A stretch of DNA of 62,062 nucleotides from Phycisphaerae bacterium (GTDB lineage: Bacteria; Planctomycetota; Phycisphaerae; SM23-33). Shown here one piece after another: positions 1-62,062 of this stretch. The stretch's first letter is position 1, and each line of letters begins with the position of its first letter. The DNA lies in the NCBI GenBank assembly GCA_016929245.1, contig JAFGJE010000251.1:1-62062 (forward strand), given 5' to 3'. The position numbers were made by a program, and so were the translations under genes. The notes under the pieces are model-generated. The model saw only the letters and a list, made by a program, of their open reading frames with translations, was not told the origin of the DNA and made no database searches.

Positions 1-2451
1 ATCGACGGAAAACTCATCGCCGCCAACGCCATGGGCCTGTGCGCGTATTTCGATTACGACCAGACGCACGCCCGCCTGACCGAACGCATGAACCACGCGC
101 CTCTCGAAGAACGCGTCGAACTGCTTCAGCAGCGCGGCGAACTGGCGTTCAACACCTTCCGATACCCCGACGCCCTGAACGATTACACCGCCGCCGAGGA
201 ATCGGCGAAATCCCTGCCCGACGGGGAACATAAACGCTTCGTCCTGACGGACCTTCGCCAGCGACGCTGCCGGACCTACGTCGCCCTGGGCAACCGCGAA
301 AAAGACGCCGACAAGGCGCTTTCGTGGTTCGCTAAAGCGCAAGACCTCGCCCGGACGAAGCAGCAGCGGGCCCACATGCGCATCCGCACCGCCAAGCTCC
401 TGGAATGGTTCGGACGGTTCCCCGAGGCGGTGGAAGTCGCCCAAGCCCTGGGCGAGGAATTCCCCGAAGAGCAGGTCGTGGACGTGCGCGTCGGAGCCGA
501 CGTCAACCCGCGAGAAATCTTCAGCGACTCGGATCCCATCCTCCCCGCGAAGGCGTGGGCGCATCAGTTCATCCGCCGGATTCTCAAAATCCACGGGCAG
601 GACGTGTACGCGAAATTCGACGACCGGGCGCGGCGGGCATTGCAACAGGCCCGGCAAGAAAACACGCCCGAAGCCTACCTGGCGATTCAACGGCGCTGGC
701 CTGTAAGCAAACACGTGCCCGACGCCTATTTCGCTGCCGCGGAAGTGTATTACGCCCGAGCGAAACAGACCGAAGACGCCGCGCGGGCCGACGAGAATCT
801 GCGCCAGTGCGTGGACCTGCTTCAGCAGGTGGTGCATCATCGGGACAATTCCCATTGGCCTTCGACGCTGGCGGCGCTGACCGCCGTCTACACCGCCGAC
901 GGCCGAGTGGTGCTGGCAAGCCAAACGCGGATGGAGCTGGACGATCTGCCTCCCGACACACCCATCGCCTTCGCGGACCTCCAGGGCCCGCTGGATACAA
1001 TATTGCGCGATCTGGACGAGGGAAAAATCAAAACCATCCAGACTCCGAAAACGAAAACACCCGAAAAAACGCTGCCGGTTCTCAATCCGCCCCTGCGGGA
1101 AATCTTCCGGCTGGACGACTCGACGACAAGACTTCTTTTCGACACCAACGGGAATCCCCTCCGCCTGGGGAACATCGTTTTCGTCCAACAAGGCGACGAA
1201 ATCCTTCTGCTGGACACCTCCGCCGCCGGCGCCGAAAACGCCGTTCGCGCCGCGGCGCTGACGAAGATTCGTTATTCGCGGGGACAGAATTTTTACGTTG
1301 GCATCAGTCGGCACGGAAACATCGTCGCGGTCGCGAACAACCAACGCGTCAGCGTCTTTCAAACCGACACCTGCAAACTGCTCCGGCAGGAGGACTGGTC
1401 CCATTACGGCTTCCGGGACGTCATGAGCGTCGGCGTCGGCGACGACCGGATCGTGGTGCTGGATGCACACAGCCGCATGAAGGTGATCGATATCGCCACG
1501 GGCGAGGTGCGATGGAAATACCCGCCGAAGGAGCCCCGGCGCGGAAAACTCCCTCCCGCCATGCCCATCGAAGTCAGGGCCCCGGAGGCGCAGCGTGGAA
1601 ACGGACGCGCCCCCAACATTCGCGTCTCGCTGATCCCGCAAATCGCCGACGGCCTGATTATGGCGCCTATGTACACGGGGGACGGCGTCTACGGCGTATT
1701 CGACATCAACAGCGGGAAGCTGCTTTTATCGCACATCGCCATTCCCCGGAATGAGCTGCAACGTTTCTCCGGACATATTCAGGGGCAGCTCCTGGGCGAC
1801 GACCGACTGGTGATCGCGGTCAACGGGAAGCTGACGCTGTACGACTTGAAAAACGCGAAGAAACCGGTCCTGGAAACAACCGTACACACGTCCCGAGACG
1901 TCAACGGCAACCTCCTGGGATGGAACCGGGATTTCCTGGCGGTTCGGGGACCGAAGAACAACGTGCTGGTGTATTCCCTCCGGGATCCGACACGCAATCC
2001 AACGGCCTTATCGTTATCGCTGCCCAAGATCAAAGGTGAACTCGTTCCCCAAACGGCGATTCTGGACGAACAACGCGTCTATGTCTTCGTCTCGCGGGAT
2101 ATCGCGATACAGGCGCTCCCCGACCGAATACGATTCAAAGGCCTGGCGGTGACGGCGTTTGACCTTTCCTCCGGGAAGCAGTTATGGAGCCGCATACCCC
2201 TATCCATGGAGGCGTATAGCAAACTCAACCATACCGAAACACGACGATACCTGGTGCTGGATCTTTGGCCGAGCGACATCCAGGGTCAATGCCTGTTGAT
2301 CGAAAAAGCAACGGGCAGGATTGCCCAGCGCCTTGCGATTACGGAAAATCATTATGATGGAAAGGTCTGGCACTTTCATCGGCGTGCCGTTGTCACCAAC
2401 GGCCGGCTGGTTGTTGAAAACTTGAAAGGAATCGCTGTATACGGTCAATAA
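1..2451 (+). CDS. Large TPR-like + PQQ/BamB-type beta-propeller repeat protein (5'-truncated by window edge)
   Basis: Frame is open from base 1 (IDGKLIAANAM...). The N-terminal half is helical and TPR-like; the C-terminal half has beta-propeller-type repeats (IDIATGEVRWK, FDINSGKLL, AFDLSSGKQLWS). Confidence 0.65.
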   Translation: MDGKLIAANAMGLCAYFDYDQTHARLTERMNHAPLEERVELLQQRGELAFNTFRYPDALNDYTAAEESAKSLPDGEHKRFVLTDLRQRRCRTYVALGNREKDADKALSWFAKAQDLARTKQQRAHMRIRTAKLLEWFGRFPEAVEVAQALGEEFPEEQVVDVRVGADVNPREIFSDSDPILPAKAWAHQFIRRILKIHGQDVYAKFDDRARRALQQARQENTPEAYLAIQRRWPVSKHVPDAYFAAAEVYYARAKQTEDAARADENLRQCVDLLQQVVHHRDNSHWPSTLAALTAVYTADGRVVLASQTRMELDDLPPDTPIAFADLQGPLDTILRDLDEGKIKTIQTPKTKTPEKTLPVLNPPLREIFRLDDSTTRLLFDTNGNPLRLGNIVFVQQGDEILLLDTSAAGAENAVRAAALTKIRYSRGQNFYVGISRHGNIVAVANNQRVSVFQTDTCKLLRQEDWSHYGFRDVMSVGVGDDRIVVLDAHSRMKVIDIATGEVRWKYPPKEPRRGKLPPAMPIEVRAPEAQRGNGRAPNIRVSLIPQIADGLIMAPMYTGDGVYGVFDINSGKLLLSHIAIPRNELQRFSGHIQGQLLGDDRLVIAVNGKLTLYDLKNAKKPVLETTVHTSRDVNGNLLGWNRDFLAVRGPKNNVLVYSLRDPTRNPTALSLSLPKIKGELVPQTAILDEQRVYVFVSRDIAIQALPDRIRFKGLAVTAFDLSSGKQLWSRIPLSMEAYSKLNHTETRRYLVLDLWPSDIQGQCLLIEKATGRIAQRLAITENHYDGKVWHFHRRAVVTNGRLVVENLKGIAVYGQ

Positions 2452-2463
2452 TTCCGTTTGTTG

Positions 2464-2489
2464 CGCGGCGGGAATCCTTTCCCGCCGCG
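2464..2489. repeat. Perfect 11-bp hairpin (REP-like or terminator-like)
   Basis: CGCGGCGGGAA-TCCT-TTCCCGCCGCG between co-directional genes, with no U-tract. Confidence 0.6.
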
Positions 2490-2507
2490 TCGAGACGTGA
2501 GCATACG

Positions 2508-3650
2508 ATGACGTTACGAAACACGATCATTTCGGCGATGGTAATCGCGGCGCTGGCTTGTTGGCCGGCGGTGCACTGGCCCGCGCCGTCATCGGCGACG
2601 GCGGCGACGCCTTCGCGCGTCCTGCCGAAGATGGTCACCCGCGACACTGCCACGCGCGTCGACAAGGGGCTGCGCTACCTCGAACGCACCCAGCGACAGG
2701 ACGGCAGTTGGCTCAACAGCGGCGGATGGGGAGTCTATCCCGTCGTCATGACGTCGCTGGCGGGACTGGCGTTTCTCGCCAACGGTTCGACGCCGGAATC
2801 CGGGCCGTACCGACGCAGCGTTTCGCGGGCGCTGAACTACGTGCTGAACATCGCGGAGGCGGGTCGGCAGCGGAACAAAAAGGAAATCCTCATCGCCGGG
2901 GAGGGGTCGGAATCCCGCAGCATGTACGGCCATGGGTTCGGGATGCTGTTCCTCGCGGAGTGTTACGGGATGGAGGGCGACAAATCCACCGACCGCGCGC
3001 AGCGCATCCGGGACGTGCTGGAAGGGGCGGTGAACTTAACCGCCCGGGCGCAGTCCGACCTGGGACCCGCGCAGAAGCACGCCGGCGGATGGATTTACAC
3101 CCCCAACGGCCGAAGCGACGAAGGTTCGGTGACCGTCACGCAACTCCAGGCCCTCCGCGCCTGCCGCAACGTCGGGATCAAGGTGCCCCGCAGCACGATC
3201 GAACGGGCCGTGCTGTACCTGAAATTCTGCCAGCAGTCCGACGGGGGGATCTGCTATTCCGCGCAAAGTCGCGGCAACAGCCTGCCGGCGATCTCCGCGG
3301 CGGCGGTGGCGTGTTTTTATTCCGCGGGCATTTACGACACCCGCACCGGCGGCGCCGGCGTCGAGGCGAAGATGGTCGAACGACTCATCGAATACTGCAA
3401 GAAAAACGTCCGCGTCGAAGGCGGCGCGGGACATTACTTTTATACACAACTGTACTATTCCCAGGGAATGTACCAGCGCGGCGGGAAGGACTGGGTGGAC
3501 TATTACCCCCGCATCCGCGACCGCCTCGCGGGCATGCAGGCGCCGGACGGAAATTGGAACGGCGACGGTATCGGCCCGATCTACGGAACCGCCATCGCCT
3601 GCATGATCCTGCAACTACCCTACGGCTACCTGCCGGTGATGCAAAGATAG
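2508..3650 (+). CDS. Prenyltransferase/squalene oxidase repeat-containing secreted protein
   Basis: Signal peptide; QW-like repeats ([32 protein letters not shown]); located next to a MoxR ATPase. Confidence 0.85.
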
Positions 3651-3673
3651 GCAGGGCGGGGCTACCGCCCCGC
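3651..3673 (+). repeat. GTAG-like REP hairpin (GCAG tag)
   Basis: GCAGG followed by GCGGGGC-TACC-GCCCCGC, directly after the stop codon. Confidence 0.45.
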
Positions 3674-3694
3674 GAAACAATTGGAGATACAACC

Positions 3695-4756
<1,062 letters not shown>

Positions 4757-4758
4757 AA

Positions 4759-4792
4759 GAATTGCGGATTGCGGGTTGTGGATTGCGGAATG
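4759..4792 (+). repeat. Heptamer tandem array, family C (GATTGCG)n, copy C1
   Basis: GAATTGCGGATTGCGGGTTGTGGATTGCGGAATG just after the moxR stop. Confidence 0.75.
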
Positions 4793-4808
4793 AAGAAAAA
4801 AGATACAT

Positions 4809-4858
4809 TGTCATCCTGAGCGAAGCGAGTCTTCGATCGCAGTCGAAGGACCCCACGC
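4809..4858 (+). repeat. REP-like palindrome, family A, copy A1 (upstream arm of GIY-YIG gene)
   Basis: TGTCATCCTGAGCGAAGCGAGTCTTCGATCGCAGTCGAAGGACCCCACGC; matches 9 other copies in the window. Confidence 0.92.
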
Positions 4859-4895
4859 CCAGGAAAATGACAAACCATACAAACGGAAACAAACC

Positions 4896-5189
4896 ATGAG
4901 ACAGCACAATTACTACGTCTACATCATAACCAACCGGACGCATCGTGTGCTGTACATCGGTATGACCAACAACCTGGAACGCCGTTTGTCCGAGCATCAA
5001 AGCGGAGAGTTCCCCGGTTTTACGAGGAAATACAACGTGAACAAGCTCGTGTATTACGAGCATTACTCGGAAGTTGAATGTGCGATTCGACGAGAGAAGC
5101 AACTGAAAGGCTGGCGACGAGAAAAGAAGAATCAATTAATCGCGAGCATGAATCCCAAGTGGGATGATCTCGCACATGCCTGGGCGTGA
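4896..5189 (+). CDS. Small stand-alone GIY-YIG nuclease (YhbQ/UPF0213-like)
   Basis: YYVYIITN...LYIGMTNNLERRLSEH...GFTRKY...LVYYE...AIRREKQLKGW, with canonical Y/Y/R/H/E positions, 97 aa. Confidence 0.95.
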   Translation: MRQHNYYVYIITNRTHRVLYIGMTNNLERRLSEHQSGEFPGFTRKYNVNKLVYYEHYSEVECAIRREKQLKGWRREKKNQLIASMNPKWDDLAHAWA

Positions 5190-5232
5190 GATCCTTCGAT
5201 TGCGGCCCTTCAGGCCTTCGCTCAGGATGACA
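5184..5232 (-). repeat. Family A copy A2 (downstream arm, overlapping GIY-YIG stop)
   Basis: Reverse complement TGTCATCCTGAGCGAAGGCCTGAAGGGCCGCAATCGAAGGATCTCACGC; inverted relative to A1. Confidence 0.9.
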
Positions 5233-5242
5233 AACCCCAGCC

Positions 5243-5419
5243 TGTCATCCTGAGCGGAGCGAAGCGGAGTCGAAGGAACCCACGCATAGAATGAGTGGCA
5301 TAACCAACACATTGGGAACGTGGAAGAAAAAGCGGAATGAAAATATGAAGTTATTTTCTAAATATCTGCGCGTGGGATCCTTCGACTTCGCTCGAAGACT
5401 CGCTTCGCTTAGGATGACA
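5243..5419. repeat. Family A inverted doublet A3(+)/A4(-) (REPIN-like)
   Basis: A3 5243-5285 is TGTCATCCTGAGCGGAGCGAAGCGGAGTCGAAGGAACCCACGC. A4 5370-5419 is reversed, with one substitution in the core (CCTAAGC). The spacer is AT-rich. Confidence 0.9.
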
Positions 5420-5431
5420 GTATAGAGACTA

Positions 5432-6409
5432 ATGGCAAAAACCAACGGTAACAACTCGAACGAACTGCTGCAGTATCTTGATCCGAAGGTGCTGGCGAAG
5501 ATTACGCGGCTGGATTTGCGCGCGCGGCATGTGGTGGAGGGGTTTGTCAGCGGTTTGCATCGCAGTCCGTTTCACGGCTTCAGCGTGGAGTTCGCCTCGC
5601 ATCGCGAATACGTCTGGGGCGACGATATCCGGCATATCGACTGGAAAGTGCAGGCCAAGACCGACCGGTTCTACATTAAGCAGTACGAGGAAGAAACGAA
5701 CCTAAAGGCGATGTTCCTGCTCGACGCGTCCGAGTCCATGCGGTATGGCGGAACGAATGAAACAACGAGCCCCGGGCGTAAGCCCGGGGACCATCGCTTT
5801 TCGAAATACGAATACGCCGCGACGGCGGCGGCTTCTTTGGCGTTTTTGTTGCAACAGCAGCAGGACGCCGTGGGCCTGGGCATTTTCGACGAGGAACTCG
5901 TCACCTACTCCCCGCCGTCGACGTCCCCCCAGCAGCTTCGCGCGATGATCCACGCGATGAGCGCCGCGGAACTGAAGAATCCAACGTCGCTGGAAGCCGT
6001 CGCACACACGATGGCGGAGAAGATTTCCCGCCGCGGGCTGGTGTGCCTCGTTTCTGACCTGTTCGCCGCGACGGACGGCGTGATCCGCGCGCTGGAGCAT
6101 TTTCGACATCGAGGCCACGAGGTGCTCGTGCTGCATATCCTCGATAAGGACGAGTTGGACTTCCCCTTCGTGGGCAACACGCAGTTCCTCGGCCTGGAGA
6201 ACATGGGCAGGGTAAACGTGCAGCCACGCGCGTTGCGTGAGGCGTATCTGAAGGAAGTCAACGCGTTTTGTCACGAAGTGCAGCGCAAGTGCGTCGCCAG
6301 CCGCATCGACTATAAGCGAATTTCAACAGCCGACAGTCTGGACGCGGCGCTATGCGCGTTCCTGGCGGCCCGCGCCGCGGCGGTACGGAAAACGAGCGCG
6401 AAACGATGA
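5432..6409 (+). CDS. DUF58 protein (MoxR-associated, vWA-like)
   Basis: GLHRSPFHGFSVEFASHREYVWGDDIRHIDWK, LLDASESM, LVSDLF. Confidence 0.93.
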   Translation: MAKTNGNNSNELLQYLDPKVLAKITRLDLRARHVVEGFVSGLHRSPFHGFSVEFASHREYVWGDDIRHIDWKVQAKTDRFYIKQYEEETNLKAMFLLDASESMRYGGTNETTSPGRKPGDHRFSKYEYAATAAASLAFLLQQQQDAVGLGIFDEELVTYSPPSTSPQQLRAMIHAMSAAELKNPTSLEAVAHTMAEKISRRGLVCLVSDLFAATDGVIRALEHFRHRGHEVLVLHILDKDELDFPFVGNTQFLGLENMGRVNVQPRALREAYLKEVNAFCHEVQRKCVASRIDYKRISTADSLDAALCAFLAARAAAVRKTSAKR

Positions 6410-6876
6410 AGAAGTTTGACCACAGAGACACAGAGGGCACAGAGGAAAGAGTTTTTCAATCAAACTCTTACGTATATAAACGTAATAGTGTTTTTTCGAC
6501 GCAGCAATATCCCTGTAAGGATATTACGGAGAAAATTATCGGCTGTGCAATTGCGGTTCATCGTGAATTGGCTGCAGGATTTATTGAATCTATTTATGAA
6601 AATGCACTTGTTTATGAACTCACAAAACAATCGCTAACCGTTGAAAAACAAAAATCGTTAGAGGTTTTTTACGATGGTGTCTTTGTCGGAGAACATCGGG
6701 CGGATTTAATTGTCGAAGGAAAGGTAGTTGTTGAATTAAAAGCCATTCGTGAATTGACTCCACAACATACATCACAATTGATGAGCACAATGAAGGCAGC
6801 AAAATTGAAAGTAGGTTTGTTAATCAATTTCGCGGAAGCACGATTGATCGACGGAGTACAACGAGTCGTTCTATAA
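6406..6876 (+). CDS. GxxExxY protein (PD-(D/E)XK nuclease fold)
   Basis: GFIESIY, RADLIVEGKVVVELKA, GLLINF. The ATGA start overlaps the DUF58 stop. AT-rich (about 37% GC in a sampled line) relative to the flanks. Confidence 0.92.
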   Translation: MKKFDHRDTEGTEERVFQSNSYVYKRNSVFSTQQYPCKDITEKIIGCAIAVHRELAAGFIESIYENALVYELTKQSLTVEKQKSLEVFYDGVFVGEHRADLIVEGKVVVELKAIRELTPQHTSQLMSTMKAAKLKVGLLINFAEARLIDGVQRVVL

Positions 6877-6912
6877 CAACAACTCTGTGACCTCTGTGCC
6901 TCTGTGGTCAAA
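6415..6912. mobile_element. Candidate element: GxxExxY gene bounded by 30-bp terminal inverted repeats (family B)
   Basis: Left arm 6415-6444 TTTGACCACAGAGACACAGAGGGCACAGAG; right arm 6883-6912 reverse complement TTTGACCACAGAGGCACAGAGGTCACAGAG (28/30 identical). GC drops inside, and the unit interrupts the MoxR operon. Mobility is inferred. Confidence 0.6.
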
Positions 6913-6917
6913 ATACT

Positions 6918-9215
6918 ATGCCGTTTATTCATCCTATTTTGTTCTGGCTGGGTGTTGCCGGGATTTCGGTTCCGATCATCATCCACATTTTAAACCGCCG
7001 ACGGTTTCGTGTCGTCGAGTGGGCGGCGATGCGCTTTTTGCTGGAGGCGTTGCGGAAAAACCGCCGCCGCCTGCGGCTGGAAGAACTGATCCTGCTGGCG
7101 ATGCGGTGTTTGGTGCTGCTGCTGCTGGGGATCGCCCTGGCGCGTTTTACCGGCTGCGACGGCGAGGGCGCCCTGGACGGTCTGAACGGCCCGCGGACGT
7201 TCGTGTTCGTGCTCGACGACAGCGCCTCGATGGGTCAGCGGCGTGGCGACAAAACGCTGCTGGCCGCCGCCAAGGACGACCTGAAAGATCGCCTGACGAA
7301 ACTGCGCAGCCGGGACCGCGCTGCGATTCTGCTGTCCTCCCAGCCGGCCGCCAAACAGGCGTTCTTCCGCCTGGGCGAGATCACCGACCGCGAAGCGCTG
7401 TTGGCGCGGCTTGAGGCGCTGGAACCGTCGGACCTGCGAACGACGCTCCTGGAAGCGACGCGAACGGCGCGGGATCTGCTCGCGGACGCGGAGGGCGAAA
7501 AGCGAGTGTACCTGTTGAGCGACTACCGGCAGGAGGACGTCGGCGACGCCGAATACCGAACCGCGACGCGAAAAATTCTCGCGGAGTTGAACCAATCCGG
7601 AGCGCACGTGACGGTGCTGGACTACGGCCTGGCGGCGAAAACGAATCTGACGCTGGAGGAAATTTCCCAGGCGGACAAATTCGCCGTCGCCCGTCAACCG
7701 TCGCGCATTTCGCTGCACGTTCGGAACAACGGAAGTGCGCGGGCCCAAAACGTGCCCGTGAAACTCACAGCCGTGCTGCAAAACGGCGAAACGTCGCACA
7801 CCGTCACGCTGCCGCCGCAAACGATTCCCTCGCTCGAACCGGGTGAAACCTGGAAGCGAGAAATTTCCTTCACGCCGGGCGAGGAAGGATTCGTCGCCAT
7901 CACGGCCGAGTTGCCCGCCGACGCCCTGGAGGCGGACAACCGCGCGACGCTGGCGATGAAAGTGCAACCGGCGACGAAGGTGCTGATCGTCGATGGAAAA
8001 CCCAACGCGACGACGCCGGAGGATGCCGAGTCCTACTTCCTTCGGATCGCCCTGGACCCGACCGGGCGCGGCGACCACGGTTTCGCGGTGGACGTGATCA
8101 CGCGGGACGACCTGCCCAACGTGCGATTCGACGAGTACGACGTGGTGTTCCTCCTGAACGTCTCCGACGCGCCGATTCAACCCGTGGAGCTAAAAGCCGA
8201 AGACGGCGAAAAAACCGTCGAGCGATACGCCTCGATCCGCAAGCTGGAAGACTATGTCCGCAACGGCGGCGGACTGGTGATCTACACCGGCGACCGAGTG
8301 GACACGAACTTCTACAACGACCGCCTGTACAACCAGGGTCAGGGACTGCTGCCGTTGCCCATTCGCACTCCCGCGGGCGACGGTACGCAATCCGAGAAAT
8401 ACGTGCAGTTGGATCCGTCAAGTATTCCGCCCACGGGCGTGATGGTCTTTTTCGCCGGCGACGGCGGGGCGTTGGCGGGATTGATTCGCTTCTTCGCCCA
8501 CACGCCCGGCGACGAGAAAGGGCTGGCTCCGGCGGGCAACATCGCCAAGGCGCCTGTCGTCGAAGCGCGATACAACGATCCGGCGCATTCCCCCGCCGTC
8601 GTGTCGCGCCATTTCGGGCGCGGCAAGAGCGTGCTGATTACCTCCACAGCCTCGCTGGCGTGGAACGACTGGGCGATGGACGCCGTCGCGGACGTGCAGG
8701 GACTCTACGTGCTGTTCGTCGCGGACCTCGCGGATCGCCTCGCCCGCGTGCGGGAAAACATTTATACGCGCCGGACGGGTCAGCCGATCCGCCTGCCGTT
8801 ACAGGAAGACCTGCGCGACACGACGGCCAAACTCACCCCGCCGGACGTCGGAGCGGAAATCGTTTCGCTTTCACCGCAACGCGACGCGACGGGACGACTG
8901 GAGCTGATCTACAACAACGCCGACGAGTCGGGCCTGTATCGCCTGCGCCTGCGCCGCCCGGACGGACTGGAACGCCACTGGCTGCTGGCGCGAAACGTGG
9001 ACAGCCGCGAGGGACGACTCGCCCCGGCGGGCAAGGAAACTCTCGCCACCGCCCTGGGACGCGACACGTTCACTTACGTCAACCGCGCCGAAACCGGCGG
9101 AACGGAACTGGCGGAAACCGGCATGGAAAAACCCTATTGGATCTATCTCGTTGTCGCGCTGATCGCCTTGCTGGCGCTGGAAACCTATCTCGCGCGACGA
9201 TTCGGACACTGGTAA
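6918..9215 (+). CDS. BatA N-terminal + vWA domain membrane protein
   Basis: BatA-type start (PIIIHILNRRRFRVVEWAAMRFL), MIDAS-like VLDDSASM, LLSDY, Ig-like and GATase-like segments, C-terminal TM helix. Confidence 0.85.
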   Translation: MPFIHPILFWLGVAGISVPIIIHILNRRRFRVVEWAAMRFLLEALRKNRRRLRLEELILLAMRCLVLLLLGIALARFTGCDGEGALDGLNGPRTFVFVLDDSASMGQRRGDKTLLAAAKDDLKDRLTKLRSRDRAAILLSSQPAAKQAFFRLGEITDREALLARLEALEPSDLRTTLLEATRTARDLLADAEGEKRVYLLSDYRQEDVGDAEYRTATRKILAELNQSGAHVTVLDYGLAAKTNLTLEEISQADKFAVARQPSRISLHVRNNGSARAQNVPVKLTAVLQNGETSHTVTLPPQTIPSLEPGETWKREISFTPGEEGFVAITAELPADALEADNRATLAMKVQPATKVLIVDGKPNATTPEDAESYFLRIALDPTGRGDHGFAVDVITRDDLPNVRFDEYDVVFLLNVSDAPIQPVELKAEDGEKTVERYASIRKLEDYVRNGGGLVIYTGDRVDTNFYNDRLYNQGQGLLPLPIRTPAGDGTQSEKYVQLDPSSIPPTGVMVFFAGDGGALAGLIRFFAHTPGDEKGLAPAGNIAKAPVVEARYNDPAHSPAVVSRHFGRGKSVLITSTASLAWNDWAMDAVADVQGLYVLFVADLADRLARVRENIYTRRTGQPIRLPLQEDLRDTTAKLTPPDVGAEIVSLSPQRDATGRLELIYNNADESGLYRLRLRRPDGLERHWLLARNVDSREGRLAPAGKETLATALGRDTFTYVNRAETGGTELAETGMEKPYWIYLVVALIALLALETYLARRFGHW

Positions 9216-11882
9216 ATGAACGCGATTCTACAATGGCTGTTGAATCTTTCGCCGGAGGAGCTTTCCGGCGGACGCTGGAGTCTGACCTTCGCGTCTGGGT
9301 ACGGAAACTACGTGCGCCTGGGCTTGGCGCTGCTGGCGATGGGGCTGGTCTGGCTGGTCGTGCGCAACTACCGCCGGGAAGGACAGGCCTCACCGGCCGT
9401 CAAGCGCACGCTGGCGACGCTGCGGATCGTCGTGCTTCTGCTGCTGATCGTGACGTTGTTTCAACCGGCGGTTCTGCTGCGCGTCACCGACACGCTGCAC
9501 AGTTCGCTGCTGGTGCTGCTGGACGACAGCCTGTCGATGTCGTTCCAGGATCGCTACGCCTCGACCCCGCCCGCCGACCGCGCGAAACTCGCCGCCGCCG
9601 TCGGCGTGGAGGAATCGCAGATCGAAACACTCAGCCGCGGCGAGCTACTCCAGCGGCTGCTGCGGAACAACGACGTGTGGCGGAAGCTCAATCGCGATCA
9701 CCCCATCGAACTGCTGCGGTTCTCCACCGATAAACCGGCGGAGGACTCCTACACCGCGCTGGTGGGTACGATCCCCGTCGGTGCGCTGGAGCAAACCAAT
9801 TCTTCCGCGACGACCCAGCCGGCGAAACCGAACGCCGCGATGAACGATCTCCTGGCGAAACTGACCGCATCGGGATATCAGACCGACCCGTCGGCGGCGT
9901 TGCGGGACGCGCTGGAGCGATTCCAAGGCCGGCGTATCGGCGGGGTGGTGCTGATCAGCGACGGGCAACCCACGCCGGACGACGCCGCCGAGCGCCTCCG
10001 CGCGACGCTGGACCTGGCCGACCGCCGCGGCGCGACGCGTTATACCGTGCTCGTGGGCGATCCGACGCCGCCGAAAAACCTCACCGTGACGGCCTTGCGC
10101 GCCCCCCGCGAAGTCCGCGCCAAAGGCAAGGTGGAATTGACCGCCCTGCTGCAACACCGCAATCTCGCGGGAAAGCAGGTCGAGGCGCGTCTGTATCGCA
10201 GAAATCTCGGCGAGGATTGGCCCGACGACCTGGCGAACACGACCCCGTTGACGAAAAAAACGATTACCCTTCCACCGCCCGAGTCCCAACAGGATTCCGC
10301 CGACGCCCTGCCCGTGAAGCTCGAAACCATTCCGCCGGCGGGGAAACTCGGTGAATTCGTCTATCGGGCTTTAGTCGCGCCTCTACCGGACGAACGAACC
10401 GCCGAGGACAACCACGCCGACGCCTTCATCCGCGTTTCGGACCAGAAAATTCGCGTGCTGCTCATCAGTGGCGACGCCGGTTGGGAATTCCGCTATCTGC
10501 GAAACTACTTCCTCCGCCAGCCGGAACTGTACCGCCTGAGCGTCTGGCAGCAGAATGCCGACCCGGACGTCAACCAGTCGGCCTCGACGGGCATGAAACT
10601 GACGTCCCTGCCGAAAACTCTTCGTGAACTGATCGGCGACGTGGACCGCGACGCGCCGTTTCACCCGACCACCCAGCCGGCGACGCGACCCGCGACCCAA
10701 CCGGCAGGGGAAAAAGGAGAAGCGGACGTCCCCAAAATCCCACCGGGATATGACGTCGTGATCCTTTACGATCCCTCGCCGACGAAGGATGGGTTCGACA
10801 AGACCTTTATCGCGAACCTGTGGGAGTTTGTAACGCGACATCGCGGCGGATTGTGCTACATCGCCTCGTCGCGCAACACCGACGAAATCCTGCGCGACCC
10901 GGCCGCGAAGAAGCTCGCCGACCTGCTGCCCGTCGTCGTGACGCGCAACGAGGTGGACGTGACGCGGCTGATCCAGGAAACGCGCCCGCAGGCCTGGCCG
11001 ATTCGTTTGACGGGGTACGGGCTGGACCATCCCGTCACGACGCTGGAAACCCCCGCCGAGGACAATCAGAAAGTCTGGAGCGTCCTGCCGGGCATTTTCC
11101 GTCACCAGGCGATCTCCCGCCGCAAACCCGCCGCCCGCGTGCTGGCGGAACATTCCGACCCGACGCGAAAGATGCGCATGCAGGACGAAGCGATTCCCTT
11201 AATCGCCGTGCACACCGTCGGCGGCGGGCGGGTGGTATACCTCGGCGCGGACGAAACCTGGCGGTGGCGGTTCCTTTCGGACGGCCTGTACCATCGGCGA
11301 TTCTGGGGCAACGTCGTTCGCTATCTCGCCCCGCTGCACGCCCGGCAGGTGATGATCACCACCGGCGGCGACCGCTTCAGCGCCGGAACTAAAATCACCG
11401 TCGAAGTCGAAGCCTACGACCGGGAATATCGTCCCCTGCAGGCCGACGAATTTGTCCTTCGCATGATCGACCGCAAGACGAACAAGGCGACGACGCACAA
11501 GCTGCCGGCCGTCGAAGGCAAGCCAGGCCGTTTCCACGCGGATATTCTCCCCGCGCACACGGGCACGTATGAATTGACGTGCGATCCGAAATTCGCCGAT
11601 CCCACCCAGGTGGCCGGGAAACAGATCGTCGTGCACCTGCCGCGGGCGGAGCAGCGTCGCAGCGAAGCCGACGCCCATACGATGCGAACCATCGCCTCAA
11701 AGGACGAATTCGCCCTCCCAGCCGGGGAGATCGGAAAGCTGGCGGAATGGATCCCCCCCGGACGCCTGCAGACGGTCCGGGAAAAACGCTTCACCCTCTG
11801 GGACACCAAAGGCATGTGGATCCTCCTCGTCCTGCTGCTAACGGCGGAGTGGTTGATCCGCAAACGAGTGAATATGACGTAG
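9216..11882 (+). CDS. vWA / glutamine-amidotransferase-like membrane protein of MoxR operons
   Basis: N-terminal TM helices, LLDDSLSM, LISDG, W-E-F-R-Y-L motif, ETWRWRF...FWGNVVRYL, C-terminal LLLTAEWLIRKR. Confidence 0.8.
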   Translation: MNAILQWLLNLSPEELSGGRWSLTFASGYGNYVRLGLALLAMGLVWLVVRNYRREGQASPAVKRTLATLRIVVLLLLIVTLFQPAVLLRVTDTLHSSLLVLLDDSLSMSFQDRYASTPPADRAKLAAAVGVEESQIETLSRGELLQRLLRNNDVWRKLNRDHPIELLRFSTDKPAEDSYTALVGTIPVGALEQTNSSATTQPAKPNAAMNDLLAKLTASGYQTDPSAALRDALERFQGRRIGGVVLISDGQPTPDDAAERLRATLDLADRRGATRYTVLVGDPTPPKNLTVTALRAPREVRAKGKVELTALLQHRNLAGKQVEARLYRRNLGEDWPDDLANTTPLTKKTITLPPPESQQDSADALPVKLETIPPAGKLGEFVYRALVAPLPDERTAEDNHADAFIRVSDQKIRVLLISGDAGWEFRYLRNYFLRQPELYRLSVWQQNADPDVNQSASTGMKLTSLPKTLRELIGDVDRDAPFHPTTQPATRPATQPAGEKGEADVPKIPPGYDVVILYDPSPTKDGFDKTFIANLWEFVTRHRGGLCYIASSRNTDEILRDPAAKKLADLLPVVVTRNEVDVTRLIQETRPQAWPIRLTGYGLDHPVTTLETPAEDNQKVWSVLPGIFRHQAISRRKPAARVLAEHSDPTRKMRMQDEAIPLIAVHTVGGGRVVYLGADETWRWRFLSDGLYHRRFWGNVVRYLAPLHARQVMITTGGDRFSAGTKITVEVEAYDREYRPLQADEFVLRMIDRKTNKATTHKLPAVEGKPGRFHADILPAHTGTYELTCDPKFADPTQVAGKQIVVHLPRAEQRRSEADAHTMRTIASKDEFALPAGEIGKLAEWIPPGRLQTVREKRFTLWDTKGMWILLVLLLTAEWLIRKRVNMT

Positions 11883-11887
11883 GAAGA

Positions 11888-11922
11888 AGTCAGAAGACAG
11901 GAGTCAGTAGTCTGAAGACAGA
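11888..11922 (+). repeat. Heptamer tandem array (AGTCAGA-type, 5 units)
   Basis: AGTCAGA AGACAGG AGTCAGT AGTCTGA AGACAGA, starting just after a stop codon. Confidence 0.7.
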
Positions 11923-11929
11923 CAATATC

Positions 11930-11969
11930 GGGTGGCATGCCCTCACCCCTTCTTAGGGGGGTGGGCATG
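11930..11969. repeat. REP-like hairpin GGGTGGCATGCCC...GGGCATG
   Basis: CATGCCC/GGGCATG outer stem and ACCCC/GGGGT inner stem; intergenic. Confidence 0.55.
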
Positions 11970-12004
11970 AATGACCCCGAAAACAGGAATACGGTTGTGT
12001 ATTG

Positions 12005-14356
12005 ATGAAGAACGAAAGCACATTACTGTCGCCCGTGGTTTTAAGCCGGCTGCGTTCGCTTCGGTTGGCGCTGCGCGGGCGATTGCTGTTGGAAGGTTTA
12101 GCGAGGCTTCTGCTGGTCGTTACGATCTGTCTTTTCGCCTCGCTGGGGCTGGATTATTCTCTCCACCTCGATAAACCGTTGCGGATAACGATCCTTTCGA
12201 TCTGTGGACTGTGTATCTTCTATACGCTTTGGCGACGGTTCATAAAACCGCTGGTCACGCCGATGACTCCCCGAAGCCTGGCGCTGCTGATCGAACGGAA
12301 ATTTCCACAGCTCGACGACCGCCTGATGACCGCGCTGGAACCGGCGGGCGACGAAACCGTCAGCCGGGCGATGCTGATGGAAACCGCCCGGCAGGCGGAT
12401 CAAATCGCGCGAACGCTGCCGGTGCGGAACATCGTCGAGACGCGACGGCTGGGTTACGTCGCGTGCCTGGCGATTATTCTCGGTGGACTGCTGGTTGGTT
12501 TCGCGATCTATCAGCCGGGCGTGATGCGATTGTGGTACCGGCGAAATCTTCTGCTCGCCAACGTCGATTGGCCCCAGCGTACCTACCTGAGCGTGTACTA
12601 CGTGGATAACGCCGGAACGCTGCGCCCGCTGCTGGAATCCGACTCCAACGGCGTGATTCTCCAGCGGCGGGAAACCGCCGAGGTGCTGCGCGGCGAGGCG
12701 CTGGAGGTTCTCGTCGCTGCGCCCGAAGGCGTCGTCGCTCCCGAAACGGTTACGCTGCACGTGCGGTATCCCTCCGTGGGCGATACGGAAGAAAAACTTA
12801 CTCCCCTTTCGCTGGAGCAGGCGAAAGTCTATCACGACATGAAGATGCACGAGGGCGAGACGCCCTCGTTACGCGCGGGCAGGATGCCCGCGACACGCGC
12901 TTACACGTGGTATCGCAAGCGGTTCAGCGGCGTGAACGAAGCCTTCCGATTCCACGCCGTCGGCGGTGACGACCGCCGCGACGCGCGACGGCCTCACAAG
13001 GTTTCCCTCGTCGAAGCGCCGTTGCTGGCGGAGGTGCAGTTTACGGTCACCTCGCCCGCGTACATGCGTCAGGCCCAGCCGACGGTCCTGGCCGGCAGCC
13101 GGGGCGTGCTGCCGATCCCCCATGGTTCGACGGTGCACGTGACCGCGACGGCGACCAAATCCATCGCGTCGGCCCGGATGCTGCTGGACGACGGGGACGC
13201 GATCACAATGGCCGTCATGGAAGAATCCGGCGCCCCGCCGCGACGGTTAACGGGCGTCGTGAAACCCGAAGGCAAAAACGTCTCCGCCACCCGCACGCTG
13301 CGATTCGAGTTGCGCGACCGGGACGGTTACACCAGTCGTCGGCCTGAAACCTACGTCCTGCAAATCCTGCCCGACCTTCCGCCGACGGTGAACCTGCAGG
13401 TCTGCGGCGTGCGAAACGTGGTCTGTCCCACCGCGCGAATTCCCCTGCTTCTCGAAGCGAAGGACGACCATGGTTTAGCGAGCGTTCGGGCGGTCTGGCG
13501 AGCGGACGACCCGGCCCTGAAAACACCGACGACCGCGCCGACGTATCAACCGGTCGATAAATCCGCGCCGGTTTCCCCCGACGACCCCCGACGACATGAC
13601 GTCAAACCCATGCTGGACCTTCTGCCCCACAAGCTCCCGCCGGGCATGAAGCTGACCGTCCGCGCCGAAGCCGTCGACACGCTGCCCGAATCCCTCCAGG
13701 GTCCGAACACGACCGCCGGTTCGGAACTGACGTTTGACATCATCCCGCGGGAAAAGCTCCTGTCGCAACTGATCGGCCTGCAGAAGGAGGCCCGCATGGA
13801 ACTCTTCCAGGCGATGGGACAGCAGGAATTCGCGCGAGGCCGATGCTCCTCCGCCGCCGGCGACCTGGCGGCCGGAACGATTCAGCCGGCGATACTGAAA
13901 AAACTCGCCGACGCGGGCGCCCGGCAGCGGCAGGTGATGAACGAAGCGACGAAGGTCGCCGATTCGATGGCCTCGGTGGCGACGGAAATGGAACTCAACC
14001 GCCTGGGCCGTCCCGAAGAACACGCCGCCCTGCGCGACAACGTCGTTTCGCCCCTGCGAAAACTCCTCCAGGTGATGCGCACCGTCAGCGCCGATCTTGA
14101 CGCCGCCCGGAAACTCTCCGACGCCCCCCGACTCGCCCGACGCGCCCGGGAGATCGCGAAACAACAGAAGGACGTCTACGACGCGATGGAAACCATCCTC
14201 GCGAACATGAGCAAACTCGAAAATCGCCTGGAATTGGCCCGACAACTGGAAGGACTGCTCAAGATGTCCGTCGAACTCGAAGCCATCCTCCGTCAACGCG
14301 TCGAACGCGAAATCGAGGATATCTTCGAGGACGAAGAAAAGGCGAACCAACCTTGA
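12005..14356 (+). CDS. DUF4175-like membrane-anchored protein (TM, Ig-like, coiled-coil)
   Basis: N-terminal TM helices, LLIERKFPQLDDRLMTALE, LEAKDDHGL, coiled-coil C-terminus; usual position in a MoxR operon. Confidence 0.65.
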   Translation: MKNESTLLSPVVLSRLRSLRLALRGRLLLEGLARLLLVVTICLFASLGLDYSLHLDKPLRITILSICGLCIFYTLWRRFIKPLVTPMTPRSLALLIERKFPQLDDRLMTALEPAGDETVSRAMLMETARQADQIARTLPVRNIVETRRLGYVACLAIILGGLLVGFAIYQPGVMRLWYRRNLLLANVDWPQRTYLSVYYVDNAGTLRPLLESDSNGVILQRRETAEVLRGEALEVLVAAPEGVVAPETVTLHVRYPSVGDTEEKLTPLSLEQAKVYHDMKMHEGETPSLRAGRMPATRAYTWYRKRFSGVNEAFRFHAVGGDDRRDARRPHKVSLVEAPLLAEVQFTVTSPAYMRQAQPTVLAGSRGVLPIPHGSTVHVTATATKSIASARMLLDDGDAITMAVMEESGAPPRRLTGVVKPEGKNVSATRTLRFELRDRDGYTSRRPETYVLQILPDLPPTVNLQVCGVRNVVCPTARIPLLLEAKDDHGLASVRAVWRADDPALKTPTTAPTYQPVDKSAPVSPDDPRRHDVKPMLDLLPHKLPPGMKLTVRAEAVDTLPESLQGPNTTAGSELTFDIIPREKLLSQLIGLQKEARMELFQAMGQQEFARGRCSSAAGDLAAGTIQPAILKKLADAGARQRQVMNEATKVADSMASVATEMELNRLGRPEEHAALRDNVVSPLRKLLQVMRTVSADLDAARKLSDAPRLARRAREIAKQQKDVYDAMETILANMSKLENRLELARQLEGLLKMSVELEAILRQRVEREIEDIFEDEEKANQP

Positions 14357-14373
14357 CGGAGAACGTCTAAACC

Positions 14374-14420
14374 ATTGTGGATTGCGGATTGCGGACCTGT
14401 CCCATAGGGAATGCGGAATG
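14374..14420 (+). repeat. Family C copy C2 with CCCATAGGG core
   Basis: ATTGTGGATTGCGGATTGCGGACCTGTCCCATAGGGAATGCGGAATG. Confidence 0.8.
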
Positions 14421-14434
14421 AAAAGAGAACAGAC

Positions 14435-16669
14435 ATGAAAACGACAATTTCAGCCTGGATCGTGCTGCTGTTCGCGGCGGGATTGGTTTTACCATCCGTA
14501 ACGTTCTCGCAGGACACCCAGCCGGGCGCGAAGAAAAGCGATGATCTCGTCCATTCCGCGGAGTTCGTTCGCAAGAAACTCGACGAACTGCTCGCGACCA
14601 TGTCCGACGTGGCGAGCCTGCTGGAGAAAACCGATCCGGAGGCCGCGAAAATCCTCCGCCAGACCGTCATCTACGCCCAGCAGGAGGACGTGGTCAACAA
14701 GATCGACGAAGTCAAACGCCTCCTGCGGCAGGGACTGGACCAGGCCGCCGAAGCCGGTCAGTCCGAGGTGATCGGCGACCTGACGCACATGCTCCGCCTG
14801 CTGGAAGGGGCGCGGAGCGATCTTTCGGAAACCGACGAACGGCTGGCGGAACTGCGCGTGGTGCGCAATCGACTCGCGGCCTTGCTCGTGCGACAAAAAG
14901 TCGAAGAAGCGCGCTCGCGAGCGGTGCTGGCGAAACAGCAGATCGACGCCGACAGCCGGGCACTGCTGGAAAAACTGCAACAACTCATCGAACGGCAAAA
15001 AGCTCTGCGAAACGAGACGGGCAAGTTGCCCGAACCCTCCCGCACCGTTAATATCATAAGCAAACTCCATCGCGCCCTACTCCGTCTGACGCGAACCCAG
15101 CGACTCCTGAACGATTCGGCCGCCAAGGCAAACCTGGCGCGTCTGCCCGTGCTCGCCGAGGCACAACGAAAACTGCTCGAACAGACGAAAGAGGCGATTC
15201 GGGAACTCTCCGAACCCGCGGAAAGCGAATCGCTTGTAAAATCCCTTTCCCAGGCCGCCGCGAAAGCCCGGTCCCATTGTCAGGCTTCGATCACGTCCAT
15301 GCGGAAATCCGCCAAGGCGCTGGAGGCGTCCAATAAAACCCAGGCCGACCCTCCCGCCGCCCAGGCGCTGCACGAATTGACTCTCGCCGAAAACACCCTC
15401 GCTGAAGCGGTAAAATCGCTACTCTCGAAAACGCCGGCGGAGGAACTCGCCGGGGCGCAAAATCGCCTCGCCGACGATACCCGTAAACTCAAGGACATCG
15501 CCGGTTCCCTCGCGGAAAAAGCAGGCCTGGATCCGGAGAAACTCCCCCCCTCCGATCTCCCCAAAGCCGCCCGACACATGGACCGGGCCGTCGAGGCGCT
15601 GGAGCACCAGGATCCGCCCCCCGCTCAGGCCGAACAGACCAAGGCCATCCAGGCCCTTCAGGCGGAACTCGATCGCGCGAAACAATTGCGGGAAAAGGCG
15701 CTCGCCCGCGCGCAGGCCAGGCTCGATGCCGAGGAACAGAAGGATATCGCCAAGCGCATCGACAAGACCGCCGAAACGATGAAGAAAGGCCGGGACGGAA
15801 AATCCATGCCCGGCCAACCCTCCGCCGTCAAAGCGGGACAATGCTCCGGAAAGGCCGGGAAATGTCTCTCCCAATCCCAGTGCGACGCCGCCGGCGCCAA
15901 CCAGCAGCAAAACGAATCGGCGAAAAATCTCCAGGAAGCCCTGGACGCCCTGGACGAGGAGATCAAAAAACTCGAGCGTCTCAGCAAAGCCGAAAAACTC
16001 GCCAGTATAGCTGAGCGCCTGGAAAAGGCGCTCGAACGCCAGAAGGCCTGCACCAAACAAACCCGCGCCGCCTACGACGCCCGCGCGAAAACCGATCCGC
16101 CATACGACCGTCCCGCCCAACAGAAACTCGCGGAACTGGCGACCGTCGAAGGCGACCTTGCCGCCGAGGTGGAATCCATCCGCGCGATGCTCAAAAAGGA
16201 AGGAACCACCGTGGTCTTCCCGGCCGTGCTGGGCGATGTGAAGCAGGATCTGCTGGATGTGCAAAAATCGCTCAATGAATTCGATCCCGGTTCGCTCACG
16301 CGGGCGACGCAGAAAGACATTGAGCAGACGCTGGAGGAGTTACTCGAATCCGTGCGAAAGGAATTGTCCAAAGGGCCGGGTCGGGGAATGGGCGGCGGCG
16401 GAGGCGGATGCTGCAAACCCCCGCTGATTCCCCCCATCGCGGAATTGCGCATGCTCCGCATGAAGCAGTTGCGCGTCAACCGAAACACGAAACGGCTGGA
16501 TGAACTCACCCGAACGGGAAACCTGCCCGACGAACGACGGCAGACGGAGCATACCAAACTCACCCGCCGGCAGGAACAGGTTCTCGAACTCGTGCGGGAC
16601 ATCCGCGCGAAAATGAAAAAAGAAAACCAAAGCATCAATCCGATTCCACCTTCGGAGGAGAATCCATGA
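14435..16669 (+). CDS. Secreted long coiled-coil protein
   Basis: Signal peptide (MKTTISAWIVLLFAAG...); A/E/L/Q/K-rich heptads; conserved-looking C-terminus PLIPPIAELRMLRMKQLRVN. Confidence 0.7.
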   Translation: MKTTISAWIVLLFAAGLVLPSVTFSQDTQPGAKKSDDLVHSAEFVRKKLDELLATMSDVASLLEKTDPEAAKILRQTVIYAQQEDVVNKIDEVKRLLRQGLDQAAEAGQSEVIGDLTHMLRLLEGARSDLSETDERLAELRVVRNRLAALLVRQKVEEARSRAVLAKQQIDADSRALLEKLQQLIERQKALRNETGKLPEPSRTVNIISKLHRALLRLTRTQRLLNDSAAKANLARLPVLAEAQRKLLEQTKEAIRELSEPAESESLVKSLSQAAAKARSHCQASITSMRKSAKALEASNKTQADPPAAQALHELTLAENTLAEAVKSLLSKTPAEELAGAQNRLADDTRKLKDIAGSLAEKAGLDPEKLPPSDLPKAARHMDRAVEALEHQDPPPAQAEQTKAIQALQAELDRAKQLREKALARAQARLDAEEQKDIAKRIDKTAETMKKGRDGKSMPGQPSAVKAGQCSGKAGKCLSQSQCDAAGANQQQNESAKNLQEALDALDEEIKKLERLSKAEKLASIAERLEKALERQKACTKQTRAAYDARAKTDPPYDRPAQQKLAELATVEGDLAAEVESIRAMLKKEGTTVVFPAVLGDVKQDLLDVQKSLNEFDPGSLTRATQKDIEQTLEELLESVRKELSKGPGRGMGGGGGGCCKPPLIPPIAELRMLRMKQLRVNRNTKRLDELTRTGNLPDERRQTEHTKLTRRQEQVLELVRDIRAKMKKENQSINPIPPSEENP

Positions 16670-18003
16670 AAATAAATTCAAACATATTTTATGAAACGGG
16701 TGCCGTGGTTCGCGGAGCGCAGCGAAGCAACCACGTTCCTCGAATATCGTGGTTGCTCCGTCCCTTCAGGACTGCGCGAACCACGGCGCCCTTGGTATTA
16801 TTTTTGTTCGCTTTTACATCGTTGCCGTTATTCGCGCAGGAGGCCTCGCCGGATACTCCGAAAAACCCGGAGGAAGTCGTCGAATTCACCGAGGAGGACT
16901 TCCAGGCGGTCCTGGAGCAAATGACACCCGAGGAAATGGAGCAGCTCGTTGAGGCGGCCGCCAAACGGTCCCTGGAAGTGGAACGGCAGCAGGTCGCCGG
17001 TGAGATTCGGGAAAATCTTCTGTACGACGAAACGGCCGTCAAAAAAGCCCTGGAGATTCTCAACGCTCCCGCCGAATCGCCTTCGCGGCAGGACAACATC
17101 GAGCGCATCTGCCGGGCCTACGCGGCCGTGGACGAAGCGTTCGCCGAGGCGTATCGGCTGTACCGCGAGAAGCAGTTCCCCGAAGCGGCGAAACGTCTGC
17201 GACACAGCCTGAATCCCGAAGACGCTTCCTACTTCAGCGCCGCGGTGCATTGCCTGGCCGCCGATTGCCTGATCCGGGAAGAGAAGCTCTGGCCCGGTGT
17301 GGAAATCTACAGCGACCTGCTGGTGAACCTGCCGGATCGAATCAGCTTCGCCACCGAAGGGGCTTTGCGGGCGGCGAAAATCTACGAGCATATGGGGCGA
17401 AATCTCTACGCCATGCAGATGTACGCCTACTGCCTGAGCAACTACGCCCTGACGATGGACAAGAAGGAAATGACCTCCGTCGCCGACCGGTACGAGGAAC
17501 TGGCGGCCGTCTATCGCGACCCCATGAACAGCTTAACGGGCATGCTCGCGCACATACACGATCGCCTCACCCGCAAGGACGTCGGCGAGGGTACGCGGCA
17601 GCGTCAACAGGAAGTCGTCGCGCTGCTGGAAGACCTGATCCAGACCCACGAGGAAAAACAGCGGCCCGATAAAAACGCCAAGCGCCAACCCAAGCCCTGC
17701 CGGAGCAAGGCGGGGGAAGAAAAAAAGAAACCCCGCGGGGAAGGCAGTTGCAAGAAACCGGGCCGACCGTCCGGAACGCCGCGAAACCCGACCGTCGGGG
17801 CGAAAGAATCCGTGCTCGTGCCCGGGCCGGTCTCCCGCCCGAACAAGCTGGCGAACATCCACGCCGGAAACGACGCCGACGCGTGGTCGGACCTGCCGCC
17901 CCGCCAAAAGGAAGCGATCCGAAACTTGATGCGCCGTCGCCTCACCGAACGACGCGGCGAAATGGTGCGAGACTACCACCGAAAACTCGCGGAAGGAGAA
18001 TGA
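16666..18003 (+). CDS. Secreted helical/TPR-like hypothetical protein
   Basis: GGAG ribosome-binding site, ATGA overlap, hydrophobic signal region after a repeat-encoded insert, C-terminal WSDLPPRQKE motif. Confidence 0.7.
   Translation: MKINSNIFYETGAVVRGAQRSNHVPRISWLLRPFRTARTTAPLVLFLFAFTSLPLFAQEASPDTPKNPEEVVEFTEEDFQAVLEQMTPEEMEQLVEAAAKRSLEVERQQVAGEIRENLLYDETAVKKALEILNAPAESPSRQDNIERICRAYAAVDEAFAEAYRLYREKQFPEAAKRLRHSLNPEDASYFSAAVHCLAADCLIREEKLWPGVEIYSDLLVNLPDRISFATEGALRAAKIYEHMGRNLYAMQMYAYCLSNYALTMDKKEMTSVADRYEELAAVYRDPMNSLTGMLAHIHDRLTRKDVGEGTRQRQQEVVALLEDLIQTHEEKQRPDKNAKRQPKPCRSKAGEEKKKPRGEGSCKKPGRPSGTPRNPTVGAKESVLVPGPVSRPNKLANIHAGNDADAWSDLPPRQKEAIRNLMRRRLTERRGEMVRDYHRKLAEGE
16698..16791. 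repeat. Family D inverted doublet inside the coding 5' end
   Basis: D1 GGGTGCCGTGGTTCGCGGAGCGCAGCGAAGCAACCACG; D2 (-) CGTGGTTGCTCCGTCCCTTCAGGACTGCGCGAACCACGGCGCCC, which is 40/44 identical to the intergenic copy at 51345-51388. Confidence 0.85.
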
Positions 18004-18009
18004 CGTCGA

Positions 18010-19272
18010 GTGAATCGAACTTCATGCAATTCGCAATCCCTATGGGACAGGTTCGCAGTCCGCGATCCGCATTCTTTCTTGTGGATCGTTTTTCTCGTTC
18101 TGATATCGAACATTGCTTCCGCCGCCATTGTGGAAACCATCGACGCGCAATCTTATGAAGGGGAAATCACGCGTCTGGATGACCAGGGCCTGTCGATCCA
18201 AACCAGTGACGGTCTGAAAAAGCTGCCCGTCGATGATCTGTCGAATGTGATTCTCAACGCCGCCGCCGATCCTCCCGATCTTCTCAAAACGCCAGGCCGG
18301 GCGGTGGTTCTTACTCTTGACGGAGATATTCTCTCCGCACGAAACCTGCGCGTCGATAAAGACCATCTTCAATTTCAGGTTGGGAACAACAAAACGGCCG
18401 CGGACCTTCCGCTGGGTTTGATTCAAACGATCCTCCTGCCTTCACCCAGCCAAACCCCCGAAGAGATTCCGCGGATGTGCGAGGAAATCCACTGTACCGG
18501 CGGCGTGAATGACGTTCTTGTGATCGTGGGGAAAAACGGCACGCCGCGGAAAGTCACCGGAACGCTGGTCGGCGTCACCGATACGAAGATCACTTTTACG
18601 TATCGCGGGAAACAGCGGACCGCGAACCTGGATCGCGTCCGTGCGATCCTGCCGGCAAGGCCCGGACCGGCCGATCGTCCCCCCCGGACGCGAGGCCGAC
18701 TCGTCACCGATGACGGCTGCGTCCACGCGTTTTCCGGAATTTCGCTTTTCGGAAATCAATTGGTTTTGCGTCAGAGGCGGGAACAAACCGTCGAATTTCC
18801 GAAGGAAACCGCGGCGAAGATTCTGTTTCAATCCGATCGGCTGACGCCCCTTGCCGCCCTGAAGCCTTCCTCGGTGCGCGAGCACGGCATGTTCGATCAG
18901 GCGATCCCGTACCGCGTGAATCGTTCCGCCGGCGGCGGGCCGCTGCGCCTGGCGGGGCGAAAGTACGACACCGGCCTGGGGATGCACAGTTTCTGCGAAC
19001 TGACGTACGACCTGGGTGGAAAGTATCGCGCGCTGATCGCGACAGCGGGGATCGACGACGCGGTCAGACCCAACGGCGCTGCAACGCTGACGATTCTCGC
19101 CGACGGGAAACCAATCCTGCCCGCCACGACACTCAGAGGCAAAGACAAACCGAAACCGATTCGCCTCGACATAACCGGCGTGAAATCACTGACAATCCGC
19201 GTGGACTTCGGCCCGGACAAACTGGACGTCTCCGACCACGTAAACCTGGTCAACATACGGCTGGTGAAATAA
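18010..19272 (+). CDS. NPCBM/NEW2 domain-containing secreted protein
   Basis: C-terminal NPCBM motifs (KYDTGLGMHS, LTYDLGGKY, TAGIDD, IRLDITGVKSLTIRV); signal-like FLWIVFLVLISNIASA. Confidence 0.85.
   Translation: MNRTSCNSQSLWDRFAVRDPHSFLWIVFLVLISNIASAAIVETIDAQSYEGEITRLDDQGLSIQTSDGLKKLPVDDLSNVILNAAADPPDLLKTPGRAVVLTLDGDILSARNLRVDKDHLQFQVGNNKTAADLPLGLIQTILLPSPSQTPEEIPRMCEEIHCTGGVNDVLVIVGKNGTPRKVTGTLVGVTDTKITFTYRGKQRTANLDRVRAILPARPGPADRPPRTRGRLVTDDGCVHAFSGISLFGNQLVLRQRREQTVEFPKETAAKILFQSDRLTPLAALKPSSVREHGMFDQAIPYRVNRSAGGGPLRLAGRKYDTGLGMHSFCELTYDLGGKYRALIATAGIDDAVRPNGAATLTILADGKPILPATTLRGKDKPKPIRLDITGVKSLTIRVDFGPDKLDVSDHVNLVNIRLVK
18027..18073 (-). repeat. Family C copy C3 (inverted partner of C2, in-frame within gene start)
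   Basis: CAATTCGCAATCCCTATGGGACAGGTTCGCAGTCCGCGATCCGCATT aligns with the reverse complement of 14374-14420 and shares CCCTATGGGACAGGT exactly. Confidence 0.8.
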
Positions 19273-19359
19273 GATATGAATCCGGCAAACCTTGGCGCAG
19301 CCGATAAGTCCCGTGAAAGTTGCTTCGGGAGTTTTTCAACGTGTAAATACTTTTTATAG

Positions 19360-19402
19360 GCGTGGGGTCCTTCGACTCCGCTTCGCTCCGCTCAGGATGA
19401 CA
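19360..19402 (-). repeat. Family A copy A5 (single)
   Basis: Reverse complement is identical over 43/43 nt to A10 at 34586. Confidence 0.92.
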
Positions 19403-19412
19403 ATACGTGACC

Positions 19413-20441
19413 ATGAAATACGACGAAGCGTTGACATCACGGGTGAAGGAATCGGCGCTGGAGTGCGGTTTCGCGCGCGTGGGCGTCGCGCCGGTCGGCG
19501 CGGTGGAACACGCCGACGCGTTCCGCGCCTGGCTGGCGGCCGGTTATCACGCCGACATGACGTACCTGGAAGAGAACGTCGAAAAGCGTCTGAATCCCGC
19601 TCAACTGATCGAAGGCGCGAAGTCGGTGATCTGCCTGGCGGTGTCCTACGCGCCGGACGGTGACGAACCCTCGACTGACGCCTTCATCGCCCGTTACGCG
19701 CGAGGCGGGGATTATCACAAGGTGCTCAAAAAACGCGCCCAAACGCTGTGCGATCGCATCCGCACCGTGGAACCCTCGTTCGAGGGCAGGGCGTTTGTGG
19801 ATACCGCGCCGGTCGCGGAGCGAACTCTCGCCGCCGCGGCGGGACTGGGGTGGATCGGGCGCAACGGTTCGCTGATTGTCCCCGGCCTGGGCAGTTATAT
19901 TTTGCTGGCGGAGATCGTCTGCAACCTGCCGCTTCGTCCCGACGAACCGCGTCCCAACGGCTGCGGCGACTGCGAAAAGTGCCTCGCCGCCTGTCCCACC
20001 GGCGCGATCGTCGCGGGAAAAACCATCGACGCCCGCCGCTGCCTGAGCTACCAGACCATCGAAAATCGCGGCGAGATTCCCCCGGGCCTTTGGCCGTTGC
20101 TGGGCCAGTGCGTCTTCGGCTGCGACGCCTGCCAGGCGATCTGCCCCCACAACCGCCGCCGCGTGCGGGGAGACGCGGAACTGACTCACCCGCCCGATTC
20201 CGAGCCGTTATCGTTACAGGATATTCTCACCTGGACGGAATCCGACTGGGACCGCGCCACGCGAGGAAAAGCCTTCCGACGGGCGGATCACCGCATGTTC
20301 CTGCGCAACGCGATCCTGGCGGCCGGCAATGCCGGCGATGCCTCTCACCTGCCATTATTGGAAGCTCTTCCGAAAGAAGAGACATTACAGCCTTATATTG
20401 ACTGGGCGCGAAAACAAATATCCGGTTCTTGTGAACAATGA
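19413..20441 (+). CDS. queG: tRNA epoxyqueuosine(34) reductase
   Basis: GYHADMTYL, ARYARGGDYHKV, VDTAPVAER, CGDCEKCLAACPTGA, DARRCLSYQTIE, FGCDACQAICPHN. Confidence 0.93.
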   Translation: MKYDEALTSRVKESALECGFARVGVAPVGAVEHADAFRAWLAAGYHADMTYLEENVEKRLNPAQLIEGAKSVICLAVSYAPDGDEPSTDAFIARYARGGDYHKVLKKRAQTLCDRIRTVEPSFEGRAFVDTAPVAERTLAAAAGLGWIGRNGSLIVPGLGSYILLAEIVCNLPLRPDEPRPNGCGDCEKCLAACPTGAIVAGKTIDARRCLSYQTIENRGEIPPGLWPLLGQCVFGCDACQAICPHNRRRVRGDAELTHPPDSEPLSLQDILTWTESDWDRATRGKAFRRADHRMFLRNAILAAGNAGDASHLPLLEALPKEETLQPYIDWARKQISGSCEQ

Positions 20442-20509
20442 GTGTTTGACCCAGCTGGTTCTACCGCACTATAAATAAGCTCTTTGGAACAGTGACAATG
20501 CCTTATTTC

Positions 20510-20603
20510 TGTCATCCTGAGCGGAGCGCAGCGAAGTCGAAAAACCTCACGGGTAACTAGGCGTAAGGTCCTTCGACTTCGCTGCGCTCCGCTCAGGATG
20601 ACA
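20510..20603. repeat. Family A inverted doublet A6(+)/A7(-) with 18-nt spacer
   Basis: TGTCATCCTGAGCGGAGCGCAGCGAAGTCGAAAAACCT-CACGGGTAACTAGGCGTA-AGGTCCTTCGACTTCGCTGCGCTCCGCTCAGGATGACA. Confidence 0.92.
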
Positions 20604-20666
20604 GACAATATTTTTCTGTTCCCAAATACGAAATCATCTATCTCGCGTAGATATGGAAGGAATATC

Positions 20667-21236
20667 ATGGACCTGAATAAAATCGAGGACGCGGTTCGGA
20701 CGATCTTACAAGCCGTCGGCGAGAATCCCGCGCGGGAAGGCCTGCGGGAAACCCCCACCCGCGTCGCGCGCATGTACGAGGAATTGCTCGGTGGTATGGA
20801 CGTGGATCCCGCGGCGCTGATGGACGTGCACTTCACCGAGGAGTACGACGAAATGGTCGTCCTGCGCGATATTCCGTTTTACTCGATCTGCGAACACCAC
20901 CTGCTGCCCTTCATGGGCAAGGCGCACGTGGCGTACCTGCCGAACGGCAAGGTGGTGGGGTTGAGCAAGCTCGCGCGCGTCGTGGAGGCCTTCGCGCGTC
21001 GCCCCCAGGTGCAGGAGCGGCTGACCGGGCAGATCGCCGACCTGATCATGAACAAGCTCGGCGCCCGGGGCGCGGGCGTGATTATCGAAGCCACCCACAC
21101 CTGCATGACCATTCGCGGCGTGAAGAAGCCCGGTTCCGTGATGGTCACCTCCGCGATGAAAGGCCTGTTCCGCACGAACATCGCCACCCGCGCCGAGGCG
21201 ATCAACCTTCTAACGGGCGGCCGATCGACGATGTAA
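20667..21236 (+). CDS. folE: GTP cyclohydrolase I
   Basis: [50 protein letters not shown]. Confidence 0.97.
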
Positions 21237-21251
21237 GAGCGTGTATGAAAA

Positions 21252-21361
21252 GTGGCTTGGACATCTTGTCCAAGCGTCTCACGGACGTCTCGCCCGTGAA
21301 AAAACAACACAAAGCAGGGTCAAGATGACCCCGCGACACTTGGGCGGGACGCCCCAGCCAC
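21252..21361. repeat. Degenerate GTGGC-tagged REP cluster (family F)
   Basis: GTGGC...GCCAC ends; hairpins GCTTGGACA-TCT-TGTCCAAGC, CACGG(A)CG..CGCCCGTG, GGGTCA-AGA-TGACCC and GGGCG-GGA-CGCCC. Confidence 0.6.
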
Positions 21362-21432
21362 GATAAAGAACCTTTTCATTCACGCTCTAAGAGCGATAGG
21401 TTGCTCCGAACAGTTATGCTATAATCCCCGCC

Positions 21433-22335
21433 GTGCGTTTCCCCACCGTCAGCGTGATCCTGCCCGCGTACAACGCCGAAGCCTTTATCGCGGAGGCCGT
21501 CGAATCCGTCCGCGCGCAGACGTACACGGACTATGAACTCATCGCCGTCGACGACGGTTCGACCGACCGCACGGGCGAGATTCTCGACGAACTGGCGAAA
21601 GAGTTCCCCGCGATGCGCGTTGTTCGCCAGGCCAACACGGGTCTTGCCGGCGCCCGCAACGCCGCCGTCGCCGCCATGCGGGGGACATACATCGCCCTGC
21701 TCGACGCGGACGACCTCTGGCTGCCCGAAAAACTCGCGCGGTGCGTGGCGTTCCTCGAAGAGAATCCCCACCTGTCCATCGTCTACACGCCGATGACGCC
21801 GTTCGACGGCGCGACGGGCGAACGCATGGAGGGACACTCCAAACCCTGTCACGCCGGCGAACTGACGGAAAAACTCTTCGGGAGCATCTTCGTGCACGAC
21901 CCCGCGGCGGTGTTCCACAAGCGCGTCATCGAAACCTGCGGCGGGTTCGACGAATCCCTGCCCGTGAGCATCGGAAACGAATTCTGGCTTCGCGTTTCGG
22001 TTCATTTCGCGTTCGGGCTGATCGACGAACCGCTGGCGCTGCGCCGCTGGAGCGAAACCAGCCTGACGCGTTCCAACCGTCTTCGAGGCCGACTGATCAA
22101 AGCGGACATGTTGGAAGCGTTTTACTTCCACAAGGGTGGCCGGGATCGAATCCCCCGCGCCAAGGCCATGCGCCGCCTGGCGAAAGTGAACTACAGCGCC
22201 GGTAAACTGCTCCTGCGGCAATTCCGTTGTCGCGAGGCGATGAAGCGTTTCGTCAAGGCGCTGCGTTTTCGGCCGGGTTATTTTAAAGCCTACCCCTTCG
22301 CGCTATTCTCCCTCCTCGGCGCCGCGGTTCGTTGA
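21433..22335 (+). CDS. Glycosyltransferase family 2
   Basis: SVILPAYN, VDDGSTD, NTGLAGARN, ALLDADD. Confidence 0.93.
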   Translation: MRFPTVSVILPAYNAEAFIAEAVESVRAQTYTDYELIAVDDGSTDRTGEILDELAKEFPAMRVVRQANTGLAGARNAAVAAMRGTYIALLDADDLWLPEKLARCVAFLEENPHLSIVYTPMTPFDGATGERMEGHSKPCHAGELTEKLFGSIFVHDPAAVFHKRVIETCGGFDESLPVSIGNEFWLRVSVHFAFGLIDEPLALRRWSETSLTRSNRLRGRLIKADMLEAFYFHKGGRDRIPRAKAMRRLAKVNYSAGKLLLRQFRCREAMKRFVKALRFRPGYFKAYPFALFSLLGAAVR

Positions 22336-22341
22336 AGATTC

Positions 22342-23142
22342 CTAAATCTTCAACGTCTCGCCGGGTTTCAGTTCGCGCGGTTCCCAGTTGGGTTCAATCG
22401 TAAACCAGACGCTGATCGCCGAGGGATTCTGAAGGATCGAACCGTCGGCGGAGGATCGCACGCGCCGCAGCGCCTCGACGTACTCGACGATCTGGCGGTT
22501 CGTCGCGTACCAGATATCCTCGCGGCCGCCCATTTTTTCGCAGAACGTTTCGATGAGATCCCAGTTATTGTTGCGGTCGAACTCGTAGCTGTGTCCCCAG
22601 ACGTACAAACAATGCAGGCCGACGAAATCATGATGGCGCAATCCCAAAAACGCCTCCGCCGTATCGAGGCAGTCCCGGTGATGGCACGACGGATGCCACT
22701 CCAGCCAATCCTCCGGCAGGGAGAATTTACCCGTCGCCTTCGTCGTGCGGCTGTAGCGAACCCCGCACGCGCGGAGCAGCTCGATCACGCGAGAATCGTA
22801 ATCGCCCATCGGATAACTCATGCCGTCCACCGGATACCCCACCAGCGATTCCAGCCGCCGGCGATTCTCCAGCACCTCCGCGAGAATTTCCTCGCGGGAC
22901 AACAGCGACAGATACGGATGCCGATTCGAGTGCAGCGACACCTCAAAACCGTCGTACACGTCGGCGATGTCCGCGGTCGGGATGCGTGATTCGCCCTGCA
23001 CGTTATCCAGATGAAACGTCCCGCGGATTCCGTGACGCTTCAGGATGGAAATGAGTTGACGATCTTCCACCACACCGTCGTCATAACTCAGCGTGAGACA
23101 TTTTTTCATCCCGCCGGGCCAGCGATTCAATATGGTTTTCAA
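22342..23142 (-). CDS. Polysaccharide deacetylase family protein
   Basis: LTLSYDDG, SLHSNRHPYL, GMSYPMG, YVWGHSYE. Confidence 0.88.
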   Translation of the reverse strand: MKTILNRWPGGMKKCLTLSYDDGVVEDRQLISILKRHGIRGTFHLDNVQGESRIPTADIADVYDGFEVSLHSNRHPYLSLLSREEILAEVLENRRRLESLVGYPVDGMSYPMGDYDSRVIELLRACGVRYSRTTKATGKFSLPEDWLEWHPSCHHRDCLDTAEAFLGLRHHDFVGLHCLYVWGHSYEFDRNNNWDLIETFCEKMGGREDIWYATNRQIVEYVEALRRVRSSADGSILQNPSAISVWFTIEPNWEPRELKPGETLKI

Positions 23143-23172
23143 CGCGGCGTTCCTTTCCTCTTGTCTGGAGAC

Positions 23173-25524
23173 CTACCGTCCATCCGAGGCGGCGATATCC
23201 GCCGACCGAGACTGCTTTTGCCGCTGGAGAAGGCGATTCAACTGAAGATATTTCCGCAACCCGTCCAGCGGCGGCGTTCCGGCGAGGCGTTCACCGGGCG
23301 GATTGGCCAACCGAATCGGTTCCACGTCGGAATACACGTCCCAGAGTTTCTCGATGGGAACCAGGTACACGTCCTCGTGCGTTTTGTGCAGTTTCTTCGC
23401 CAGCGCCGCCACGACGTCCTTCATCAGCACGTTCGGTCCATTCTCGGTTTCGATGATTTTTTCTTCCAGGGCTTCGTTGGGCCCCATCAGGAGCATATCC
23501 AGTCCGCTTCGGCGGACCGCGACCACCGCCCACCCGCTGCGGACGGCTTTGTGAAACGTCCGCGCGACGGCCAGGGCGCGGCGCACGTGGTCCGCGCCCA
23601 CCTGCGTTCGCAGCACCATCAGCCCGTAATCGTCCGTTCCGTCGGGGTTGCGCAATTCCGTGAGTCGTTTGCAGCGGCGCAGCACGGTTTCGTTGTAGCA
23701 CCGCCACGCCTGCGGATGATCGGCCGGGAGGGGCGCGAGCATCACGCCGTCGTAATAATCGCATCCCTGGTACGCATTGAAGTTGAGGCGCGCGTAGCGG
23801 AAAAACTCCGGCGCGGTGTACGCCAGCGGCGGCGAGTAGGAATAGCGTCGAATCCGGTCGGGCGGTTCGGGCTGCGCGCCCGTGGCGTAGAAGCGATTGG
23901 GCAATTCCGGGGGCAAATCCTCCGCCGCGGTGCTGACGATCCACCATCGCCCGCGCCGCAGCGCGAACACCCCGTCGTCCAGAATCCTTCCGTCTTTTTC
24001 CCGGAATTCATACAGGCATCGCGTGACGAGATTCGAGCGACCGGGGGCGGCCATCGGAAAAACACCGTCCTGGTGATACTGCTGCAGGGCGAGGTCGCGT
24101 CGGCTGAGCGTGGTCAGCCACACGCCCGGATGCACCTCGCGCGGGGAGGGAACGACTTGCTCCAGAGCGATGAAGATCGCCGGAAGCATCGTCGCGCACA
24201 AGCCGATCGACCAGCCCATCCATTCCAGGCGATGCGCCCAGCCTCGGCTGTGACGGGCGCCGTCGATTCCGCCGGCGAGAATCATCCCCCCCGCCGACAG
24301 GATCAAAGGCCATCCGCCCAGGCAAGTCGATCCCAGGAGCAGGAACACGAACACGGCCGTGAGCAACCCGCCGACGCCGGCGGCGAGATACGCCCCGGCG
24401 GTTCCGCCGGCCTGGGCGAAGGTGCGACGCTGATGGGACATCACCATCGCGCCCAGCGAGGCGATGGGAATCTGCGTCGCCACGGCGAACAGGAGCATCC
24501 ATCCCGCGCCGCCGTCCAATGCGCCGCCGAGGATGAACTCGGCGGACTGCGCCAGCATCGCCGCCGCCAGGCCGATCACCGCGCCGCTGACCTGTCTGGC
24601 GCCGGGAGGACGACCCTTCCGGTCGATCCGCGAAAGAAAAAATCCCAGCAGCGAAAGGGATAGAAACACCCACAACACGCGGCGCGTCAGATTCAGGCTG
24701 AACACGTCCCCCAGCAGTCGCATCTGTATCAGCAACACGACCGTCAGCACCCCGTGGGCCGCGGCGATGCGCCAGACGGACCCGCGGGACGGCGGTCCGA
24801 AGGGCAGGAGTTCCTTGCGCGGATGCGTCGAGAGTTCCAGACGCGAAACGGCCGTCAAGGCCGCCAGCAGAATCAACCCCGCCACGGCGAACACGAGGTA
24901 AATCAGGTTCGAGCCGAACCACCAGCTCACGGCGAAGGCGAAGCACCCCAGCGCCACGCCCCACAACCAGTCGCGGTAGGCCGACGCGTACGTGTCGCGC
25001 CCGCCGGACGCCCGAACGACCGTCGAGGCGTACAACGTGCAGACCAGTCCCACCGCCGCGGGGAGGGTTCCGATCAGCAGCGTGACCGCTTCAATCCCAC
25101 GCCAGGTGTAATCATCGAGCAGGAACCACTCTCCCAGCAGCGCCGCGGTCAGCCTCGCCAGCGGAATGCACAGCGTCGAAAGCACGAATCCCGTCACCGC
25201 CACGACCGCCCCGACGGACAGAAGACGCATACGCATACGAACGTCCTCTTTGGAAGAACCCAACGTGTGCCGCAGCGCCGCCGTCAGCGGCGTCCAGGAA
25301 TGCAGGTGCAACCAGTGCAGCATTCGCGAGGCGACGCGGACGAGACGATCCCGTTTCCAGAGACACAGCCAGGTCGTCAGAAACAGACTCAGCAGCACCC
25401 GCAGGCTGAACGATCCCGCGGAGTCGTACGCCCACCCCCACAACACCGTCAGGCAACCGACCCACAGCACCAATCCCGCCAGGATGCCGATCACCGCCAT
25501 TCTGTCCGTAAGAACGGGCTTCAT
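23173..25524 (-). CDS. Multi-TM membrane protein with degenerate spermidine-synthase-like C-terminal domain
   Basis: About 12-14 TM helices followed by a soluble domain (YDGVMLAP...CYNETVLRRCKRL) resembling fused MFS/spermidine synthase proteins. Confidence 0.5.
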   Translation of the reverse strand: MKPVLTDRMAVIGILAGLVLWVGCLTVLWGWAYDSAGSFSLRVLLSLFLTTWLCLWKRDRLVRVASRMLHWLHLHSWTPLTAALRHTLGSSKEDVRMRMRLLSVGAVVAVTGFVLSTLCIPLARLTAALLGEWFLLDDYTWRGIEAVTLLIGTLPAAVGLVCTLYASTVVRASGGRDTYASAYRDWLWGVALGCFAFAVSWWFGSNLIYLVFAVAGLILLAALTAVSRLELSTHPRKELLPFGPPSRGSVWRIAAAHGVLTVVLLIQMRLLGDVFSLNLTRRVLWVFLSLSLLGFFLSRIDRKGRPPGARQVSGAVIGLAAAMLAQSAEFILGGALDGGAGWMLLFAVATQIPIASLGAMVMSHQRRTFAQAGGTAGAYLAAGVGGLLTAVFVFLLLGSTCLGGWPLILSAGGMILAGGIDGARHSRGWAHRLEWMGWSIGLCATMLPAIFIALEQVVPSPREVHPGVWLTTLSRRDLALQQYHQDGVFPMAAPGRSNLVTRCLYEFREKDGRILDDGVFALRRGRWWIVSTAAEDLPPELPNRFYATGAQPEPPDRIRRYSYSPPLAYTAPEFFRYARLNFNAYQGCDYYDGVMLAPLPADHPQAWRCYNETVLRRCKRLTELRNPDGTDDYGLMVLRTQVGADHVRRALAVARTFHKAVRSGWAVVAVRRSGLDMLLMGPNEALEEKIIETENGPNVLMKDVVAALAKKLHKTHEDVYLVPIEKLWDVYSDVEPIRLANPPGERLAGTPPLDGLRKYLQLNRLLQRQKQSRSADIAASDGR

Positions 25525-25657
25525 CGATTCTTCACGTCTCCTCGCCTCCGTCGAAAGGACGGGACACGGACAATAGGATACGAAATTCACCCCGAAGCCG
25601 CGACGATTTTCCCGGACGAGATGGGACGAAAATGGGAGGGAGGGAGAATTTGTTATC

Positions 25658-25758
25658 TGTCATCCTGAGCGGAGCGAAGCGGAGCCGAAAGACCTTACGC
25701 TTCCCTGCCCGTCAGGTCCTTCGACTTCGCTCGAAGACTCGCCGCGCTCAGGATGACA
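25658..25758. repeat. Family A inverted doublet A8(+)/A9(-) with 18-nt spacer
   Basis: TGTCATCCTGAGCGGAGCGAAGCGGAGCCGAAAGACCT-TACGCTTCCCTGCCCGTC-AGGTCCTTCGACTTCGCTCGAAGACTCGCCGCGCTCAGGATGACA. Confidence 0.92.
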
Positions 25759-25782
25759 GAATGATATTTTATTCAGGAAGAA

Positions 25783-28700
25783 CTACGCCAGGGAAACGCA
25801 GACACCGACGTAATTCGACTGAATCTGGTTGATGGACAACCGAAGCAGGCCGTCGTTGTAATTGCTGTCGTAGCTTCGTCCATCCACGCCCCAGGGATTG
25901 TACACCGTCACGTAGTTGCTGGAATCGATGGACACCACCTGGTAGGCGTGGCTGCCGACGACCGGGCTGGAGGCGCCGGAGTAACTGCCCAGCGTCACGG
26001 CGTGTCCGGCGTTCAGGTGGTTCCGCAGGTAACTCGCCAGGTCGCCGGTCGATCCGGTGGTGTATCGGAATTCCGAACTCTGACCGGTCACCTGGCGATA
26101 CACGACGTCCATCCACCCGCCGGAAATCGAGGAGTAGCTGTCCTGCCCGTAGCGGAAGTGGGCGTAGGCCTTCTCGATGAGCGGAACCCAGATTTCGTTC
26201 GTGTCGCTGGTTTTGGCGTAGGCCAGGCTCCCGCCGCTGGTGGTGGGCAGGTCGCCGTCGATCCGCAGATATTCCTCCGTCGAACCGTTGTAGTATCGCA
26301 CGGCGTAGGTGCCGTCGCCCAGGGCGGTGACCATTTCACTGATGATCGTCGGATCGGTCTGGGACAGGCTCGAAACGGCGGCCAGGAAGTAGCAGTCGCC
26401 GATGGATCCCTGGTTGATGTCGTCATACTGCGGGCCGTTGTTGAACACGTCCAGATTCGAGTAATTCTCGTAGTGATAGGAAGTGCTGCTGACGGTCGGA
26501 TCGCGGAAGTTCTGTCCCGCGATTTCCAGGGAGACGTAATCGCCGGAAGAGGGATTCGTGGTGTACGGCTGGTAGAATTCGCCGACGACATGCACGCGTC
26601 CGGTGGCGATTTCCGTGCCGGAAGCGTCGGAGAGCGTGTCGGTCGCGTCGACCCACAGGCTGTCGTTGCCCGTGCCGCCGAAGACGGTGTCCGCGCCGCC
26701 GCCGATGGAGACGATCCTGTCGTCGCCGCCCTGGCCGTAACTGACGCCCTGACCCTGTCCGTTTTCGTAGATCACGTCCGCGCCGTCGCCGCCGTAGATC
26801 AGCGAACCGGCGGTCACGGAATACGTCGTGCGGAGAACGTCGTCGCCGTTAAAACCGTACAGCTCAATGCTGCTGATGACGTTGTTGAAGGTGTAGGACG
26901 CGCTGCCGGTGACGCTGACGGAACCGGCGGTCTGGCTGACGATGATGATGTCGTCGTTGTTCGTGCCCAGCACGCGAAGCACCAGTCCGCTTCCGGTGTT
27001 GTAGACGGCGGCCGTCACGACGACGCCCGGAGTCGGATCGGGCAGATCGGGATTCGGTTCGGGATCCGGATCGGGTTGAGTGGTCTGCGCCGCGAGGCGA
27101 TAATTGCCCGTGTCGGTCGAACCGGCGCTGTAAATGCGCGCGTAATACGTGGCGCCCTCGGTCGAGGAAAATTGGACCGAGGCCGGAACGGAGCCTGTTC
27201 CGACCCCGGTGGTCAGCAGTTGTCCGCTGCTGCTGTAGATCGCGAGCATCGGGCGAACCGTCCCGCTGGTGCGGGTCAGGGACAGCGACATCTCCGCCGT
27301 TTGGGTGGCGGTAAAGCAGATGTAGTCGTTGTCTCCGCCGAATTGGAGTCCTCCATTGACGACCCCCGCGCCGTTCGCGTCGAGGGTGAGCGTCCCTGCC
27401 GTCGCGAACGAACCGCCGTATTCGTCGGCGGTGAGGGTCAATTCCAGATGGTACGCGCCCTGGCTGGTTCCATACGCGTGGGCCTGGACGTAATAGGTCG
27501 CGCCGGCTTCGACGTAGAAACTCACGGCTGAATTGAGCGTTCCGCCGGAATCGTCGTTGTAGGTGATGACCGAACCGGACGCGTCGCGAATGGTCAGATA
27601 CGCGTCCAGGCTGCTTCCGGTCGCTCGCTGCATCGTGACGACCATCCCGCCGCTGTGCGCGGAGGTGAAGGTGAAGTAATCGTGATCGTACGAATAGTCG
27701 ATCACGCCCGAAGCCGTCGTGGGCGTATTGGGATTGATGGTCAGCGACGTCGCGCCGGACCTGGAATTGCTGTGGTCGTCCACGGAAAGGTTGAAATCAA
27801 GAGTGTATTGTCCCCCGCCGCTGGACAACGACGCCGCGCGCACGTAATACGTCTGTCCCGCGGAGGCGTCGAAACTCACCGTGGTCGAACCACCGTAGTA
27901 ACTCGTTCCGTACGTGAGAGATTGTCCCTGGGAATTATAAATCGCGAGATAAGGGCGTATCGCCGGACTGACGTTGTGCATTTGCACCGACATTTCGGCG
28001 CTTTGCGTCGCGGTGAAGGCGAAATAATCCACGTCGGAGCGATAATCGATCGCGCTGTCGACGGTGGCGTTTCCGTCTTCGTCCAGCGTGACCGTCTGGG
28101 CGCCGGCGGGCACGTTCCCCTGCTCGTCCACGGAAAGCGCGAAGGACAGATCGTACGCCCCGACCGACCGTCTCCACCCCCGGGCCTGCACGAAGTAGGT
28201 TTCGCCGGCCTGGACGTAGAAATTCACCTGCGAATCCAGATTCCCCCGCGCCACGTCGTCATTATACGCGATGTATCGCCCGGAGGCGTTACGAACGAAA
28301 ATCATGCTGTCGAGAGTGCTCCCGTCAGCCGCGTTCATGTTGATGGTCAACCCGCCCGTTTCGGGAGCGACGAACCGGAAGTAATCGCGGTCGTACCGAT
28401 AATCGATTTCCTCGGAAACCGTCGTGGTTCCTTCCGCGGCGACGACGACCGTCGTCGCGTCATCCATATCATTGCCGTGTTCGTCGAGCGTATGCGTCAG
28501 TGTGAGTTCATATTCCCCCACGCCGCGCCGCAACCCGGTCGCGAGAATGTAGTATCGCTGCCCCCCCTCGACCAGGAACGCGGTTTGGGCGTCCCGGCTG
28601 CCGCGACAATAATTGTTGTTCGCCGCGATACGACGCCCGGAGGCGTCGAACATCACCAGGAAGGAATCCACGCCCGAAGCGTCGCCGGCCATCGTCGCCA

Positions 28701-29631
28701 GCATTCCGCCGTCGCCGGCGGCGACGAACGTGAACATGTCGTAATCCCGGAAATATTCGATTCCCCCGGTCACCGTCAGGCCGGCGTCGGCGTCGATGGA
28801 AATCGAGGTGGCCGTCGCGGGGGTGTTTCCTTCCTCGTCCACGGCCAGATCGAGTTCCAGACGATATCCGCCCGTCACGCGACCCCGAGCCAGGGCGCAG
28901 ACGTAATACGTTTCCCCCGCCTCCACCGCGAGGGTCACCCGGGAATTCCGATCGTACCGGGAGACATTGTTGTTCACGGCGATGCGCCGACCGGCGGAGT
29001 TGTATACGTACAGGAGCGAATCGATGCTCGATCCCAGCGCCGACATGTCGATGGTCAATCCGCCGGAATCGCCGGCGACGAACGTGAACATGTCCTGATC
29101 CCGGTAGTAATCGATGGAAGAATCGTGAACGGTCACGGCGTCGCCGTTGACGGTCAGGGACGTCGCGCCGACGAAGCCGGCGGCGTCCTCGTCTTCGGAA
29201 AACACCAGCGACAAGTCGTATCGGCCCGTGCCGCGATACCCCAGGGCGCGAAGATAATAGGTTTGCCCGGCCTCCACGAACATCTCCACGCACGCGTCGG
29301 GATTGCCCCGGGCCATATCATTGTTGGAGGCCCGGCGGCGATAATTCGCGTCGTAGAGATACAGCAGGGAGTTGATCCCATCCCCGGCATCGGTCATCGT
29401 CGCGCGCAATCCACCGGTGACGGGCGCGATGAATTTAATATAATCGTTATCCGTTGCGGATTCGATTTCCCCGGAAACAACCGTTACCTCGTCGGCAAGG
29501 ACCGCTACCTCATCTGCTGTCCAAATGGTGTCGCTATAATCCCCCAGCGCCGATCCGAGCACACTTCCACTAAGAAGAAGTCGAGGTTCCAACGTTTCCA
29601 CAACGGGAAGATTAAGCTTATCCGTATACAT
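25783..29631 (-). CDS. Extracellular calpain-like (peptidase C2) cysteine protease with LEPRxLL motif, 7 PPC-like repeats and Ca-binding GGxGxD repeats
   Basis: ETLEPRLLLS; seven D-x-D-Y/M-F-x-F repeats; PDPDPEP linker; GGDGADVI/GQGGDDRI/GGTGNDSL; catalytic QGSIGDCYFLAA, GSHAY, NPWG. Confidence 0.85.
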   Translation of the reverse strand: MYTDKLNLPVVETLEPRLLLSGSVLGSALGDYSDTIWTADEVAVLADEVTVVSGEIESATDNDYIKFIAPVTGGLRATMTDAGDGINSLLYLYDANYRRRASNNDMARGNPDACVEMFVEAGQTYYLRALGYRGTGRYDLSLVFSEDEDAAGFVGATSLTVNGDAVTVHDSSIDYYRDQDMFTFVAGDSGGLTIDMSALGSSIDSLLYVYNSAGRRIAVNNNVSRYDRNSRVTLAVEAGETYYVCALARGRVTGGYRLELDLAVDEEGNTPATATSISIDADAGLTVTGGIEYFRDYDMFTFVAAGDGGMLATMAGDASGVDSFLVMFDASGRRIAANNNYCRGSRDAQTAFLVEGGQRYYILATGLRRGVGEYELTLTHTLDEHGNDMDDATTVVVAAEGTTTVSEEIDYRYDRDYFRFVAPETGGLTINMNAADGSTLDSMIFVRNASGRYIAYNDDVARGNLDSQVNFYVQAGETYFVQARGWRRSVGAYDLSFALSVDEQGNVPAGAQTVTLDEDGNATVDSAIDYRSDVDYFAFTATQSAEMSVQMHNVSPAIRPYLAIYNSQGQSLTYGTSYYGGSTTVSFDASAGQTYYVRAASLSSGGGQYTLDFNLSVDDHSNSRSGATSLTINPNTPTTASGVIDYSYDHDYFTFTSAHSGGMVVTMQRATGSSLDAYLTIRDASGSVITYNDDSGGTLNSAVSFYVEAGATYYVQAHAYGTSQGAYHLELTLTADEYGGSFATAGTLTLDANGAGVVNGGLQFGGDNDYICFTATQTAEMSLSLTRTSGTVRPMLAIYSSSGQLLTTGVGTGSVPASVQFSSTEGATYYARIYSAGSTDTGNYRLAAQTTQPDPDPEPNPDLPDPTPGVVVTAAVYNTGSGLVLRVLGTNNDDIIIVSQTAGSVSVTGSASYTFNNVISSIELYGFNGDDVLRTTYSVTAGSLIYGGDGADVIYENGQGQGVSYGQGGDDRIVSIGGGADTVFGGTGNDSLWVDATDTLSDASGTEIATGRVHVVGEFYQPYTTNPSSGDYVSLEIAGQNFRDPTVSSTSYHYENYSNLDVFNNGPQYDDINQGSIGDCYFLAAVSSLSQTDPTIISEMVTALGDGTYAVRYYNGSTEEYLRIDGDLPTTSGGSLAYAKTSDTNEIWVPLIEKAYAHFRYGQDSYSSISGGWMDVVYRQVTGQSSEFRYTTGSTGDLASYLRNHLNAGHAVTLGSYSGASSPVVGSHAYQVVSIDSSNYVTVYNPWGVDGRSYDSNYNDGLLRLSINQIQSNYVGVCVSLA

Positions 29632-29694
29632 TTCAGCACCTTACAGCAGCCATGAGATCGCCCTCTCCCGAAAACTCGACCTGGCGCAGTAGTC

Positions 29695-29722
29695 TTATCG
29701 GGAAGGCAAAATAGGGGGTTTA
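29695..29722 (-). promoter_or_regulatory. Putative sigma28 (FliA)-type promoter of the calpain-like gene
   Basis: On the minus strand, TAAA-N16-CCCGATAA versus the consensus TAAA-N15-GCCGATAA. Confidence 0.35.
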
Positions 29723-30117
29723 GTAAGCAATTCAGGAATTGCCTATTATGACAAAAAGAGTAATACAAGCGTTCTTTCCCGCTCGTATCACGTGAAAAGG
29801 GTAATGATGTCTATTTGCAAATTACTGATAAAAATATAGTTATAAACATCTCATTCGATGGTGCTCTTTGGAGTGTTCTCCTTCTTCACTCCTTCATAAG
29901 CAAATATAGGATTGAAAATGGATGCGGGAAAAAAAGGATTTAAGATAACTTCATATATTATTCGGGCTTTATAAGCAGAAACTCCTTGCTCAAAAGGCGC
30001 AACGGGCAGTACCATGCCTCCAATCGTCCCGAAATATGTGGGAAGATTCACCGATTCCGGCAGGGACGAGATGGGTTTGCGGTGAAACCCCGCAGGGAAA
30101 GCAAGGAGAAAGAAACC

Positions 30118-31215
30118 ATGATTGTCGGTGTTCCCAGGGAGATTAAATCGGACGAGTATCGCGTCGGCATGCTGCCTGTCGGGGCGCACCTGTTAACGGA
30201 AGACGGCCATAAGGTTCTCGTGGAAACCGGCGCGGGGTTGGGCAGCGGATTCGAAGACGACGCCTACACCGCCGCCGGCGCGGAGATTGTTTCCTCGGCC
30301 GACGAAATTTTTTCACGAGCGGAGATGATCGTAAAGGTTAAGGAACCCCAGCCGGTGGAAATCGGACGTTTGCGCTCCGGGCAAATCATTTTCACCTACT
30401 TTCACTTCGCCGCGTCGCGCGAATTGACGGAAGGATGCCTCAACTCCGGCGCCACGACGGTAGCCTACGAAACCCTCCACGACACGGAAGGTCGGCTGCC
30501 GCTTCTGACGCCCATGAGCGAGGTCGCCGGCAAGATGAGCATCCAGGAAGGCGCGAAATATCTCGAACGCCCGATGATGGGGCGCGGGATTCTGCTGGGG
30601 GGCGTGGCGGGGGTCGCGCCGGCGAACGTGCTGATTCTCGGCGGCGGCGTGGTCGGATCGGCTGCCGCGCGAATGGCAGCCGGGCTGGGCGCCAACGTCA
30701 CGCTGATGGACATCAACCTGGACCGCCTCCGGTATCTCGACGAGGTCATGCCCGCCAACGTCACCACGATCTACTGCGACCGCTACGCCGTTCTCGACGC
30801 GTTGAAACGGGCGGACCTTCTGATCGGGGCGGTGTTGATCCCCGGCCGGCGGGCGCCGAGCCTCGTGCGCCGCGAGGATCTGACCCGCATGAAACCCGGG
30901 GCCGTCATCGTGGACGTCGCCGTCGACCAGGGTGGATGCATCGAAACCACGCACCCCACCACCCACAGCGAACCGACGTTCATCGTCGATAACGTGGTGC
31001 ACTATTGCGTGGCGAACATGCCCGGCGCGGTCGGGCGAACCAGCAGCCAGGCGTTGTGCAACGCGACGCTTCCCTTCGCGCGGGAGTTGGCGCGCCTGGA
31101 CGTGGACGGATTCGCCCAGACAAGCCCAGGCCGGGCCGCCGCGGTGAATATGCGAAACGGCGCCATTTTGAACCGGGACGTGGCGACGGTCTTCCCCGAC
31201 CTGCCCGCGGCGTAA
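30118..31215 (+). CDS. ald: Alanine dehydrogenase
   Basis: MIVGVPREIKSDEYRV, VKVKEP, FTYFHFAA, PLLTPMSEVAG, GGGVVG, DVAVDQGGC, HYCVANMPGAV; AGGAG ribosome-binding site. Confidence 0.96.
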   Translation: MIVGVPREIKSDEYRVGMLPVGAHLLTEDGHKVLVETGAGLGSGFEDDAYTAAGAEIVSSADEIFSRAEMIVKVKEPQPVEIGRLRSGQIIFTYFHFAASRELTEGCLNSGATTVAYETLHDTEGRLPLLTPMSEVAGKMSIQEGAKYLERPMMGRGILLGGVAGVAPANVLILGGGVVGSAAARMAAGLGANVTLMDINLDRLRYLDEVMPANVTTIYCDRYAVLDALKRADLLIGAVLIPGRRAPSLVRREDLTRMKPGAVIVDVAVDQGGCIETTHPTTHSEPTFIVDNVVHYCVANMPGAVGRTSSQALCNATLPFARELARLDVDGFAQTSPGRAAAVNMRNGAILNRDVATVFPDLPAA

Positions 31216-31244
31216 ATACGCATTCCCTTGCAACTTACATTTTC

Positions 31245-31271
31245 GGGTGGTGGGGATCTGTCCCACCACCC
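31245..31271. repeat. 10-bp hairpin GGGTGGTGGG-N7-CCCACCACCC
   Basis: Perfect inverted repeat after the ald stop. Confidence 0.55.
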
Positions 31272-31293
31272 AAGACCACAAATCTGGAAGAAC

Positions 31294-31344
31294 AGCGCCG
31301 AGCGGCAAGCCGACACGAGGATCGGCTTGCCGCTCGGCGCTTTT
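31294..31344 (+). terminator. 20-bp perfect hairpin + short T-run (terminator or REP-like)
   Basis: AGCGCCGAGCGGCAAGCCGA-CACGAGGA-TCGGCTTGCCGCTCGGCGCT followed by TTT. Confidence 0.5.
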
Positions 31345-31444
31345 GGGAACCACAAACCCGGAGTTATTTTTTTCCCCCCGAAACGCCGCTATGATACACT
31401 TCCTCCGCGGACGGACGGGAAATCCATCCGCGCGGGAATCGAGC

Positions 31445-33106
31445 ATGAAAATCGCGCTGGCACAATTCAACCCCGTCGTGGGCGACATCACCGGAAACGT
31501 CCGTCGCATGGGCGAATGGATCCGTCGCGCCGCGAACGAGGGCGCCGAACTGGTCGTCTTCGGCGAGTTGTCCGTCGTGGGATATCCCCCCCGCGACCTG
31601 TTACGGAAGGACGGTTTCGTCGCCCAGGCCGTTAAGGCGGTGGAGGAACTGGCGAAGCAATGCACCGATATCGCCGCGCTGGTGGGGTACGTTCGCCCGA
31701 CCCCCAACGGAACCGGTCGCTCGCTCCAGAACGTCGCGGGACTGCTGGCGGACGGGCAGGTGAGGCACGTCCACGTCAAAACCCTCCTGCCGACCTACGA
31801 CGTGTTCGACGAGATGCGCTATTTCGAGCCCGGCAGGGAACCCTCCTGCATCGAATGGAAAGCAAAGCGCCTCGGCCTGAGCATCTGCGAGGACCTTTGG
31901 GACGCCGAATCCCTCGGCCGCGAACTCTACGGGCGAAATCCCATCGCCGATCTGGCGGAGGCCGGGGCGGACATTGTGATCAACCTAGCCGCCAGTCCCT
32001 ACGAATTCGGCAAGGCGACGCGACGCGAGGAACTCTTCCGGCGTCAATCCGACCGCCGCCGGCTGCCCATCGTGTACGTCAATCAGGTCGGCGGAAACGA
32101 CGAGTTGATCTTCGACGGGTGCAGCAGCGTCGTGACCCCGGGCGGAAAACTCCTCGGCCGGGCCAGGAGTTTTGAAGAAGACCTTCTCGTGGTGGATCTC
32201 GACGCACCGGCGGCGCGATGCGAACCTCTCGGCGAACCCATGGAACGGCTCAGTAAGGCGCTGAAGCTGGGCCTGCGGGACTACGTCCGCAAGTGCGGCT
32301 TTCAGCGGGTCGTCCTGGGTTTAAGCGGCGGGATCGACTCGGCGGTCGTCGCGACGCTGGCGGCCGACGCGCTGGGGCCCCAAAACGTCACCACCCTGGC
32401 GATGCCCAGCCGTTACAGCTCCGACCATTCTCTCGCCGACGCCATGGCGCTGGCGAAAACGCTCTGCATAAACCACCATGAAATTCCCATTGAAACCATG
32501 CACGCCGCCTACGAAACCATGTTGCGGGAAAAATTCAGTTGGGGCGGCGAAGCCAACGACATCGCCGCGGAGAACATCCAGGCCCGCATTCGCGGGAACA
32601 TCGTGATGGCCTGGAGCAACGCGTTCGGGAACCTGGCGCTGGCGACGGGAAACAAATCCGAGCTGTCCGTGGGATATTGCACGCTCTACGGCGACATGTG
32701 CGGCGGGTTGGCGCCCATCGGGGACGTGCTGAAGACCCAGGTGTACGCCCTGGCGAAGCAGTTAAACGCGGAAGGGGATCTCGGCCCGCGCATCCCGCGA
32801 AGCACATTGAAAAAACCGCCCAGCGCCGAGTTGAAACCCGGCCAGGTGGACCAGGACAAGCTCCCGCCGTATGAAATTCTCGACGAGATTCTGTTCCAAT
32901 ACGTGGAACAGGATCGCACCGTTCGGGAAATCACCCGCACCGCTGACGGTGAGGCGCTGGACGCGGAACTGGTCGCCCGGATCGTGCGCATGGTGGATTT
33001 GTCGGAATACAAACGCCAGCAGGCCGCCCGGGTGTTGAAGGTATCCTCAAGGGCGTTCGGGATGGGACGACGCATGCCCATCGCCCAGGGATTCATTTTT
33101 GCGTGA
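31445..33106 (+). CDS. nadE: Glutamine-dependent NAD+ synthetase
   Basis: Nitrilase domain (GELSVVGY, K in HVKTLLPTYDVFDE, ICEDLW) plus synthase domain (GLSGGIDSA, ENIQARIRG, TGNKSE, PPSAEL). Confidence 0.96.
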   Translation: MKIALAQFNPVVGDITGNVRRMGEWIRRAANEGAELVVFGELSVVGYPPRDLLRKDGFVAQAVKAVEELAKQCTDIAALVGYVRPTPNGTGRSLQNVAGLLADGQVRHVHVKTLLPTYDVFDEMRYFEPGREPSCIEWKAKRLGLSICEDLWDAESLGRELYGRNPIADLAEAGADIVINLAASPYEFGKATRREELFRRQSDRRRLPIVYVNQVGGNDELIFDGCSSVVTPGGKLLGRARSFEEDLLVVDLDAPAARCEPLGEPMERLSKALKLGLRDYVRKCGFQRVVLGLSGGIDSAVVATLAADALGPQNVTTLAMPSRYSSDHSLADAMALAKTLCINHHEIPIETMHAAYETMLREKFSWGGEANDIAAENIQARIRGNIVMAWSNAFGNLALATGNKSELSVGYCTLYGDMCGGLAPIGDVLKTQVYALAKQLNAEGDLGPRIPRSTLKKPPSAELKPGQVDQDKLPPYEILDEILFQYVEQDRTVREITRTADGEALDAELVARIVRMVDLSEYKRQQAARVLKVSSRAFGMGRRMPIAQGFIFA

Positions 33107-34566
33107 TGCAGATTAAATGCGGACAATGCGGCACGTTGCACGATCTGGAACGGATCGAGGGGATGCAGTCCGTTCGCTGCGCGCATTGCGGCCATGCCGT
33201 TGATTATCTGAATCTCGCCGAGGATCCCGCGGGTTCAGGCACCGTCTGCGAGGGGCGTTTCGACGACGTGGACGACTTCGCCACCCAGGCCCGTCAGGCG
33301 CTGCGGGAACGAATGCTGGTCGTCTGCGCCCATTGCGGGGCGCGAATCCGCGTCGCCAAACGACTCGCCGGGCAGTTGATCCATTGCACGTCCTGCTCGA
33401 AGGAGCTTCACGTGCCCGACACCGCCGCCGAAGACCAGGTGGATATTTCCTACCTCATTTCGCCCGGCGATCTCGTGATGGGACAAGACCCGCGCACAAT
33501 CCCCTTACGGGCGCGCGCGTCTCGCCGGCGACGCCGGCAGGCGTTGCGAAATCACATGCAATTCGCCTTGAAAATGCTGGCCGCGGTGATGCTGCTGGCC
33601 TTGATCGCCAGCGTGGTGTATCACGGTTCTTCCGCCTCGAACAAGGACTATCTCACTCCTCCCCCGTCGTCCGCGGACGCGGAACGCGTCGAGGGCGCCG
33701 AAACGACGCCTCCGGAGCAAGTCGTCGATACATCACCGCCTCCGGAACCGAAAACAACGCCCCCCGTCGCGCCGGCGGCGCCGGCCGGTCCGGTCGCGGC
33801 GCTGGTTGACAAACCCGCGTGGTCCGCTTTCGCCGCCGGTGGATACTACCCCGCCCGCCCCGGACGGCTGTATTGCACGCTGGGGGTGAAACTCCAGTCG
33901 AGTCCGGACGCGCCGCTGAAAATCAAGCCCGCCGACTCGGTGAAGCTGGTTCGTAACGACGTTTCCTACGCCTGCCTGGGGGAAGTCGTCGAAGACGCCC
34001 TGCTGCCCGTCCGGGCGCGTCGGCGGACGATTCGGCTGGCGCCGGCGGAGGAAACGACGGTGCGGCTGTTGTTCGTATTACCGCAACGGGCAGGGCAAGC
34101 GACGCTGCACCTGGATTCGATGACGCCGTTGACGGTGACCCTCCCCGCGCCCGGGCGGGCGCAGACCCCGCCGGAGGGACAATTCGTGGAATCCCCGCCG
34201 CGAAATCTCAAGGTGCTGCTGCGGGATCCGGTGATGGCTGCCATCCAGTCCCAGGCGAGGCAGGAACTTCGGATCCGGCGGAACGGTTCGCTTCTCGACG
34301 TGCGGATCGACGCCGCGGAGGTGATCGGTCAGGCCCGGCCAACTGGACCGGACGCCTGGGCGGTGGTTCTGCGTCACGGCCCGCATTCCATCGAAGGCAC
34401 GCTGCGCTTCCTGCCGGACGGACAGCGGATCATCCTCTACTTAAGCGACGAACCGATGCACCAGATCACTTACCGTCGAAAACGTCCCGACGAGACGGAC
34501 GCCAACGGCGAATCCCCGTCCCCCAATGAGGAAGACGACGACGCGCCCCGATTTTTCGGGGTTTAA
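33106..34566 (+). CDS. Zinc-ribbon membrane-anchored hypothetical protein
   Basis: Four CxxC pairs (CGQC, CAHC, CAHC, CTSC), one TM helix, a Pro-rich linker and a beta-rich extracytoplasmic part. Confidence 0.7.
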   Translation: MQIKCGQCGTLHDLERIEGMQSVRCAHCGHAVDYLNLAEDPAGSGTVCEGRFDDVDDFATQARQALRERMLVVCAHCGARIRVAKRLAGQLIHCTSCSKELHVPDTAAEDQVDISYLISPGDLVMGQDPRTIPLRARASRRRRRQALRNHMQFALKMLAAVMLLALIASVVYHGSSASNKDYLTPPPSSADAERVEGAETTPPEQVVDTSPPPEPKTTPPVAPAAPAGPVAALVDKPAWSAFAAGGYYPARPGRLYCTLGVKLQSSPDAPLKIKPADSVKLVRNDVSYACLGEVVEDALLPVRARRRTIRLAPAEETTVRLLFVLPQRAGQATLHLDSMTPLTVTLPAPGRAQTPPEGQFVESPPRNLKVLLRDPVMAAIQSQARQELRIRRNGSLLDVRIDAAEVIGQARPTGPDAWAVVLRHGPHSIEGTLRFLPDGQRIILYLSDEPMHQITYRRKRPDETDANGESPSPNEEDDDAPRFFGV

Positions 34567-34585
34567 ATTAACAAAAAAATTCTAT

Positions 34586-34628
34586 TGTCATCCTGAGCGG
34601 AGCGAAGCGGAGTCGAAGGACCCCACGC
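34586..34628 (+). repeat. Family A copy A10 (single)
   Basis: TGTCATCCTGAGCGGAGCGAAGCGGAGTCGAAGGACCCCACGC. Confidence 0.92.
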
Positions 34629-34682
34629 ACTCGAGACTTGGCGGGACAGAGCCCCGCCAAGCTCAAACAAAAATTTAACGTC

Positions 34683-35447
34683 ATGAATCCAGCACCGCAA
34701 AAATACAAATTCCTCGGCTGTGAAATTCTCTACCGGGAAGCCTGTCACCTCGCCGCCGTCGGCCCGAACGTCGTGGACGTGGAATTTCTCCCCAAGGGAC
34801 TGCACGACCTGGAAACGAAGGACATGGTCGCCCGCGTGCAGGCGGCCGTCGACGCGACCGACGCGAACCAGGGATACCGGGCCGTCCTGCTGGGATACGC
34901 CCGCTGCAACGACGGACTGGTCGGCGTTACCGCTCGGGATATCCCCTTGGTGATTCCCAAGGCCCACGATTGCATCACGCTGCTGTTCGGTTCGCGGAAA
35001 ACGTTTCAGGCGTATTTCAACGAGAATCCGGGAACGTACTACAAATCCACCGGCTGGGTGGAACGCGACCCGGAAGAGAACATGGACCGACCCGCCTACG
35101 GGACGACGGGGGTGATGAAAAACCTGGGACTGACGGAAACCTACGAAGAACTCGTCGCCAAACACGGCAGGGAGAACGCGGACTATATCATTGAATCCCT
35201 CGGCGGCTGGGAGAATGCCTACTCCCGCCTGTGCTACATTCACATGGGCCTGTGCGACGAAACGCCGTTTGAGTCTCGCGCGCAGGACATCGCCCGGAAG
35301 CACGGCTGGTCGTATGAACGAAAAGAAGGGGATATTTCCCTGCTGCGAAAGATGTTCCTGGGGCAATGGGACGACGATTTCATCGTCATCCCCCCCGGCG
35401 GAAGCATCGTCGCGAGAAACGACGAGAATATTCTGGGAGTGAAGTAA
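34683..35447 (+). CDS. DUF1638 domain protein
   Basis: GCEILYRE, GLHD, LLGYARC, PKAHDCITLLFGS, TYYKSTGW. Confidence 0.8.
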   Translation: MNPAPQKYKFLGCEILYREACHLAAVGPNVVDVEFLPKGLHDLETKDMVARVQAAVDATDANQGYRAVLLGYARCNDGLVGVTARDIPLVIPKAHDCITLLFGSRKTFQAYFNENPGTYYKSTGWVERDPEENMDRPAYGTTGVMKNLGLTETYEELVAKHGRENADYIIESLGGWENAYSRLCYIHMGLCDETPFESRAQDIARKHGWSYERKEGDISLLRKMFLGQWDDDFIVIPPGGSIVARNDENILGVK

Positions 35448-35454
35448 ACCAATA

Positions 35455-35568
35455 TTTTTGACCACAGAGGCACAGAGGCACAATTTCATATTTCAAATTT
35501 CAAATTTGAAATTTGAAATATGAAATCGTAATGATTCTGTGTGTCCTCTGTGCCTTTGTGGTCAAAAA
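35455..35568. repeat. Gene-less family B inverted doublet enclosing a perfect 44-bp palindrome
   Basis: Left TTTTTGACCACAGAGGCACAGAGGCACA; right reverse complement TTTTTGACCACAAAGGCACAGAGGACACACAG; inner 35483-35526 ATTTCATATTTCAAATTTCAAA|TTTGAAATTTGAAATATGAAAT. Confidence 0.9.
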
Positions 35569-35574
35569 ACTCTT

Positions 35575-36057
35575 TCAATACCAAACCGTGATAATCAGGT
35601 TCGGCTCGGCGCGTTTTCCTTCCAGAGTTCCGATCACCTGGGCGATGTGCTTAACCTCGATCCCCTCCTCGTCGATCCAGTCGTTGATCATGCTTTCCAG
35701 ATGCAGCAGCGGGCCGTCGGCGATTTTGGAATAGAACATACGGACGCGCGTCGCGCCTTTTCCGGTCAGGTTCATTTCGCGTTTGAAATCGGCCTTGTGC
35801 GTCAGGCCTCTGGCGGCCGCCCCGGCGACGCGCTTCTTCATTCCCGTTGAGGAAGTTTCCGCGGGAGTTTCCCCATCGTCGAAGTCCACCAGCGCGATGG
35901 GCTCGTCGTCCTCGATCACCTTGGGTTTCGGCGGCGGAACGGGTACGGGAACGGGTTGCGGGCCTTGCCCCGGAGGGGAAACCGGCACGGGTTGCGGTTC
36001 GTCCTCCGCGTCCAGAGTCACCCATTCTTCCTCGTCGTGGTGCAGATCGTCAGCCAT
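35575..36057 (-). CDS. Hypothetical protein (acidic/Pro-rich N-terminus, small C-terminal domain)
   Basis: AGGAG ribosome-binding site before ATG 36057; C-terminal GATRVRMFYSKI...INDWID...IEVKH. Confidence 0.75.
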   Translation of the reverse strand: MADDLHHDEEEWVTLDAEDEPQPVPVSPPGQGPQPVPVPVPPPKPKVIEDDEPIALVDFDDGETPAETSSTGMKKRVAGAAARGLTHKADFKREMNLTGKGATRVRMFYSKIADGPLLHLESMINDWIDEEGIEVKHIAQVIGTLEGKRAEPNLIITVWY

Positions 36058-36192
36058 GGCTCGCTCCTGTCGCTTACGAATCGAAAGAAATGATATCGGC
36101 AACGCCTGCCGTTTGGTGTATTATAATGCCTGTTCGGAACGGGTCAAGTCGCCCCTTTGAGTCGAAACCGGAACTCCACACGCGAGGCGTAC

Positions 36193-37326
36193 ATGTACAG
36201 GAATTCCATCCTATTGATTCTGTTCGCGGTGCTGCTGCTGGCGGTGATCTGGTTTCGTTCCCTGCCCGGTCAGGCCCAGCCGTCCGAGCAAAAGCAAACC
36301 TCCTGGACGCCGGCGACGCCCGTGCGGACGGGGGAGTTTCGCGGTGTGAGTCTTCAACTGCATCACGCCCAAAACGACCACCCCTACGAAACGTTCATTT
36401 CCGAAATCGCCCGGACCGGAGCGAACACCATCAACCTGGTCGTCCACGGATACCAGGAAGACGTCAAGAGCGAATCGATCTTTCTGGACAACCGAAAGGT
36501 GCCCTCCGACGAACAACTCACGCGGCTGATCCGGTTCGCCCACGCGAAAAAACTTCGCGTCATGCTCATGCCGGTGGTGCTGCTGGCGAGGCGATCCGGA
36601 AGCGACTGGCGGGGGAAAATCACCCCCGATTCCTGGGATCGCTGGTGGGAAGACTACCACCAGTTCATCCTGCACTACGCTCACCTGGCCGGCGAAAACA
36701 ACGTCGAGGTGTTCTCCGTCGGTTCGGAGCTGATCTCCACGGAAACCCAGACCGCCCGTTGGAAAGCGCTGATCGCCCAGGTCCGCCGGGCCTGCCCCAG
36801 CCGGCTGACCTACTCCGCCAACTGGGACCATTACGAAACGCCGAAATTCTGGTCCGAACTGGATATCGTCGGGATGACGACGTATTTCACGCTCGCCCAC
36901 GGCACCAAGCCGAAACTCCGGGAAATGCTCGATTCGTGGAAAAAAATCAAGGCCGACATCCTCCGCTGGCAGAAGACGGTCAATCGGCCGATCCTGTTCA
37001 CCGAAGTCGGCTGGCCGAACCAGGTGACGGCCGCCGAATTCCCTTGGAATTATTACGCCTCCCCCGACAAGCCCGATCCGCAACAGCAGGCCGACTGCTT
37101 CGAGAGCTTCTTTCGCACCTGGGGAAACGAACCTGCCGTCGCGGGATTCCTCGTGTGGGAATGGCGCAACGACCCCAACCTGCCCATCGACCCCCAAAAA
37201 GACACCTCCTACCGTCCCATGGGCAAACCGGCGATGAACGTCGTGCAAAAATATTTTCTCGCCCCCACCCCCATCACCGAAACCCAACCGGTGAATCCGG
37301 AGAAGTCCGTAAGTCTGTTCCGTTGA
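36193..37326 (+). CDS. Glycoside hydrolase family 113-like secreted enzyme
   Basis: Signal/TM segment, SVGSEL, TYSANWD, ILFTEVGW (two catalytic Glu positions). Confidence 0.8.
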   Translation: MYRNSILLILFAVLLLAVIWFRSLPGQAQPSEQKQTSWTPATPVRTGEFRGVSLQLHHAQNDHPYETFISEIARTGANTINLVVHGYQEDVKSESIFLDNRKVPSDEQLTRLIRFAHAKKLRVMLMPVVLLARRSGSDWRGKITPDSWDRWWEDYHQFILHYAHLAGENNVEVFSVGSELISTETQTARWKALIAQVRRACPSRLTYSANWDHYETPKFWSELDIVGMTTYFTLAHGTKPKLREMLDSWKKIKADILRWQKTVNRPILFTEVGWPNQVTAAEFPWNYYASPDKPDPQQQADCFESFFRTWGNEPAVAGFLVWEWRNDPNLPIDPQKDTSYRPMGKPAMNVVQKYFLAPTPITETQPVNPEKSVSLFR

Positions 37327-37453
37327 AACTTATGATTTCGGAATCCGTTGTGAACCGGTGGTCCGGGCCTTGACAGGCCCGGCTCGTTACATCCTCCTGA
37401 CTACCGACTTATCCCATCTCCCCTCTTGCCTTGCGGGAAGCTCCGGTCATATC

Positions 37454-38290
37454 ATGGTCGGCATGAAGATTCAGCTGGGCTACACGCCGGACGCGGACGA
37501 CGCGTACATGCTGTACGGGCTGCTGCAAGGGAAAGTTTCCACGGGCGACTGGGACTGGGAACCCGTCGAGGCGAATCTCCAGACGCTCAACGACCGCGCT
37601 TCGAGAGGCCGGCTGGACGCGACCATGATCAGCGCCGCGGCGTACCCCCTCGTGCAGGATCGGTATCGTCTCCTGCCGGCCGGGGCGAGTTTCGGACTGG
37701 GCGTCGGGCCGGTAATCGTCTCGCGGGACGAGATCAAGCCGACGAAACTCCCCCAGGCCCGCATCGCCGTGCCCGGCGCGACGACCACCGCCTTTACCAT
37801 GCTCCAACTGTTCGCCCCGACCTTACCGACGCGCGTCCTGCCGTTGGATAAGCTCTTACCGTCCGTGCAATCGGGCCTGGTGGACTGCGCGCTGGTGATC
37901 CACGAGGAATTCATCACGTACCCCAAGCTCGGTCTGCACGTGGTGCTGGATCTGGGCGCCTGGTGGGCCCACACGCACGACAAGGCTCCCATGCCCGTGA
38001 CCGTCTGCGTCGTGAAGCGGGACCTGCCCGAAACGCTCCAGCGGGAACTGGCCGACGCCCTGAAACAGAGCATCGCCCACGCCCGAAGCCGTCACGGGCA
38101 AGCCGTCGCCTTCGCCGCGAAATACGCCCGCGGCGCGGAGCCCGCCGACGTGGAGCGGTTCATCCGCCAGTACGTCAACGACCTGTCGCTGGACATGGGG
38201 TCAACCGGCAAGGACGCCCTGGAGATGTTCTTCCGCCAAGCCGCCCAGGCCGGTCTGCTCCCGGCTGTCGATGGGATCGACTTCGTGTAA
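37454..38290 (+). CDS. mqnD: MqnA/MqnD/SBP family protein, most like MqnD (1,4-dihydroxy-6-naphthoate synthase)
   Basis: TPDADDAYMLYGL, GASFGLGVGP, PGATTTA, LVIHE, DLGAWW, YVNDLSLDMG. Confidence 0.8.
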   Translation: MVGMKIQLGYTPDADDAYMLYGLLQGKVSTGDWDWEPVEANLQTLNDRASRGRLDATMISAAAYPLVQDRYRLLPAGASFGLGVGPVIVSRDEIKPTKLPQARIAVPGATTTAFTMLQLFAPTLPTRVLPLDKLLPSVQSGLVDCALVIHEEFITYPKLGLHVVLDLGAWWAHTHDKAPMPVTVCVVKRDLPETLQRELADALKQSIAHARSRHGQAVAFAAKYARGAEPADVERFIRQYVNDLSLDMGSTGKDALEMFFRQAAQAGLLPAVDGIDFV

Positions 38291-38298
38291 CCCACGGA

Positions 38299-38925
38299 TC
38301 AGTCTTCAATCTCCACCAGTTGCAGGCGGGTTTTCCAGACGCCCGAAGCGTTGTCCGAATGCCGCACCAGTCCCCCGGGCGCTTCGTCGCAGTACAGGGA
38401 ACGATAGACATACGGTCCTTTTTGGGTTTCATGCACGGAGCAAAGCAGCTTTTTCGATCCGACCGTCACGATCCGATCGCCGACGCGCCGTTCCCGCTGC
38501 ACCGGGTTGAATACGCCCCCTTCCGAAGACGCGTCGAAAAAACGGGGGAACGACAATTCCTGAATATAGCGGCCATAGGTTTCGGTCTCGGCGATCTGGT
38601 GAACCTGCGCCGTTCCGGCGTCGGTGCGAATGACCTCGATCGTGTGACGCGAAGCGTCTCCCCGTTCGGGGGTGATGCGATAGACCGCCCGCATTCCCAC
38701 CCGCGCGGGCGCATGGCGTGTGGGAATCCGTTCCCCTCCCCCCGACGGCCCCCGCGCCAAGGGGGGCGGCGCCGTCGGTGAAAAGGCGAGGAATTCCTCC
38801 CATTTTTCCTCGACGACTTGACTGCCGGAAGAGTCTTCCTCCCGTCGAGGCGCTTCCCGGCTGCAACCGCTCAACGCCGGAACCGCCAGGAAAATCAGGA
38901 TCAGTTGTAAGATAGGATTCCGCAT
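38299..38925 (-). CDS. Hypothetical lipoprotein
   Basis: Signal peptide ending in the lipobox LSGC. Confidence 0.65.
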   Translation of the reverse strand: MRNPILQLILIFLAVPALSGCSREAPRREEDSSGSQVVEEKWEEFLAFSPTAPPPLARGPSGGGERIPTRHAPARVGMRAVYRITPERGDASRHTIEVIRTDAGTAQVHQIAETETYGRYIQELSFPRFFDASSEGGVFNPVQRERRVGDRIVTVGSKKLLCSVHETQKGPYVYRSLYCDEAPGGLVRHSDNASGVWKTRLQLVEIED

Positions 38926-39172
38926 GTGCCCGACAAGGCTACGCCCCAATCCCGCGGCGAGCAAGAGAGATTTTCCAATATTTCACAAACACATTTTTTT
39001 TTATTGCAATATCCCCGCCGCTTGATCGAATAATAGAATAGAATAAAAAAGGCCGGGTTCTTCCCGGCGTGGGAATCCGAACCCGGCGGCGGCATCTACC
39101 CCGGAAGGACCACCTCTCGGGTGTGCGACGCGCGGGGCGGGATGCGAATCGTTATGTAAAAGGACGTGTAGC

Positions 39173-39640
39173 ATGGCTTGGGATGATGAGTTTGATCCAA
39201 CCGAGGACGACGGATTCGTGCCGGCGGCGTACGCGCGATCCATGGAAGAGGCCGAGGAACTTCGGCAACTGCTGGAAGATCACGGGATCGAAGCCGTGCT
39301 CGGCGACGAAAGCGAAGCTCCGGAACGATCCGAGGATTCCGACACCACGCTCGGCGCCATCACGCACGGGGTGCCGATTCTCGTTCCGGAAATGTACCTG
39401 GACGAAGCCGGTGAAATCATCGCCGACCGCGAAGACACGGATGAATTCGAGATCGACGACGAAGAGGACGAGGACGACGAGGATGAATTCGCCATCGGCG
39501 ACGAAGAAGAGGACGGATTCTTCCAGATCGAGGAAGAAGACGACGAACTCTACGGCGAGGAAGACGAAGAAGGGGACTACCTCGACGAAGAGGAAGAGCA
39601 AGAGGATGAGGAGGACGACGAGGACGCCGAAGAGAATTGA
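39173..39640 (+). CDS. DUF2007-like protein with long Asp/Glu tail
   Basis: EAEELRQLLEDHGIEAVL...GVPILVPE...EAGEII; the C-terminal ~70 aa are mostly D/E. Confidence 0.75.
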   Translation: MAWDDEFDPTEDDGFVPAAYARSMEEAEELRQLLEDHGIEAVLGDESEAPERSEDSDTTLGAITHGVPILVPEMYLDEAGEIIADREDTDEFEIDDEEDEDDEDEFAIGDEEEDGFFQIEEEDDELYGEEDEEGDYLDEEEEQEDEEDDEDAEEN

Positions 39641-39773
39641 ACCTCCGATCGCCGGATTGGCGGTGGGAGAAATGAATTTCAAAGTGAACATTTCGTTCGC
39701 ATAGGCCGATACGTATAGTATATTGTATAGAGGATAACCCGTAACTACCGGGAATCGCGGACCCTGGACACTT

Positions 39774-40076
39774 ATGACAAGCGATAATTATTCAGGACCG
39801 GATCGTCGTACCACCCAACGGAAGGAACGACGGCAGGCGACGGATCGTCGCAGCGGTATGGAACGACGGCGCGGTCCGGGACGGCGCCGCTCCGACACGC
39901 GCCGCTCCGCCGAAGAAGGCGAAATGAACGAAGAGCAGTTCGCGTTCATCCAGGCGGTCAACGAGTACAAACGCGTCAACGGAAAACCCTTCCCCACCTG
40001 GACGGAAGTGCTGGACATCGTCCTGGCGATGGGGTATCGAAAGGTAGCCGAACCGAAAAATATCGGCGAGGTGTGA
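39774..40076 (+). CDS. Small hypothetical protein with DRR/ERR repeats
   Basis: GPDRR..ERR..DRR..ERRR..RRRSD followed by a helical domain EEQFAFIQAVNEYKRVNGKPFPTWTEVL. Confidence 0.75.
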   Translation: MTSDNYSGPDRRTTQRKERRQATDRRSGMERRRGPGRRRSDTRRSAEEGEMNEEQFAFIQAVNEYKRVNGKPFPTWTEVLDIVLAMGYRKVAEPKNIGEV

Positions 40077-40101
40077 CCCGCGCCCGCCGCGAGACGAACC
40101 C

Positions 40102-40746
40102 ATGACGCTACTGGGCATGGAACAGATCGAAACCTCGTTGCGCATCGTCACGAGCGTCGCGCCGGTGGCGTTGTATTTTCTCCTGCTGGGGATTCTCAAC
40201 ACCCGCCGGCATCCGCAGCTTCTGTCGGGCCGACAGGATTCTGCCTTGCTGACGCTGGCGCTGAGTCCCCTGGCGATCACGCCGGTGATGCATTGGTTGG
40301 GCGGCGGACTGCCCACGGCGCTCGCCTGCGGCGGGGCGCTGGCCGGAGGCGTGTGGCTGCTCTCCCCGAAAGGACGCACGTGGGTGATCTACAACCTCCC
40401 CGCGTCCAACGTCCGACGAACCGCGCAGGACATCCTCCGGTCGATGAACGTCGAAACCCGATCCACCCAAACCGGGTTGCGGTTCGAGAAAGGCGACGGA
40501 CGGCTGGAGGTTTCCTACTTCCCCGTCCTGCGAAACGTCACGCTTCGCCTTCTCGGCGCGGACGAGACGCTCTGGAACCAGTTCGAGTCCCGCCTGCACG
40601 AACGATTGCAGCGGGTGGAGACGGAACCCTCCCCCATGGCGGTGACCCTGCTGCTGCTGGCGACGGCGATGATCGTCGCGCCCCTCTCGCTGATGGTGCA
40701 CCACGCCCCGGAAATCGTCCGCCTGCTGAACGACCTCCTGCCGTAA
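40102..40746 (+). CDS. Hypothetical membrane protein
   Basis: Three N-terminal TM helices, a soluble middle and one C-terminal TM helix. Confidence 0.7.
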   Translation: MTLLGMEQIETSLRIVTSVAPVALYFLLLGILNTRRHPQLLSGRQDSALLTLALSPLAITPVMHWLGGGLPTALACGGALAGGVWLLSPKGRTWVIYNLPASNVRRTAQDILRSMNVETRSTQTGLRFEKGDGRLEVSYFPVLRNVTLRLLGADETLWNQFESRLHERLQRVETEPSPMAVTLLLLATAMIVAPLSLMVHHAPEIVRLLNDLLP

Positions 40747-40825
40747 CTCTCACGCGCCCGTCGCCGCATCTTCCGAATGCGACGATCTTGCGTCCCTTCC
40801 ACTCGGCCGAACTTCGTGAGAGAAT

Positions 40826-40892
<67 letters not shown>

Positions 40893-40986
40893 TCGCCGCC
40901 TGCCCCTTAGGGGTGGTAAATCTTCAGTTTTTTAGAGGTTTCGTGAAAATTAATGTTGATGTTTTTCGGAACGTCCCCTGGATATA

Positions 40987-41367
40987 ATGAAGAAGGTAAC
41001 AGGTTTCGGGAACCGATCCATGCATGTTCACCGAGCGATTCTGATCGTCTGCACGGCGTGTATGCTCGCCGCGTCGCCTGTTTTGTTGTCGGTGCGGACC
41101 GGATTTGCATCCTCCGCCGAGAAAACTTCTCCTGAGGGCCGGCGCCCCCGGATTATTTCGGATTCCCTGACGACGCCGGTGGTGTTTCGCGATTCCCGAC
41201 AGAATCTTCGCGAACTCCACCCGATGCGCCTCTCGCCGGCCGTCGCCCTTCGCCGTTCGAATCTTCCGAGCGAACGTTTCGGACTCTCCGCCCGGATCGA
41301 GGAATGGCTCCCTCCCCTCGGTGAGGAACCTTCGCGTTTGTCTCTCTATTGCCGATGGGTTCTATAA
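40987..41367 (+). CDS. Hypothetical protein (possible signal peptide)
   Basis: ORF with a hydrophobic N-terminal stretch; no family recognised. Confidence 0.35.
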   Translation: MKKVTGFGNRSMHVHRAILIVCTACMLAASPVLLSVRTGFASSAEKTSPEGRRPRIISDSLTTPVVFRDSRQNLRELHPMRLSPAVALRRSNLPSERFGLSARIEEWLPPLGEEPSRLSLYCRWVL

Positions 41368-41516
41368 TCGATCCTCCAACCCTTCCGGCCATCCCGTTCG
41401 CGCCGAGGATAGGCGTGTCTATCCCCAAGCCGATGGAAACAACCTGAGTACGATTCGCGTCCCTTTCCTAACTCGTTGGGATCGACAAGGGAAAGCGAAA
41501 TCGGGAGAGACGATCC

Positions 41517-42038
41517 ATGAAACAGGTTACGACATTCAATTCGACGGCGGTTCTTCATCAGGCGAAGGAACTGCTGGATCTCGGCCGTCCGAAGGCGGCG
41601 TTGGATCTCCTGAACGATTCCGGGATCAACACCCCGTGTATCGACAACGCGCGGGGCGTGTGTTTCCTGCGCCTGGACAGGCCTGACGACGCCCTGAAAG
41701 TGTTCCGAAAGCTGGTGTTTCCCGGTGGCGCGTTCGCCGTTCCGGACGACACCCCGCCGGTGTTTCGCGTCAATTACGTCACCACGTTTTTCCTGCTGGA
41801 CAACGTGATCATCGGAATCCAGTTGTTGCGGGACATTCCCGATCAGGATCATCCTCTCGTTCGGGCGCTCACGGAAACCGTGGTTCGCTGGAAGCGAACC
41901 CTTTCCTGGTGGCGGCGGATTCTGCTTCCCGCGGGCGTGTATCCGAATCGACCGATTCGGCTGGATTCCCCGCCGGGCTTCCTGTGGATTCCCGAAGAAA
42001 CGGAAGAACGTCCCCGTCCCGCGGAGCGTGCGGCATGA
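41517..42038 (+). CDS. TPR-like hypothetical protein
   Basis: GGGAG ribosome-binding site; NARGVCFLRLDRPDDALKVF TPR-like helix pair; overlaps the next start. Confidence 0.65.
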   Translation: MKQVTTFNSTAVLHQAKELLDLGRPKAALDLLNDSGINTPCIDNARGVCFLRLDRPDDALKVFRKLVFPGGAFAVPDDTPPVFRVNYVTTFFLLDNVIIGIQLLRDIPDQDHPLVRALTETVVRWKRTLSWWRRILLPAGVYPNRPIRLDSPPGFLWIPEETEERPRPAERAA

Positions 42039-43117
42039 CGAGCGTCCTGTGGATCGCGGCGGGATTGGCGCTGCTGACGCTGGGGGCGGAATGGCTGGTG
42101 CGCGGCGCGGCGAAGCTGGCCGAGGCGGTCGGTCTGCCTTCGCTGATCATCGGACTGACGGTCGTCGCCTACGGAACCAGCGCGCCGGAATTCGCCGTCA
42201 GCGTGAAATCCGCCCTGGTCGGGCAGGCGGATATCGCCGTGGGCAACGTCGTCGGGAGCAACACCTTCAACGTGCTGTTCATTCTGGGCGTCTCGGCGCT
42301 GATCACGCCGCTGACGGTTTCGTCGCAACTGGTCCGCCTCGACGTTCCGGTGATGATCGGCGCGTCGGGACTGGTGTGGTTCCTTGCCGCCGGCGGAACC
42401 GTCCACCGATCGGAGGGAATGCTTCTGCTGGCGATGATTCTGGGGTATACCGTCCTGCTGATCCGCCTGGGATTCCGGAATCCGCCCCAGGCCGGGATTC
42501 CCGCCCCGTCGAAACCGCCGTCGAAACAACGGCTCGCCGTTTCGATTCTCCTGGTGATCGTCGGGCTTGTGCTCCTGGTGCTCGGGGCGCGATGGCTGGT
42601 CCAGGGCGCGACGGAGCTGGCCCGTCGCCTGGGCGTCGGCGAATTGCTGATCGGTCTGACCCTCGTCGCCGGGGGCACCTCGCTTCCGGAGGCGGCGACG
42701 TCCATCGTCGCGGGGTTGCGGGGACAGCGGGATATCGCCGTGGGCAACATCGTCGGGAGCAATATTTTCAACCTGCTGGCCGTGCTGGGAGCCGCGTCGG
42801 CGGTTTCCCCGAACGGCGTGAGGATCTCTCCCGCGGCGCTGCATTTTGACATTCCCGTCATGGTCGCCGTCGCCGCCGCCTGCCTCCCGGTGTTCTTCAC
42901 GGGCGGACGCGTCTCCCGATGGGAAGGCGCGATGTTCCTGGGGTACTACGGCGCGTACCTGGCGTTTTTACTCCTGTACGTCTCCCGAAGCGCCGCCCTG
43001 CCCGCGTTCAGCCTGGCGATGGTCGCGTTCGTGCTGCCCGGAACGATCCTGGGACTGGGCGCGTCGGTCCGGCAGGCGTTGCGCCGCGCGACGCCGAAAC
43101 ACGATGGCATTCCATAA
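42035..43117 (+). CDS. Calcium/sodium antiporter (CaCA/YrbG family)
   Basis: Two alpha repeats (GTSAPE...GNVVGSN and GTSLPE...GNIVGSNIFN). Confidence 0.93.
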   Translation: MTSVLWIAAGLALLTLGAEWLVRGAAKLAEAVGLPSLIIGLTVVAYGTSAPEFAVSVKSALVGQADIAVGNVVGSNTFNVLFILGVSALITPLTVSSQLVRLDVPVMIGASGLVWFLAAGGTVHRSEGMLLLAMILGYTVLLIRLGFRNPPQAGIPAPSKPPSKQRLAVSILLVIVGLVLLVLGARWLVQGATELARRLGVGELLIGLTLVAGGTSLPEAATSIVAGLRGQRDIAVGNIVGSNIFNLLAVLGAASAVSPNGVRISPAALHFDIPVMVAVAAACLPVFFTGGRVSRWEGAMFLGYYGAYLAFLLLYVSRSAALPAFSLAMVAFVLPGTILGLGASVRQALRRATPKHDGIP

Positions 43118-43237
43118 ACGCCGTCGGCGGACGAAAAAGACGTGTTTCAACCAGGGACTTGGATTTTCCCTTTTCTCTGGATATCATACCCGCTTGTCTT
43201 GCGCGACGAATCCTTTCCCCTCCGACGGAGTAACGAC

Positions 43238-44809
43238 GTGAGCAACGAGTTGCAACATGAATGCGGCATCGCCGCGTTGTATTGGCTGGACGCCCCCGTG
43301 GGGCGTAACGGCGCCGCGAGCAAACTCATCCGAAACGGCGACGTGACCCCGCTCATGCCGACCATGCTGCTGAACCTCCAGAACCGCGGGCAACTCGCCG
43401 CGGGCATCAGCCGCTATCAGCCCGGACACCAGCAGATTCTTGACACCTTCAAGGACATCGGTTCGGTCGCCGAGGCGTTTCGCATGTCGCACCCCGCCAA
43501 GCACCAGGCGATCCTCGAGCAATACGCCGGCCGGGCCGCCATCGGACACACGCGCTACGCGACCTGCGGGCAGGACGACGTCCGCTACGCCCAGCCGTTC
43601 GAGCGACACCACGGGCGACTCTGGAAATGGTACGCGTTCGGATTCAATGGAAACCTCGCGAACTACACGCAACTGCGCGACCGGATTCTCTCGCGGCGCC
43701 ATTACGTCTTCACGCTCGACACCGACACGGAAATCCTCATGCACGAACTGTCGTACCGCCTGCGCGGAGACAAGACGCCCGACCTCCTGAAAGTCTGGTC
43801 CGGCATGAGCCGCACGTTCGACGGGGCGTACAACATCGCCTTCCTCGACGCCATGGGTCGCATGGTCGTGGCGCGCGACCCCCTGGGGCTGCGCCCCTTG
43901 AGTTACGCGGTGCAGGGGCGGTTGTTCGCGGCCGCCAGCGAGTCGGTGGCGCTGACGAACCTGGGTTTCGACCACGTCCGCGACCTTCCGCCCGGGCACA
44001 TGGCCGTCATCGAAAACGGGAAGTTCCGCGTCGAAGCTTACTCTCGTCCGCGGCGCAAGGCCCACTGCTTCTTCGAGTGGGTGTACTTCTCGAACGTCGC
44101 CAGCGAACAGGACGGCTGCGGGGTGTACGCCGCCCGGAACGCCTCGGGCCTGCGCCTGGCGGACGTGGAAGACCAGCCCATCGACGAGGACTGCATCGTC
44201 GTGCCCGTGCCCGACACCGCCAAGGCGGCCGCCGACGCCTTCGCCTACCGGATGCACATTCCCTGCGTCGAGGGACTCATGCGAAACCGCTACGTCGGGC
44301 GAACGTTCATCCAGGGCGACGCGACGCGCGGCAGCAGCGCCCGGAACAAGTACACACCCCTTCCGAAGGTGCTGGAAGGAAAACGCGTGTTCCTGCTGGA
44401 GGATTCCATCGTCCGCTCGACGACGCTGCGGGTGCTGGCGGAGCAGATTCGCCGTCGCGGCAGGGCGAAGGAAGTGCACGTGCGGGTCGCCTGCCCGCCG
44501 ATCATCGCGCCGTGCTTCTACGGGATCGACATGTCCACGCTGGGGGAACTCTTCGCCCCGCGATTCGTCAAGGGGCGTTCCAACGGCGTGCCGGACGACG
44601 CGACGCTGAAAAAAATGGCCCGGGAACTGGGCGTCGATTCCCTCCGCTACCTGCCCGTGGCGGACCTGGGGCCCTGTATCGGAATTCCCAATCGGAATCT
44701 CTGCCTGGGCTGTGTGACGGGAAAATATCCCAGCGCCCGCGGAAACCGGCTTTTCACACAAGCCCGGAAAAACCTCGCCGGCCGTAAGACGGGAAGAACG
44801 TACGAATAA
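43238..44809 (+). CDS. purF: Amidophosphoribosyltransferase
   Basis: HECGIA (catalytic Cys), LQNRGQ, GHTRYAT, FNGNL, CFFEWVYF, PRPP-binding LLEDSIVRSTT; GTG start after GGAG. Confidence 0.93.
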   Translation: MSNELQHECGIAALYWLDAPVGRNGAASKLIRNGDVTPLMPTMLLNLQNRGQLAAGISRYQPGHQQILDTFKDIGSVAEAFRMSHPAKHQAILEQYAGRAAIGHTRYATCGQDDVRYAQPFERHHGRLWKWYAFGFNGNLANYTQLRDRILSRRHYVFTLDTDTEILMHELSYRLRGDKTPDLLKVWSGMSRTFDGAYNIAFLDAMGRMVVARDPLGLRPLSYAVQGRLFAAASESVALTNLGFDHVRDLPPGHMAVIENGKFRVEAYSRPRRKAHCFFEWVYFSNVASEQDGCGVYAARNASGLRLADVEDQPIDEDCIVVPVPDTAKAAADAFAYRMHIPCVEGLMRNRYVGRTFIQGDATRGSSARNKYTPLPKVLEGKRVFLLEDSIVRSTTLRVLAEQIRRRGRAKEVHVRVACPPIIAPCFYGIDMSTLGELFAPRFVKGRSNGVPDDATLKKMARELGVDSLRYLPVADLGPCIGIPNRNLCLGCVTGKYPSARGNRLFTQARKNLAGRKTGRTYE

Positions 44810-44870
44810 CTACCCGCGTTTCCCGTTTCGGTTGCCTCTTGCTCATTGAGGCGTGGAAACGTAAGGTAGT
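44809..44870. repeat. Long imperfect intergenic hairpin
   Basis: Nested pairs ACTACC/GGTAGT, CGTTTCC/GGAAACG and GCCTC/GAGGC directly after the purF stop. Confidence 0.4.
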
Positions 44871-44917
44871 AGGGACAAAATGAATCGGATCCCGACCCGA
44901 ATCGGCAAGGAGCAGCC

Positions 44918-46252
44918 ATGAAGGTGTTACAACGAAACCCACATCGCGGTGCACAAGGTTTGATACTCGTGTTGACGGCGTCCTTCGTCTTATGCGCAGC
45001 CGCCTTCAGCGCGGAACCCACCAACGCCAAGCAGGCCTCCGAACTCTGGGAGACCATGCGGTCGGCCTACGTCAACAGCGAAGAATTCGTCCAGGCCCAC
45101 GACGAACTGGTGACGTTCCTGGGCGCCTTACCGGCGAAGGAGAAAACCGTCGTCGCCGCGGCGATGATGCGACGCGGAGACGGGGACGACATCAACGCTG
45201 CCGCCCTGGAACTCTTCGGCGCCGAGGGACTGCCCCCGGCGAGTCTCCAACCCCTCATCGAAAATGAAAAACGCACCTGGCCGCAACGCGTGCTGATCCG
45301 AACGTACTATCACTTCCTCCGTCCGGAGTACGAAACCCGCCTGAGCGAACCCGCCCGACGCGAACTGGTGCAAATGCTGGCGGATCGCCTGAGGCAACTG
45401 GCGAAGCTCAAAACCGTCGATTACGGCGAACAGCGTCTCCTGACGCACATGATCCAGGCCGCCCTGTCCCGCTACGCCGGGAAGAACGACGTGAAGGAAA
45501 TGACGGACCTCCGCGCCGCGATGAACGCCTACGCGGCTGTCAAACGCGAGGACGACGTGCTGTCCGAGTCGATCCGCGCCTGGGACACCATGACGCCCGA
45601 TCCGAAGATCACCACGCCCGCCGAAGCACTCAAGGCGCTGGGGCATTTCAACGCCCTGGTTCGCCAGAAAGCGGCGGTGTTTCTGGGATCGGCGATCCGG
45701 AAAACGCCCGACCTCGGCCAGACCGTTCTGAAACAACTCCAGGATCCGCGGGATGAAGTCCGCGCCGCGGCGGCGGGGGTGTTCAGCTTCGCGCTGAGCT
45801 ACGCGCCGGAGAAGGTCATCCCCGCGATGGTCAAACTGCTGATCTGGGATCGCGGCGTGATCGTGCAGGAAGCCGCCTCCGGAACCTTGATCGCCCATTC
45901 GGACGAAGCCCAGGCCATCGCCGACCGCCTGCTGGAAGAACTCATCACGCGCGACCCCCTCCCCGGACCGCGACGCACCACGAGCATTTTAACGACGCTG
46001 AGCTACTTAATTTCCGAAGACACGCCCGGCAGTCAGAAAAAACGCCTGCTGGACGCGGCCGTGGCGAATCTGGACTGTGCCCCGGCCGGGGCGCTGCGGG
46101 CGCTGGAAGCCCTCGGACCGGACGCCAGGCCGGCCGTCGGAAATATCCGCGAATACCGCGACACGAAAGCCGACCGCTTCACCCGCCTGCGCATCGACCG
46201 CCACGTCCTGATGGCCATCGACCCCGAGGCGGTGACCTCCAGGAAAAATTAG
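44918..46252 (+). CDS. Secreted HEAT-repeat-like protein
   Basis: Signal peptide; all-helical, with DPRDEVRAAAA and ALRALEALGP HEAT-like motifs. Confidence 0.7.
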   Translation: MKVLQRNPHRGAQGLILVLTASFVLCAAAFSAEPTNAKQASELWETMRSAYVNSEEFVQAHDELVTFLGALPAKEKTVVAAAMMRRGDGDDINAAALELFGAEGLPPASLQPLIENEKRTWPQRVLIRTYYHFLRPEYETRLSEPARRELVQMLADRLRQLAKLKTVDYGEQRLLTHMIQAALSRYAGKNDVKEMTDLRAAMNAYAAVKREDDVLSESIRAWDTMTPDPKITTPAEALKALGHFNALVRQKAAVFLGSAIRKTPDLGQTVLKQLQDPRDEVRAAAAGVFSFALSYAPEKVIPAMVKLLIWDRGVIVQEAASGTLIAHSDEAQAIADRLLEELITRDPLPGPRRTTSILTTLSYLISEDTPGSQKKRLLDAAVANLDCAPAGALRALEALGPDARPAVGNIREYRDTKADRFTRLRIDRHVLMAIDPEAVTSRKN

Positions 46253-46302
46253 GCTTTGTATCGGAGAAACCTTCCATCGCTACCGGGATGACGGTGGAAG
46301 GA

Positions 46303-46725
46303 TCAATCGAAAGCGTCGGAGATGTGTTCGATTAGGGGTTCGCCTTCGTCGGGCAGGACGATCGAGACGATGTCGTAGCGAACGTGAAGATCGTCGGCCT
46401 GTTTTTGACGGAGGTAGTAGCCGGCTACCTTTTGAACGCGTCGCCGTTTGTCCGCGTTGACGGCGCCCGCCGGGGACGTGTACTTGTCGCGGCGACGGGT
46501 TTTGACTTCCACGAACACGAGGGTGTCCGGTTTCGTGCGGCGGTCCAGGGCGATGATATCCGCTTCCCCGGCGGGACAGCGGTAGTTGGTCGCCAGGATT
46601 TTCATTCCCTTTTTCCGAAGATGTTTTCGAGCGAGCTTCTCTCCGCGCGCACCGCGAACGGCGGTGGTGGTTGGGGATGTCTTGGACGTGTCAGCCTGAC
46701 CGCGTCTGGAGCGGAACGGCCACAT
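46303..46725 (-). CDS. yraN: YraN family (UPF0102) endonuclease-like protein
   Basis: GARGEKLA, NYRCPAGEADII, FVEVKTR, RYDIV; located downstream of rplS. Confidence 0.9.
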   Translation of the reverse strand: MWPFRSRRGQADTSKTSPTTTAVRGARGEKLARKHLRKKGMKILATNYRCPAGEADIIALDRRTKPDTLVFVEVKTRRRDKYTSPAGAVNADKRRRVQKVAGYYLRQKQADDLHVRYDIVSIVLPDEGEPLIEHISDAFD

Positions 46726-46728
46726 TCC

Positions 46729-47193
46729 TCACGCCTCGACGGTTTCGGGGGTTTCTTCGGCGTCCGTTTCGACCTGGGCTTCGGCTTCGGCGGCGGATTT
46801 GACGGCGGCGGATTTTTCCGCGGCGGCGCGTTCGGCCTTCGTCGGTCCGCGAAGCTCTTTCAGGCGAGTGGACTTGCCCACGCGATCCCGCAGGTAGTAC
46901 AGCTTGGCCCGGCGAATCTTTCCGCGACGGACGATTTCCACCTCGGCGACCTTGGGACTGTGAATCGGGAACGTCCGCTCGACGCCCTCGTTGTTCACGA
47001 TGCGACGGACGGTGAAGGTTTCGCTGACGCCCTCGCCGCGCCGGCCGATCACCGTTCCGGTAAACATCTGGATGCGTTCCTTGTCGCCTTCGACGATGCG
47101 ACAATGCACCTTGACGGTGTCGCCGATGTGAAATTCGGGGAGGGTTTCCTTTCGGCTGCCTGCCGCGGCGATATTCAATAATTCCTGAGACAC
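46729..47193 (-). CDS. rplS: 50S ribosomal protein L19
   Basis: [10 protein letters not shown]...ERIQMFTG...[11 protein letters not shown]...RRAKLYYLR. Confidence 0.97.
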
Positions 47194-47196
47194 GTT

Positions 47197-47928
47197 CTAT
47201 TCTCCTGCTTCGGTGTCGTTCTTCGTTGTTTTCTCGTTACGGTATTGTTCCCACAGGTCGGGCCGGCGAAGCTGCGTTCGCATCTCGGCCTGTTCCTTGC
47301 GCCACCGGGCGATTTTCCCGTGGTCGCCGGACAGCAGAATTTCCGGCACGCCCAGCCCGCGAAACTCCCGCGGGCGGGTGTACTGCGGATACTCCAGCAG
47401 TCCCTGCTGGAACGATTCTTCGGTTGTCGATTCGTCCTTGCCCAGCGCTCCGGGCAGGAGTCGGATCACCGCGTCGATGACCGCCATCGCGGCGAATTCG
47501 CCTCCGGAGAGGACGAAATCGCCCAGGCTGATCTCGCGGTCCACCAGGTGCGTCCGGATTCGCTCGTCGAATCCTTCGTAGTGCCCGGCCAAAAATATCA
47601 ATCTCGGTTCGCCGGCCAGCTCGTGGGCGATCCGCTGGTTGAACGTTTCGCCCTGCGGCGTCAGCAGAATCACTTTTCCGGCCGGTTCCGCTTGCGGCTG
47701 CACGTGCTCGACGGCGTCGAAGATCGGCTGGCACATCAGCACCATGCCCGGCCCGCCGCCGAAGGGCGCGTCGTCCACCGTGCCGTAGTTGTCCTTCGCG
47801 AAGTCGCGAATGTCGGTCAGATGGATGTCCGCCAGACCCTTCTGCTGCGCCCGCCCGACGATGCTCGTTTCGCAAAACGGAACGAACAATTCGCGGAACA
47901 ACGTCAGGATGTCAACGCGAAGGGGCAT
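47197..47928 (-). CDS. trmD: tRNA (guanine37-N1)-methyltransferase
   Basis: [47 protein letters not shown]. Confidence 0.97.
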
Positions 47929-47965
47929 ACCAAAGGCTCCCGGCGGCGCGATCACCAAGGGGGTG

Positions 47966-48226
47966 TTATTTCGCGGCCGTGATGCCCAGCTTCTTCTTCA
48001 GCAGGTCGCGAACGGTCTCGGACGGTTGGGCGCCGACGCCCAGCCAGTATTCAATCCGTTCCCGGTTCAGCGATGCCTGCTGGTCCTGTTCCTTCGCGCC
48101 GGGATCGTACCATCCGAGTTCCTCGATCACGCGCCCGTCGCGCGGGTTGCGCGCGTCCATCGCGTTTAACCGGTAGAAACTGCGGTGCCGGCGTCCCATT
48201 CGCTTCAGTCGTAACCGTACTGCCAC
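47966..48226 (-). CDS. rpsP: 30S ribosomal protein S16
   Basis: [17 protein letters not shown]...[14 protein letters not shown]...[12 protein letters not shown]. Confidence 0.97.
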
Positions 48227-48400
48227 GAAACTCACTCCCAACCCGGCCGAGCCGGTGCCAAAACGATCCAAACGCATCCCGTAGGGGAAGATACACGCTT
48301 CCCGCACACGAGAATCGAATATTGTAACAGCCTATTTCTCGACTGCAAGTCCTTTTTTCCGGTTTCGTCACGCGCAAAGGGAGTTTTGAACGCCTTGAGG

Positions 48401-49417
48401 TTATCGATGGGAATACGCCCGCAGGATGGGGATGTAACGTCCGGGCACGGCAGGAGTAAGGTTTTCCCCGGCGGCGCGGGATTGGGCGCTGCGCCAGAGA
48501 GCCTGGTCGAAAGATTCCTCGGAAGGGGAGGAAACGGCGATGGAGGGGAGTGTTTCAGAGGGAACGTCGGGATAACGCGGGTGAAATACACGCACGCCCG
48601 CGTGGGGGGAGGACGGGGGGGACTGTTGTGCAACGAACGAATCCGGCTGGGATGGAGGATTGGTACCGGCCGATTCCGCGGGAGGGGTTTTCCCGGCGAC
48701 GGCGGTGGGGAGTCGGCTGGGGAGTAATTCCCGCACGTCAAATCCCGCCCGACGGAGTTTTTTCAGCAGGCGATGCAATTGGGCTTCGTCTCGCGTTTCG
48801 ATTGTTCGGGTCAGTTCGTCAAGGGTTCGTCGCGTTTCGGGATCGGCGTTTACCTTGGCGCGGCCGACGGTGCGGGCGATTTCATGTGCGTCGGTTTGGA
48901 TGAGTTGCTCGGTAAGGCGTGCGTCGCGGGAAGGCAGAAGCAGCAGCGTCGCGCAGAGCAGGATCGTCAGGAGCAGCAGCAACGGCGTGCGACGGGTGCA
49001 TCGCCACAGATCGAGTCGTCGTGGCAAACTTTTCGCGAATTGCGTCGCCTGGTCGTACACGAACAACGCTTCGGGGGATTCGTCTCCCGCGGCCCGCAAT
49101 TCGCGGGCGGTGCTGAGGCGCTCCTTCAGATCGTAACGAATATCCAACAGCCGGGCAGCTTGCAGTTCGTTCGTGCCGCGCACAATCGCGATGATCATAC
49201 CGAGAATCGCCCCGGCGGGAATCAGCACCAGCGGAATCACCCAGCCGGGAATCATTGTTATTCCGTCAAGAACGCGCCAGTCTAAAATCTGAAGAATCAT
49301 CCCCAAAGCCGCGAGTAGTCCCGCGAATATCGCGCCAACTTCAGCGGATTCCAGCACACGCACAACTAACAATCTTCGCCGAAACTGCTTCAACAGGATG
49401 GGCAATTCGTTTCGCAT
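48401..49417 (-). CDS. Hypothetical membrane protein
   Basis: N-terminal TM pair, AARLLDIRYDLKERLSTA motif (similar to the DUF4175-like N-terminus), second TM helix, low-complexity tail. Confidence 0.6.
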   Translation of the reverse strand: MRNELPILLKQFRRRLLVVRVLESAEVGAIFAGLLAALGMILQILDWRVLDGITMIPGWVIPLVLIPAGAILGMIIAIVRGTNELQAARLLDIRYDLKERLSTARELRAAGDESPEALFVYDQATQFAKSLPRRLDLWRCTRRTPLLLLLTILLCATLLLLPSRDARLTEQLIQTDAHEIARTVGRAKVNADPETRRTLDELTRTIETRDEAQLHRLLKKLRRAGFDVRELLPSRLPTAVAGKTPPAESAGTNPPSQPDSFVAQQSPPSSPHAGVRVFHPRYPDVPSETLPSIAVSSPSEESFDQALWRSAQSRAAGENLTPAVPGRYIPILRAYSHR

Positions 49418-49451
49418 CCTCTTGACTATATCAAATTATAAAGCATACGGA

Positions 49452-49540
49452 AATGCTCGGTGGAGCACCTGCTCCACCGAGTTCTTATGATCTTGGACAA
49501 TTAAAAAAAACCTGGCGGAGCAGGTGCTCCGCCAGGCGTT
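49452..49540. repeat. Inverted doublet of covarying 11-bp hairpins
   Basis: AATG-CTCGGTGGAGC-ACCT-GCTCCACCGAG and, on the reverse strand, AACG-CCTGGCGGAGC-ACCT-GCTCCGCCAGG. Confidence 0.8.
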
Positions 49541-49556
49541 GGTTGTGTTGTCTTTT

Positions 49557-49582
49557 AATCCGCATTTCGCAATCCGCAATTC
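49557..49582 (-). repeat. Family C copy C4
   Basis: Reverse complement GAATTGCGGATTGCGAAATGCGGATT immediately after the rnfB stop. Confidence 0.75.
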
Positions 49583-50506
49583 CTACCCCTGCCACTCGGT
49601 CTTATCGACGGTGGTCTCGAATTTCGCCTGGACGATGTCGGGCAGTTCTTCGTCCTGGACGGCCTGGAGGTCTTCGGGGGAAGGTTTGCCGATCTTGACG
49701 AGACTTTTCATGGGGCACTTTTCCAGCACGAGGGACATAACGTCGTCGATCTGATCGGGGTCGTACTTGTCGTAGTCGATGACGGCTACGTTGTCCTTCA
49801 CCTCGAACAGGCCGTTCGAGACGCGCGTGCAGGCTTTGCAGCCGATGCAGCCGACTTTGCAGACGGCGCGGACGTCCTTTCCGAAGTCCTTGTTGCTGCA
49901 CGCCACGACGTACATCTGTTCGGCTTTGAAGGGCACCATGGAGATCACGTTTCGCGGGCAGACCTTCGCGCAGGCGCCGCAGCCGACGCATTTGTCGTAG
50001 TCGATTTCGATCTTTCCGTTCACGAGGTGGATCGCGTCGAACTTGCAGGCCCGGACGCAATCGCCGAAGGCGAGGCAGCCGTAGGTGCAACCCATCACGC
50101 CGGCGACGAGATTCGCCGTCGCGCAGGTTGGTTCGCCGCGATATTCGTTGCGGCCCAGTTTCTGATCGCGCGTCGCGGCGCAGTGGACGGCCGGTCGGTA
50201 GGGGCAGCTTTCGTCGAGTTTGATTCCCAGGATGTGCGCGATCGCTTCGGCGACGGCCGACCCGCCGACGGGGCAGAGGTTCGCCGCCGCACCGGCGTGG
50301 ACGACGGCTTCGGCGTATTCCATGCAGCCGACGAATCCGCACCCGCCGCAGTTGGCGCCCGGAAGGGCGGCGTTGACTTTCTCGATGCGGGGATCGACTT
50401 CGACTTTCAGCGCCTGGTTCGCCCAGCCCAGAACATACGCCATCACCAGCGATAAGATCAGCATCGCGCCGGCGGCCATCATAAGAATTATCGCGGTCGC
50501 ACCCAT
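49583..50506 (-). CDS. rnfB: Rnf complex subunit B
   Basis: LPGANCGGCGFVGC, CPVGG, GCTYGCLAFGDCVRAC, CVGCGACAKVCP, CIGCKAC. Confidence 0.93.
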   Translation of the reverse strand: MGATAIILMMAAGAMLILSLVMAYVLGWANQALKVEVDPRIEKVNAALPGANCGGCGFVGCMEYAEAVVHAGAAANLCPVGGSAVAEAIAHILGIKLDESCPYRPAVHCAATRDQKLGRNEYRGEPTCATANLVAGVMGCTYGCLAFGDCVRACKFDAIHLVNGKIEIDYDKCVGCGACAKVCPRNVISMVPFKAEQMYVVACSNKDFGKDVRAVCKVGCIGCKACTRVSNGLFEVKDNVAVIDYDKYDPDQIDDVMSLVLEKCPMKSLVKIGKPSPEDLQAVQDEELPDIVQAKFETTVDKTEWQG

Positions 50507-50509
50507 GGG

Positions 50510-51307
50510 TTATTTCGCTCCCTGCATTGTGATTTGCGTTTCGTTCGTGTCCGCGTTTGTGGTTTCCGCGGTTTGGGATTTTTTCCCGGCGTCGTCGGTC
50601 GTGCTCGCGGCCGCCGGCGCGGGGGTCAGAAGGTTCATCAGGTTCTTGTTCACGCCCGCGAAGGCCATGAACGCCATCGCGAGAATCGCCGCCACCAGCA
50701 GCGTGATCCCCGCGCCCCGCAGCGGTTTGGGCACGTCGCACAGGTCCAGTTCCTCGCGAATCCCGGCCATGATGACGATCGCGAGGGTAAAGCCCAACCC
50801 CGCGAAGACCGACAGCGTCAGCGATTGTCCCAGGTCCCACATCTGCGCGGGGGTGTCCGCGCCGACGACCATTTTCAGGATGTACAGACACGCGAACAGG
50901 ATCGCGCAGTTGGTGGTGATTAAGGGCAGGAACACGCCGAAACTTTTATACAGCGAGGGGAAGAATTTCCGCACGTACATTTCCACGAGCTGCACGCTGG
51001 AGGCGATCACGAAAATGTACACGAGGTAGTTCAGGATGCTCAAATCGCTGGGTCCTTCCCCGCCGAACAGGTGGTACACCGCCGTCGCCAGCGGCGCGTC
51101 GGGCCGCAGGACGTAGTACGTGAAGATCCAGCTGAGCGTGCCGGCGATCGCCATCACGAACGTCACCGCGCAGCCCATCCCGAAGGCCATGTCCACCCGG
51201 CGCGACACGCCGATAAACGGACAGATGCCGACGAAGTAGATCAGCACGAAGTTGTTGATAATCGCCGCCCCGACGGCGATCAGAAGCAATTCGGTAATGT
51301 ATTCCAT
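50510..51307 (-). CDS. rnfA: Rnf complex subunit A
   Basis: [41 protein letters not shown]. Confidence 0.93.
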
Positions 51308-51344
51308 GATTTTGTCTTTCTTCTATTATCAATCGTGCGATGAG

Positions 51345-51388
51345 CGTGGTTGCTCCATCCCTTCGGGATTCCGCGAACCACGGCGCCC
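51345..51388. repeat. Family D copy D3
   Basis: CGTGGTTGCTCCATCCCTTCGGGATTCCGCGAACCACGGCGCCC; 40/44 identical to 16748-16791. Confidence 0.85.
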
Positions 51389-51402
51389 ATAATCAAATCA
51401 TT

Positions 51403-51443
51403 TTCGTCTTATTCGTCTTCATTCGCGAAATTCGCGTTCTCTT
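51403..51443 (-). repeat. Family G arm (ACGAATAAG-type units), single
   Basis: TTCGTCTTATTCGTCTTCATTCGCGAAATTCGCGTTCTCTT; matches the arms at 53868-53961 and 55904-56056. Confidence 0.8.
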
Positions 51444-51455
51444 CTTTCCAATTTT

Positions 51456-52100
51456 CTACGCCGCCTGGGCTTTCTTTTTTCCCGCCATCGCGTCGCCGAT
51501 CCAGTTTCCCGCGCCCAGCAGGAATCCGAGCGTCAGGAACGCCCCGGGCGGTAAGGCCATCAGCGCCCAACGGAATTTTTCGCCCGGTGTTCCCGCCAGC
51601 CAGAACATGTGGATGTCGAACCAGCTGCCCGTGGCGAGAATTTCCCGCACCGTCGCCATTGACGCCAGGCCCAGGGCGAATCCGAGGGAATTGCCCACGG
51701 CGTCGCAGATCGCCGTCCAGACGCCCTGCTTGGAAGCGCAGACTTCGCACCGGCAGATGATGAGGCAGTTGACGATAATCAGCGGGATGTACGGCCCGAG
51801 CTGTTTGCTCATGTCATACATGTAGGCCGCCAGCACCCGGTCCGCGATGGTCACGAATGTGGCGATCGTCAGCACGAAGACCAGGATGCGCAGGTGGGCC
51901 TTGAGCTGGTTGCGGATCATCGCGGTGATGATATTCGCGCAGATCAGCACGAAGCCGGTCGCCGCGGCCATCGTCATGGCGCTCTTCATCGTCGCGGTGA
52001 CCGCCAGCGTCGGGCACATGCCCAGAATCTGCCGGTACACCGGGTTCTCCGGCAGGATGCCGTTCCAAAACCGTTCCAGAGGTGCGGGTCCGTCGCTCAT
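51456..52100 (-). CDS. rnfE: Rnf complex subunit E
   Basis: ENPVYRQILGMCPTLAVT, IPLIIVNC, LPPGAFLTLG. Confidence 0.94.
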   Translation of the reverse strand: MSDGPAPLERFWNGILPENPVYRQILGMCPTLAVTATMKSAMTMAAATGFVLICANIITAMIRNQLKAHLRILVFVLTIATFVTIADRVLAAYMYDMSKQLGPYIPLIIVNCLIICRCEVCASKQGVWTAICDAVGNSLGFALGLASMATVREILATGSWFDIHMFWLAGTPGEKFRWALMALPPGAFLTLGFLLGAGNWIGDAMAGKKKAQAA

Positions 52101-52112
52101 ATTTGGTAATCC

Positions 52113-52673
52113 TTATTTCGTCTCGGCCGCGAGGTTCTTGGCGAACGTCTCGGCGGCTTTGTTCACAATGTCCGTCAGGGAGGTCGAGGAAATCGTCGCG
52201 CCGGAAATGGCTTCGATTTCATTTTCCTTCGTCGGTTGGGTTTTCACGACCGTCAGCGGCGGCAGGACGTTTTTCCCGACGTATTGCTTGTTCCAGTCGG
52301 TGGTGATCTTGCTGCCGAGATTGGGCGTTTCCTTCTGGTCGAGGATGTAAATGCCCGTGATCTTCGTCGCGTCGGCGTTCAAGCCCAGCAGCGCCTTGAT
52401 CGCGTCGGCGTAGCCCATGCCCGAAGCGGTAATCACCCAACCGACGTGCCGGTTCCGCGCGTCATACACCTTCAAAACCGTCTGCCCGGCGACGATCTCT
52501 TCCTTCGTGTCGGCAGCCGATCCGCCGGGCACGAGATTGGCGATCTGGCCGAAAGTTTCGTTCTTCTGGTTCTCCGCGATCTTCGGTCCCAACGCGCGGT
52601 CCACCGCCGCCAGCCCGACACCGAAGACCGTCGCCAGCACCAATACCAGCCAGCCTTGTTTCAGAAATTTCAC
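52113..52673 (-). CDS. rnfG: Rnf complex subunit G (FMN-binding)
   Basis: GMGYADAI, QKETPNLGSKI, FMN motif ISGATISS. Confidence 0.92.
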   Translation of the reverse strand: MKFLKQGWLVLVLATVFGVGLAAVDRALGPKIAENQKNETFGQIANLVPGGSAADTKEEIVAGQTVLKVYDARNRHVGWVITASGMGYADAIKALLGLNADATKITGIYILDQKETPNLGSKITTDWNKQYVGKNVLPPLTVVKTQPTKENEIEAISGATISSTSLTDIVNKAAETFAKNLAAETK

Positions 52674-52754
52674 TGTGCCTATTCTCCAAAAATGAACTCT
52701 TATTTTCTTCTATTGTTTGAATATTGATTTATTGTTTATTGAATATTTATCCAG

Positions 52755-53828
52755 CTATTTCGCTCCCAACGGTTTGGGCACGGTCCAGCGGTTGATCAGG
52801 GGCGTTACGGCGTTCATCAGCAGCACGGCGAACATCACGCCTTCGGGATAGACGCTCAACAGCCGGATGATCATCACGAAAACGCCCACACCCAGACCGA
52901 AGATGAACTTGCCTTTCGGCGTGATGGGACTCGTGACCGGGTCGGTGGCGATGAAAAACGCGCCGAACAGCACCGCGCCGCCGAGAAGTTCGTGCAGCAG
53001 TGTCCAGGCGGCCCCGGAATCGCAAAGGTTCGCGATACCGGCGATAACCGCCACGGCGATCAACATGCCCGTGGGAATCTGCCAGCTCGCGGTTTTTCGC
53101 AGACACAGGAACACCCCGCCGATCAGGCACGCCAGCGCGCTGGTTTCGCCCAGCGAACCGATGGTGTTTCCGAGGAACAACGCCGAAAGCATCGTCGAAC
53201 GGTTGGATTCCTTCCAGGCCGTCATGGGCGTGGCGTTGGAGGTCGCGTCGATGTGGTCGTCCGCGTTCGCGGCGATCAGCGTTTGCGAGGGGGCCGCGTG
53301 TACGCTTTCAAGCCAGGGCATTTTGTCCAGGTGCTGCACGTAGGCCGGCGCGCCGACCGCTCCGGCGAAGGACAGCATCACGAACGCCCGTCCGACCATC
53401 GCGGGGTTGAAGATATTCTGCCCCAACCCGCCGAAGATCACCTTGCCCACCACGATCGCCACCGCCGATCCGATGATCGGAACGAAAACGGGCATGTTCC
53501 ACGGCAGGGACAGCGCGAGGATCACGCCGGTAATGACCGCCGAGAAATCCAGAATCGGAATCGGCTTGCGACGGATCGCGGAACAGATCGCTTCGGTCAG
53601 GCAGCACGTGCCGACGCACAGGCCGAGTTGCTGCCAGGCGTACTGTCGGAAGATGATCGACGCGGCGACCACCACCGGCGCCAGTCCGATCAGCACGTCC
53701 ACCATCATGCGGCGGGTGGTGATGTTCGTGTCCTGCAAATGCGGGCCGGGCGCGACATGCAGCACCGGAGCGGGCTTGGACTCCGCCGCCGATTCCATCG
53801 TTTCGTTATTCTTCGCTTCTTCTTCCAT
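52755..53828 (-). CDS. rnfD: Rnf complex subunit D
   Basis: GPHLQD, SAVITG, FGGLGQNIFNPAMVGR, SNATPM, GSLGETS, FIATDPVTSP. Confidence 0.94.
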   Translation of the reverse strand: MEEEAKNNETMESAAESKPAPVLHVAPGPHLQDTNITTRRMMVDVLIGLAPVVVAASIIFRQYAWQQLGLCVGTCCLTEAICSAIRRKPIPILDFSAVITGVILALSLPWNMPVFVPIIGSAVAIVVGKVIFGGLGQNIFNPAMVGRAFVMLSFAGAVGAPAYVQHLDKMPWLESVHAAPSQTLIAANADDHIDATSNATPMTAWKESNRSTMLSALFLGNTIGSLGETSALACLIGGVFLCLRKTASWQIPTGMLIAVAVIAGIANLCDSGAAWTLLHELLGGAVLFGAFFIATDPVTSPITPKGKFIFGLGVGVFVMIIRLLSVYPEGVMFAVLLMNAVTPLINRWTVPKPLGAK

Positions 53829-53867
53829 AATGTTATCTTTATTCAGGTTCGTCCCAAGGATCAAATC

Positions 53868-53961
53868 AAGAGAACGCGAATAAGACGAATAAAACGAATT
53901 GTTTTCTATCCTAAAAAATATTCGTCTTATTCGTTCTTATTCGTCTTATTCGCGTTCTCTT
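53868..53961. repeat. Family G inverted doublet between rnfC and rnfD
   Basis: AAGAGAACGCGAATAAGACGAATAAAACGAAT versus the right-arm reverse complement AAGAGAACGCGAATAAGACGAATAAGAACGAATAAGACGAAT. Confidence 0.88.
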
Positions 53962-53976
53962 TTCTGTATTTTGTTT

Positions 53977-55332
53977 TTACTCTCTCGGCATCTGGGCTTT
54001 GCCCATGCGGATCAGTTGCACCAGGGGCAGGCTCGCGGGGCAGACGTACGCGCAACAGCCGCACTCGACGCACGAGGTGATGTGGTACTTTTTCGCCAGA
54101 TCCCAGTCCTTTCCGCGACTGGCCAGCGCGATGCGCGTCGGGACGAGGTGCATCGGGCAGGCGTCCACGCATCGCCCGCAGCGGACGCAGTTGGTTTCCG
54201 CGGGACGCCGGGTGTCTTCCTCGGTCAGCACCGTCACGCCGCTGGTGCCCTTCGTCACGGGCGTGTCGAGGTTGCCCAGCGTGAAACCCATCATAGGCCC
54301 GCCGGCGATGACGCGCGTGGCTGTGGGCTTCAGTCCGCCGCAGTAGTCGATCAGGTCCCGATAGCTCGCGCCGATGGGCGCCAGCAGGTTTTTCGGTTTT
54401 ACAATCCCCGCGCCGGTCACGCAGATCACGCGGTGGGTCAGCGGCTTGCCGCGAAGCACCGCCCGGGCCAAAGCAGCCGCGGTTCCGACGTTGATGACCA
54501 CCACGCCGACGTCCAGCGGCAGGCCTCCTTGCGGTACGATTCGCCCCAGCGCCGCGAAGATCGTCTGCTTCTCGCCGCCCTGGGGGTATTTCGTCTTGAG
54601 CACGACCACCCGCACGTCCGTGCCCTTGGCGGCCTGCTGAAGCGTGTCGACCGCGAGGGGTTTGTTGTCTTCCACGGCGATCAGGACGCGCTTGGCGCTA
54701 CAGGCCCGGGCCGCCAGCAACGCGCCGGTGATGATCGGCGCGGGCGTTTCGACCATCATCCGATAGTCCGCCGTCAGATACGGTTCGCACTCGCAGCCGT
54801 TCAGTAAAATCGTGTCGATGGGTTTTTCGGGATTGTATTTGAGTTTCACGTGGGTCGGAAACGCCGCTCCGCCCTGGCCGACGAGTCCGGCGGTTTTGGC
54901 GGCTTCGACGATCTTCTCCGGGGCGTACTGCTCCAACCCGCGGGTCGGCCAGTCCCCGCCGAGGACGTCCTTGAAAATTTCCTCCGCGGTGGGTTGCTCC
55001 TCGGCCGCCTTGATCGGAACCGCCGGTACGTGCCTGCCGTTGGGCAGCGTGGCGACGGACTGCATGCCGGCTGTCCCGTTGATGCCGGCGTGAATCGGCG
55101 CGGAGATGAACGCTTCGCTGTCGGCGATCCGTTCGCCGAGGGTCAGTTCCTGCTTGGGTTTGACTATTGATACGCAGGTCGCGCCGACGTGTTGCAGCAG
55201 GGGAATATTCACCTGCGCGGGCGTGGGGAGTACTTCAATCGCGGCGTCGGCCGCCAGTCCCTTTCGCTCCGGGGGGTGCACGCCGTGAGGGAACGTGCCC
55301 TCGCCGGAGAAAGTCGTCGCCGTTCTGGTCAT
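53977..55332 (-). CDS. rnfC: Rnf complex subunit C
   Basis: FPHGVHP, GLVGQGGAAFPT, NGCECEPYLTAD, KYPQGGEKQ, GGPMMG, two 4Fe-4S motifs. Confidence 0.96.
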   Translation of the reverse strand: MTRTATTFSGEGTFPHGVHPPERKGLAADAAIEVLPTPAQVNIPLLQHVGATCVSIVKPKQELTLGERIADSEAFISAPIHAGINGTAGMQSVATLPNGRHVPAVPIKAAEEQPTAEEIFKDVLGGDWPTRGLEQYAPEKIVEAAKTAGLVGQGGAAFPTHVKLKYNPEKPIDTILLNGCECEPYLTADYRMMVETPAPIITGALLAARACSAKRVLIAVEDNKPLAVDTLQQAAKGTDVRVVVLKTKYPQGGEKQTIFAALGRIVPQGGLPLDVGVVVINVGTAAALARAVLRGKPLTHRVICVTGAGIVKPKNLLAPIGASYRDLIDYCGGLKPTATRVIAGGPMMGFTLGNLDTPVTKGTSGVTVLTEEDTRRPAETNCVRCGRCVDACPMHLVPTRIALASRGKDWDLAKKYHITSCVECGCCAYVCPASLPLVQLIRMGKAQMPRE

Positions 55333-55397
55333 AATAATCCGGTATCCTTATTCATGGAATGCAATCCTGGTGATTTGAGTTTACCATATGAAATCAT

Positions 55398-55484
55398 CCA
55401 CGGATTACACGGATTACAACGGATTGCACGGATTATTTTTAATAAAAAATCCGTGTAATCGTCTTTTAATCCGGTTAATCCGTG
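55398..55484. repeat. Family H inverted doublet (CACGGATTA units)
   Basis: CCACGGATTACACGGATTACAACGGATTGCACGGATT and AATCCGTGTAATCGTCTTTTAATCCGGTTAATCCGTG; the right arm overlaps the stop of the upstream minus-strand gene. Confidence 0.85.
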
Positions 55485-55789
55485 AAGTCTGTATTGTGTT
55501 TTCCTTTTCGCTTCAGCACGCGCGTCGCCGCGCCGGCCAGGATCATCCCGACGACGAACCCCGCCGTCGCGCCGAGCAGTTGGCTGTTCGGATCCCTGCC
55601 GATCATCGCCGCTCCGAGAATCGCCAGTCCCACCGGCAGGAGGAACACGAAAAACGCCGCGATCGCCAGCGGCCAGCCGGTCAACCCGTCGCCGGGGGCG
55701 ATGCGGGGCATGTCGTGCGAATGTCCGCAGCCGCCGCAGGCGTCGCAGGAGGTTCCGTCGTCAGATTGTTCTACCGGCGGAGTTTTCAT
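55475..55789 (-). CDS. RseC/SoxR-reducing-system-like small membrane protein
   Basis: CDACGGC followed by two TM helices (AAFFVFLLP), immediately upstream of rnfC; start position uncertain. Confidence 0.6.
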   Translation of the reverse strand: MKTPPVEQSDDGTSCDACGGCGHSHDMPRIAPGDGLTGWPLAIAAFFVFLLPVGLAILGAAMIGRDPNSQLLGATAGFVVGMILAGAATRVLKRKGKHNTDFTD

Positions 55790-55903
55790 AAGTATCTCAC
55801 GTGAAAACATCATCGCGGAAAACGCAAGAGTGTAACAGGCCCCACGAGTCCTGTAAAGACGTTTGCCGCGGGCAATTCGGGAGGGTATCCTATCCATGAG
55901 CAG

Positions 55904-56056
55904 GAGAACGCGAATAAGACGAATGAAGACGAATAAGACGAATTTGGTTTTTTTACTTCTGCTTGGCGGGACGGACCTTTCCATGAGGGAGTTCCCCCCC
56001 CCCCACAAAAAAATTGATTCGTCTTATTCGTCTTCATTCGAGAAATTAGCGTTCTC
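55904..56056. repeat. Family G inverted doublet upstream of ispD
   Basis: GAGAACGCGAATAAGACGAATGAAGACGAATAAGACGAAT ... ATTCGTCTTATTCGTCTTCATTCGAGAAATTAGCGTTCTC; the loop contains an 11-C run. Confidence 0.85.
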
Positions 56057-56077
56057 TTACAAGTAGGAGTGCTGATT

Positions 56078-56815
56078 ATGGCGAAAGTCGCGGTGATCGT
56101 CCCCGGGGCCGGCGCCGGTGAGCGTTTCGGCGGGAAACGGAACAAGATTTTCGAGAAGGTCAGGGATCAACCGATGTTCATCCGGACGCTGGAGATCTTC
56201 ACGGGCCATCGCGACGTGATCCAGACGATTTTCGTCTGTTCGGCTGCGGACCTGGACGAGGTGAAGGAACGATTCGGCGGACATTTGAGTTTCATGGGCG
56301 CTACCGTCGTCGAAGGCGGCAAGACGCGCACCGAATCGGTGCGCAACGCGCTGGCGAAGGTATCTGAAGAGGCGGAACTGGTCGCGGTGCATGACGCGGC
56401 CCGGCCTTGCGTCTCACGCGTGTGGGTGGACGCGGTGTTCGCCCAGGCCGCCAAAACCGGGGCGGCCTTGCTCGCGTTACCGCTGCACGGAACGCTCAAA
56501 CGGGTCGCCGATTCGGGAGTTGTCGATTCAACTCTCCCGCGAGCGGAATATAAAAACCTCTGGGAAGCCCAGACACCGCAGGTGTTCTCGAAAACGATTC
56601 TGGAAAAAGCGTACGCTTCGGGACAAGACGCGACCGACGACGCGGCCCTCGTCGAAGCGCTGGGCCGGCCCGTCAGCGTCGTACCTGGCGACCCGCGAAA
56701 CATCAAAGTCACCACCCCCGCGGACCTCGCCTTCGCCAACGCCGTCGCGAACACCCTCCCCAAGCCCCGCGACCTGGGCGCGCTGCATCCGTTCCAGGAA
56801 GATTTGCGGTTATAA
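56078..56815 (+). CDS. ispD: 2-C-methyl-D-erythritol 4-phosphate cytidylyltransferase
   Basis: GAGAGERFGG..K, GGKTRTESV, VAVHDAARP, AQTPQVF, TDDA, NIKVTTPADL; AGGAG ribosome-binding site. Confidence 0.93.
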   Translation: MAKVAVIVPGAGAGERFGGKRNKIFEKVRDQPMFIRTLEIFTGHRDVIQTIFVCSAADLDEVKERFGGHLSFMGATVVEGGKTRTESVRNALAKVSEEAELVAVHDAARPCVSRVWVDAVFAQAAKTGAALLALPLHGTLKRVADSGVVDSTLPRAEYKNLWEAQTPQVFSKTILEKAYASGQDATDDAALVEALGRPVSVVPGDPRNIKVTTPADLAFANAVANTLPKPRDLGALHPFQEDLRL

Positions 56816-56865
56816 GGAAGGCGGCGGGGAGCGGGAATCGGCAGCGGGAAGAAAGAATGAAAGCG

Positions 56866-56919
56866 AACACCGCCAAACGGCAAGGGGATTTTCGTGTCGG
56901 CTAGCCGTTTGGCGGCGTT
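56866..56919. repeat. 16-bp inverted repeat between convergent genes (REP-like or bidirectional terminator)
   Basis: AACACCGCCAAACGGC ... GCCGTTTGGCGGCGTT (15/16 match). Confidence 0.6.
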
Positions 56920-56978
56920 ATGAAAAATACGATTCGGACCTGTTCCTAAGGCCTGTCCCGCCAGGCGAATTGTAAGGG

Positions 56979-57587
56979 TCAATTTCTTTTCCGTCGTCGC
57001 AACGCCAATGCGCCGAATCCCAGCAGCGTCAGCGTCGTCGGTTCGGGAGTCGCGCCGGCTTTGATGGGAGTATCTACTTCCGTTTCATACGCATAGCCGG
57101 ATATGAACAGCTTATTGGCGTTTCTATCGTATTGGGCCGCGATCCAGCCGTAATGCGTTTGGCTGTCCAGTTTGAAACTGACGCCAAGATAATAAAGGGA
57201 ACCATTCTCCCAGTCACCTATGGGATCATCGTTATGCACGACAACCAGATTCTTTGTTCCTCCACCTCCGCTAAGATCGCCGGGAATGTCGTCATCGAAA
57301 TCATACGCCGTCGCATAAAACCCACCGGCGACCCATGGGCTGTAAGAGCTTTCGGTGTTGGTGACGATCGTAAAATGATCGTCGTTATCGTAAAAATCAT
57401 ATTTCATGTTGAACTGTCGTTCTTCTTCAGCCAGGAATTTGATTTCGAGATTGTTGTTTTCCGACCAGACGGCGGTGTCCGTAATGTCGGTGTATTGGAT
57501 TTTGGCTTCGGCGGAATTTCCGCTTCCTAAAAGCAAAGCCGTCACGAGCAGACACGATACATACAGCGATACTCTGTGGTGGAACAT
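56979..57587 (-). CDS. PEP-CTERM sorting domain protein
   Basis: AGGAGG ribosome-binding site, signal peptide, C-terminal TPEPTTLTLLGFGALALRRRKRN. Confidence 0.9.
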   Translation of the reverse strand: MFHHRVSLYVSCLLVTALLLGSGNSAEAKIQYTDITDTAVWSENNNLEIKFLAEEERQFNMKYDFYDNDDHFTIVTNTESSYSPWVAGGFYATAYDFDDDIPGDLSGGGGTKNLVVVHNDDPIGDWENGSLYYLGVSFKLDSQTHYGWIAAQYDRNANKLFISGYAYETEVDTPIKAGATPEPTTLTLLGFGALALRRRKRN

Positions 57588-57687
57588 GGTTTGTCCTCCT
57601 CTTGTCCTTTCCTCTAAAAAATGAGCCTCATGAGCCATTCACAAACGAGTCATTCGTGAAATAGTGTATAGAAGAAAAAGGGATTTG

Positions 57688-57903
57688 TCAAGAAGCGACG
57701 CGATGTTCTCCCGTCATCATTTGGTAGGAAAACTCATTGACATCGGTCTGCTGCGCGGCGTGTTCCACTGTCATGCTGACGACGTGGTTATCCTTATCCA
57801 CTTCCACGAGGACGTTTTCATTGAGATCGAACGTTTCGACGATTTCATTCCGGCTGAATGTCAGCAGCAAGGTGTCGGTATCCGGAAAATATTTCGCCTG
57901 CAT
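57688..57903 (-). CDS. DUF2283 domain protein (putative antitoxin)
   Basis: MQAKYFPDTDTLLLTF...ETFDLNENVLVEVDKDNHVVSMTVEHA. Confidence 0.85.
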   Translation of the reverse strand: MQAKYFPDTDTLLLTFSRNEIVETFDLNENVLVEVDKDNHVVSMTVEHAAQQTDVNEFSYQMMTGEHRVAS

Positions 57904-57968
57904 GATCTTTACTCCCGAAATCGTCTGGAAAAAAACGTGATACTTTTTTCAATCTGACCAATTTCCTG

Positions 57969-58182
57969 GTCCCGAAGGGACTGAAAGCATTTAGCCGGGG
58001 ATGAAGCGAAGCGAGTCCCCGGAATGCTTTTGTATCGGAGTCCCAACGGGACGACAGCAAACCAGAAACTTCATTCAGTATAACCGGATTGCTGTCGCCC
58101 CGTTGGGGCTCGAATCAATATAAATATCTCCGGGGGTTCGCTTCGCTCACCCCCGGCTAAACGCTCATCAGCCCTTTCGGGC
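57969..58182. repeat. Nested REPIN-like element (family K)
   Basis: Outer arms 57969-58023 and 58129-58182 (CCCGAAGGG..TTTAGCCGGGG..GCGAAGCG..CCCCGGA); inner arms 58038-58060 GAGTCCCAACGGGACGACAGCAA and 58089-58111 TTGCTGTCGCCCCGTTGGGGCTC. Confidence 0.85.
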
Positions 58183-58209
58183 TTCAAAACCGGTCTAGTT
58201 TGAGATTTA

Positions 58210-59079
58210 CTATTTTGAGACATTTTTTTTCATTACAACGGACAGAGCTTTCTTTAATTCTGCTTCATCTTTAAGCGCTTGGGATAATCTTTCGGATAAC
58301 TCTCCCAATACAATTCTAATACTCTCAGCTAATTCAAGACATTGCTCATCTGATAAGGCATGAATTCCTTCACTTAAGGCACTGTGTAAAAGCAGAAGAG
58401 GGTTATGTCCATTGATTAACAGGCTTTCAGGTATTGCGTCTTTCGCCATTTTCAAGGCATTGCTGAATTGGGTTTCTTCTATTGCCGCGCGTAATTTTTT
58501 GATTTGATCGTCTGGAGCATGAATATTTTCCGAAACTTTGATGATTTCTCCAATAATTCTATTTTTTTGTTTTTCCACAACCCTTCGATAATATGAAAAT
58601 GCACCGATTCCCAAGCCTTGATTTTCACAAGTTCTCCCTTGTAAAAACTCATCTCGGTCAGGACCAATCAGTTTAATCAATTTTGGAGAGACCGGTGGCC
58701 CATAAGTTGGTAGCTCTCCAAATTTATAGCACTCCCCCTCTGGTTTTCTATTTTGGTTAACCTTAGCTGCAAGAGAAAAAGTTTTTTGGATATTTTGACA
58801 ATTTGAACAAAGATAAGTTAAAAATATGAACTCAAAATTTTTATCATTAAGATCGCGTTCTTTCCCCGAAATACACCTAAAAAAACGAATTCCATTGCAT
58901 TTTTCATGGTCGCAGTGCAATTGGATTTCAGGTGTGAATAACATGTTTCGAGAATATTTATCCAAATAAGATAGGTCGGATATATTTACAAGTTGATTTG
59001 GTGGATTGCTTTCAAGAAACTCTGCCATTGTCTGATATTGAGTTTCTATATTCATTTCCTCTTTATTTTGATCAGACAT
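58210..59079 (-). CDS. AT-rich hypothetical protein, Zn-binding N-terminal part + DUF4145/HEPN-like helical C-terminus
   Basis: 289-aa ORF, about 33% GC in a sampled line; CDHEKC and CSNC; GAFSYYRRVVE and LSEGIH motifs. Confidence 0.6.
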   Translation of the reverse strand: MSDQNKEEMNIETQYQTMAEFLESNPPNQLVNISDLSYLDKYSRNMLFTPEIQLHCDHEKCNGIRFFRCISGKERDLNDKNFEFIFLTYLCSNCQNIQKTFSLAAKVNQNRKPEGECYKFGELPTYGPPVSPKLIKLIGPDRDEFLQGRTCENQGLGIGAFSYYRRVVEKQKNRIIGEIIKVSENIHAPDDQIKKLRAAIEETQFSNALKMAKDAIPESLLINGHNPLLLLHSALSEGIHALSDEQCLELAESIRIVLGELSERLSQALKDEAELKKALSVVMKKNVSK

Positions 59080-59106
59080 AATGAAACTCCAATATCATTG
59101 TGTGTG

Positions 59107-60588
59107 TTATCCCAGTTTTTCCTGCAGCAGGCGTTGCACGTCGGCCGGTGGGGCGGCGCCTTTGGAGGCTTGCATTACCTGGCCGGTGAGGAAACCGAAG
59201 GCCTTTTTCTGCTTCTTGCCGCCGGACTGGATTTCCTCGACGGCTTGGGGATTTTTCGCGATGGCGTCGTCGACCCATTGTTCGACCTGGGATAAATCTT
59301 TTACGGTCAGCAGTCCCTCGGCTTCGGCGATGGCGCGGGGGGAACCGCCTTCCGCGAGCAATTTTTCGAAGATTTTGTCGGCAGCGGTGGCGTTTACGTC
59401 CCCGGCGGACATCATTTTGGCCAGTTTCGCGAGCTGCTCCGCGGAGACGCCGATCTCGGCGATGGCGCAGCCTTTCTCGTTCGCCACGGCGGCCCCCCGG
59501 CCTAAGAGCAGATTCACGCAGCGTTTCGCCTCTGCACCGGCGGCGACGACGGCGTCCAGCAGATCCCCGGTCGGGGCGTCCTGCGTCAGGGCGTCGGCGT
59601 CCTTGAAATTCAGGGCGTATTGCTCCATGAACCGCGCCCGTCGCGCGAGGGGCAGTTCGCCGATTTCACTCGACACCCGCTGCCGCCAGGCGTCGTCCAC
59701 GACGACGGGAATCAAGTCCGGATCCGGTAAGTAGCGGTAATCGTGGGCCTCTTCCTTTTCGCGCTGGAAGACGGTTTTACAGGTTCCGTCGTCGTAGCCT
59801 CGATTCTGCTTGCCGAGTTTCGCGAGGGAAAATCCCTCGGGATCGCTCTGCCACTCCTCGTACTGGCGCTGGAACTCAAACGCGACGGCGTTTTCCAACG
59901 CCCGGAAGCTGTTGAGATTTTTCACCTCGACGATGGGCGTTTTATACGTCTGCCCGCCGCGGGTGATGTGCAGGTTGATGTTCGGCTCGAATCGCATATG
60001 GCCCATCTGCATATTCGCTTCACTGACGCCCAGCCAGCGCACCAGCCGGTGCATGGAGCGGGCGTAGCCCATGACTTCCTCGACGCTGTTCATGTCCGGT
60101 TCGGAAACGATTTCCAGCAGCGGCACGCCGGCGCGGTTGAGGTCCACACCCGTACAGCCGGGGATGTCGTGCGTGTTCTTGCCGGCGTCTTCCTCCAGGT
60201 GGGCGCGCAGGACGCGGATTTTCTTCGTCTCACCGGAGGCAAGCGGAATTTCCAGGTATCCGTGTTCCGCCAGAGGCAGGTCGTACTGGCTGATCTGGTA
60301 GTTTTTCGGCAAGTCGGGATAGTAGTAGTTCTTACGGTCCCACTTGGTGTAGTCGGGCACGGTGCAGTTTAAGGCCAGGCCTACTTTCATGGAATATTCG
60401 ACAGCCCGGCCGTTCATGACCGGCAGCACGCCGGGCATGCCGATGCACACGGGGCAGACGTTCGTGTTGGGCGGATCGCCGAAGTGATTTCGGCAACGGC
60501 AGAACATTTTCGTCTCCGTCGCCAGTTCGACGTGAATTTCCAACCCGACGATGGGTTGTATCGTGTCCGTTGCGATAGTGTCGATCAT
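59107..60588 (-). CDS. gatB: Asp-tRNA(Asn)/Glu-tRNA(Gln) amidotransferase subunit B
   Basis: VGLEIHVEL, TKMFC, RKNYYYPDLPKNYQISQ, HLEEDAGK, DLNRAGVPLLEIVSEP, EVKNLNS, DYRYLPDPD. Confidence 0.97.
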   Translation of the reverse strand: MIDTIATDTIQPIVGLEIHVELATETKMFCRCRNHFGDPPNTNVCPVCIGMPGVLPVMNGRAVEYSMKVGLALNCTVPDYTKWDRKNYYYPDLPKNYQISQYDLPLAEHGYLEIPLASGETKKIRVLRAHLEEDAGKNTHDIPGCTGVDLNRAGVPLLEIVSEPDMNSVEEVMGYARSMHRLVRWLGVSEANMQMGHMRFEPNINLHITRGGQTYKTPIVEVKNLNSFRALENAVAFEFQRQYEEWQSDPEGFSLAKLGKQNRGYDDGTCKTVFQREKEEAHDYRYLPDPDLIPVVVDDAWRQRVSSEIGELPLARRARFMEQYALNFKDADALTQDAPTGDLLDAVVAAGAEAKRCVNLLLGRGAAVANEKGCAIAEIGVSAEQLAKLAKMMSAGDVNATAADKIFEKLLAEGGSPRAIAEAEGLLTVKDLSQVEQWVDDAIAKNPQAVEEIQSGGKKQKKAFGFLTGQVMQASKGAAPPADVQRLLQEKLG

Positions 60589-60812
60589 GATCCCAAATCC
60601 TTACGGGCCATCTTTTTTGCTTTTTCGGGGTCCACGAACTGGGCGACGAATCCGCACGTCAGGCACGCCCGCGCCCGGATGCGCAGGCCCGTGACCATCC
60701 CGAAGAATCCGCCCGGCGAGTACAGCGTGTTCGTCAGCCGGCGTTCTTCGTCAAATTCCGTCCCGCCGCACAAGGGACAACGCAGGATTTCCGGTTCACC
60801 ATTTGTACTCAC
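60585..60812 (-). CDS. Small zinc-ribbon protein
   Basis: GGAGG ribosome-binding site before GTG; CPLCGG...ARACLTCGF. Confidence 0.65.
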   Translation of the reverse strand: MSTNGEPEILRCPLCGGTEFDEERRLTNTLYSPGGFFGMVTGLRIRARACLTCGFVAQFVDPEKAKKMARKDLGS

Positions 60813-61093
60813 GATGCACCTCCCGGATTCAAGATCATACCGCCGTCGGGGAGGAATGTCATGCCTGAACGGTTTGAAAATTTTTTTCGTGAAAAACGGC
60901 GGGAGCATCCGCTTTTTTTCATCCATCGGGAAAGGAAAAATAGAGAATGTAGGAAAAGGAGGAAATTTTTTTCTATATAGACGGCAGAAGCGGTACGCGA
61001 CGTAACTATTGAATTTGCGGCGAAATACAAGAATCCATAGGGTTTGTCTTCTACAGGGGGATCGTGTAGGGATCGGTTTTTCCCATATTTAAT

Positions 61094-61120
61094 TAAAGTT
61101 CGTCCGAGAGCCTTCGAGAA
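61094..61120 (+). promoter_or_regulatory. Putative sigma28 (FliA) promoter of flagellin
   Basis: TAAAGTT at -35, exact 15-nt spacer after TAAA, -10 TTCGAGAA (5/8 match to GCCGATAA), upstream of flagellin. Confidence 0.45.
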
Positions 61121-61244
61121 TCGGGGTTGGAACGGATTGCAACACAAAACACACGGACGCCGCGCCCCGCAACGGAGCGGGCCGGACAAAAATCAGTACA
61201 GCGGACTTTAGACGCCCGCGCCAATGACAATCAGGAGATGACTT

Positions 61245-62062
61245 ATGCTAGCGATCAAGAACAACATGATGTCCATGAATGCCGCACGCAACCTGGGCAT
61301 CAACTACGACCGCTTGAGCAGGTCGGTGGAACGACTCAGTTCCGGCCTTCGCATCAACAGCGCGAAGGACGACGCGGCGGGCCTGGCCGTCCGTGAATTG
61401 ATTCGCGCCGACGTGGCGGTGCTCAACCAGGGCGTTCGAAACGCCAACGACGGGGTTTCGATGTTACAGGCGGCGGAAGGGGCCCTCGGCGAAATCGACG
61501 GTATTCTCATCCGTATGAAGGAACTGGTCGAACAGGCCAACACCGGAACGTATTCTCCCACGCAGACATCCATCATGCAGGCGGAATATGACGAACTCTG
61601 CCAGGAAATCGACCGTATCACCACCAGTACCGGGTTTAACGGGAACACGATGCTGGACAACACCAACACTGTCACCATTTCGTTGGGACAGGGAAGTGGT
61701 ACCGGATCGGTGACGGTAACTTCGCAGGACATGCGGGCGGATACCTTGGCCTTAAGCGCCAGCAAGCGAACCGCCGTCGGCCCGACGGTTGCCTCGGCGA
61801 CCTCCGCCTTTCTCGTTGATAGTGCCGACGCCCCTGCGGACACAGTTCGTTTCGCCATTGGCGGCCAGAACATCGACTTCGCCGTCGCGGCAGACATGAC
61901 GCTGCAGGAAACCGTCGATGCGATTAACGTTGCTTCCGACGCACTTTCGCCCGGCTGGAATGCTGCCAGTATCATCGGCAATGCCGTCGACGGTTATTCC
62001 ATGAAGATCACTGCTCTGGGCGACGGCGCTTCGGCGGCGTTGGTGATCACCGCGGACTTGGA
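61245..62062 (+). CDS. fliC: Flagellin (3'-truncated by window edge; missing from ORF track)
   Basis: My translation: MLAIKNNMMSMNAARNLGINYDRLSRSVERLSSGLRINSAKDDAAGLAVRELIRADV...RNANDGVSMLQAAEGAL; AGGAG ribosome-binding site. Confidence 0.96.
   Translation, partial: MLAIKNNMMSMNAARNLGINYDRLSRSVERLSSGLRINSAKDDAAGLAVRELIRADVAVLNQGVRNANDGVSMLQAAEGALGEIDGILIRMKELVEQANTGTYSPTQTSIMQAEYDELCQEIDRITTSTGFNGNTMLDNTNTVTISLGQGSGTGSVTVTSQDMRADTLALSASKRTAVGPTVASATSAFLVDSADAPADTVRFAIGGQNIDFAVAADMTLQETVDAINVASDALSPGWNAASIIGNAVDGYSMKITALGDGASAALVITADL

Follow-up and report, generated by a model that had tools for sequence, protein, structure and literature searches.

The closest described relatives of the locus reported here are the Ssn proteins, single-domain GIY-YIG nucleases that bind the hairpin motifs termed NTS or SRM (Chenal et al. 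2025, Nat Commun 16:2388; PMC11893778). SsnA of Neisseria meningitidis is a 94-aa GIY-YIG protein, and the Neisseria NTS motif is CGTCATTCCCGCGMAVGCGGGAATCYRG (PMC11893778). SsnA and three homologues, studied as purified proteins, bind the motif in single-stranded DNA only and cleave, hydrolytically and site-specifically, a few nucleotides 5' of it, with no action on double-stranded DNA, RNA or the reverse strand; each of the substitutions Y6A, Y17A and E64A abolishes cutting by SsnA, and in N. meningitidis activity is lost when the sequence of the stem is altered and its structure kept (PMC11893778). An SRM lies near 71% of ssnA homologues and on both sides of 42%, the family having been delimited in that work by cd10448 (GIY-YIG_unchar_3) as the top CDD assignment (PMC11893778). 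The system modulates transformation, which it lowers for NTS-bearing DNA, and its NTS-ssnA-NTS layout has been likened to insertion sequences and to REP/RAYT pairs, with mobilisation raised as a hypothesis in the discussion only (PMC11893778).

Our literature search returned no later papers on Ssn, and searches pairing GIY-YIG with REP, RAYT, MITE or REPIN, or using the unit sequences as strings, gave nothing relevant. CGTC-tagged REPs had been catalogued earlier with no dedicated transposase (Di Nocera, De Gregorio and Rocco 2013, BMC Genomics 14:522; PMC3733652). The statement in the initial annotation of this DNA that such repeats had no assigned enzyme was true in 2013 (PMC3733652) and has been outdated since 2025 (PMC11893778), when an enzyme partner was identified for CGTC/TGTC-tagged palindromic repeats. 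The kind of system, Ssn/SRM, is thus already known, and the present locus is not a new kind.

We analysed a stretch of 62,062 nucleotides from a sediment Phycisphaerae bacterium (contig JAFGJE010000251.1), referred to in full as the window. The layout proposed at the outset, A1(+), a GIY-YIG gene, A2(-), A3(+) and A4(-) between moxR and DUF58, is borne out by the window sequence, in which all the described features were found and their coordinates verified. The features are as follows, the repeat units being termed family A and the nuclease gene ssn.

3695..4756, + strand: moxR (AAA+ ATPase), Pfam AAA_3 E=2.4e-63, start MTEEHDD and stop TAA checked; upstream operon neighbour and left border
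4809..4862, + strand: unit A1, SRM-type hairpin, tag TGTCAT outward; 33 nt upstream of ssn
4896..5189, + strand: ssn, 97-aa single-domain GIY-YIG ORF, Pfam PF01541 E=1.2e-18
5180..5232, - strand: unit A2, SRM-type, tag outward; 10-nt overlap with ssn at its TGA stop codon
5243..5290, + strand: unit A3, SRM-type, left arm of a gene-less doublet
5366..5419, - strand: unit A4, SRM-type, right arm of the gene-less doublet; the DUF58 start lies 12 nt further on
5432..6409, + strand: DUF58/vWA gene, Pfam DUF58 E=1e-46; downstream operon neighbour and right border
19358..19402, - strand: gene-less single unit of family A, no GIY-YIG match nearby
20510..20603, no strand assigned: gene-less inverted doublet of family A, tags outward, arms almost abutting
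25658..25758, no strand assigned: gene-less inverted doublet of family A, tags outward
34586..34630, + strand: gene-less single unit of family A, near-identical to the copy at 19358-19402

The 675-nt spacer between moxR and DUF58 therefore holds four TGTCAT-tagged hairpin units of about 45 nt together with the one 97-aa GIY-YIG gene, which is placed between A1 and A2 with the TGTCAT tags facing away from it. The outermost units, A1 and A4, form a 59-nt inverted repeat that is 88% complementary. The inner tail of A2 encodes the C-terminal residues of the ssn product (W-A-stop), and the inner hairpin of this unit is a variant of the GGCC..GGCC type common to the corresponding units of three orthologous loci described below (L082, L083 and L001); the outer flank of A4 (GTATAGAGA) likewise recurs at the DUF58-adjoining unit of L001. 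An 18-mer core of the unit has 10 matches in the 62-kb window against 0.11 expected from shuffles, four of them within the moxR-DUF58 spacer and six elsewhere in intergenic regions. No second GIY-YIG gene is present in the 62-kb window, which has three gene-less doublets.

The GIY-YIG match in the ssn product spans residues 5-78, with no other domain detected by Pfam, and both Pfam and NCBIfam return generic GIY-YIG matches only. At 97 aa the protein lies within the size range of the Ssn family (about 94 aa, at most 150 aa, single domain). As a proxy for the N. meningitidis SsnA used in PMC11893778 we took the N. gonorrhoeae orthologue, which comes from a 2.17-Mb N. gonorrhoeae chromosome present, mislabelled, in a plasmid collection; its 94-aa ORF has Y6, Y17 and E64 and is surrounded by seven canonical NTS units within 1.4 kb. 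The window protein aligns with it ungapped over residues 8-92 (85 aa, 88% of the query) at 46% identity, with E=2e-24 in the pairwise comparison and E=8e-15 by tblastn against a 7.3-Gb database, which by way of this gonococcal proxy places it inside the limits for Ssn homology (E<1e-10, at least 75% coverage). Residues Y9, Y20 and E67 of the window protein align with gonococcal Y6, Y17 and E64, the residues mutated in PMC11893778, and among 24 homologues Y20 and E67 are invariant and Y9 is conserved in at least 90%. The only solved structures matched are UPF0213 proteins, and these weakly (1ZG2, E=1.5e-7; 1YWL, E=6e-5). A protein database search gave no record identical to the 97-aa product, and the metatranscriptome shows nothing over ssn.

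The published SRM pattern, HGTCWYN(0-2)YYVSBRHN(0-5)WNVSBRGN(0-2)RNCYNB, recovers the canonical NTS control; it has 0 matches in the 62-kb window and is found near the gene in only 1 of 82 homologue loci (L061). The window units share with the SRM the tag, an AT-initiated stem and the 3' ATC, and have GA/GA in place of the expected paired S/B positions. Since the published pattern misses these units, the identity of the motif rests on shared architecture and not on the published definition, and we file the locus as one of the Ssn/SRM kind with a variant hairpin outside the published search definition. Inverted hairpin motifs flank the gene on both sides within 500 bp, as is expected of an Ssn locus. 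From these comparisons the 97-aa protein is very probably an Ssn-family nuclease, with family A as its SRM and with motif-directed cleavage of single-stranded DNA as its predicted activity. The initial annotation had already taken the GIY-YIG protein for the cognate enzyme of TGTC/CGTC-tagged repeats in a REPtron-like cassette without a RAYT, a pairing that matches the Ssn/SRM system (PMC11893778).

The linkage between gene and units extends well beyond the window. A homologue search gave 7987 significant matches among 8000 scored candidates, so the family is very large (at least 7987 members). Many database homologues carry N- or C-terminal extensions that are mere translations of such repeats. 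We surveyed one genome per species, which yielded 80 loci from about 20 phyla with 49-65% protein identity, 78 of them usable, and located units as GTCAT, three free bases, (G/A)A and, within 3-75 nt, the complement of T plus those bases. A (+) unit lies at most 250 nt upstream of the gene in 60 of the 78 loci and a (-) unit at most 250 nt downstream in 60 of 78; 48 loci have units on both sides and 72 on at least one side, so that homologues are not mostly unflanked, the outcome that had been named beforehand as speaking against the pairing. Elsewhere in the homologue loci the density of units is 0.27 per kb, against 0.054 per kb in shuffles. Chance co-location of units and gene was considered and rejected, given the excess of the unit core in the window and an approximately 20-fold enrichment of units beside homologues.

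The locus L061 (Ignavibacteriota), whose protein is 55% identical, is flanked by canonical dRS3/NTS-type units, ATTCCCGCG...CGGGAAT, and one protein family thus serves both hairpin classes. In 22 of the 48 doubly flanked genes the stem triplets differ between the two sides, and, set against the stem requirement in N. meningitidis, this suggests that the recognition rules may differ in the clade.

To avoid circularity, pairing within the unit was examined with a pattern that imposes none (GTCAT N3 RA N7 RA N3 AYC), which collected 129 minimal units from 43 loci. Within the outer stem, Watson-Crick pairing holds at the three free positions in 123, 125 and 127 of these (95-98%), through variants such as CCT/AGG, TCT/AGA, TTC/GAA, CCC/GGG and TCC/GGA, and at the two positions of the inner stem in 120 and 114 (88-93%), as G-C, C-G or A-T; G.T pairs are rare in the stems. 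The loop reads G-N-A, and in 94 of the 129 units G faces A across it. The unit accordingly runs from the tag TGTC through a 5-bp stem (A-T, T-A and three pyrimidine-purine pairs), GA/GA mismatches and an inner hairpin to ATC, the inner part being either a C-GNA-G mini-hairpin or, as in the window, a longer inserted hairpin; the minimal unit of 29 nt is TTGTCATCCTGAGCGAAGCGAAGGATCTC. Positions outside the definition of the finder are also conserved, the closing stem being preceded by CGA and followed by T-C (76% and 87%), and among 425 units the base before GTCAT is T in 84%. For the doublet at 20510-20603, taken as a single strand, folding gives a hairpin with an energy of -50 kcal/mol (z=-15.8 against shuffles). 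Single units fold no better than shuffles by nearest-neighbour energies (z -1.1 to +1.0); support for their hairpin comes from covariation of the stems and not from energy.

That the doublets would form very stable hairpins in RNA, and that units sit in the spacers of co-oriented genes, might suggest RNA-level elements such as terminators or mRNA stabilisers, with the nuclease gene as an unrelated passenger. The units, however, occur in both orientations relative to transcription, and their stems consist almost entirely of Watson-Crick pairs, those of the G.U type being very scarce. The linkage of gene and units across about 20 phyla also speaks against this reading, and RNA is not bound by SsnA (PMC11893778). 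Nor do the units have an Rfam match; the sole weak match in the search, Acido-Lenti-1, lies inside DUF58 at 23.5 bits against a gathering threshold of 37. We consider this explanation extremely improbable, and the near-absence of wobble pairs together with the use of both orientations points to a structure in DNA and not in RNA.

The history of the cassette can be followed at the moxR-DUF58 junction itself. The gene occupies the same junction in L001 (a Phycisphaerae MAG) and in the metagenome contigs L082 and L083, whose MoxR proteins are 92, 85 and 79% identical to that of the window. Further out, in L084 and L085 (77 and 69%), the moxR stop codon runs directly into the next gene, recognisably DUF58 in L085, with no units, and, where both genes could be located in still more distant relatives, nearly all have a unit-free junction, the genes overlapping by up to about 90 nt or lying up to about 90 nt apart. 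The empty junction that the initial annotation had suggested looking for in relatives is thus present, as a tight and unit-free boundary in L084, L085 and these more distant genomes. Because ssn is shared by four genomes and the junction is tight in the outgroups, the block is an old insertion that has been inherited vertically. Over the four orthologues dN/dS is 0.03-0.13, with dS saturated, an estimate indicative of strong purifying selection on the cassette gene.

A core of unit-ssn-unit is common to the four orthologous loci, and the extra units vary. The window has an extra doublet downstream of ssn; L001 has a doublet upstream, so that ssn lies between units 3 and 4, with arms that are 98% complementary, instead of between units 1 and 2 as in the window; L082 and L083 have one extra unit each. 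Units turn over around a stable gene. Among the four genomes the units are 66-94% identical; the corresponding values are 53-60% for third codon positions and 8-35% for the leader that separates unit and start codon. Judged by these values, the flanking units are either constrained or homogenised.

The position of the gene in the loop of a doublet, which is not the same doublet in L001 as in the window, would also be expected of a free-standing homing-endonuclease gene that cuts empty doublets and is copied into their loop with the arms serving as homology. We regard this as very unlikely. The characterised Ssn members do not cut double-stranded DNA (PMC11893778), and the 97-aa protein is a catalytic domain alone, with no DNA-binding domain attached. 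Only one copy of the gene is present in 62 kb despite three empty doublets, and its location is stable and the gene under strong purifying selection.

A broader proposal, which would add to the Ssn reading and not replace it, is that Ssn is the mobiliser of the repeats: unit-ssn-unit would be the autonomous element, gene-less doublets and singles its non-autonomous derivatives, and the enzyme the GIY-YIG counterpart of RAYT in the RAYT/REPIN pairing. Nicks made on single-stranded DNA 5' of the outward-facing units would leave ends to be copied or deleted by host replication or repair. The paper describing Ssn itself raises this hypothesis (PMC11893778). At the present locus the arrangement resembles an IS, its tags facing outward, and the gene-less doublets share this geometry; the whole block was inserted in a junction that is tight in relatives; extra units differ in number and side among the four orthologous loci, as does the pair of units that encloses ssn in L001; and ssn is AT-richer than its host (48.6% GC against about 60% for the window). 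A tree of the proteins shows 36 changes of phylum label, where the minimum is 19 and shuffled labels give 51-55; this suggests some horizontal transfer, the signal on so short a protein being partly vertical and partly mixed.

Several observations weigh against such mobility. Enzymes of the GIY-YIG superfamily work by hydrolysis without a covalent intermediate, so strand transfer by a GIY-YIG protein alone is impossible. At the cassette borders inverted terminal units are present, and neither a recognised transposase nor a direct target-site duplication was found there. Over a time long enough for synonymous sites to saturate, the cassette has kept its one location, and two sets of identical Ssn proteins (P0009 and P0116), on 21 and 19 contigs, each have a single genomic context. 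Local alignment of the ssn ORF with the spacers of the gene-less doublets nearby gave no significant similarity, as 27-90 of 300 shuffles score equally high, and the idea that these spacers are deletion remnants of ssn was dropped. Excision and insertion were looked for in the one sediment metagenome that contains the window, in contig-level data in which contigs break at the units. Word depth there is 3000-5000 at the units against about 10 for the organism; the joints at the units belong to other copies with other spacers, and none among the metagenome contigs is attributable to excision at the locus.

On this evidence mobilisation by Ssn seems a possible but rather doubtful addition. The earlier claim that the GIY-YIG enzyme spreads or maintains family A accordingly divides: the cognate pairing stands, and spreading is a hypothesis, the data at the site showing stable vertical inheritance and no movement. 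We found no sign of recent movement, and slow unit dynamics promoted by the nuclease would be compatible with the data. A tentative model, which we think more apt to be wrong than right, is that cassette and gene-less doublets form a replicating repeat system driven not by a transposase but by a hydrolytic, hairpin-guided nickase of single-stranded DNA. Units would be copied, lost or shuffled when host replication or repair resolves its cuts, and the main motif of a large Ssn clade spanning about 20 phyla would be the GA-type hairpin.

Returning to the Ssn reading, a mechanism can be proposed from the described enzymes and from the architecture of the locus. The enzyme would bind a unit only when the DNA is single-stranded, as during replication, in imported or conjugative single-stranded DNA or in a single-stranded DNA phage. 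On the tag strand only, it would recognise the TGTC tag at the 5' side, the stem itself and the C that directly follows on the 3' side. The strand would then be hydrolysed a few nucleotides 5' of the tag, with Mg2+ and with Y9, Y20 and E67. Both cutting at family A and this cut position are predictions from the comparison with Ssn. As the tags of the flanking units face outward, one cut is predicted on each strand, immediately beyond the cassette. The module would have entered the once-tight moxR-DUF58 junction in an ancestor of the Phycisphaerae clade and since then have been inherited vertically as a selected gene, much like RAYTs. A candidate cellular role that we infer is the restriction or shaping of recombination of SRM-bearing single-stranded DNA. 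This lineage is not known to be naturally competent, and the role in Neisseria may therefore not transfer to it.

What the locus adds to the published system is, first, an Ssn module placed in Planctomycetota and, second, a class of hairpins that escapes the published motif search and whose stems clearly covary. In a very large Ssn clade that includes Chloroflexota, Acidobacteriota, Bacillota, Verrucomicrobiota, candidate phyla and others, most members have units of this GA-type class at their flanks, and, as the published SRM pattern does not capture it, the published association figures and genome counts probably understate the system. Also new is the series of four orthologous genomes with an empty-site outgroup, which records long vertical retention under selection together with turnover of the neighbouring units and is material of the kind needed to test Ssn-driven repeat dynamics. 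Every new pair of Ssn protein and hairpin is in addition a candidate site-specific reagent for cutting single-stranded DNA.

Among known systems, the UPF0213/YhbQ-type proteins (1ZG2, BH0048; 1YWL, EF2693) resemble the window protein in being stand-alone URI/GIY-YIG domains of about 100 aa, but they form a separate, distant subfamily without a known repeat partner. GIY-YIG homing endonucleases of the I-TevI type differ in that the window protein has no separate DNA-binding domain and in that Ssn members spare double-stranded DNA (PMC11893778). The CGTC-tagged REPs are similarly short palindromes with an xGTC tag at one end, found in many phyla and without a link to a transposase (PMC3733652); unlike the repeats as described there, those of the present class have a GIY-YIG nuclease as partner and a tag that is mostly T-initial.

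The locus also resembles the REP/REPIN-RAYT arrangement, or REPtron: both have tagged hairpin repeats that occur between genes as singles and inverted doublets, and in both the repeats surround the one gene for their enzyme, which is inherited vertically, with recognition of the hairpin in single-stranded DNA predicted here. The enzyme, however, is a hydrolytic GIY-YIG protein and not an HUH/Y1 transposase of the IS200/IS605 type, the tag is TGTC and not GTAG, and mobilisation is a hypothesis for Ssn. From the Neisseria Ssn/NTS system itself the locus differs in its host, a sediment Phycisphaerae bacterium known here from sequence alone, in its tag, TGTC (T in 84%) instead of CGTC, and in its hairpin, which has a 5-bp stem, GA/GA and either C-GNA-G or a long insert where the NTS has a perfect 8-bp stem and a tetraloop. 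The two correspond in the following: a single-domain GIY-YIG protein of about 95 aa with equal spacing of the catalytic residues (PMC11893778) is encoded between inverted hairpin units built of xGTCAT, stem and ATC, and the same units are scattered as singles and doublets, here within the 62-kb window.

The operon that holds ssn, the gene for the small single-domain GIY-YIG nuclease of the Ssn family, carries a second small nuclease gene, which lies in the DUF58-batA spacer (window 6406-6912) between arms that are its own inverted repeats, one on each side.

about 6445-6876: gene for a PD-(D/E)XK_3 / GxxExxY-type nuclease, with a Pfam match at E=1.9e-39
6415-6444 and 6883-6912: inverted-repeat arms of this gene, 30 nt each (TTTGACCACAGAG...)

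The gene has a GC content of 37%. The orthologous DUF58-batA spacer of the Phycisphaerae MAG L001 is without it and retains only a right-arm-like copy adjoining the batA start (about L001 7455-7477). Many pairs of arms without a gene are found in the metagenome contigs, where positions 6441-6448 are joined to 6877-6892 with 8-34 other letters in between, and these gene-less joints reach a depth of up to 246, compared with about 11 for the organism.

Depth over the TGTCAT-tagged hairpin units around ssn was summed over the contigs of the sediment metagenome holding the window (regions 4753-4869 and 5221-5454). The contigs end at the units, and the summed depth there is 3000-5000 as against about 10-15 for the unique sequence of the organism; the sample must therefore contain numerous loci or organisms that have units at least 90% alike in common. 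A third short repeat, built of GGATTGC/GGATTTC-like heptamers (TTGCGGATTGCGGGTTGTGGATTGCGGAATG), lies beside the upstream unit A1.

4761-4795: heptamer repeat, immediately 3' of the moxR stop codon and just outside unit A1

Runs of the heptamer type also occur in the relatives, in the metagenome contig L082 (520-570) and in L001 (7330-7440), where they form an inverted pair within the DUF58-batA spacer. Within the DUF58 coding region, a weak match to the Rfam family Acido-Lenti-1 (5765-5789, minus strand; 23.5 bits, E=0.016, for a gathering score of 37) is most likely due to chance.

Two 2.17-Mb "plasmid" records of N. gonorrhoeae in PLSDB are whole chromosomes from which annotation is almost absent; one of them, L164 (NZ_CP119140.1), supplied the SsnA orthologue. 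Such labelling is a data-quality trap. Many database Ssn proteins (loci L002-L081, homologues P0010-P0112) are annotated too long, and their surplus N- or C-terminal residues, e.g. ...LRCAQDDK, ...SLGMTGE, ...DFSLRSK and VISTSASEEKS, are translated flanking hairpin units.

Follow-up and report, generated by a model that had tools for sequence, protein, structure and literature searches.

Why does a small gene between inverted copies of a short repeat lie at the junction of DUF58 and BatA, two genes of a housekeeping operon that are usually adjacent? The locus is in a Phycisphaerae bacterium, in a 62,062-nucleotide stretch of contig JAFGJE010000251.1 that was analyzed as a whole and is referred to here as the window. 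The reading developed below, which we consider about as likely as not, is that the insert belongs to a class of compact foldback cassettes, common across bacterial phyla, that carry an arm-reading nuclease.

Structure and limits of the cassette

The host DUF58 gene (5432 to 6409, forward strand; PF01882) ends in a TGA that overlaps the ATG of the inserted open reading frame as ATGA, and the host BatA/VWA gene (6918 to 9215, forward strand; PF07584) begins directly downstream of the right arm. The first-pass annotation had described the insert as parting two usual neighbors, and both family assignments hold; in relatives for which both gene ends could be placed, the DUF58-BatA spacer is mostly 60 nt or less, with many of 2 to 20 nt. 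The left arm (6415 to 6444, forward strand) has a cap, TTTGAC or TTTGACC, ahead of three CACAGAG words with a period of 8 to 9 nt, and it also encodes part of an N-terminal extension of the protein. The right arm (6883 to 6912, forward strand) is an inverted copy of it, placed 7 nt past the stop of the reading frame and 5 nt before the BatA ATG. The left arm reads TTTGACCACAGAGACACAGAGGGCACAGAG and the reverse complement of the right arm reads TTTGACCACAGAGGCACAGAGGTCACAGAG; they agree at 28/30 positions, as the first-pass annotation had reported, and both mismatches fall in spacers, none in the CACAGAG words. A degenerate form of the arm 30-mer has four sites in the window, compared to none in 100 shuffles, and the left arm is conserved in the orthologues L001 to L003.

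The whole cassette, arms and gene, extends from 6410 to 6914 on the forward strand (roughly 505 bp), with limits good to about ±5 nt. These limits are based on an insert-free relative (L084), in which 3 nt separate the DUF58 stop from the BatA start, and on a comparison of two cassettes in differing contexts (L013 and L048), between which homology stops at the outer arm ends. The enclosed reading frame had also been called AT-rich, and the cassette core is indeed 38% GC, compared to 60% for the flanks; GxxExxY genes are about 10 GC points below their flanks in 72 of 85 loci.

The GxxExxY protein

The reading frame (6406 to 6876, forward strand) encodes 156 residues, of which residues 1 to 37 form the extension and residues 38 to 156 (6517 to 6873) the core. 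It gives a full-length profile match to TIGR04256 GxxExxY (138.6 bits; cut-off, 35) and a match to PF13366 PDDEXK_3 (135.6 bits; cut-off, 22), both of which span residues 38 to 155 only. Across 27 homologues D100, L111, K112, G58, E61, and Y64 are invariant and E110 nearly so, in keeping with the intact D...ELK motif of the PD-(D/E)XK type recognized earlier. The AF2 model of the core has pLDDT values of >96 and an alpha-alpha-beta-beta-beta-alpha-beta topology, and a Foldseek search with it matched only PD-(D/E)XK nucleases, the best being lambda exonuclease, Cas4 SSO0001, LHK-Exo, and MGME1 (TM of about 0.43; best E values up to about 0.02). The modeled core thus belongs with the restriction-endonuclease-like fold. 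A sequence search of the PDB with the protein found nothing under E = 0.75, and neither PADLOC nor PHROGs had a match for it. No transposase family was present among the Pfam and NCBIfam matches; the cassette encodes one single-domain nuclease of about 120 residues. PF13366 is a very large family, with at least 7,942 matches among 8,000 scored candidates; in the literature searched, mentions of it give no function, and no paper describes a cassette of arms plus GxxExxY.

The extension is poorly conserved and is modeled by AlphaFold as disordered. No in-frame ATG, GTG, or TTG other than the ATG at 6406 lies ahead of the conserved core, so translation runs through the left arm and gives DHRDTEGTE. 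Immediately before the core, L001 and L002 have an in-frame internal GTG-ATG, which the window has lost; the arm-encoded N terminus is thus a lineage-specific by-product, and the first-pass annotation is corrected on this point. The coupling of the start to the DUF58 stop was confirmed. The gene has no room for a promoter, is oriented with the operon, and starts at an ATG that lies over the stop of DUF58; from this layout, its expression must come from the host operon. The only metatranscriptome run of the source study gives the locus no coverage, and only the repeated arms draw contigs, which come from other loci. For this copy dN/dS is 0.07 to 0.10 and dS is 0.65 to 1.6, and by this measure the gene is under strong purifying selection.

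The same architecture at other GxxExxY loci

The first-pass annotation had proposed a search of homologue flanks for terminal inverted repeats of tandem short words. Of 79 GxxExxY loci, drawn from many phyla, 64 have inverted flanking arms whose score exceeds the 99th percentile for shifted controls, with an observed median score of 20 compared to a control maximum of 11. Cultured carriers of the gene include Rhodopirellula sp. SWK7, Pelotalea chapellei DSM 13688, and Wenzhouxiangella limi C33. The arms share a design of two to four phased words of 7 to 10 nt each, inverted around a gene of about 120 codons. Mapped on the protein tree, the arm word type changes 6 times, compared to 24.9 times when shuffled (0 of 200 shuffles were as low), so that arm repeat and protein co-vary in the loci compared. 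The protein clades mix phyla. The correspondence of word type with protein tree and the end of homology at the arms agree with the idea that arms and gene travel together, and they show inheritance and horizontal transfer as one unit.

Mismatches between paired arms affect 3.6% of word positions and 12.3% of spacer positions (p = 3e-6), and across four orthologues the words persist as the spacers change with no compensatory substitutions. The greater conservation of the words favors sequence-specific reading of the arms over mere pairing. In 65 of 76 loci the upstream neighbor points the same way as the gene, and the median gaps are about 90 nt; the genomic homes vary, including junctions in nuo, arg, and pur-type operons, with no conserved partner gene. 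Other cargo was found in the identical design, namely PF05635 in L120 and L177 to L180 and DUF5677 in L055; because such cargo is not a nuclease, the design cannot everywhere be driven by the GxxExxY nuclease, and this counts against our main explanation.

History of the copy at the DUF58-BatA junction

In the host tree the insert-free allele L084 is nested within a 100/100 clade of occupied loci. Arm remnants persist in four other relatives (L089, L090, L092, and L096), and the insert-free alleles form a graded series of footprints of 43, 29, 9, 3, and 2 nt. We read the nesting and the footprints together as losses, and on the same grounds we rejected the candidate of a pre-insertion empty site in the host clade of the window. 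The empty sites expected in relatives do exist, but within the host clade they represent secondary losses rather than the state before insertion. That the losses form a graded deletion series and are not clean excisions counts against our main explanation.

These comparisons show that the insertion between DUF58 and BatA predates a planctomycete (Phycisphaerae-like) clade, having taken place in its ancestor, and that the cassette was then passed down vertically under strong purifying selection, being deleted or decaying in several descendants. The copy in the window is accordingly dated by its relatives as old and not a fresh insertion. The first-pass annotation had favored a selfish element and had listed conserved vertical synteny as evidence to the contrary; such synteny is what we find for this copy across the host clade, and a recent insertion at this locus is rejected. 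In a separate event, the DUF58-BatA spacer was also entered by a distant GxxExxY clade whose arms have the word CGCCAAG.

Could the protein instead be a domesticated host nuclease, no longer mobile and kept for a benefit to the cell, that polices or processes hairpin repeats or incoming single-stranded DNA much as SsnA does with NTS, so that the arms are two of many targets? The strong selection over a long residence, a vertical descent that matches that of the host gene, the translational coupling to DUF58, and the single context of all identical proteins are what such a history would leave, and Ssn offers a precedent (PMC11893778). Close relatives, however, have repeatedly lost the cassette or let it decay, the protein clades mix phyla, the gene keeps its GC deficit of about 10 points in 72 of 85 loci, neither a conserved partner nor a fixed home emerges among the nuo, arg, and pur-type junctions, and PADLOC is without a match. 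We consider domestication unlikely, though it deserves serious consideration, and retain the arm-reading cassette as the preferred reading.

RNA fold and 23S rRNA intervening sequences

In the predicted fold of the operon transcript, the minimum-free-energy and the centroid structures alike pair the arms in a 28-bp stem that has two mismatches (z = -4.2). Arm mismatches compatible with G.U pairs number 62, compared to 60 of the A.C type; with no sense-strand G.U excess, there is no sign of separate selection on the RNA stem, which counts against our main explanation. No Rfam family reaches its gathering score in the window, which therefore has no rRNA; the cassette sits between two protein genes, outside any 23S rRNA helix, and its reading frame is PF13366, not S23p (PF05635).

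The resemblance to the intervening sequences (IVSs) of 23S rRNA is nonetheless close. These were identified over 25 years ago, and their origin is still unclear (PMC4990558). The IVS of Coxiella has a 28-bp terminal-inverted-repeat stem with three GACAGAT heptamers and is excised by RNase III, and its S23p protein is seemingly not made (PMC4990558). The cassette shares with the ORF-bearing IVSs of Coxiella, Leptospira, and Xanthomonas, whose S23p is a four-helix bundle, a promoterless reading frame of about 120 codons between terminal inverted repeats that are each about 28 bp long, and with that of Coxiella three tandem heptamers whose word differs little between the two (GACAGAT there, CACAGAG or CACAGAT here). 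Vertical inheritance and a seat in a highly transcribed unit are also common to both (PMC4990558). The differences are that IVSs lie in helix 25 or 45 and the cassette in the spacer of an mRNA operon, that their cargo is S23p and not a PD-(D/E)XK nuclease, and that the Coxiella S23p is decaying, whereas GxxExxY is clearly under selection. In a relative (L120), the neighboring MoxR-DUF58 spacer contains a PF05635 (23S-rRNA-IVS-protein) gene enclosed by heptamer arms; at that place in the window a GATTGCG array stands alone.

Gene-less hairpins

The window contains a gene-less family B hairpin at 35455 to 35568, with the same TTTTTGACCACAGAGG arms as the cassette (23/24 identical) around an AT-rich loop of 66 nt that is itself a perfect palindrome; it starts 8 nt past a stop codon. 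In a decayed family B hairpin at 40823 to 40892, the left arm (AACCACAGAGGCACAGAGGTCACAGAG) is intact and the right arm, CTCTGAG, is degenerate; neither hairpin is assigned a strand. Hairpins that lack a gene and have the same arms and cap are present at other loci as well, which bears out the expectation that such hairpins share the arms of the cassette. In the source metagenome, the words of the two arms reach depths of 5250 and 1286, compared to about 10 in the flanks, and joints of arm, short loop, and arm are many. The sequence data indicate that gene-less hairpins with these arms far outnumber gene-bearing cassettes.

Hairpins in the window have a T-run ahead and an A-run behind, on both strands. 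This order is the reverse of that of a terminator, and the arms are not self-palindromic; integron attC sites, intrinsic terminators, and CRISPR were dropped for these reasons.

The abundance of gene-less copies raises the question of whether the element proper consists of the arms, with the gene as a passenger. The hairpins would then spread by other trans-acting machinery, or serve as structures for RNA processing or stability, and reading frames such as GxxExxY, S23p, and DUF5677 would lodge in the loops and be idle at the arms. The unrelated cargo within one design speaks for this, as do the many relatives whose DUF58-BatA spacers hold ORF-less hairpins of many unrelated words, and in the IVS of Coxiella the protein is apparently dispensed with (PMC4990558). 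A passenger would not be expected to have an arm word type that follows its own phylogeny almost perfectly, or an invariant catalytic motif with low dN/dS, and the conservation of words above spacers and the lack of a sense-strand wobble bias argue in the same direction. We find the passenger explanation doubtful, and the preferred reading remains a cassette whose nuclease reads its arms.

Mobility

At 67 arm pairs, the best flanking direct repeats equal those of a mixed-flank control, with no excess attributable to target-site duplication. In public assemblies, sets of identical proteins, whether GxxExxY or S23p, were in every case confined to one context, those on many contigs being one locus in different samples. 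No recent movement was seen, which counts against our main explanation; paralogues within one MAG (L034 and L059) are sisters but have diverged. A classical cut-and-paste transposon with MITE derivatives, the literal reading of the first-pass annotation, would account for the terminal inverted repeats, the short gene-less copies, and the presence or absence of the insert among relatives, but it is rejected as highly improbable, since the length distribution of candidate target-site duplications is that of the control, a transposase of the DDE, serine, or tyrosine type is lacking, a single domain of 120 residues makes up the protein, the arms are phased word arrays and not unique ends, and no identical copies were found in multiple contexts.

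Discussion

The best reading of the insert is an arm-plus-nuclease unit, selfish or semi-domesticated, akin to REP/RAYT, NTS/Ssn, and the ORF-bearing IVSs. We infer an action of the nuclease upon the arms that enclose it: it would recognize their phased words and cut there, probably in folded-back DNA in the form of a hairpin or cruciform. The autonomy that the first-pass annotation ascribed to the cassette is likewise putative. By analogy to REP/RAYT and NTS/Ssn, such cutting could allow the arm-bounded unit and its gene-less derivatives to be copied or kept without target-site duplication. RNase III, which excises the Coxiella IVS and is proposed here by analogy only, probably cuts the 28-bp arm stem in the operon transcript, and this might make insertion inside operons tolerable.

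Ssn nucleases, which cut the repeats flanking their own genes (PMC11893778, published in 2025), are one parallel. The Ssn-NTS/SRM system and the cassette have in common a tiny single-domain nuclease gene framed by inverted repeat copies, many scattered gene-less copies, co-variation of repeat and protein across taxa, and the lack of both target-site duplications and a transposase (PMC11893778). The Ssn fold, however, is GIY-YIG (cd10448) and not PD-(D/E)XK, each NTS is a small hairpin, whereas the cassette arms are non-palindromic word arrays that pair across the gene, and site-specific cutting of single-stranded DNA is demonstrated for Ssn, whereas arm cutting by GxxExxY is conjectural.

REP/REPIN elements with their RAYT (TnpA-REP) likewise combine a single-copy gene between inverted repeats with amplified, gene-less intergenic doublets, long vertical inheritance, and a semi-domesticated character. 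RAYT, however, is a Y1 HUH transposase rather than a restriction-fold nuclease, and REPs are short imperfect palindromes rather than phased word arrays. Eukaryotic foldback (FB) transposons have long inverted arms of tandem short repeats and are mostly non-coding; they are of kilobase scale, and their transposase is different and separately encoded; the likeness to the cassette is architectural only.

A broader and more speculative proposal, which we think is probably wrong in this full form, is that GxxExxY and S23p are alternative cargo of one as yet unrecognized prokaryotic superfamily of foldback cassettes with self-complementary phased-word ends, of which the 23S IVSs would be the rRNA-resident members. 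Each clade would cut its own word array in folded DNA, driving copies into operon junctions and seeding gene-less hairpins.

The architecture gives GxxExxY (PF13366), until now an orphan family, a concrete candidate substrate in its own phased-word arms, and it ties the family to the intervening sequences of 23S rRNA. It would bring a third enzyme fold to the theme of small nucleases with dispersed repeats that RAYT and Ssn represent, and if the proteins are specific for word arrays with clade-specific words, they could serve as reagents. For this genome, it would account for operon junctions studded with unrelated hairpin families.

The cassette and its expression

The cassette lies between genes for a DUF58 protein (PF01882) and a BatA/VWA protein (PF07584), as the first-pass annotation had it. 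Its left arm (6415-6444, TTTGACCACAGAGACACAGAGGGCACAGAG) and right arm (6883-6912, reverse complement TTTGACCACAGAGGCACAGAGGTCACAGAG) are identical at 28 of 30 positions, with both mismatches in the 1- to 2-nt spacers separating three CACAGAG words. A degenerate arm 30-mer has four matches in the window and none in 100 shuffles; the inverted repeats read from the sequence are real. The enclosed ORF (6406-6876), of 156 aa, matches TIGR04256 GxxExxY (138.6 bits) and PF13366 PDDEXK_3 (135.6 bits) over the full length of the profiles, which cover only residues 38-155 of it, and its core is AT-rich as described (38% GC in a 60% GC context).

The ATG at 6406 shares bases with the DUF58 stop (ATGA), which bears out the proposed coupling, and is the sole in-frame ATG, GTG, or TTG upstream of the core; the left arm is therefore translated, as DHRDTEGTE. 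Two homologous loci, L001 and L002, have an in-frame internal GTG-ATG nine codons ahead of the core. A 3-nt deletion removed it from the window, leaving the host-coupled ATG alone, and the resulting 37-residue N-terminal extension is poorly conserved and modeled as disordered, compared to a pLDDT of >96 for the core. Across the family, 65 of 76 loci have an upstream neighbor in the same orientation, with gaps of about 90 nt, and GxxExxY cassettes would rely on read-through transcription.

In RNA folding, the arms pair as a 28-bp stem enclosing the entire gene in both the minimum free energy and centroid structures (z = -4.2). Arm mismatches show no sense-strand G.U preference (62 versus 60), and so the stem carries no selection signal separable from constraint at the DNA or sequence level. 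On either strand, a T-run comes before the hairpins and an A-run after them; this is the reverse of what an intrinsic terminator shows, and that role was rejected.

Arms across the family

One scan of species-representative genomes, using an alignment of 27 homologs as the query, yielded 80 GxxExxY loci in Planctomycetota, Acidobacteriota, Spirochaetota, Pseudomonadota, Chloroflexota, Bacteroidota, Cyanobacteriota, Nitrospirota, Bacillota, and others. For the arm score, the two 220-nt flanks of each gene were compared for their best ungapped inverted repeat, with identical geometry displaced by 1.2 to 1.8 kb in the same loci as the control. The median score was 20, against a control mean of 8.2 and maximum of 11, and 64 of 79 loci exceeded the 99th control percentile; the tandem-word repeats predicted around homologs are thus a family trait. 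Every arm consists of two to four phased copies of a short word (among them CACAGAG, CACAGAT, CGCAGAT, CACGAAA, CGCGAAG, CAGGAA, and CGCCAAG) with a period of 10, 8, or 9; CC is the usual ending of the outer cap. Of 48 well-defined 5' arms, 40 are rich in purines and none in pyrimidines. Arms fit tightly, the right one usually beginning 2 to 20 nt past the stop, and arm-to-arm mismatches are rarer in words (3.6%) than in spacers (12.3%; p = 3e-6).

Base composition was also noted: over 85 loci (L001-L083, L087, L094, L133, and L163) the core averages 10 GC points under its flanks, being >5 points under in 72 and above in none. The window clade, though long resident, keeps a core GC3 of 0.29 to 0.48 in hosts of about 60% GC, apart from the GC-rich copy in L087.

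On a maximum-likelihood tree of 88 cores, arm word type changes six times (the minimum possible is five), against a mean of 24.9 for shuffled labels, and none of 200 shuffles equaled it; the protein clades contain mixed phyla. A cassette shared between two different settings, L013 and L048, shows nucleotide homology only as far as the outer arm ends, whereas in the orthologous pair L013 and L053 homology runs throughout. Arms and gene are a single heritable unit.

The same words and cap also occur as gene-less hairpins, at 35455-35568 and, decayed, at 40823-40892 in the window, and in the loci L007, L013, L052, L053, and L080. In the source sediment metagenome, summed word depth reaches 5250 and 1286 on the two arms versus about 10 on the flanks, and many contigs link both arms through 4- to 40-nt loops. 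In the window, two hairpins of a further family (53868-53961 and 55904-56040) flank an Rnf-type gene on both sides; they have the phased-word design without an ORF, with ACGAATAAG-type 9-mer arms, a GAGAACGCG cap, and arm matches of 25/25 and 24/24. Among DUF58-BatA spacers of relatives, L094 (1800-2766) has at least three CACAGAG/CGCAGAG hairpins surrounding a GxxExxY gene and L119 (2809-3075) has a CAGGAA hairpin nested within a CACGAAG hairpin, which suggests that hairpins insert into or beside one another.

History at the DUF58-BatA junction

The three nearest homologs, 79 to 88% identical, keep both the DUF58-GxxExxY-BatA order and the arms, and the arrangement recurs in L004, L005, L087, L094, L097, and P0064. 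Apart from L097 (too incomplete) and P0064 (not included), these loci form one clade on the protein tree (support 100/97), and the whole set falls in one 19-member clade of the host DUF58 tree (100/99). The order is thus conserved vertically through one host clade, an outcome that the first-pass annotation had set against its own reading. Across four orthologs, dN/dS for the core is 0.07 to 0.10 (dS 0.65 to 1.6), and the CACAGAG words are nearly constant while the spacers drift without compensation.

Loci lacking the gene are scattered among the occupied ones in this DUF58 clade. Insert-free relatives of the kind predicted do exist: in L084, whose DUF58 is 87 to 90% identical, 3 nt separate the DUF58 stop from the BatA start. 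Other gene-less spacers are graded, from a solo left arm (L089, 43 nt) and arm remnants (L092 and L096) to a cap plus one word (L090, 29 nt), 9 nt (L085), and 2 nt (L086). L084 is nested within a 100/100 DUF58 clade containing the window, L001, and L003, and together with the graded footprints this leads us to interpret the empty sites as secondary losses by ordinary deletion, rather than as pre-insertion sites or clean excisions.

A distant second GxxExxY clade with CGCCAAG arms (L133 and L163) occupies the same junction, and its host relatives L103, L104, and L127 have stop and start directly coupled and footprint-free; the junction has therefore been invaded at least twice. Many other relatives have hairpins of unrelated words, with no gene, in this spacer, and most spacers located are ≤60 nt.

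Two side observations concern individual relatives. BatA of L084 seems to start at ATT (1386-1391, CGT ATT CCC TTT ATT...), compared to ATG elsewhere, perhaps a by-product of the cassette-removing deletion or a sequencing error. L003 (GCA_028700855.1), with an orthologous cassette and DUF58 and BatA about 85% identical to the window's, is labeled Kiritimatiellae; since the other close relatives are all labeled Planctomycetota or Phycisphaerae, the bin label may be wrong.

Likeness to known systems

[quoted passage not shown] Its architecture is identical to that of the GxxExxY cassette and its word nearly so. The neighboring MoxR-DUF58 spacer of L120, which belongs to a relative of the window host, has an S23p (PF05635) gene between inverted arrays of the heptamer GATTGCG that match at 26/26 positions. 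A solo GATTGCG array directly after the MoxR stop in the window (4759-4795, AAGAATTGCGGATTGCGGGTTGTGGATTGCGGAATG) may therefore be what is left of an arm; a shorter version persists in L084. GATTKCG arrays occur at a second S23p locus (L177-L180), whose right-arm block varies from about two to six tandem copies across samples while the encoded protein is identical, which is strain-level variation in arm copy number. The block (43 nt, at about 1855-2170, downstream of the gene) holds the right-arm heptamers (AATCCGAAATCCTAAATCCGAAATCCGCAATTCTTACTATTCC). In L055, CACAGAG arms enclose a DUF5677 ORF.

The functionally nearest systems in print are REP/RAYT and Ssn, the latter being small GIY-YIG nucleases framed by hairpin repeats that they cut (PMC11893778). 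Foldseek with the GxxExxY model returned generic PD-(D/E)XK relatives only (lambda exonuclease, Cas4, and MGME1; TM about 0.43), and PDB sequence and Foldseek structure comparison found no solved structure for the family; the papers that mention GxxExxY in the searchable literature do not deal with its function or with repeats.

The MoxR-DUF58 spacer of the window, only about 16 nt in L084, itself contains a GIY-YIG gene (4896-5189, 97 aa, PF01541) flanked by a 50-nt repeat in inverted orientation (TGTCATCCTGAGCGAAGCG...GTCGAAGGAYCCCACGC; 4809-4862 versus 5366-5419, 49/54), with a gene-less doublet after it (5242-5420). Gene and repeat look like an Ssn/NTS-type pair, NTS being CGTCATTCCCGCG...GGGAATC (PMC11893778). 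Around this insert (4795-4810 and 5419-5445), the bases on the left side of the repeat (GGAATGAAGAAAAAAG) are similar to the true DUF58 start region on the right (CTAATGGCAAAAACCAAC) and to the uninterrupted GCGGAATGAAAACCAAC of L084; the start-codon region may have been duplicated upon insertion, or the likeness may be chance.

Nature of the cassette

The best-supported reading is a class of arm-plus-nuclease cassettes, whose build is most like that of ORF-bearing 23S IVSs and whose logic is most like that of REP/RAYT and NTS/Ssn. The likeliest mechanism is that the GxxExxY nuclease would recognize and cut its own arms, and we put the composite explanation, this action included, at about even. 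That all such elements, IVSs included, form one superfamily driven by its own nuclease seems improbable. The simple selfish transposon of the first-pass annotation keeps its family-wide tandem-word arms and is otherwise spoken against: direct repeats at arm ends are no commoner than in controls, a transposase is absent, identical proteins are confined to one context, the window copy is ancient and well preserved, non-nuclease cargo uses the same design, the arm mismatches lack a G.U preference, and the RNA run of the metagenome study gives no coverage of the locus. Within the arm-plus-nuclease class, the window copy is best regarded as an old resident that has been inherited vertically and is probably expressed by its host.

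Follow-up and report, generated by a model that had tools for sequence, protein, structure and literature searches.

The spacer between two convergent genes in the window analysed here, a stretch of 62,062 nucleotides that forms one contig (C78) of a 4.16 Mb Phycisphaerae genome (G000; 263 contigs, 58.5% GC), holds a short hairpin-forming inverted repeat. The same kind of inverted ends flank a gene 29 kb away. This is the GxxExxY cassette at 6415-6912 (+), whose product, encoded at 6478-6876, matches TIGR04256 (E 7e-41) and PF13366 (E 8e-40) and has the PD-(D/E)XK residues in place, as read from the sequence. What is the gene-less unit, does it belong to a family that moves, and which enzyme could act on it? 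A sequence-only reading had proposed that it carries the ends of the cassette around no gene at all, and both the sequence and the list of open reading frames (ORFs) confirm this.

Structure and setting of the unit

The inverted repeat, extended outward, spans exactly 35455-35568, that is 114 bp, and no ORF lies within it. The unit is a near-perfect hairpin in which each arm consists of TTTTTGACC followed by three CACAGAG-type words. The left arm (35455-35482, +) reads TTTTT-GAC and then CACAGAG, CACAGAG and CACA, the words separated by single G residues. Its third word is truncated by the start of a perfect 44-bp AT-rich palindrome (35483-35526), which forms the hairpin tip and consists of the heptamers ATTTCAT, ATTTCAA and ATTTCAA followed by their inverse. 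Next comes an unpaired 13-nt bulge, CGTAATGATTCTG (35527-35539, +), the sole asymmetric piece. The right arm (35540-35568, -) reads, as its reverse complement, TTTTT-GAC and then CACAAAG, CACAGAG and CACA, separated by G and by GA. The earlier description of a 114-bp unit around a perfect palindrome of heptamers is thus accurate. The CGTAAT of the bulge bears a weak resemblance to the core of the 72/74-bp subfamily described below.

Family members are recognised by a tag and three CAC(A/G)GAG words spaced by 8-10 nt, and the unit has this arm, with the third word truncated on the left and degenerate on the right. It also has the AT-rich variable core that extends the hairpin. The arm sequence TTTGACCACAGAG lies at 35457-35469 (+) and its inverted partner TTTGACCACAAAG, with one mismatch, at 35554-35566 (-). 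Matches of the TTTGACCACAGAG type occur five times in the window where 0.84 are expected, a number reached in 0 of 100 shuffles. A sequence at 57572-57584 (-), TTCCACCACAGAG, with two mismatches, stands alone without additional heptamers and probably reflects chance or decay, not an arm.

The predicted fold of the unit has an energy of -68.4 kcal/mol on the plus strand (z -14.0) and of -65.5 kcal/mol on the minus strand (z -13.3). The 13-nt bulge and one mismatch are the only breaks in the hairpin. The core alone has 25% GC and folds with z -7.5, the most extreme value among 40 family cores, of which 15 fold alone at z below -2. The predicted potential of the unit to extrude a cruciform is real.

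Upstream of the unit lies a DUF1638 gene (34683-35447, +; PF07796, E 5e-33), whose TAA stop codon is 8 nt before the unit. Its start is probably the ATG at 34683, since a longer ORF call starting with TTG is overlapped by a TGTCATCCTGAGCG-type repeat. This repeat, of an Ssn-linked family, occupies 34586-34630 directly 5' of the gene. On the other side a conserved 175-aa ORF (35575-36102, -) ends 6 nt past the unit with its stop codon at 35575-35577. It has homologues in 48 of the 61 relatives, and no Pfam or NCBIfam family was found for it. The two genes do converge on the unit, as had been noted. No exact match to the DUF1638 protein is on record in other assemblies.

The two flanking genes are adjacent in none of the 61 relatives and lie on different contigs in every one of them. 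Because they are never neighbours, the unit sits at a lineage-specific rearrangement point. It could have arisen by insertion after the rearrangement, as a recombinant of two elements, or through a contig misjoin. The 61 relatives offer no syntenic counterpart that could serve as an empty site. In the congener G001, the regions downstream of the DUF1638 gene and of the 175-aa gene contain no such element. The G001 spacer downstream of its DUF1638 gene (L002, 2270-2375), which corresponds to the one holding the hairpin unit in G000, has two direct copies of TTATTGCACGGCGTCCACCTG.

The sole direct repeat flanking the unit is CAATA (35450-35454 and 35576-35580), with an asymmetric boundary. It was considered as a target duplication and rejected. 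The repeat is probably due to chance because the sequence before insertion would lack the stop codon of the conserved 175-aa gene. The unit carries no outer inverted ends, and no sister copies of its core or bulge were found, which makes it a singleton variant with a unique core. It had been put forward as the best internal evidence of mobility. As a singleton with neither outer ends, a convincing target duplication nor a syntenic empty site, it does not fill that role.

Copy number, gene context and mobility of the family

Arms with three or more CAC(A/G)GAG-type words number 44 in the genome, and another 26 arms have CAC(A/G)AAG words. There are 44 inverted pairs, of which almost every one measures 50-215 bp and lacks a gene, so the unit is far from being the only paired copy in the genome. 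About 40 are gene-less hairpins. The CACAGAG heptamer is under-represented genome-wide (218 occurrences against about 544 expected), and 142 of the 218 (65%) are found in arms. The cores of the family average 26% GC against 58.5% for the genome.

Gene-less copies outnumber cassettes by about 40 to 1 in this genome, and they are also the dominant form in other phyla. Two parts of the sequence-only reading must be revised accordingly. The gene-less form, with about 40 copies, is the norm and not a rare emptied cassette or relic. Descent from a gene-bearing cassette is not borne out either, given the excess of gene-less copies and the lack of internal homology. Derivation by deletion from the cassette in the window in particular was rejected, since the two share nothing internal beyond AG-rich and T-rich stretches.

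Another gene-less copy in the window, at 40818-40942 (+), has a core of the 74-bp type, retains part of an outer end and has a 20-nt mini-unit, CCCCTAAGGGGCAGGCGGCG, in its right arm. Hybrid elements also occur. The one at C17 2878-2990 combines a CACAAAG arm with ACGAATAAG and the one at C143 13930-14015 a CACAGAG arm with a CTGAG-type arm, so that in both the arms are unpairable.

The gene context of the copies was taken from a simple gene call that covered 84% of the genome. The 39 classifiable copies comprise 21 in '--', 15 in '++', 3 in convergent and 0 in divergent settings; one copy outside these 39, on contig C12, is possibly divergent. Of all gaps, 15% by number and 23% by length are divergent, and finding 0 of 39 copies in such gaps has P of about 0.002. 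The distance from a copy to the neighbouring gene is mostly 5-60 nt, and copies often lie shortly behind stop codons. From the gene orientations and these distances it follows that the copies reside in spacers that are transcribed, for the most part within operons. Convergent neighbours, as the unit has them, are a minority case (3 of 39).

Filled and empty sites were sought by taking 20 loci of G001 and mapping their flanks onto G000. Six of the G001 elements are absent from the orthologous G000 sites, which lie on C107, C243, C212 (about 47220), C207, C216 and C257. At the C107 site the genes are 1 nt apart in G000 and a 360-bp element is present in G001. At C243 they are 7 nt apart in G000 and the G001 site holds 356 bp. 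At C207 a single AAGT in G000 corresponds to AAGT on both sides of the element in G001. One site is shared between the two genomes (C212 46053 in G000, L027 4740 in G001). There the arms are near-identical and the cores are unalignable, while the spacer is still about 75% alike.

At two sites G000 carries other sequences where G001 has a family copy. At about 18125 on C216 there is a GC-rich hairpin with a T-run that resembles an intrinsic terminator, and a CACAAAG hairpin occupies the same post-stop site in G001 (L041 1968). At about 4400 on C243 a CGTGGTT...AACCACG palindrome of another family takes the post-stop position that a CACAGAG element has in G001 (L035 4753).

The 72/74-bp core subfamily extends past the CACAGAG arms to 12-nt outer inverted ends, GAGAATTCTGAA and GAGACCTCTGAA. 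Perfect 4-bp duplications lie outside the GAGAATTCTGAA-type ends in 12 of 17 usable copies, compared with 9 of 272 non-cognate flank pairs. A 165-bp subfamily in G001 is bordered by (A/T)TAA at either end, and the TAA on the left frequently doubles as the stop codon of the gene before it. Such (A/T)TAA flanks and 4-bp duplications are signatures of insertion. Since the duplications abut the outer ends, the CACAGAG arms may not themselves be the ends that are cut and joined.

These data show the family to be mobile, with elements gained or lost at exact intergenic positions. The 4-bp duplications together with the filled and empty sites speak directly, at the level of sequence, for transposition of at least part of the family. 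The proposal that the family moves is borne out by the six sites filled in G001 and empty in G000, by the duplications in one subfamily and by a patchy distribution among relatives.

This distribution was surveyed with the 17-nt arm pattern ACCACAGAGRCACRGAG, which is present in 14 of the 61 relatives; a reversed control pattern gave zero everywhere. G001 has 146 matches, G003 72, G013 61, G048 45, the own genome 40 and G051 36, and most others have none. Beyond the relatives, at least 117 contigs from at least 12 phyla contain the exact 27-nt arm GACCACAGAGRCACAGAGRNCACAGAG. The hosts include Acidobacteriota, Gemmatimonadota, Planctomycetota, Verrucomicrobiota, Armatimonadota, Chloroflexota and Myxococcota, as well as Alpha- and Gammaproteobacteria, Bacteroidota, Cyanobacteria, Chlamydiota and others. 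Complete chromosomes of Sorangium (Myxococcota) are among them, and Magnetospirillum strains have family copies too. Almost all of the 65 arm pairs among the GACCACAGAGRCACAGAGRNCACAGAG contigs listed are gene-less and measure 50-300 bp. The cores match the GC content of the host across phyla, and several lineages have additional inverted layers of their own around the arms. The arm, often internal, is therefore the constant part of the element.

No paper was found that names the repeat or carries the arm sequences, and none of the papers found on GxxExxY or PF13366 concerns repeats. This hairpin-repeat family is widespread, mobile and little described, and apparently new to the literature.

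GxxExxY, nesting and the competing explanations

Within its family of hairpin repeats, which is linked to GxxExxY, the unit is nothing out of the ordinary. The genome encodes four GxxExxY genes, each within inverted arms of a different tandem word: CACAGAG, CAC(A/G)AAG, GACGAATAAG and (A/C)CTGAG. Sampling 24 genomes of the class gave 64 GxxExxY genes, and about 60 of them have inverted arms of tandem words on both sides. The words fit C[AG]CN[AG]A[GT], and other phyla follow the same pattern. The GxxExxY protein tree tracks the class of word, with 13 changes compared with 30 in shuffles, and 0 of 200 shuffles came as low. Expansion in G000 is limited to the word types that have a resident cassette, plus CACGAAT arms that fit the clade of the gene on C181; no arms of eleven other cassette word types are present in G000.

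The co-occurrence of arms and gene also holds at the level of whole genomes. All 12 relatives with at least two arms carry GxxExxY. The gene is likewise present in all 14 genomes with arms that were found via other loci (two are among the relatives just counted), and none of 14 controls exceeded the cut-off. Some observations fit this correspondence less neatly. The two GxxExxY genes detected in G001, which has 146 arms in a 90% complete assembly, have CACAAAG/hybrid and CACGGAT arms and not pure CACAGAG arms. The copy number of GxxExxY does not scale with the number of arms, many genomes have cassettes and no expansion, and CACAGAG arms accompany two distant GxxExxY clades. The link between arms and gene is supported indirectly, by co-occurrence and shared descent, a pattern that a passenger gene would largely share. 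A sequence search of solved structures found no relative of GxxExxY.

Two further cassettes were observed. In G013 (C26 1-330; L229) a GxxExxY cassette with a CACAGAG arm occupies the same site as that at 6415-6912 in the window, directly before the same gene (MPFIHP...). Because a relative at the genus level has it at the same site, the cassette in the window is old and vertically inherited. At C77 9903-10339, arms of the CACAAAG type surround, in place of GxxExxY, a membrane-anchored ORF of 121 aa that has no Pfam family.

In our preferred reading, which we regard as reasonably probable, the unit belongs to the gene-less and non-autonomous copies of a mobile hairpin element with arms built of words. 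The constant part of such an element is an inverted pair of arms, each made of the tag (A/T)TTGACC and three CAC(A/G)GAG words 8-10 nt apart. The centre can vary freely. In the unit it is a second, independently recurring palindrome of ATTTCAA heptamers, which makes the whole one long hairpin with an AT-rich tip. The arms may be the cognate DNA site of the GxxExxY PD-(D/E)XK nuclease, recognised as an extruded or single-stranded hairpin. The enzyme would then act in trans on gene-less copies, much as RAYT does on REP/REPIN and Ssn on SRM/NTS hairpins, and mobilisation of the family by GxxExxY may be envisaged. The unit itself would be an old or rearranged member that now does no more than occupy the 3' spacer between two convergent genes.

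A different enzyme could account for the mobility. The family may be an ordinary MITE moved in trans by a conventional DDE-type transposase that acts at the outermost inverted ends, with the CACAGAG arms and GxxExxY as passengers. The unit does resemble a MITE in being small and non-coding and in having terminal inverted repeats and many copies. The 12-nt outer ends with 4-bp duplications in the 72/74-bp subfamily (12 of 17), the WTAA on both sides of the 165-bp subfamily in G001, the clean filled and empty sites and the lineage-specific inverted layers around the arms in other phyla all agree with such an enzyme. However, the gene-bearing partners encode GxxExxY or the 121-aa protein, and no transposase was found between family ends in G000. 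The long arm pairs that were considered as candidates enclose GxxExxY, the 121-aa ORF, or host genes that lie between two separate elements. Moreover, the part conserved across phyla is the internal arm and not an outer end, the co-occurrence with GxxExxY is complete in both genome sets (12/12 and 14/14), and the unit is a copy without outer ends. We consider a conventional transposase possible and, on balance, improbable.

The nesting of repeats within repeats could point to another route. Cores of ATTTCAA-type heptamers occur three times in the genome: in the unit, at C212 15554 within CACAGAG arms, and at C131 11549 within GCGGATT words, which belong to another family. The central 30 nt of the palindrome were also found in six metagenome contigs of 30-63% GC, none of which has CACAGAG arms. 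Because the AT-rich palindrome recurs independently elsewhere, it is nested within the unit, as the sequence-only reading had supposed. Two of the metagenome contigs, L221 (4655-7975, -) and L220, are near-identical, have 63% GC and come from an unrelated organism. Their leucyl-tRNA synthetase ORF carries the palindrome in frame at the start of the editing domain, where it encodes FQISNLKFEI. The same ORF has an in-frame, IS200-like Y1_Tnp domain at residues 526-616 (E 1.7e-07).

Nesting of this kind is general in the genome, and two mini-units of 18-20 nt reside inside the arms of up to three repeat families. The first, of about 18 nt, is CGAAGATCCC(A/T)TAGGGA(G/C), with 15 copies at no more than two mismatches, and it is also present in G001 (L034 3552). 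It is located within the arms of three families of hairpin repeats, CACAGAG, GATTGCGG and ACGAATAAG; sites are C120 11943, C188 4069, C235 9551, C42 34670, C155 7070, C159 3082, C263 2990, C184 62 and C233 12561/12645. The second, the 20-nt CCCCT(T/A)AGGGGCAGGCGGCG, stands in for the outer AGAG in CACAGAG arms, at times symmetrically in both. It is found at 40894-40913 of the window and at C42 21995, C86 8679/8757 and C126 18296.

Many restriction enzymes of the PD-(D/E)XK fold cut with a 4-nt stagger. The tips of hairpins might themselves be targets of insertion, so that elements grow like nested dolls. GxxExxY would cut extruded hairpins or AT-rich targets with such a stagger, and hairpin DNA would be pasted in. 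The ATTTCAA palindrome would be an independent micro-element, shared across phyla, that landed in the tip of a CACAGAG hairpin, and one mechanism would account for all layers, including the outer palindromes and the mini-units in the arms. We judge this combined scenario unlikely. If true, it would represent a transposase-free route of DNA mobility common to many phyla.

The remaining biological alternative is that the host keeps the hairpins as structural signals in RNA or DNA, either to stabilise or process the 3' ends of mRNA or to terminate transcription in both directions, with their repetitive nature being secondary. The predicted hairpin is very stable on both strands, copies follow stop codons at a distance of 5-60 nt and keep out of divergent promoter gaps, and at one orthologous site a GC-rich hairpin with a T-run in G000 takes the place of a CACAAAG hairpin in G001. 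The gene-bearing relatives also share the build of 23S rRNA intervening sequences, in which RNase III cuts the stem. A terminator function, which had been suggested for the unit, nevertheless finds little agreement with its sequence. An intrinsic terminator has a GC-rich stem directly followed by a U-tract. Each strand of the unit has a T-run before the stem and an A-run behind it, which leaves no U-tract after the stem. A scan of the unit found no terminator, and a promoter scan gave one weak promoter-like hit. In addition, 36 of the 39 classifiable copies lie between closely spaced co-directional genes, where a strong terminator would be harmful. A role as terminator is thus unlikely for the unit.

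An effect through RNA, such as RNase III cutting of the 27-bp stem, is possible. Among the 36 co-directional copies, however, the sense RNA is predicted to be more stable in 17 and the antisense RNA in 18 (Wilcoxon p 0.49), so the arm mismatches are not biased towards G-U pairs on the transcript. An identical 27-nt sequence in 12 phyla is not something that an RNA stem would require. Against Rfam, the unit stays below the gathering score of every family, the best hits being microRNA-precursor models (32.7 bits against 85). The metatranscriptome of the same study, available as contigs alone, has nothing at the unit locus and is uninformative. A signal maintained by the host is, in our estimate, distinctly unlikely as the main explanation.

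Least probable is an assembly artefact, in which two loci were joined at a shared palindrome or arm or the assembler created a fold-back: synteny breaks exactly at the unit, its flanking genes are never adjacent in 61 relatives, and many G001 contigs end in family copies, but the architecture of the unit is typical of a family that is present in complete chromosomes too. The arms differ by one mismatch, by the spacing of the third word and by the 13-nt bulge, so the unit is not a fold-back copy. The 44-bp palindrome occurs once in the assembly, which leaves no second locus for confusion. Of the 31-mers sampled, 0.99 are found in the Logan contigs of the probable source run, 31-mers being too short to span the palindrome. 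The same contigs, which covered 56% of the run, contain a 44-nt unitig identical to the palindrome, and the unitigs flanking the unit are not among them.

Comparison with known systems

Hairpin-forming MITEs with long inverted ends include the Correia elements of Neisseria, ERIC of enterobacteria, and RUP and BOX. Like the family described here, they are small, non-coding elements with terminal inverted repeats that form hairpins, insert into transcribed intergenic regions, generate short duplications and vary in presence and absence. They differ in that the gene-bearing partner of our family encodes no known transposase and in that its conserved arm lies inside variable outer layers. To our knowledge, none of them is as phylogenetically wide as a 27-nt arm found in at least 12 phyla.

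The small dispersed repeats of cyanobacteria offer a parallel for the nesting. Elhai et al. 2008 (Genome Res) reportedly described very short palindromes that reside inside other repeats with the hairpin kept. The ATTTCAA palindrome and the two mini-units of about 18-20 nt are nested in the same way, and they differ in sequence and in phylum. The ORF-bearing intervening sequences of 23S rRNA (PMC4990558) resemble the gene-bearing relatives of the unit in their length of about 450-600 bp, their one small ORF and their stem-forming inverted ends. The unit itself has no ORF and lies outside rRNA, between protein-coding genes.

The closest parallels are found among systems that pair a small nuclease with hairpin repeats. 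As in REP/REPIN-RAYT (PMC3116915), short intergenic hairpin repeats reach copy numbers from tens to hundreds, those without a gene are non-autonomous, and each family has one small nuclease-type gene between inverted copies of its presumed target repeat. The RAYT protein is a Y1 HUH nuclease, whereas GxxExxY is a PD-(D/E)XK protein (PF13366) of predicted activity. REPs are palindromes of 20-40 nt tagged by GTAG/CGTC, in contrast to the tandem 7-nt words, the (A/T)TTGACC-ACAGAG start and the long variable cores of the CACAGAG family. Neither the HUH RAYT gene nor the GTAG/CGTC tag is associated with the family of the unit. REPINs are not known to make target duplications and one CACAGAG subfamily makes 4-bp ones. 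The only full RAYT-like Y1_Tnp gene of the genome (C138 2726-3070, in the region 2400-3400) is flanked by its own, different REPs (GTCCCGAAGGGACG...GCCGGGG...).

The Ssn nucleases (GIY-YIG) and their SRM/NTS repeats (PMC11893778) have the same layout. A single-domain nuclease gene is flanked by hairpin repeats of 20-50 nt that are dispersed genome-wide, variants of the nuclease are paired with their own variants of the repeat, and many phyla are involved. The demonstrated role of Ssn is to cut incoming ssDNA during transformation (PMC11893778). The differences are in the nuclease fold, the flanked gene here being PF13366/TIGR04256 and not GIY-YIG, and in the repeat sequence. Ssn repeats have also not been reported as insertions with target duplications. 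Since the RAYT gene has REPs of its own, this genome houses three parallel systems of a nuclease plus hairpin repeats, namely RAYT, Ssn GIY-YIG and GxxExxY.

The gene-less copies matter for annotation, as they give rise to spurious small ORFs and broken assemblies, and they serve as exact markers of insertions and deletions when related genomes are compared. Should GxxExxY be the partner enzyme, the arms would provide a concrete candidate substrate for a large protein family of unknown function. The family would then be a third, independent version of a small nuclease with its own hairpin repeats, after RAYT/REP and Ssn/SRM, this time built on the PD-(D/E)XK fold and spread over at least 12 phyla.
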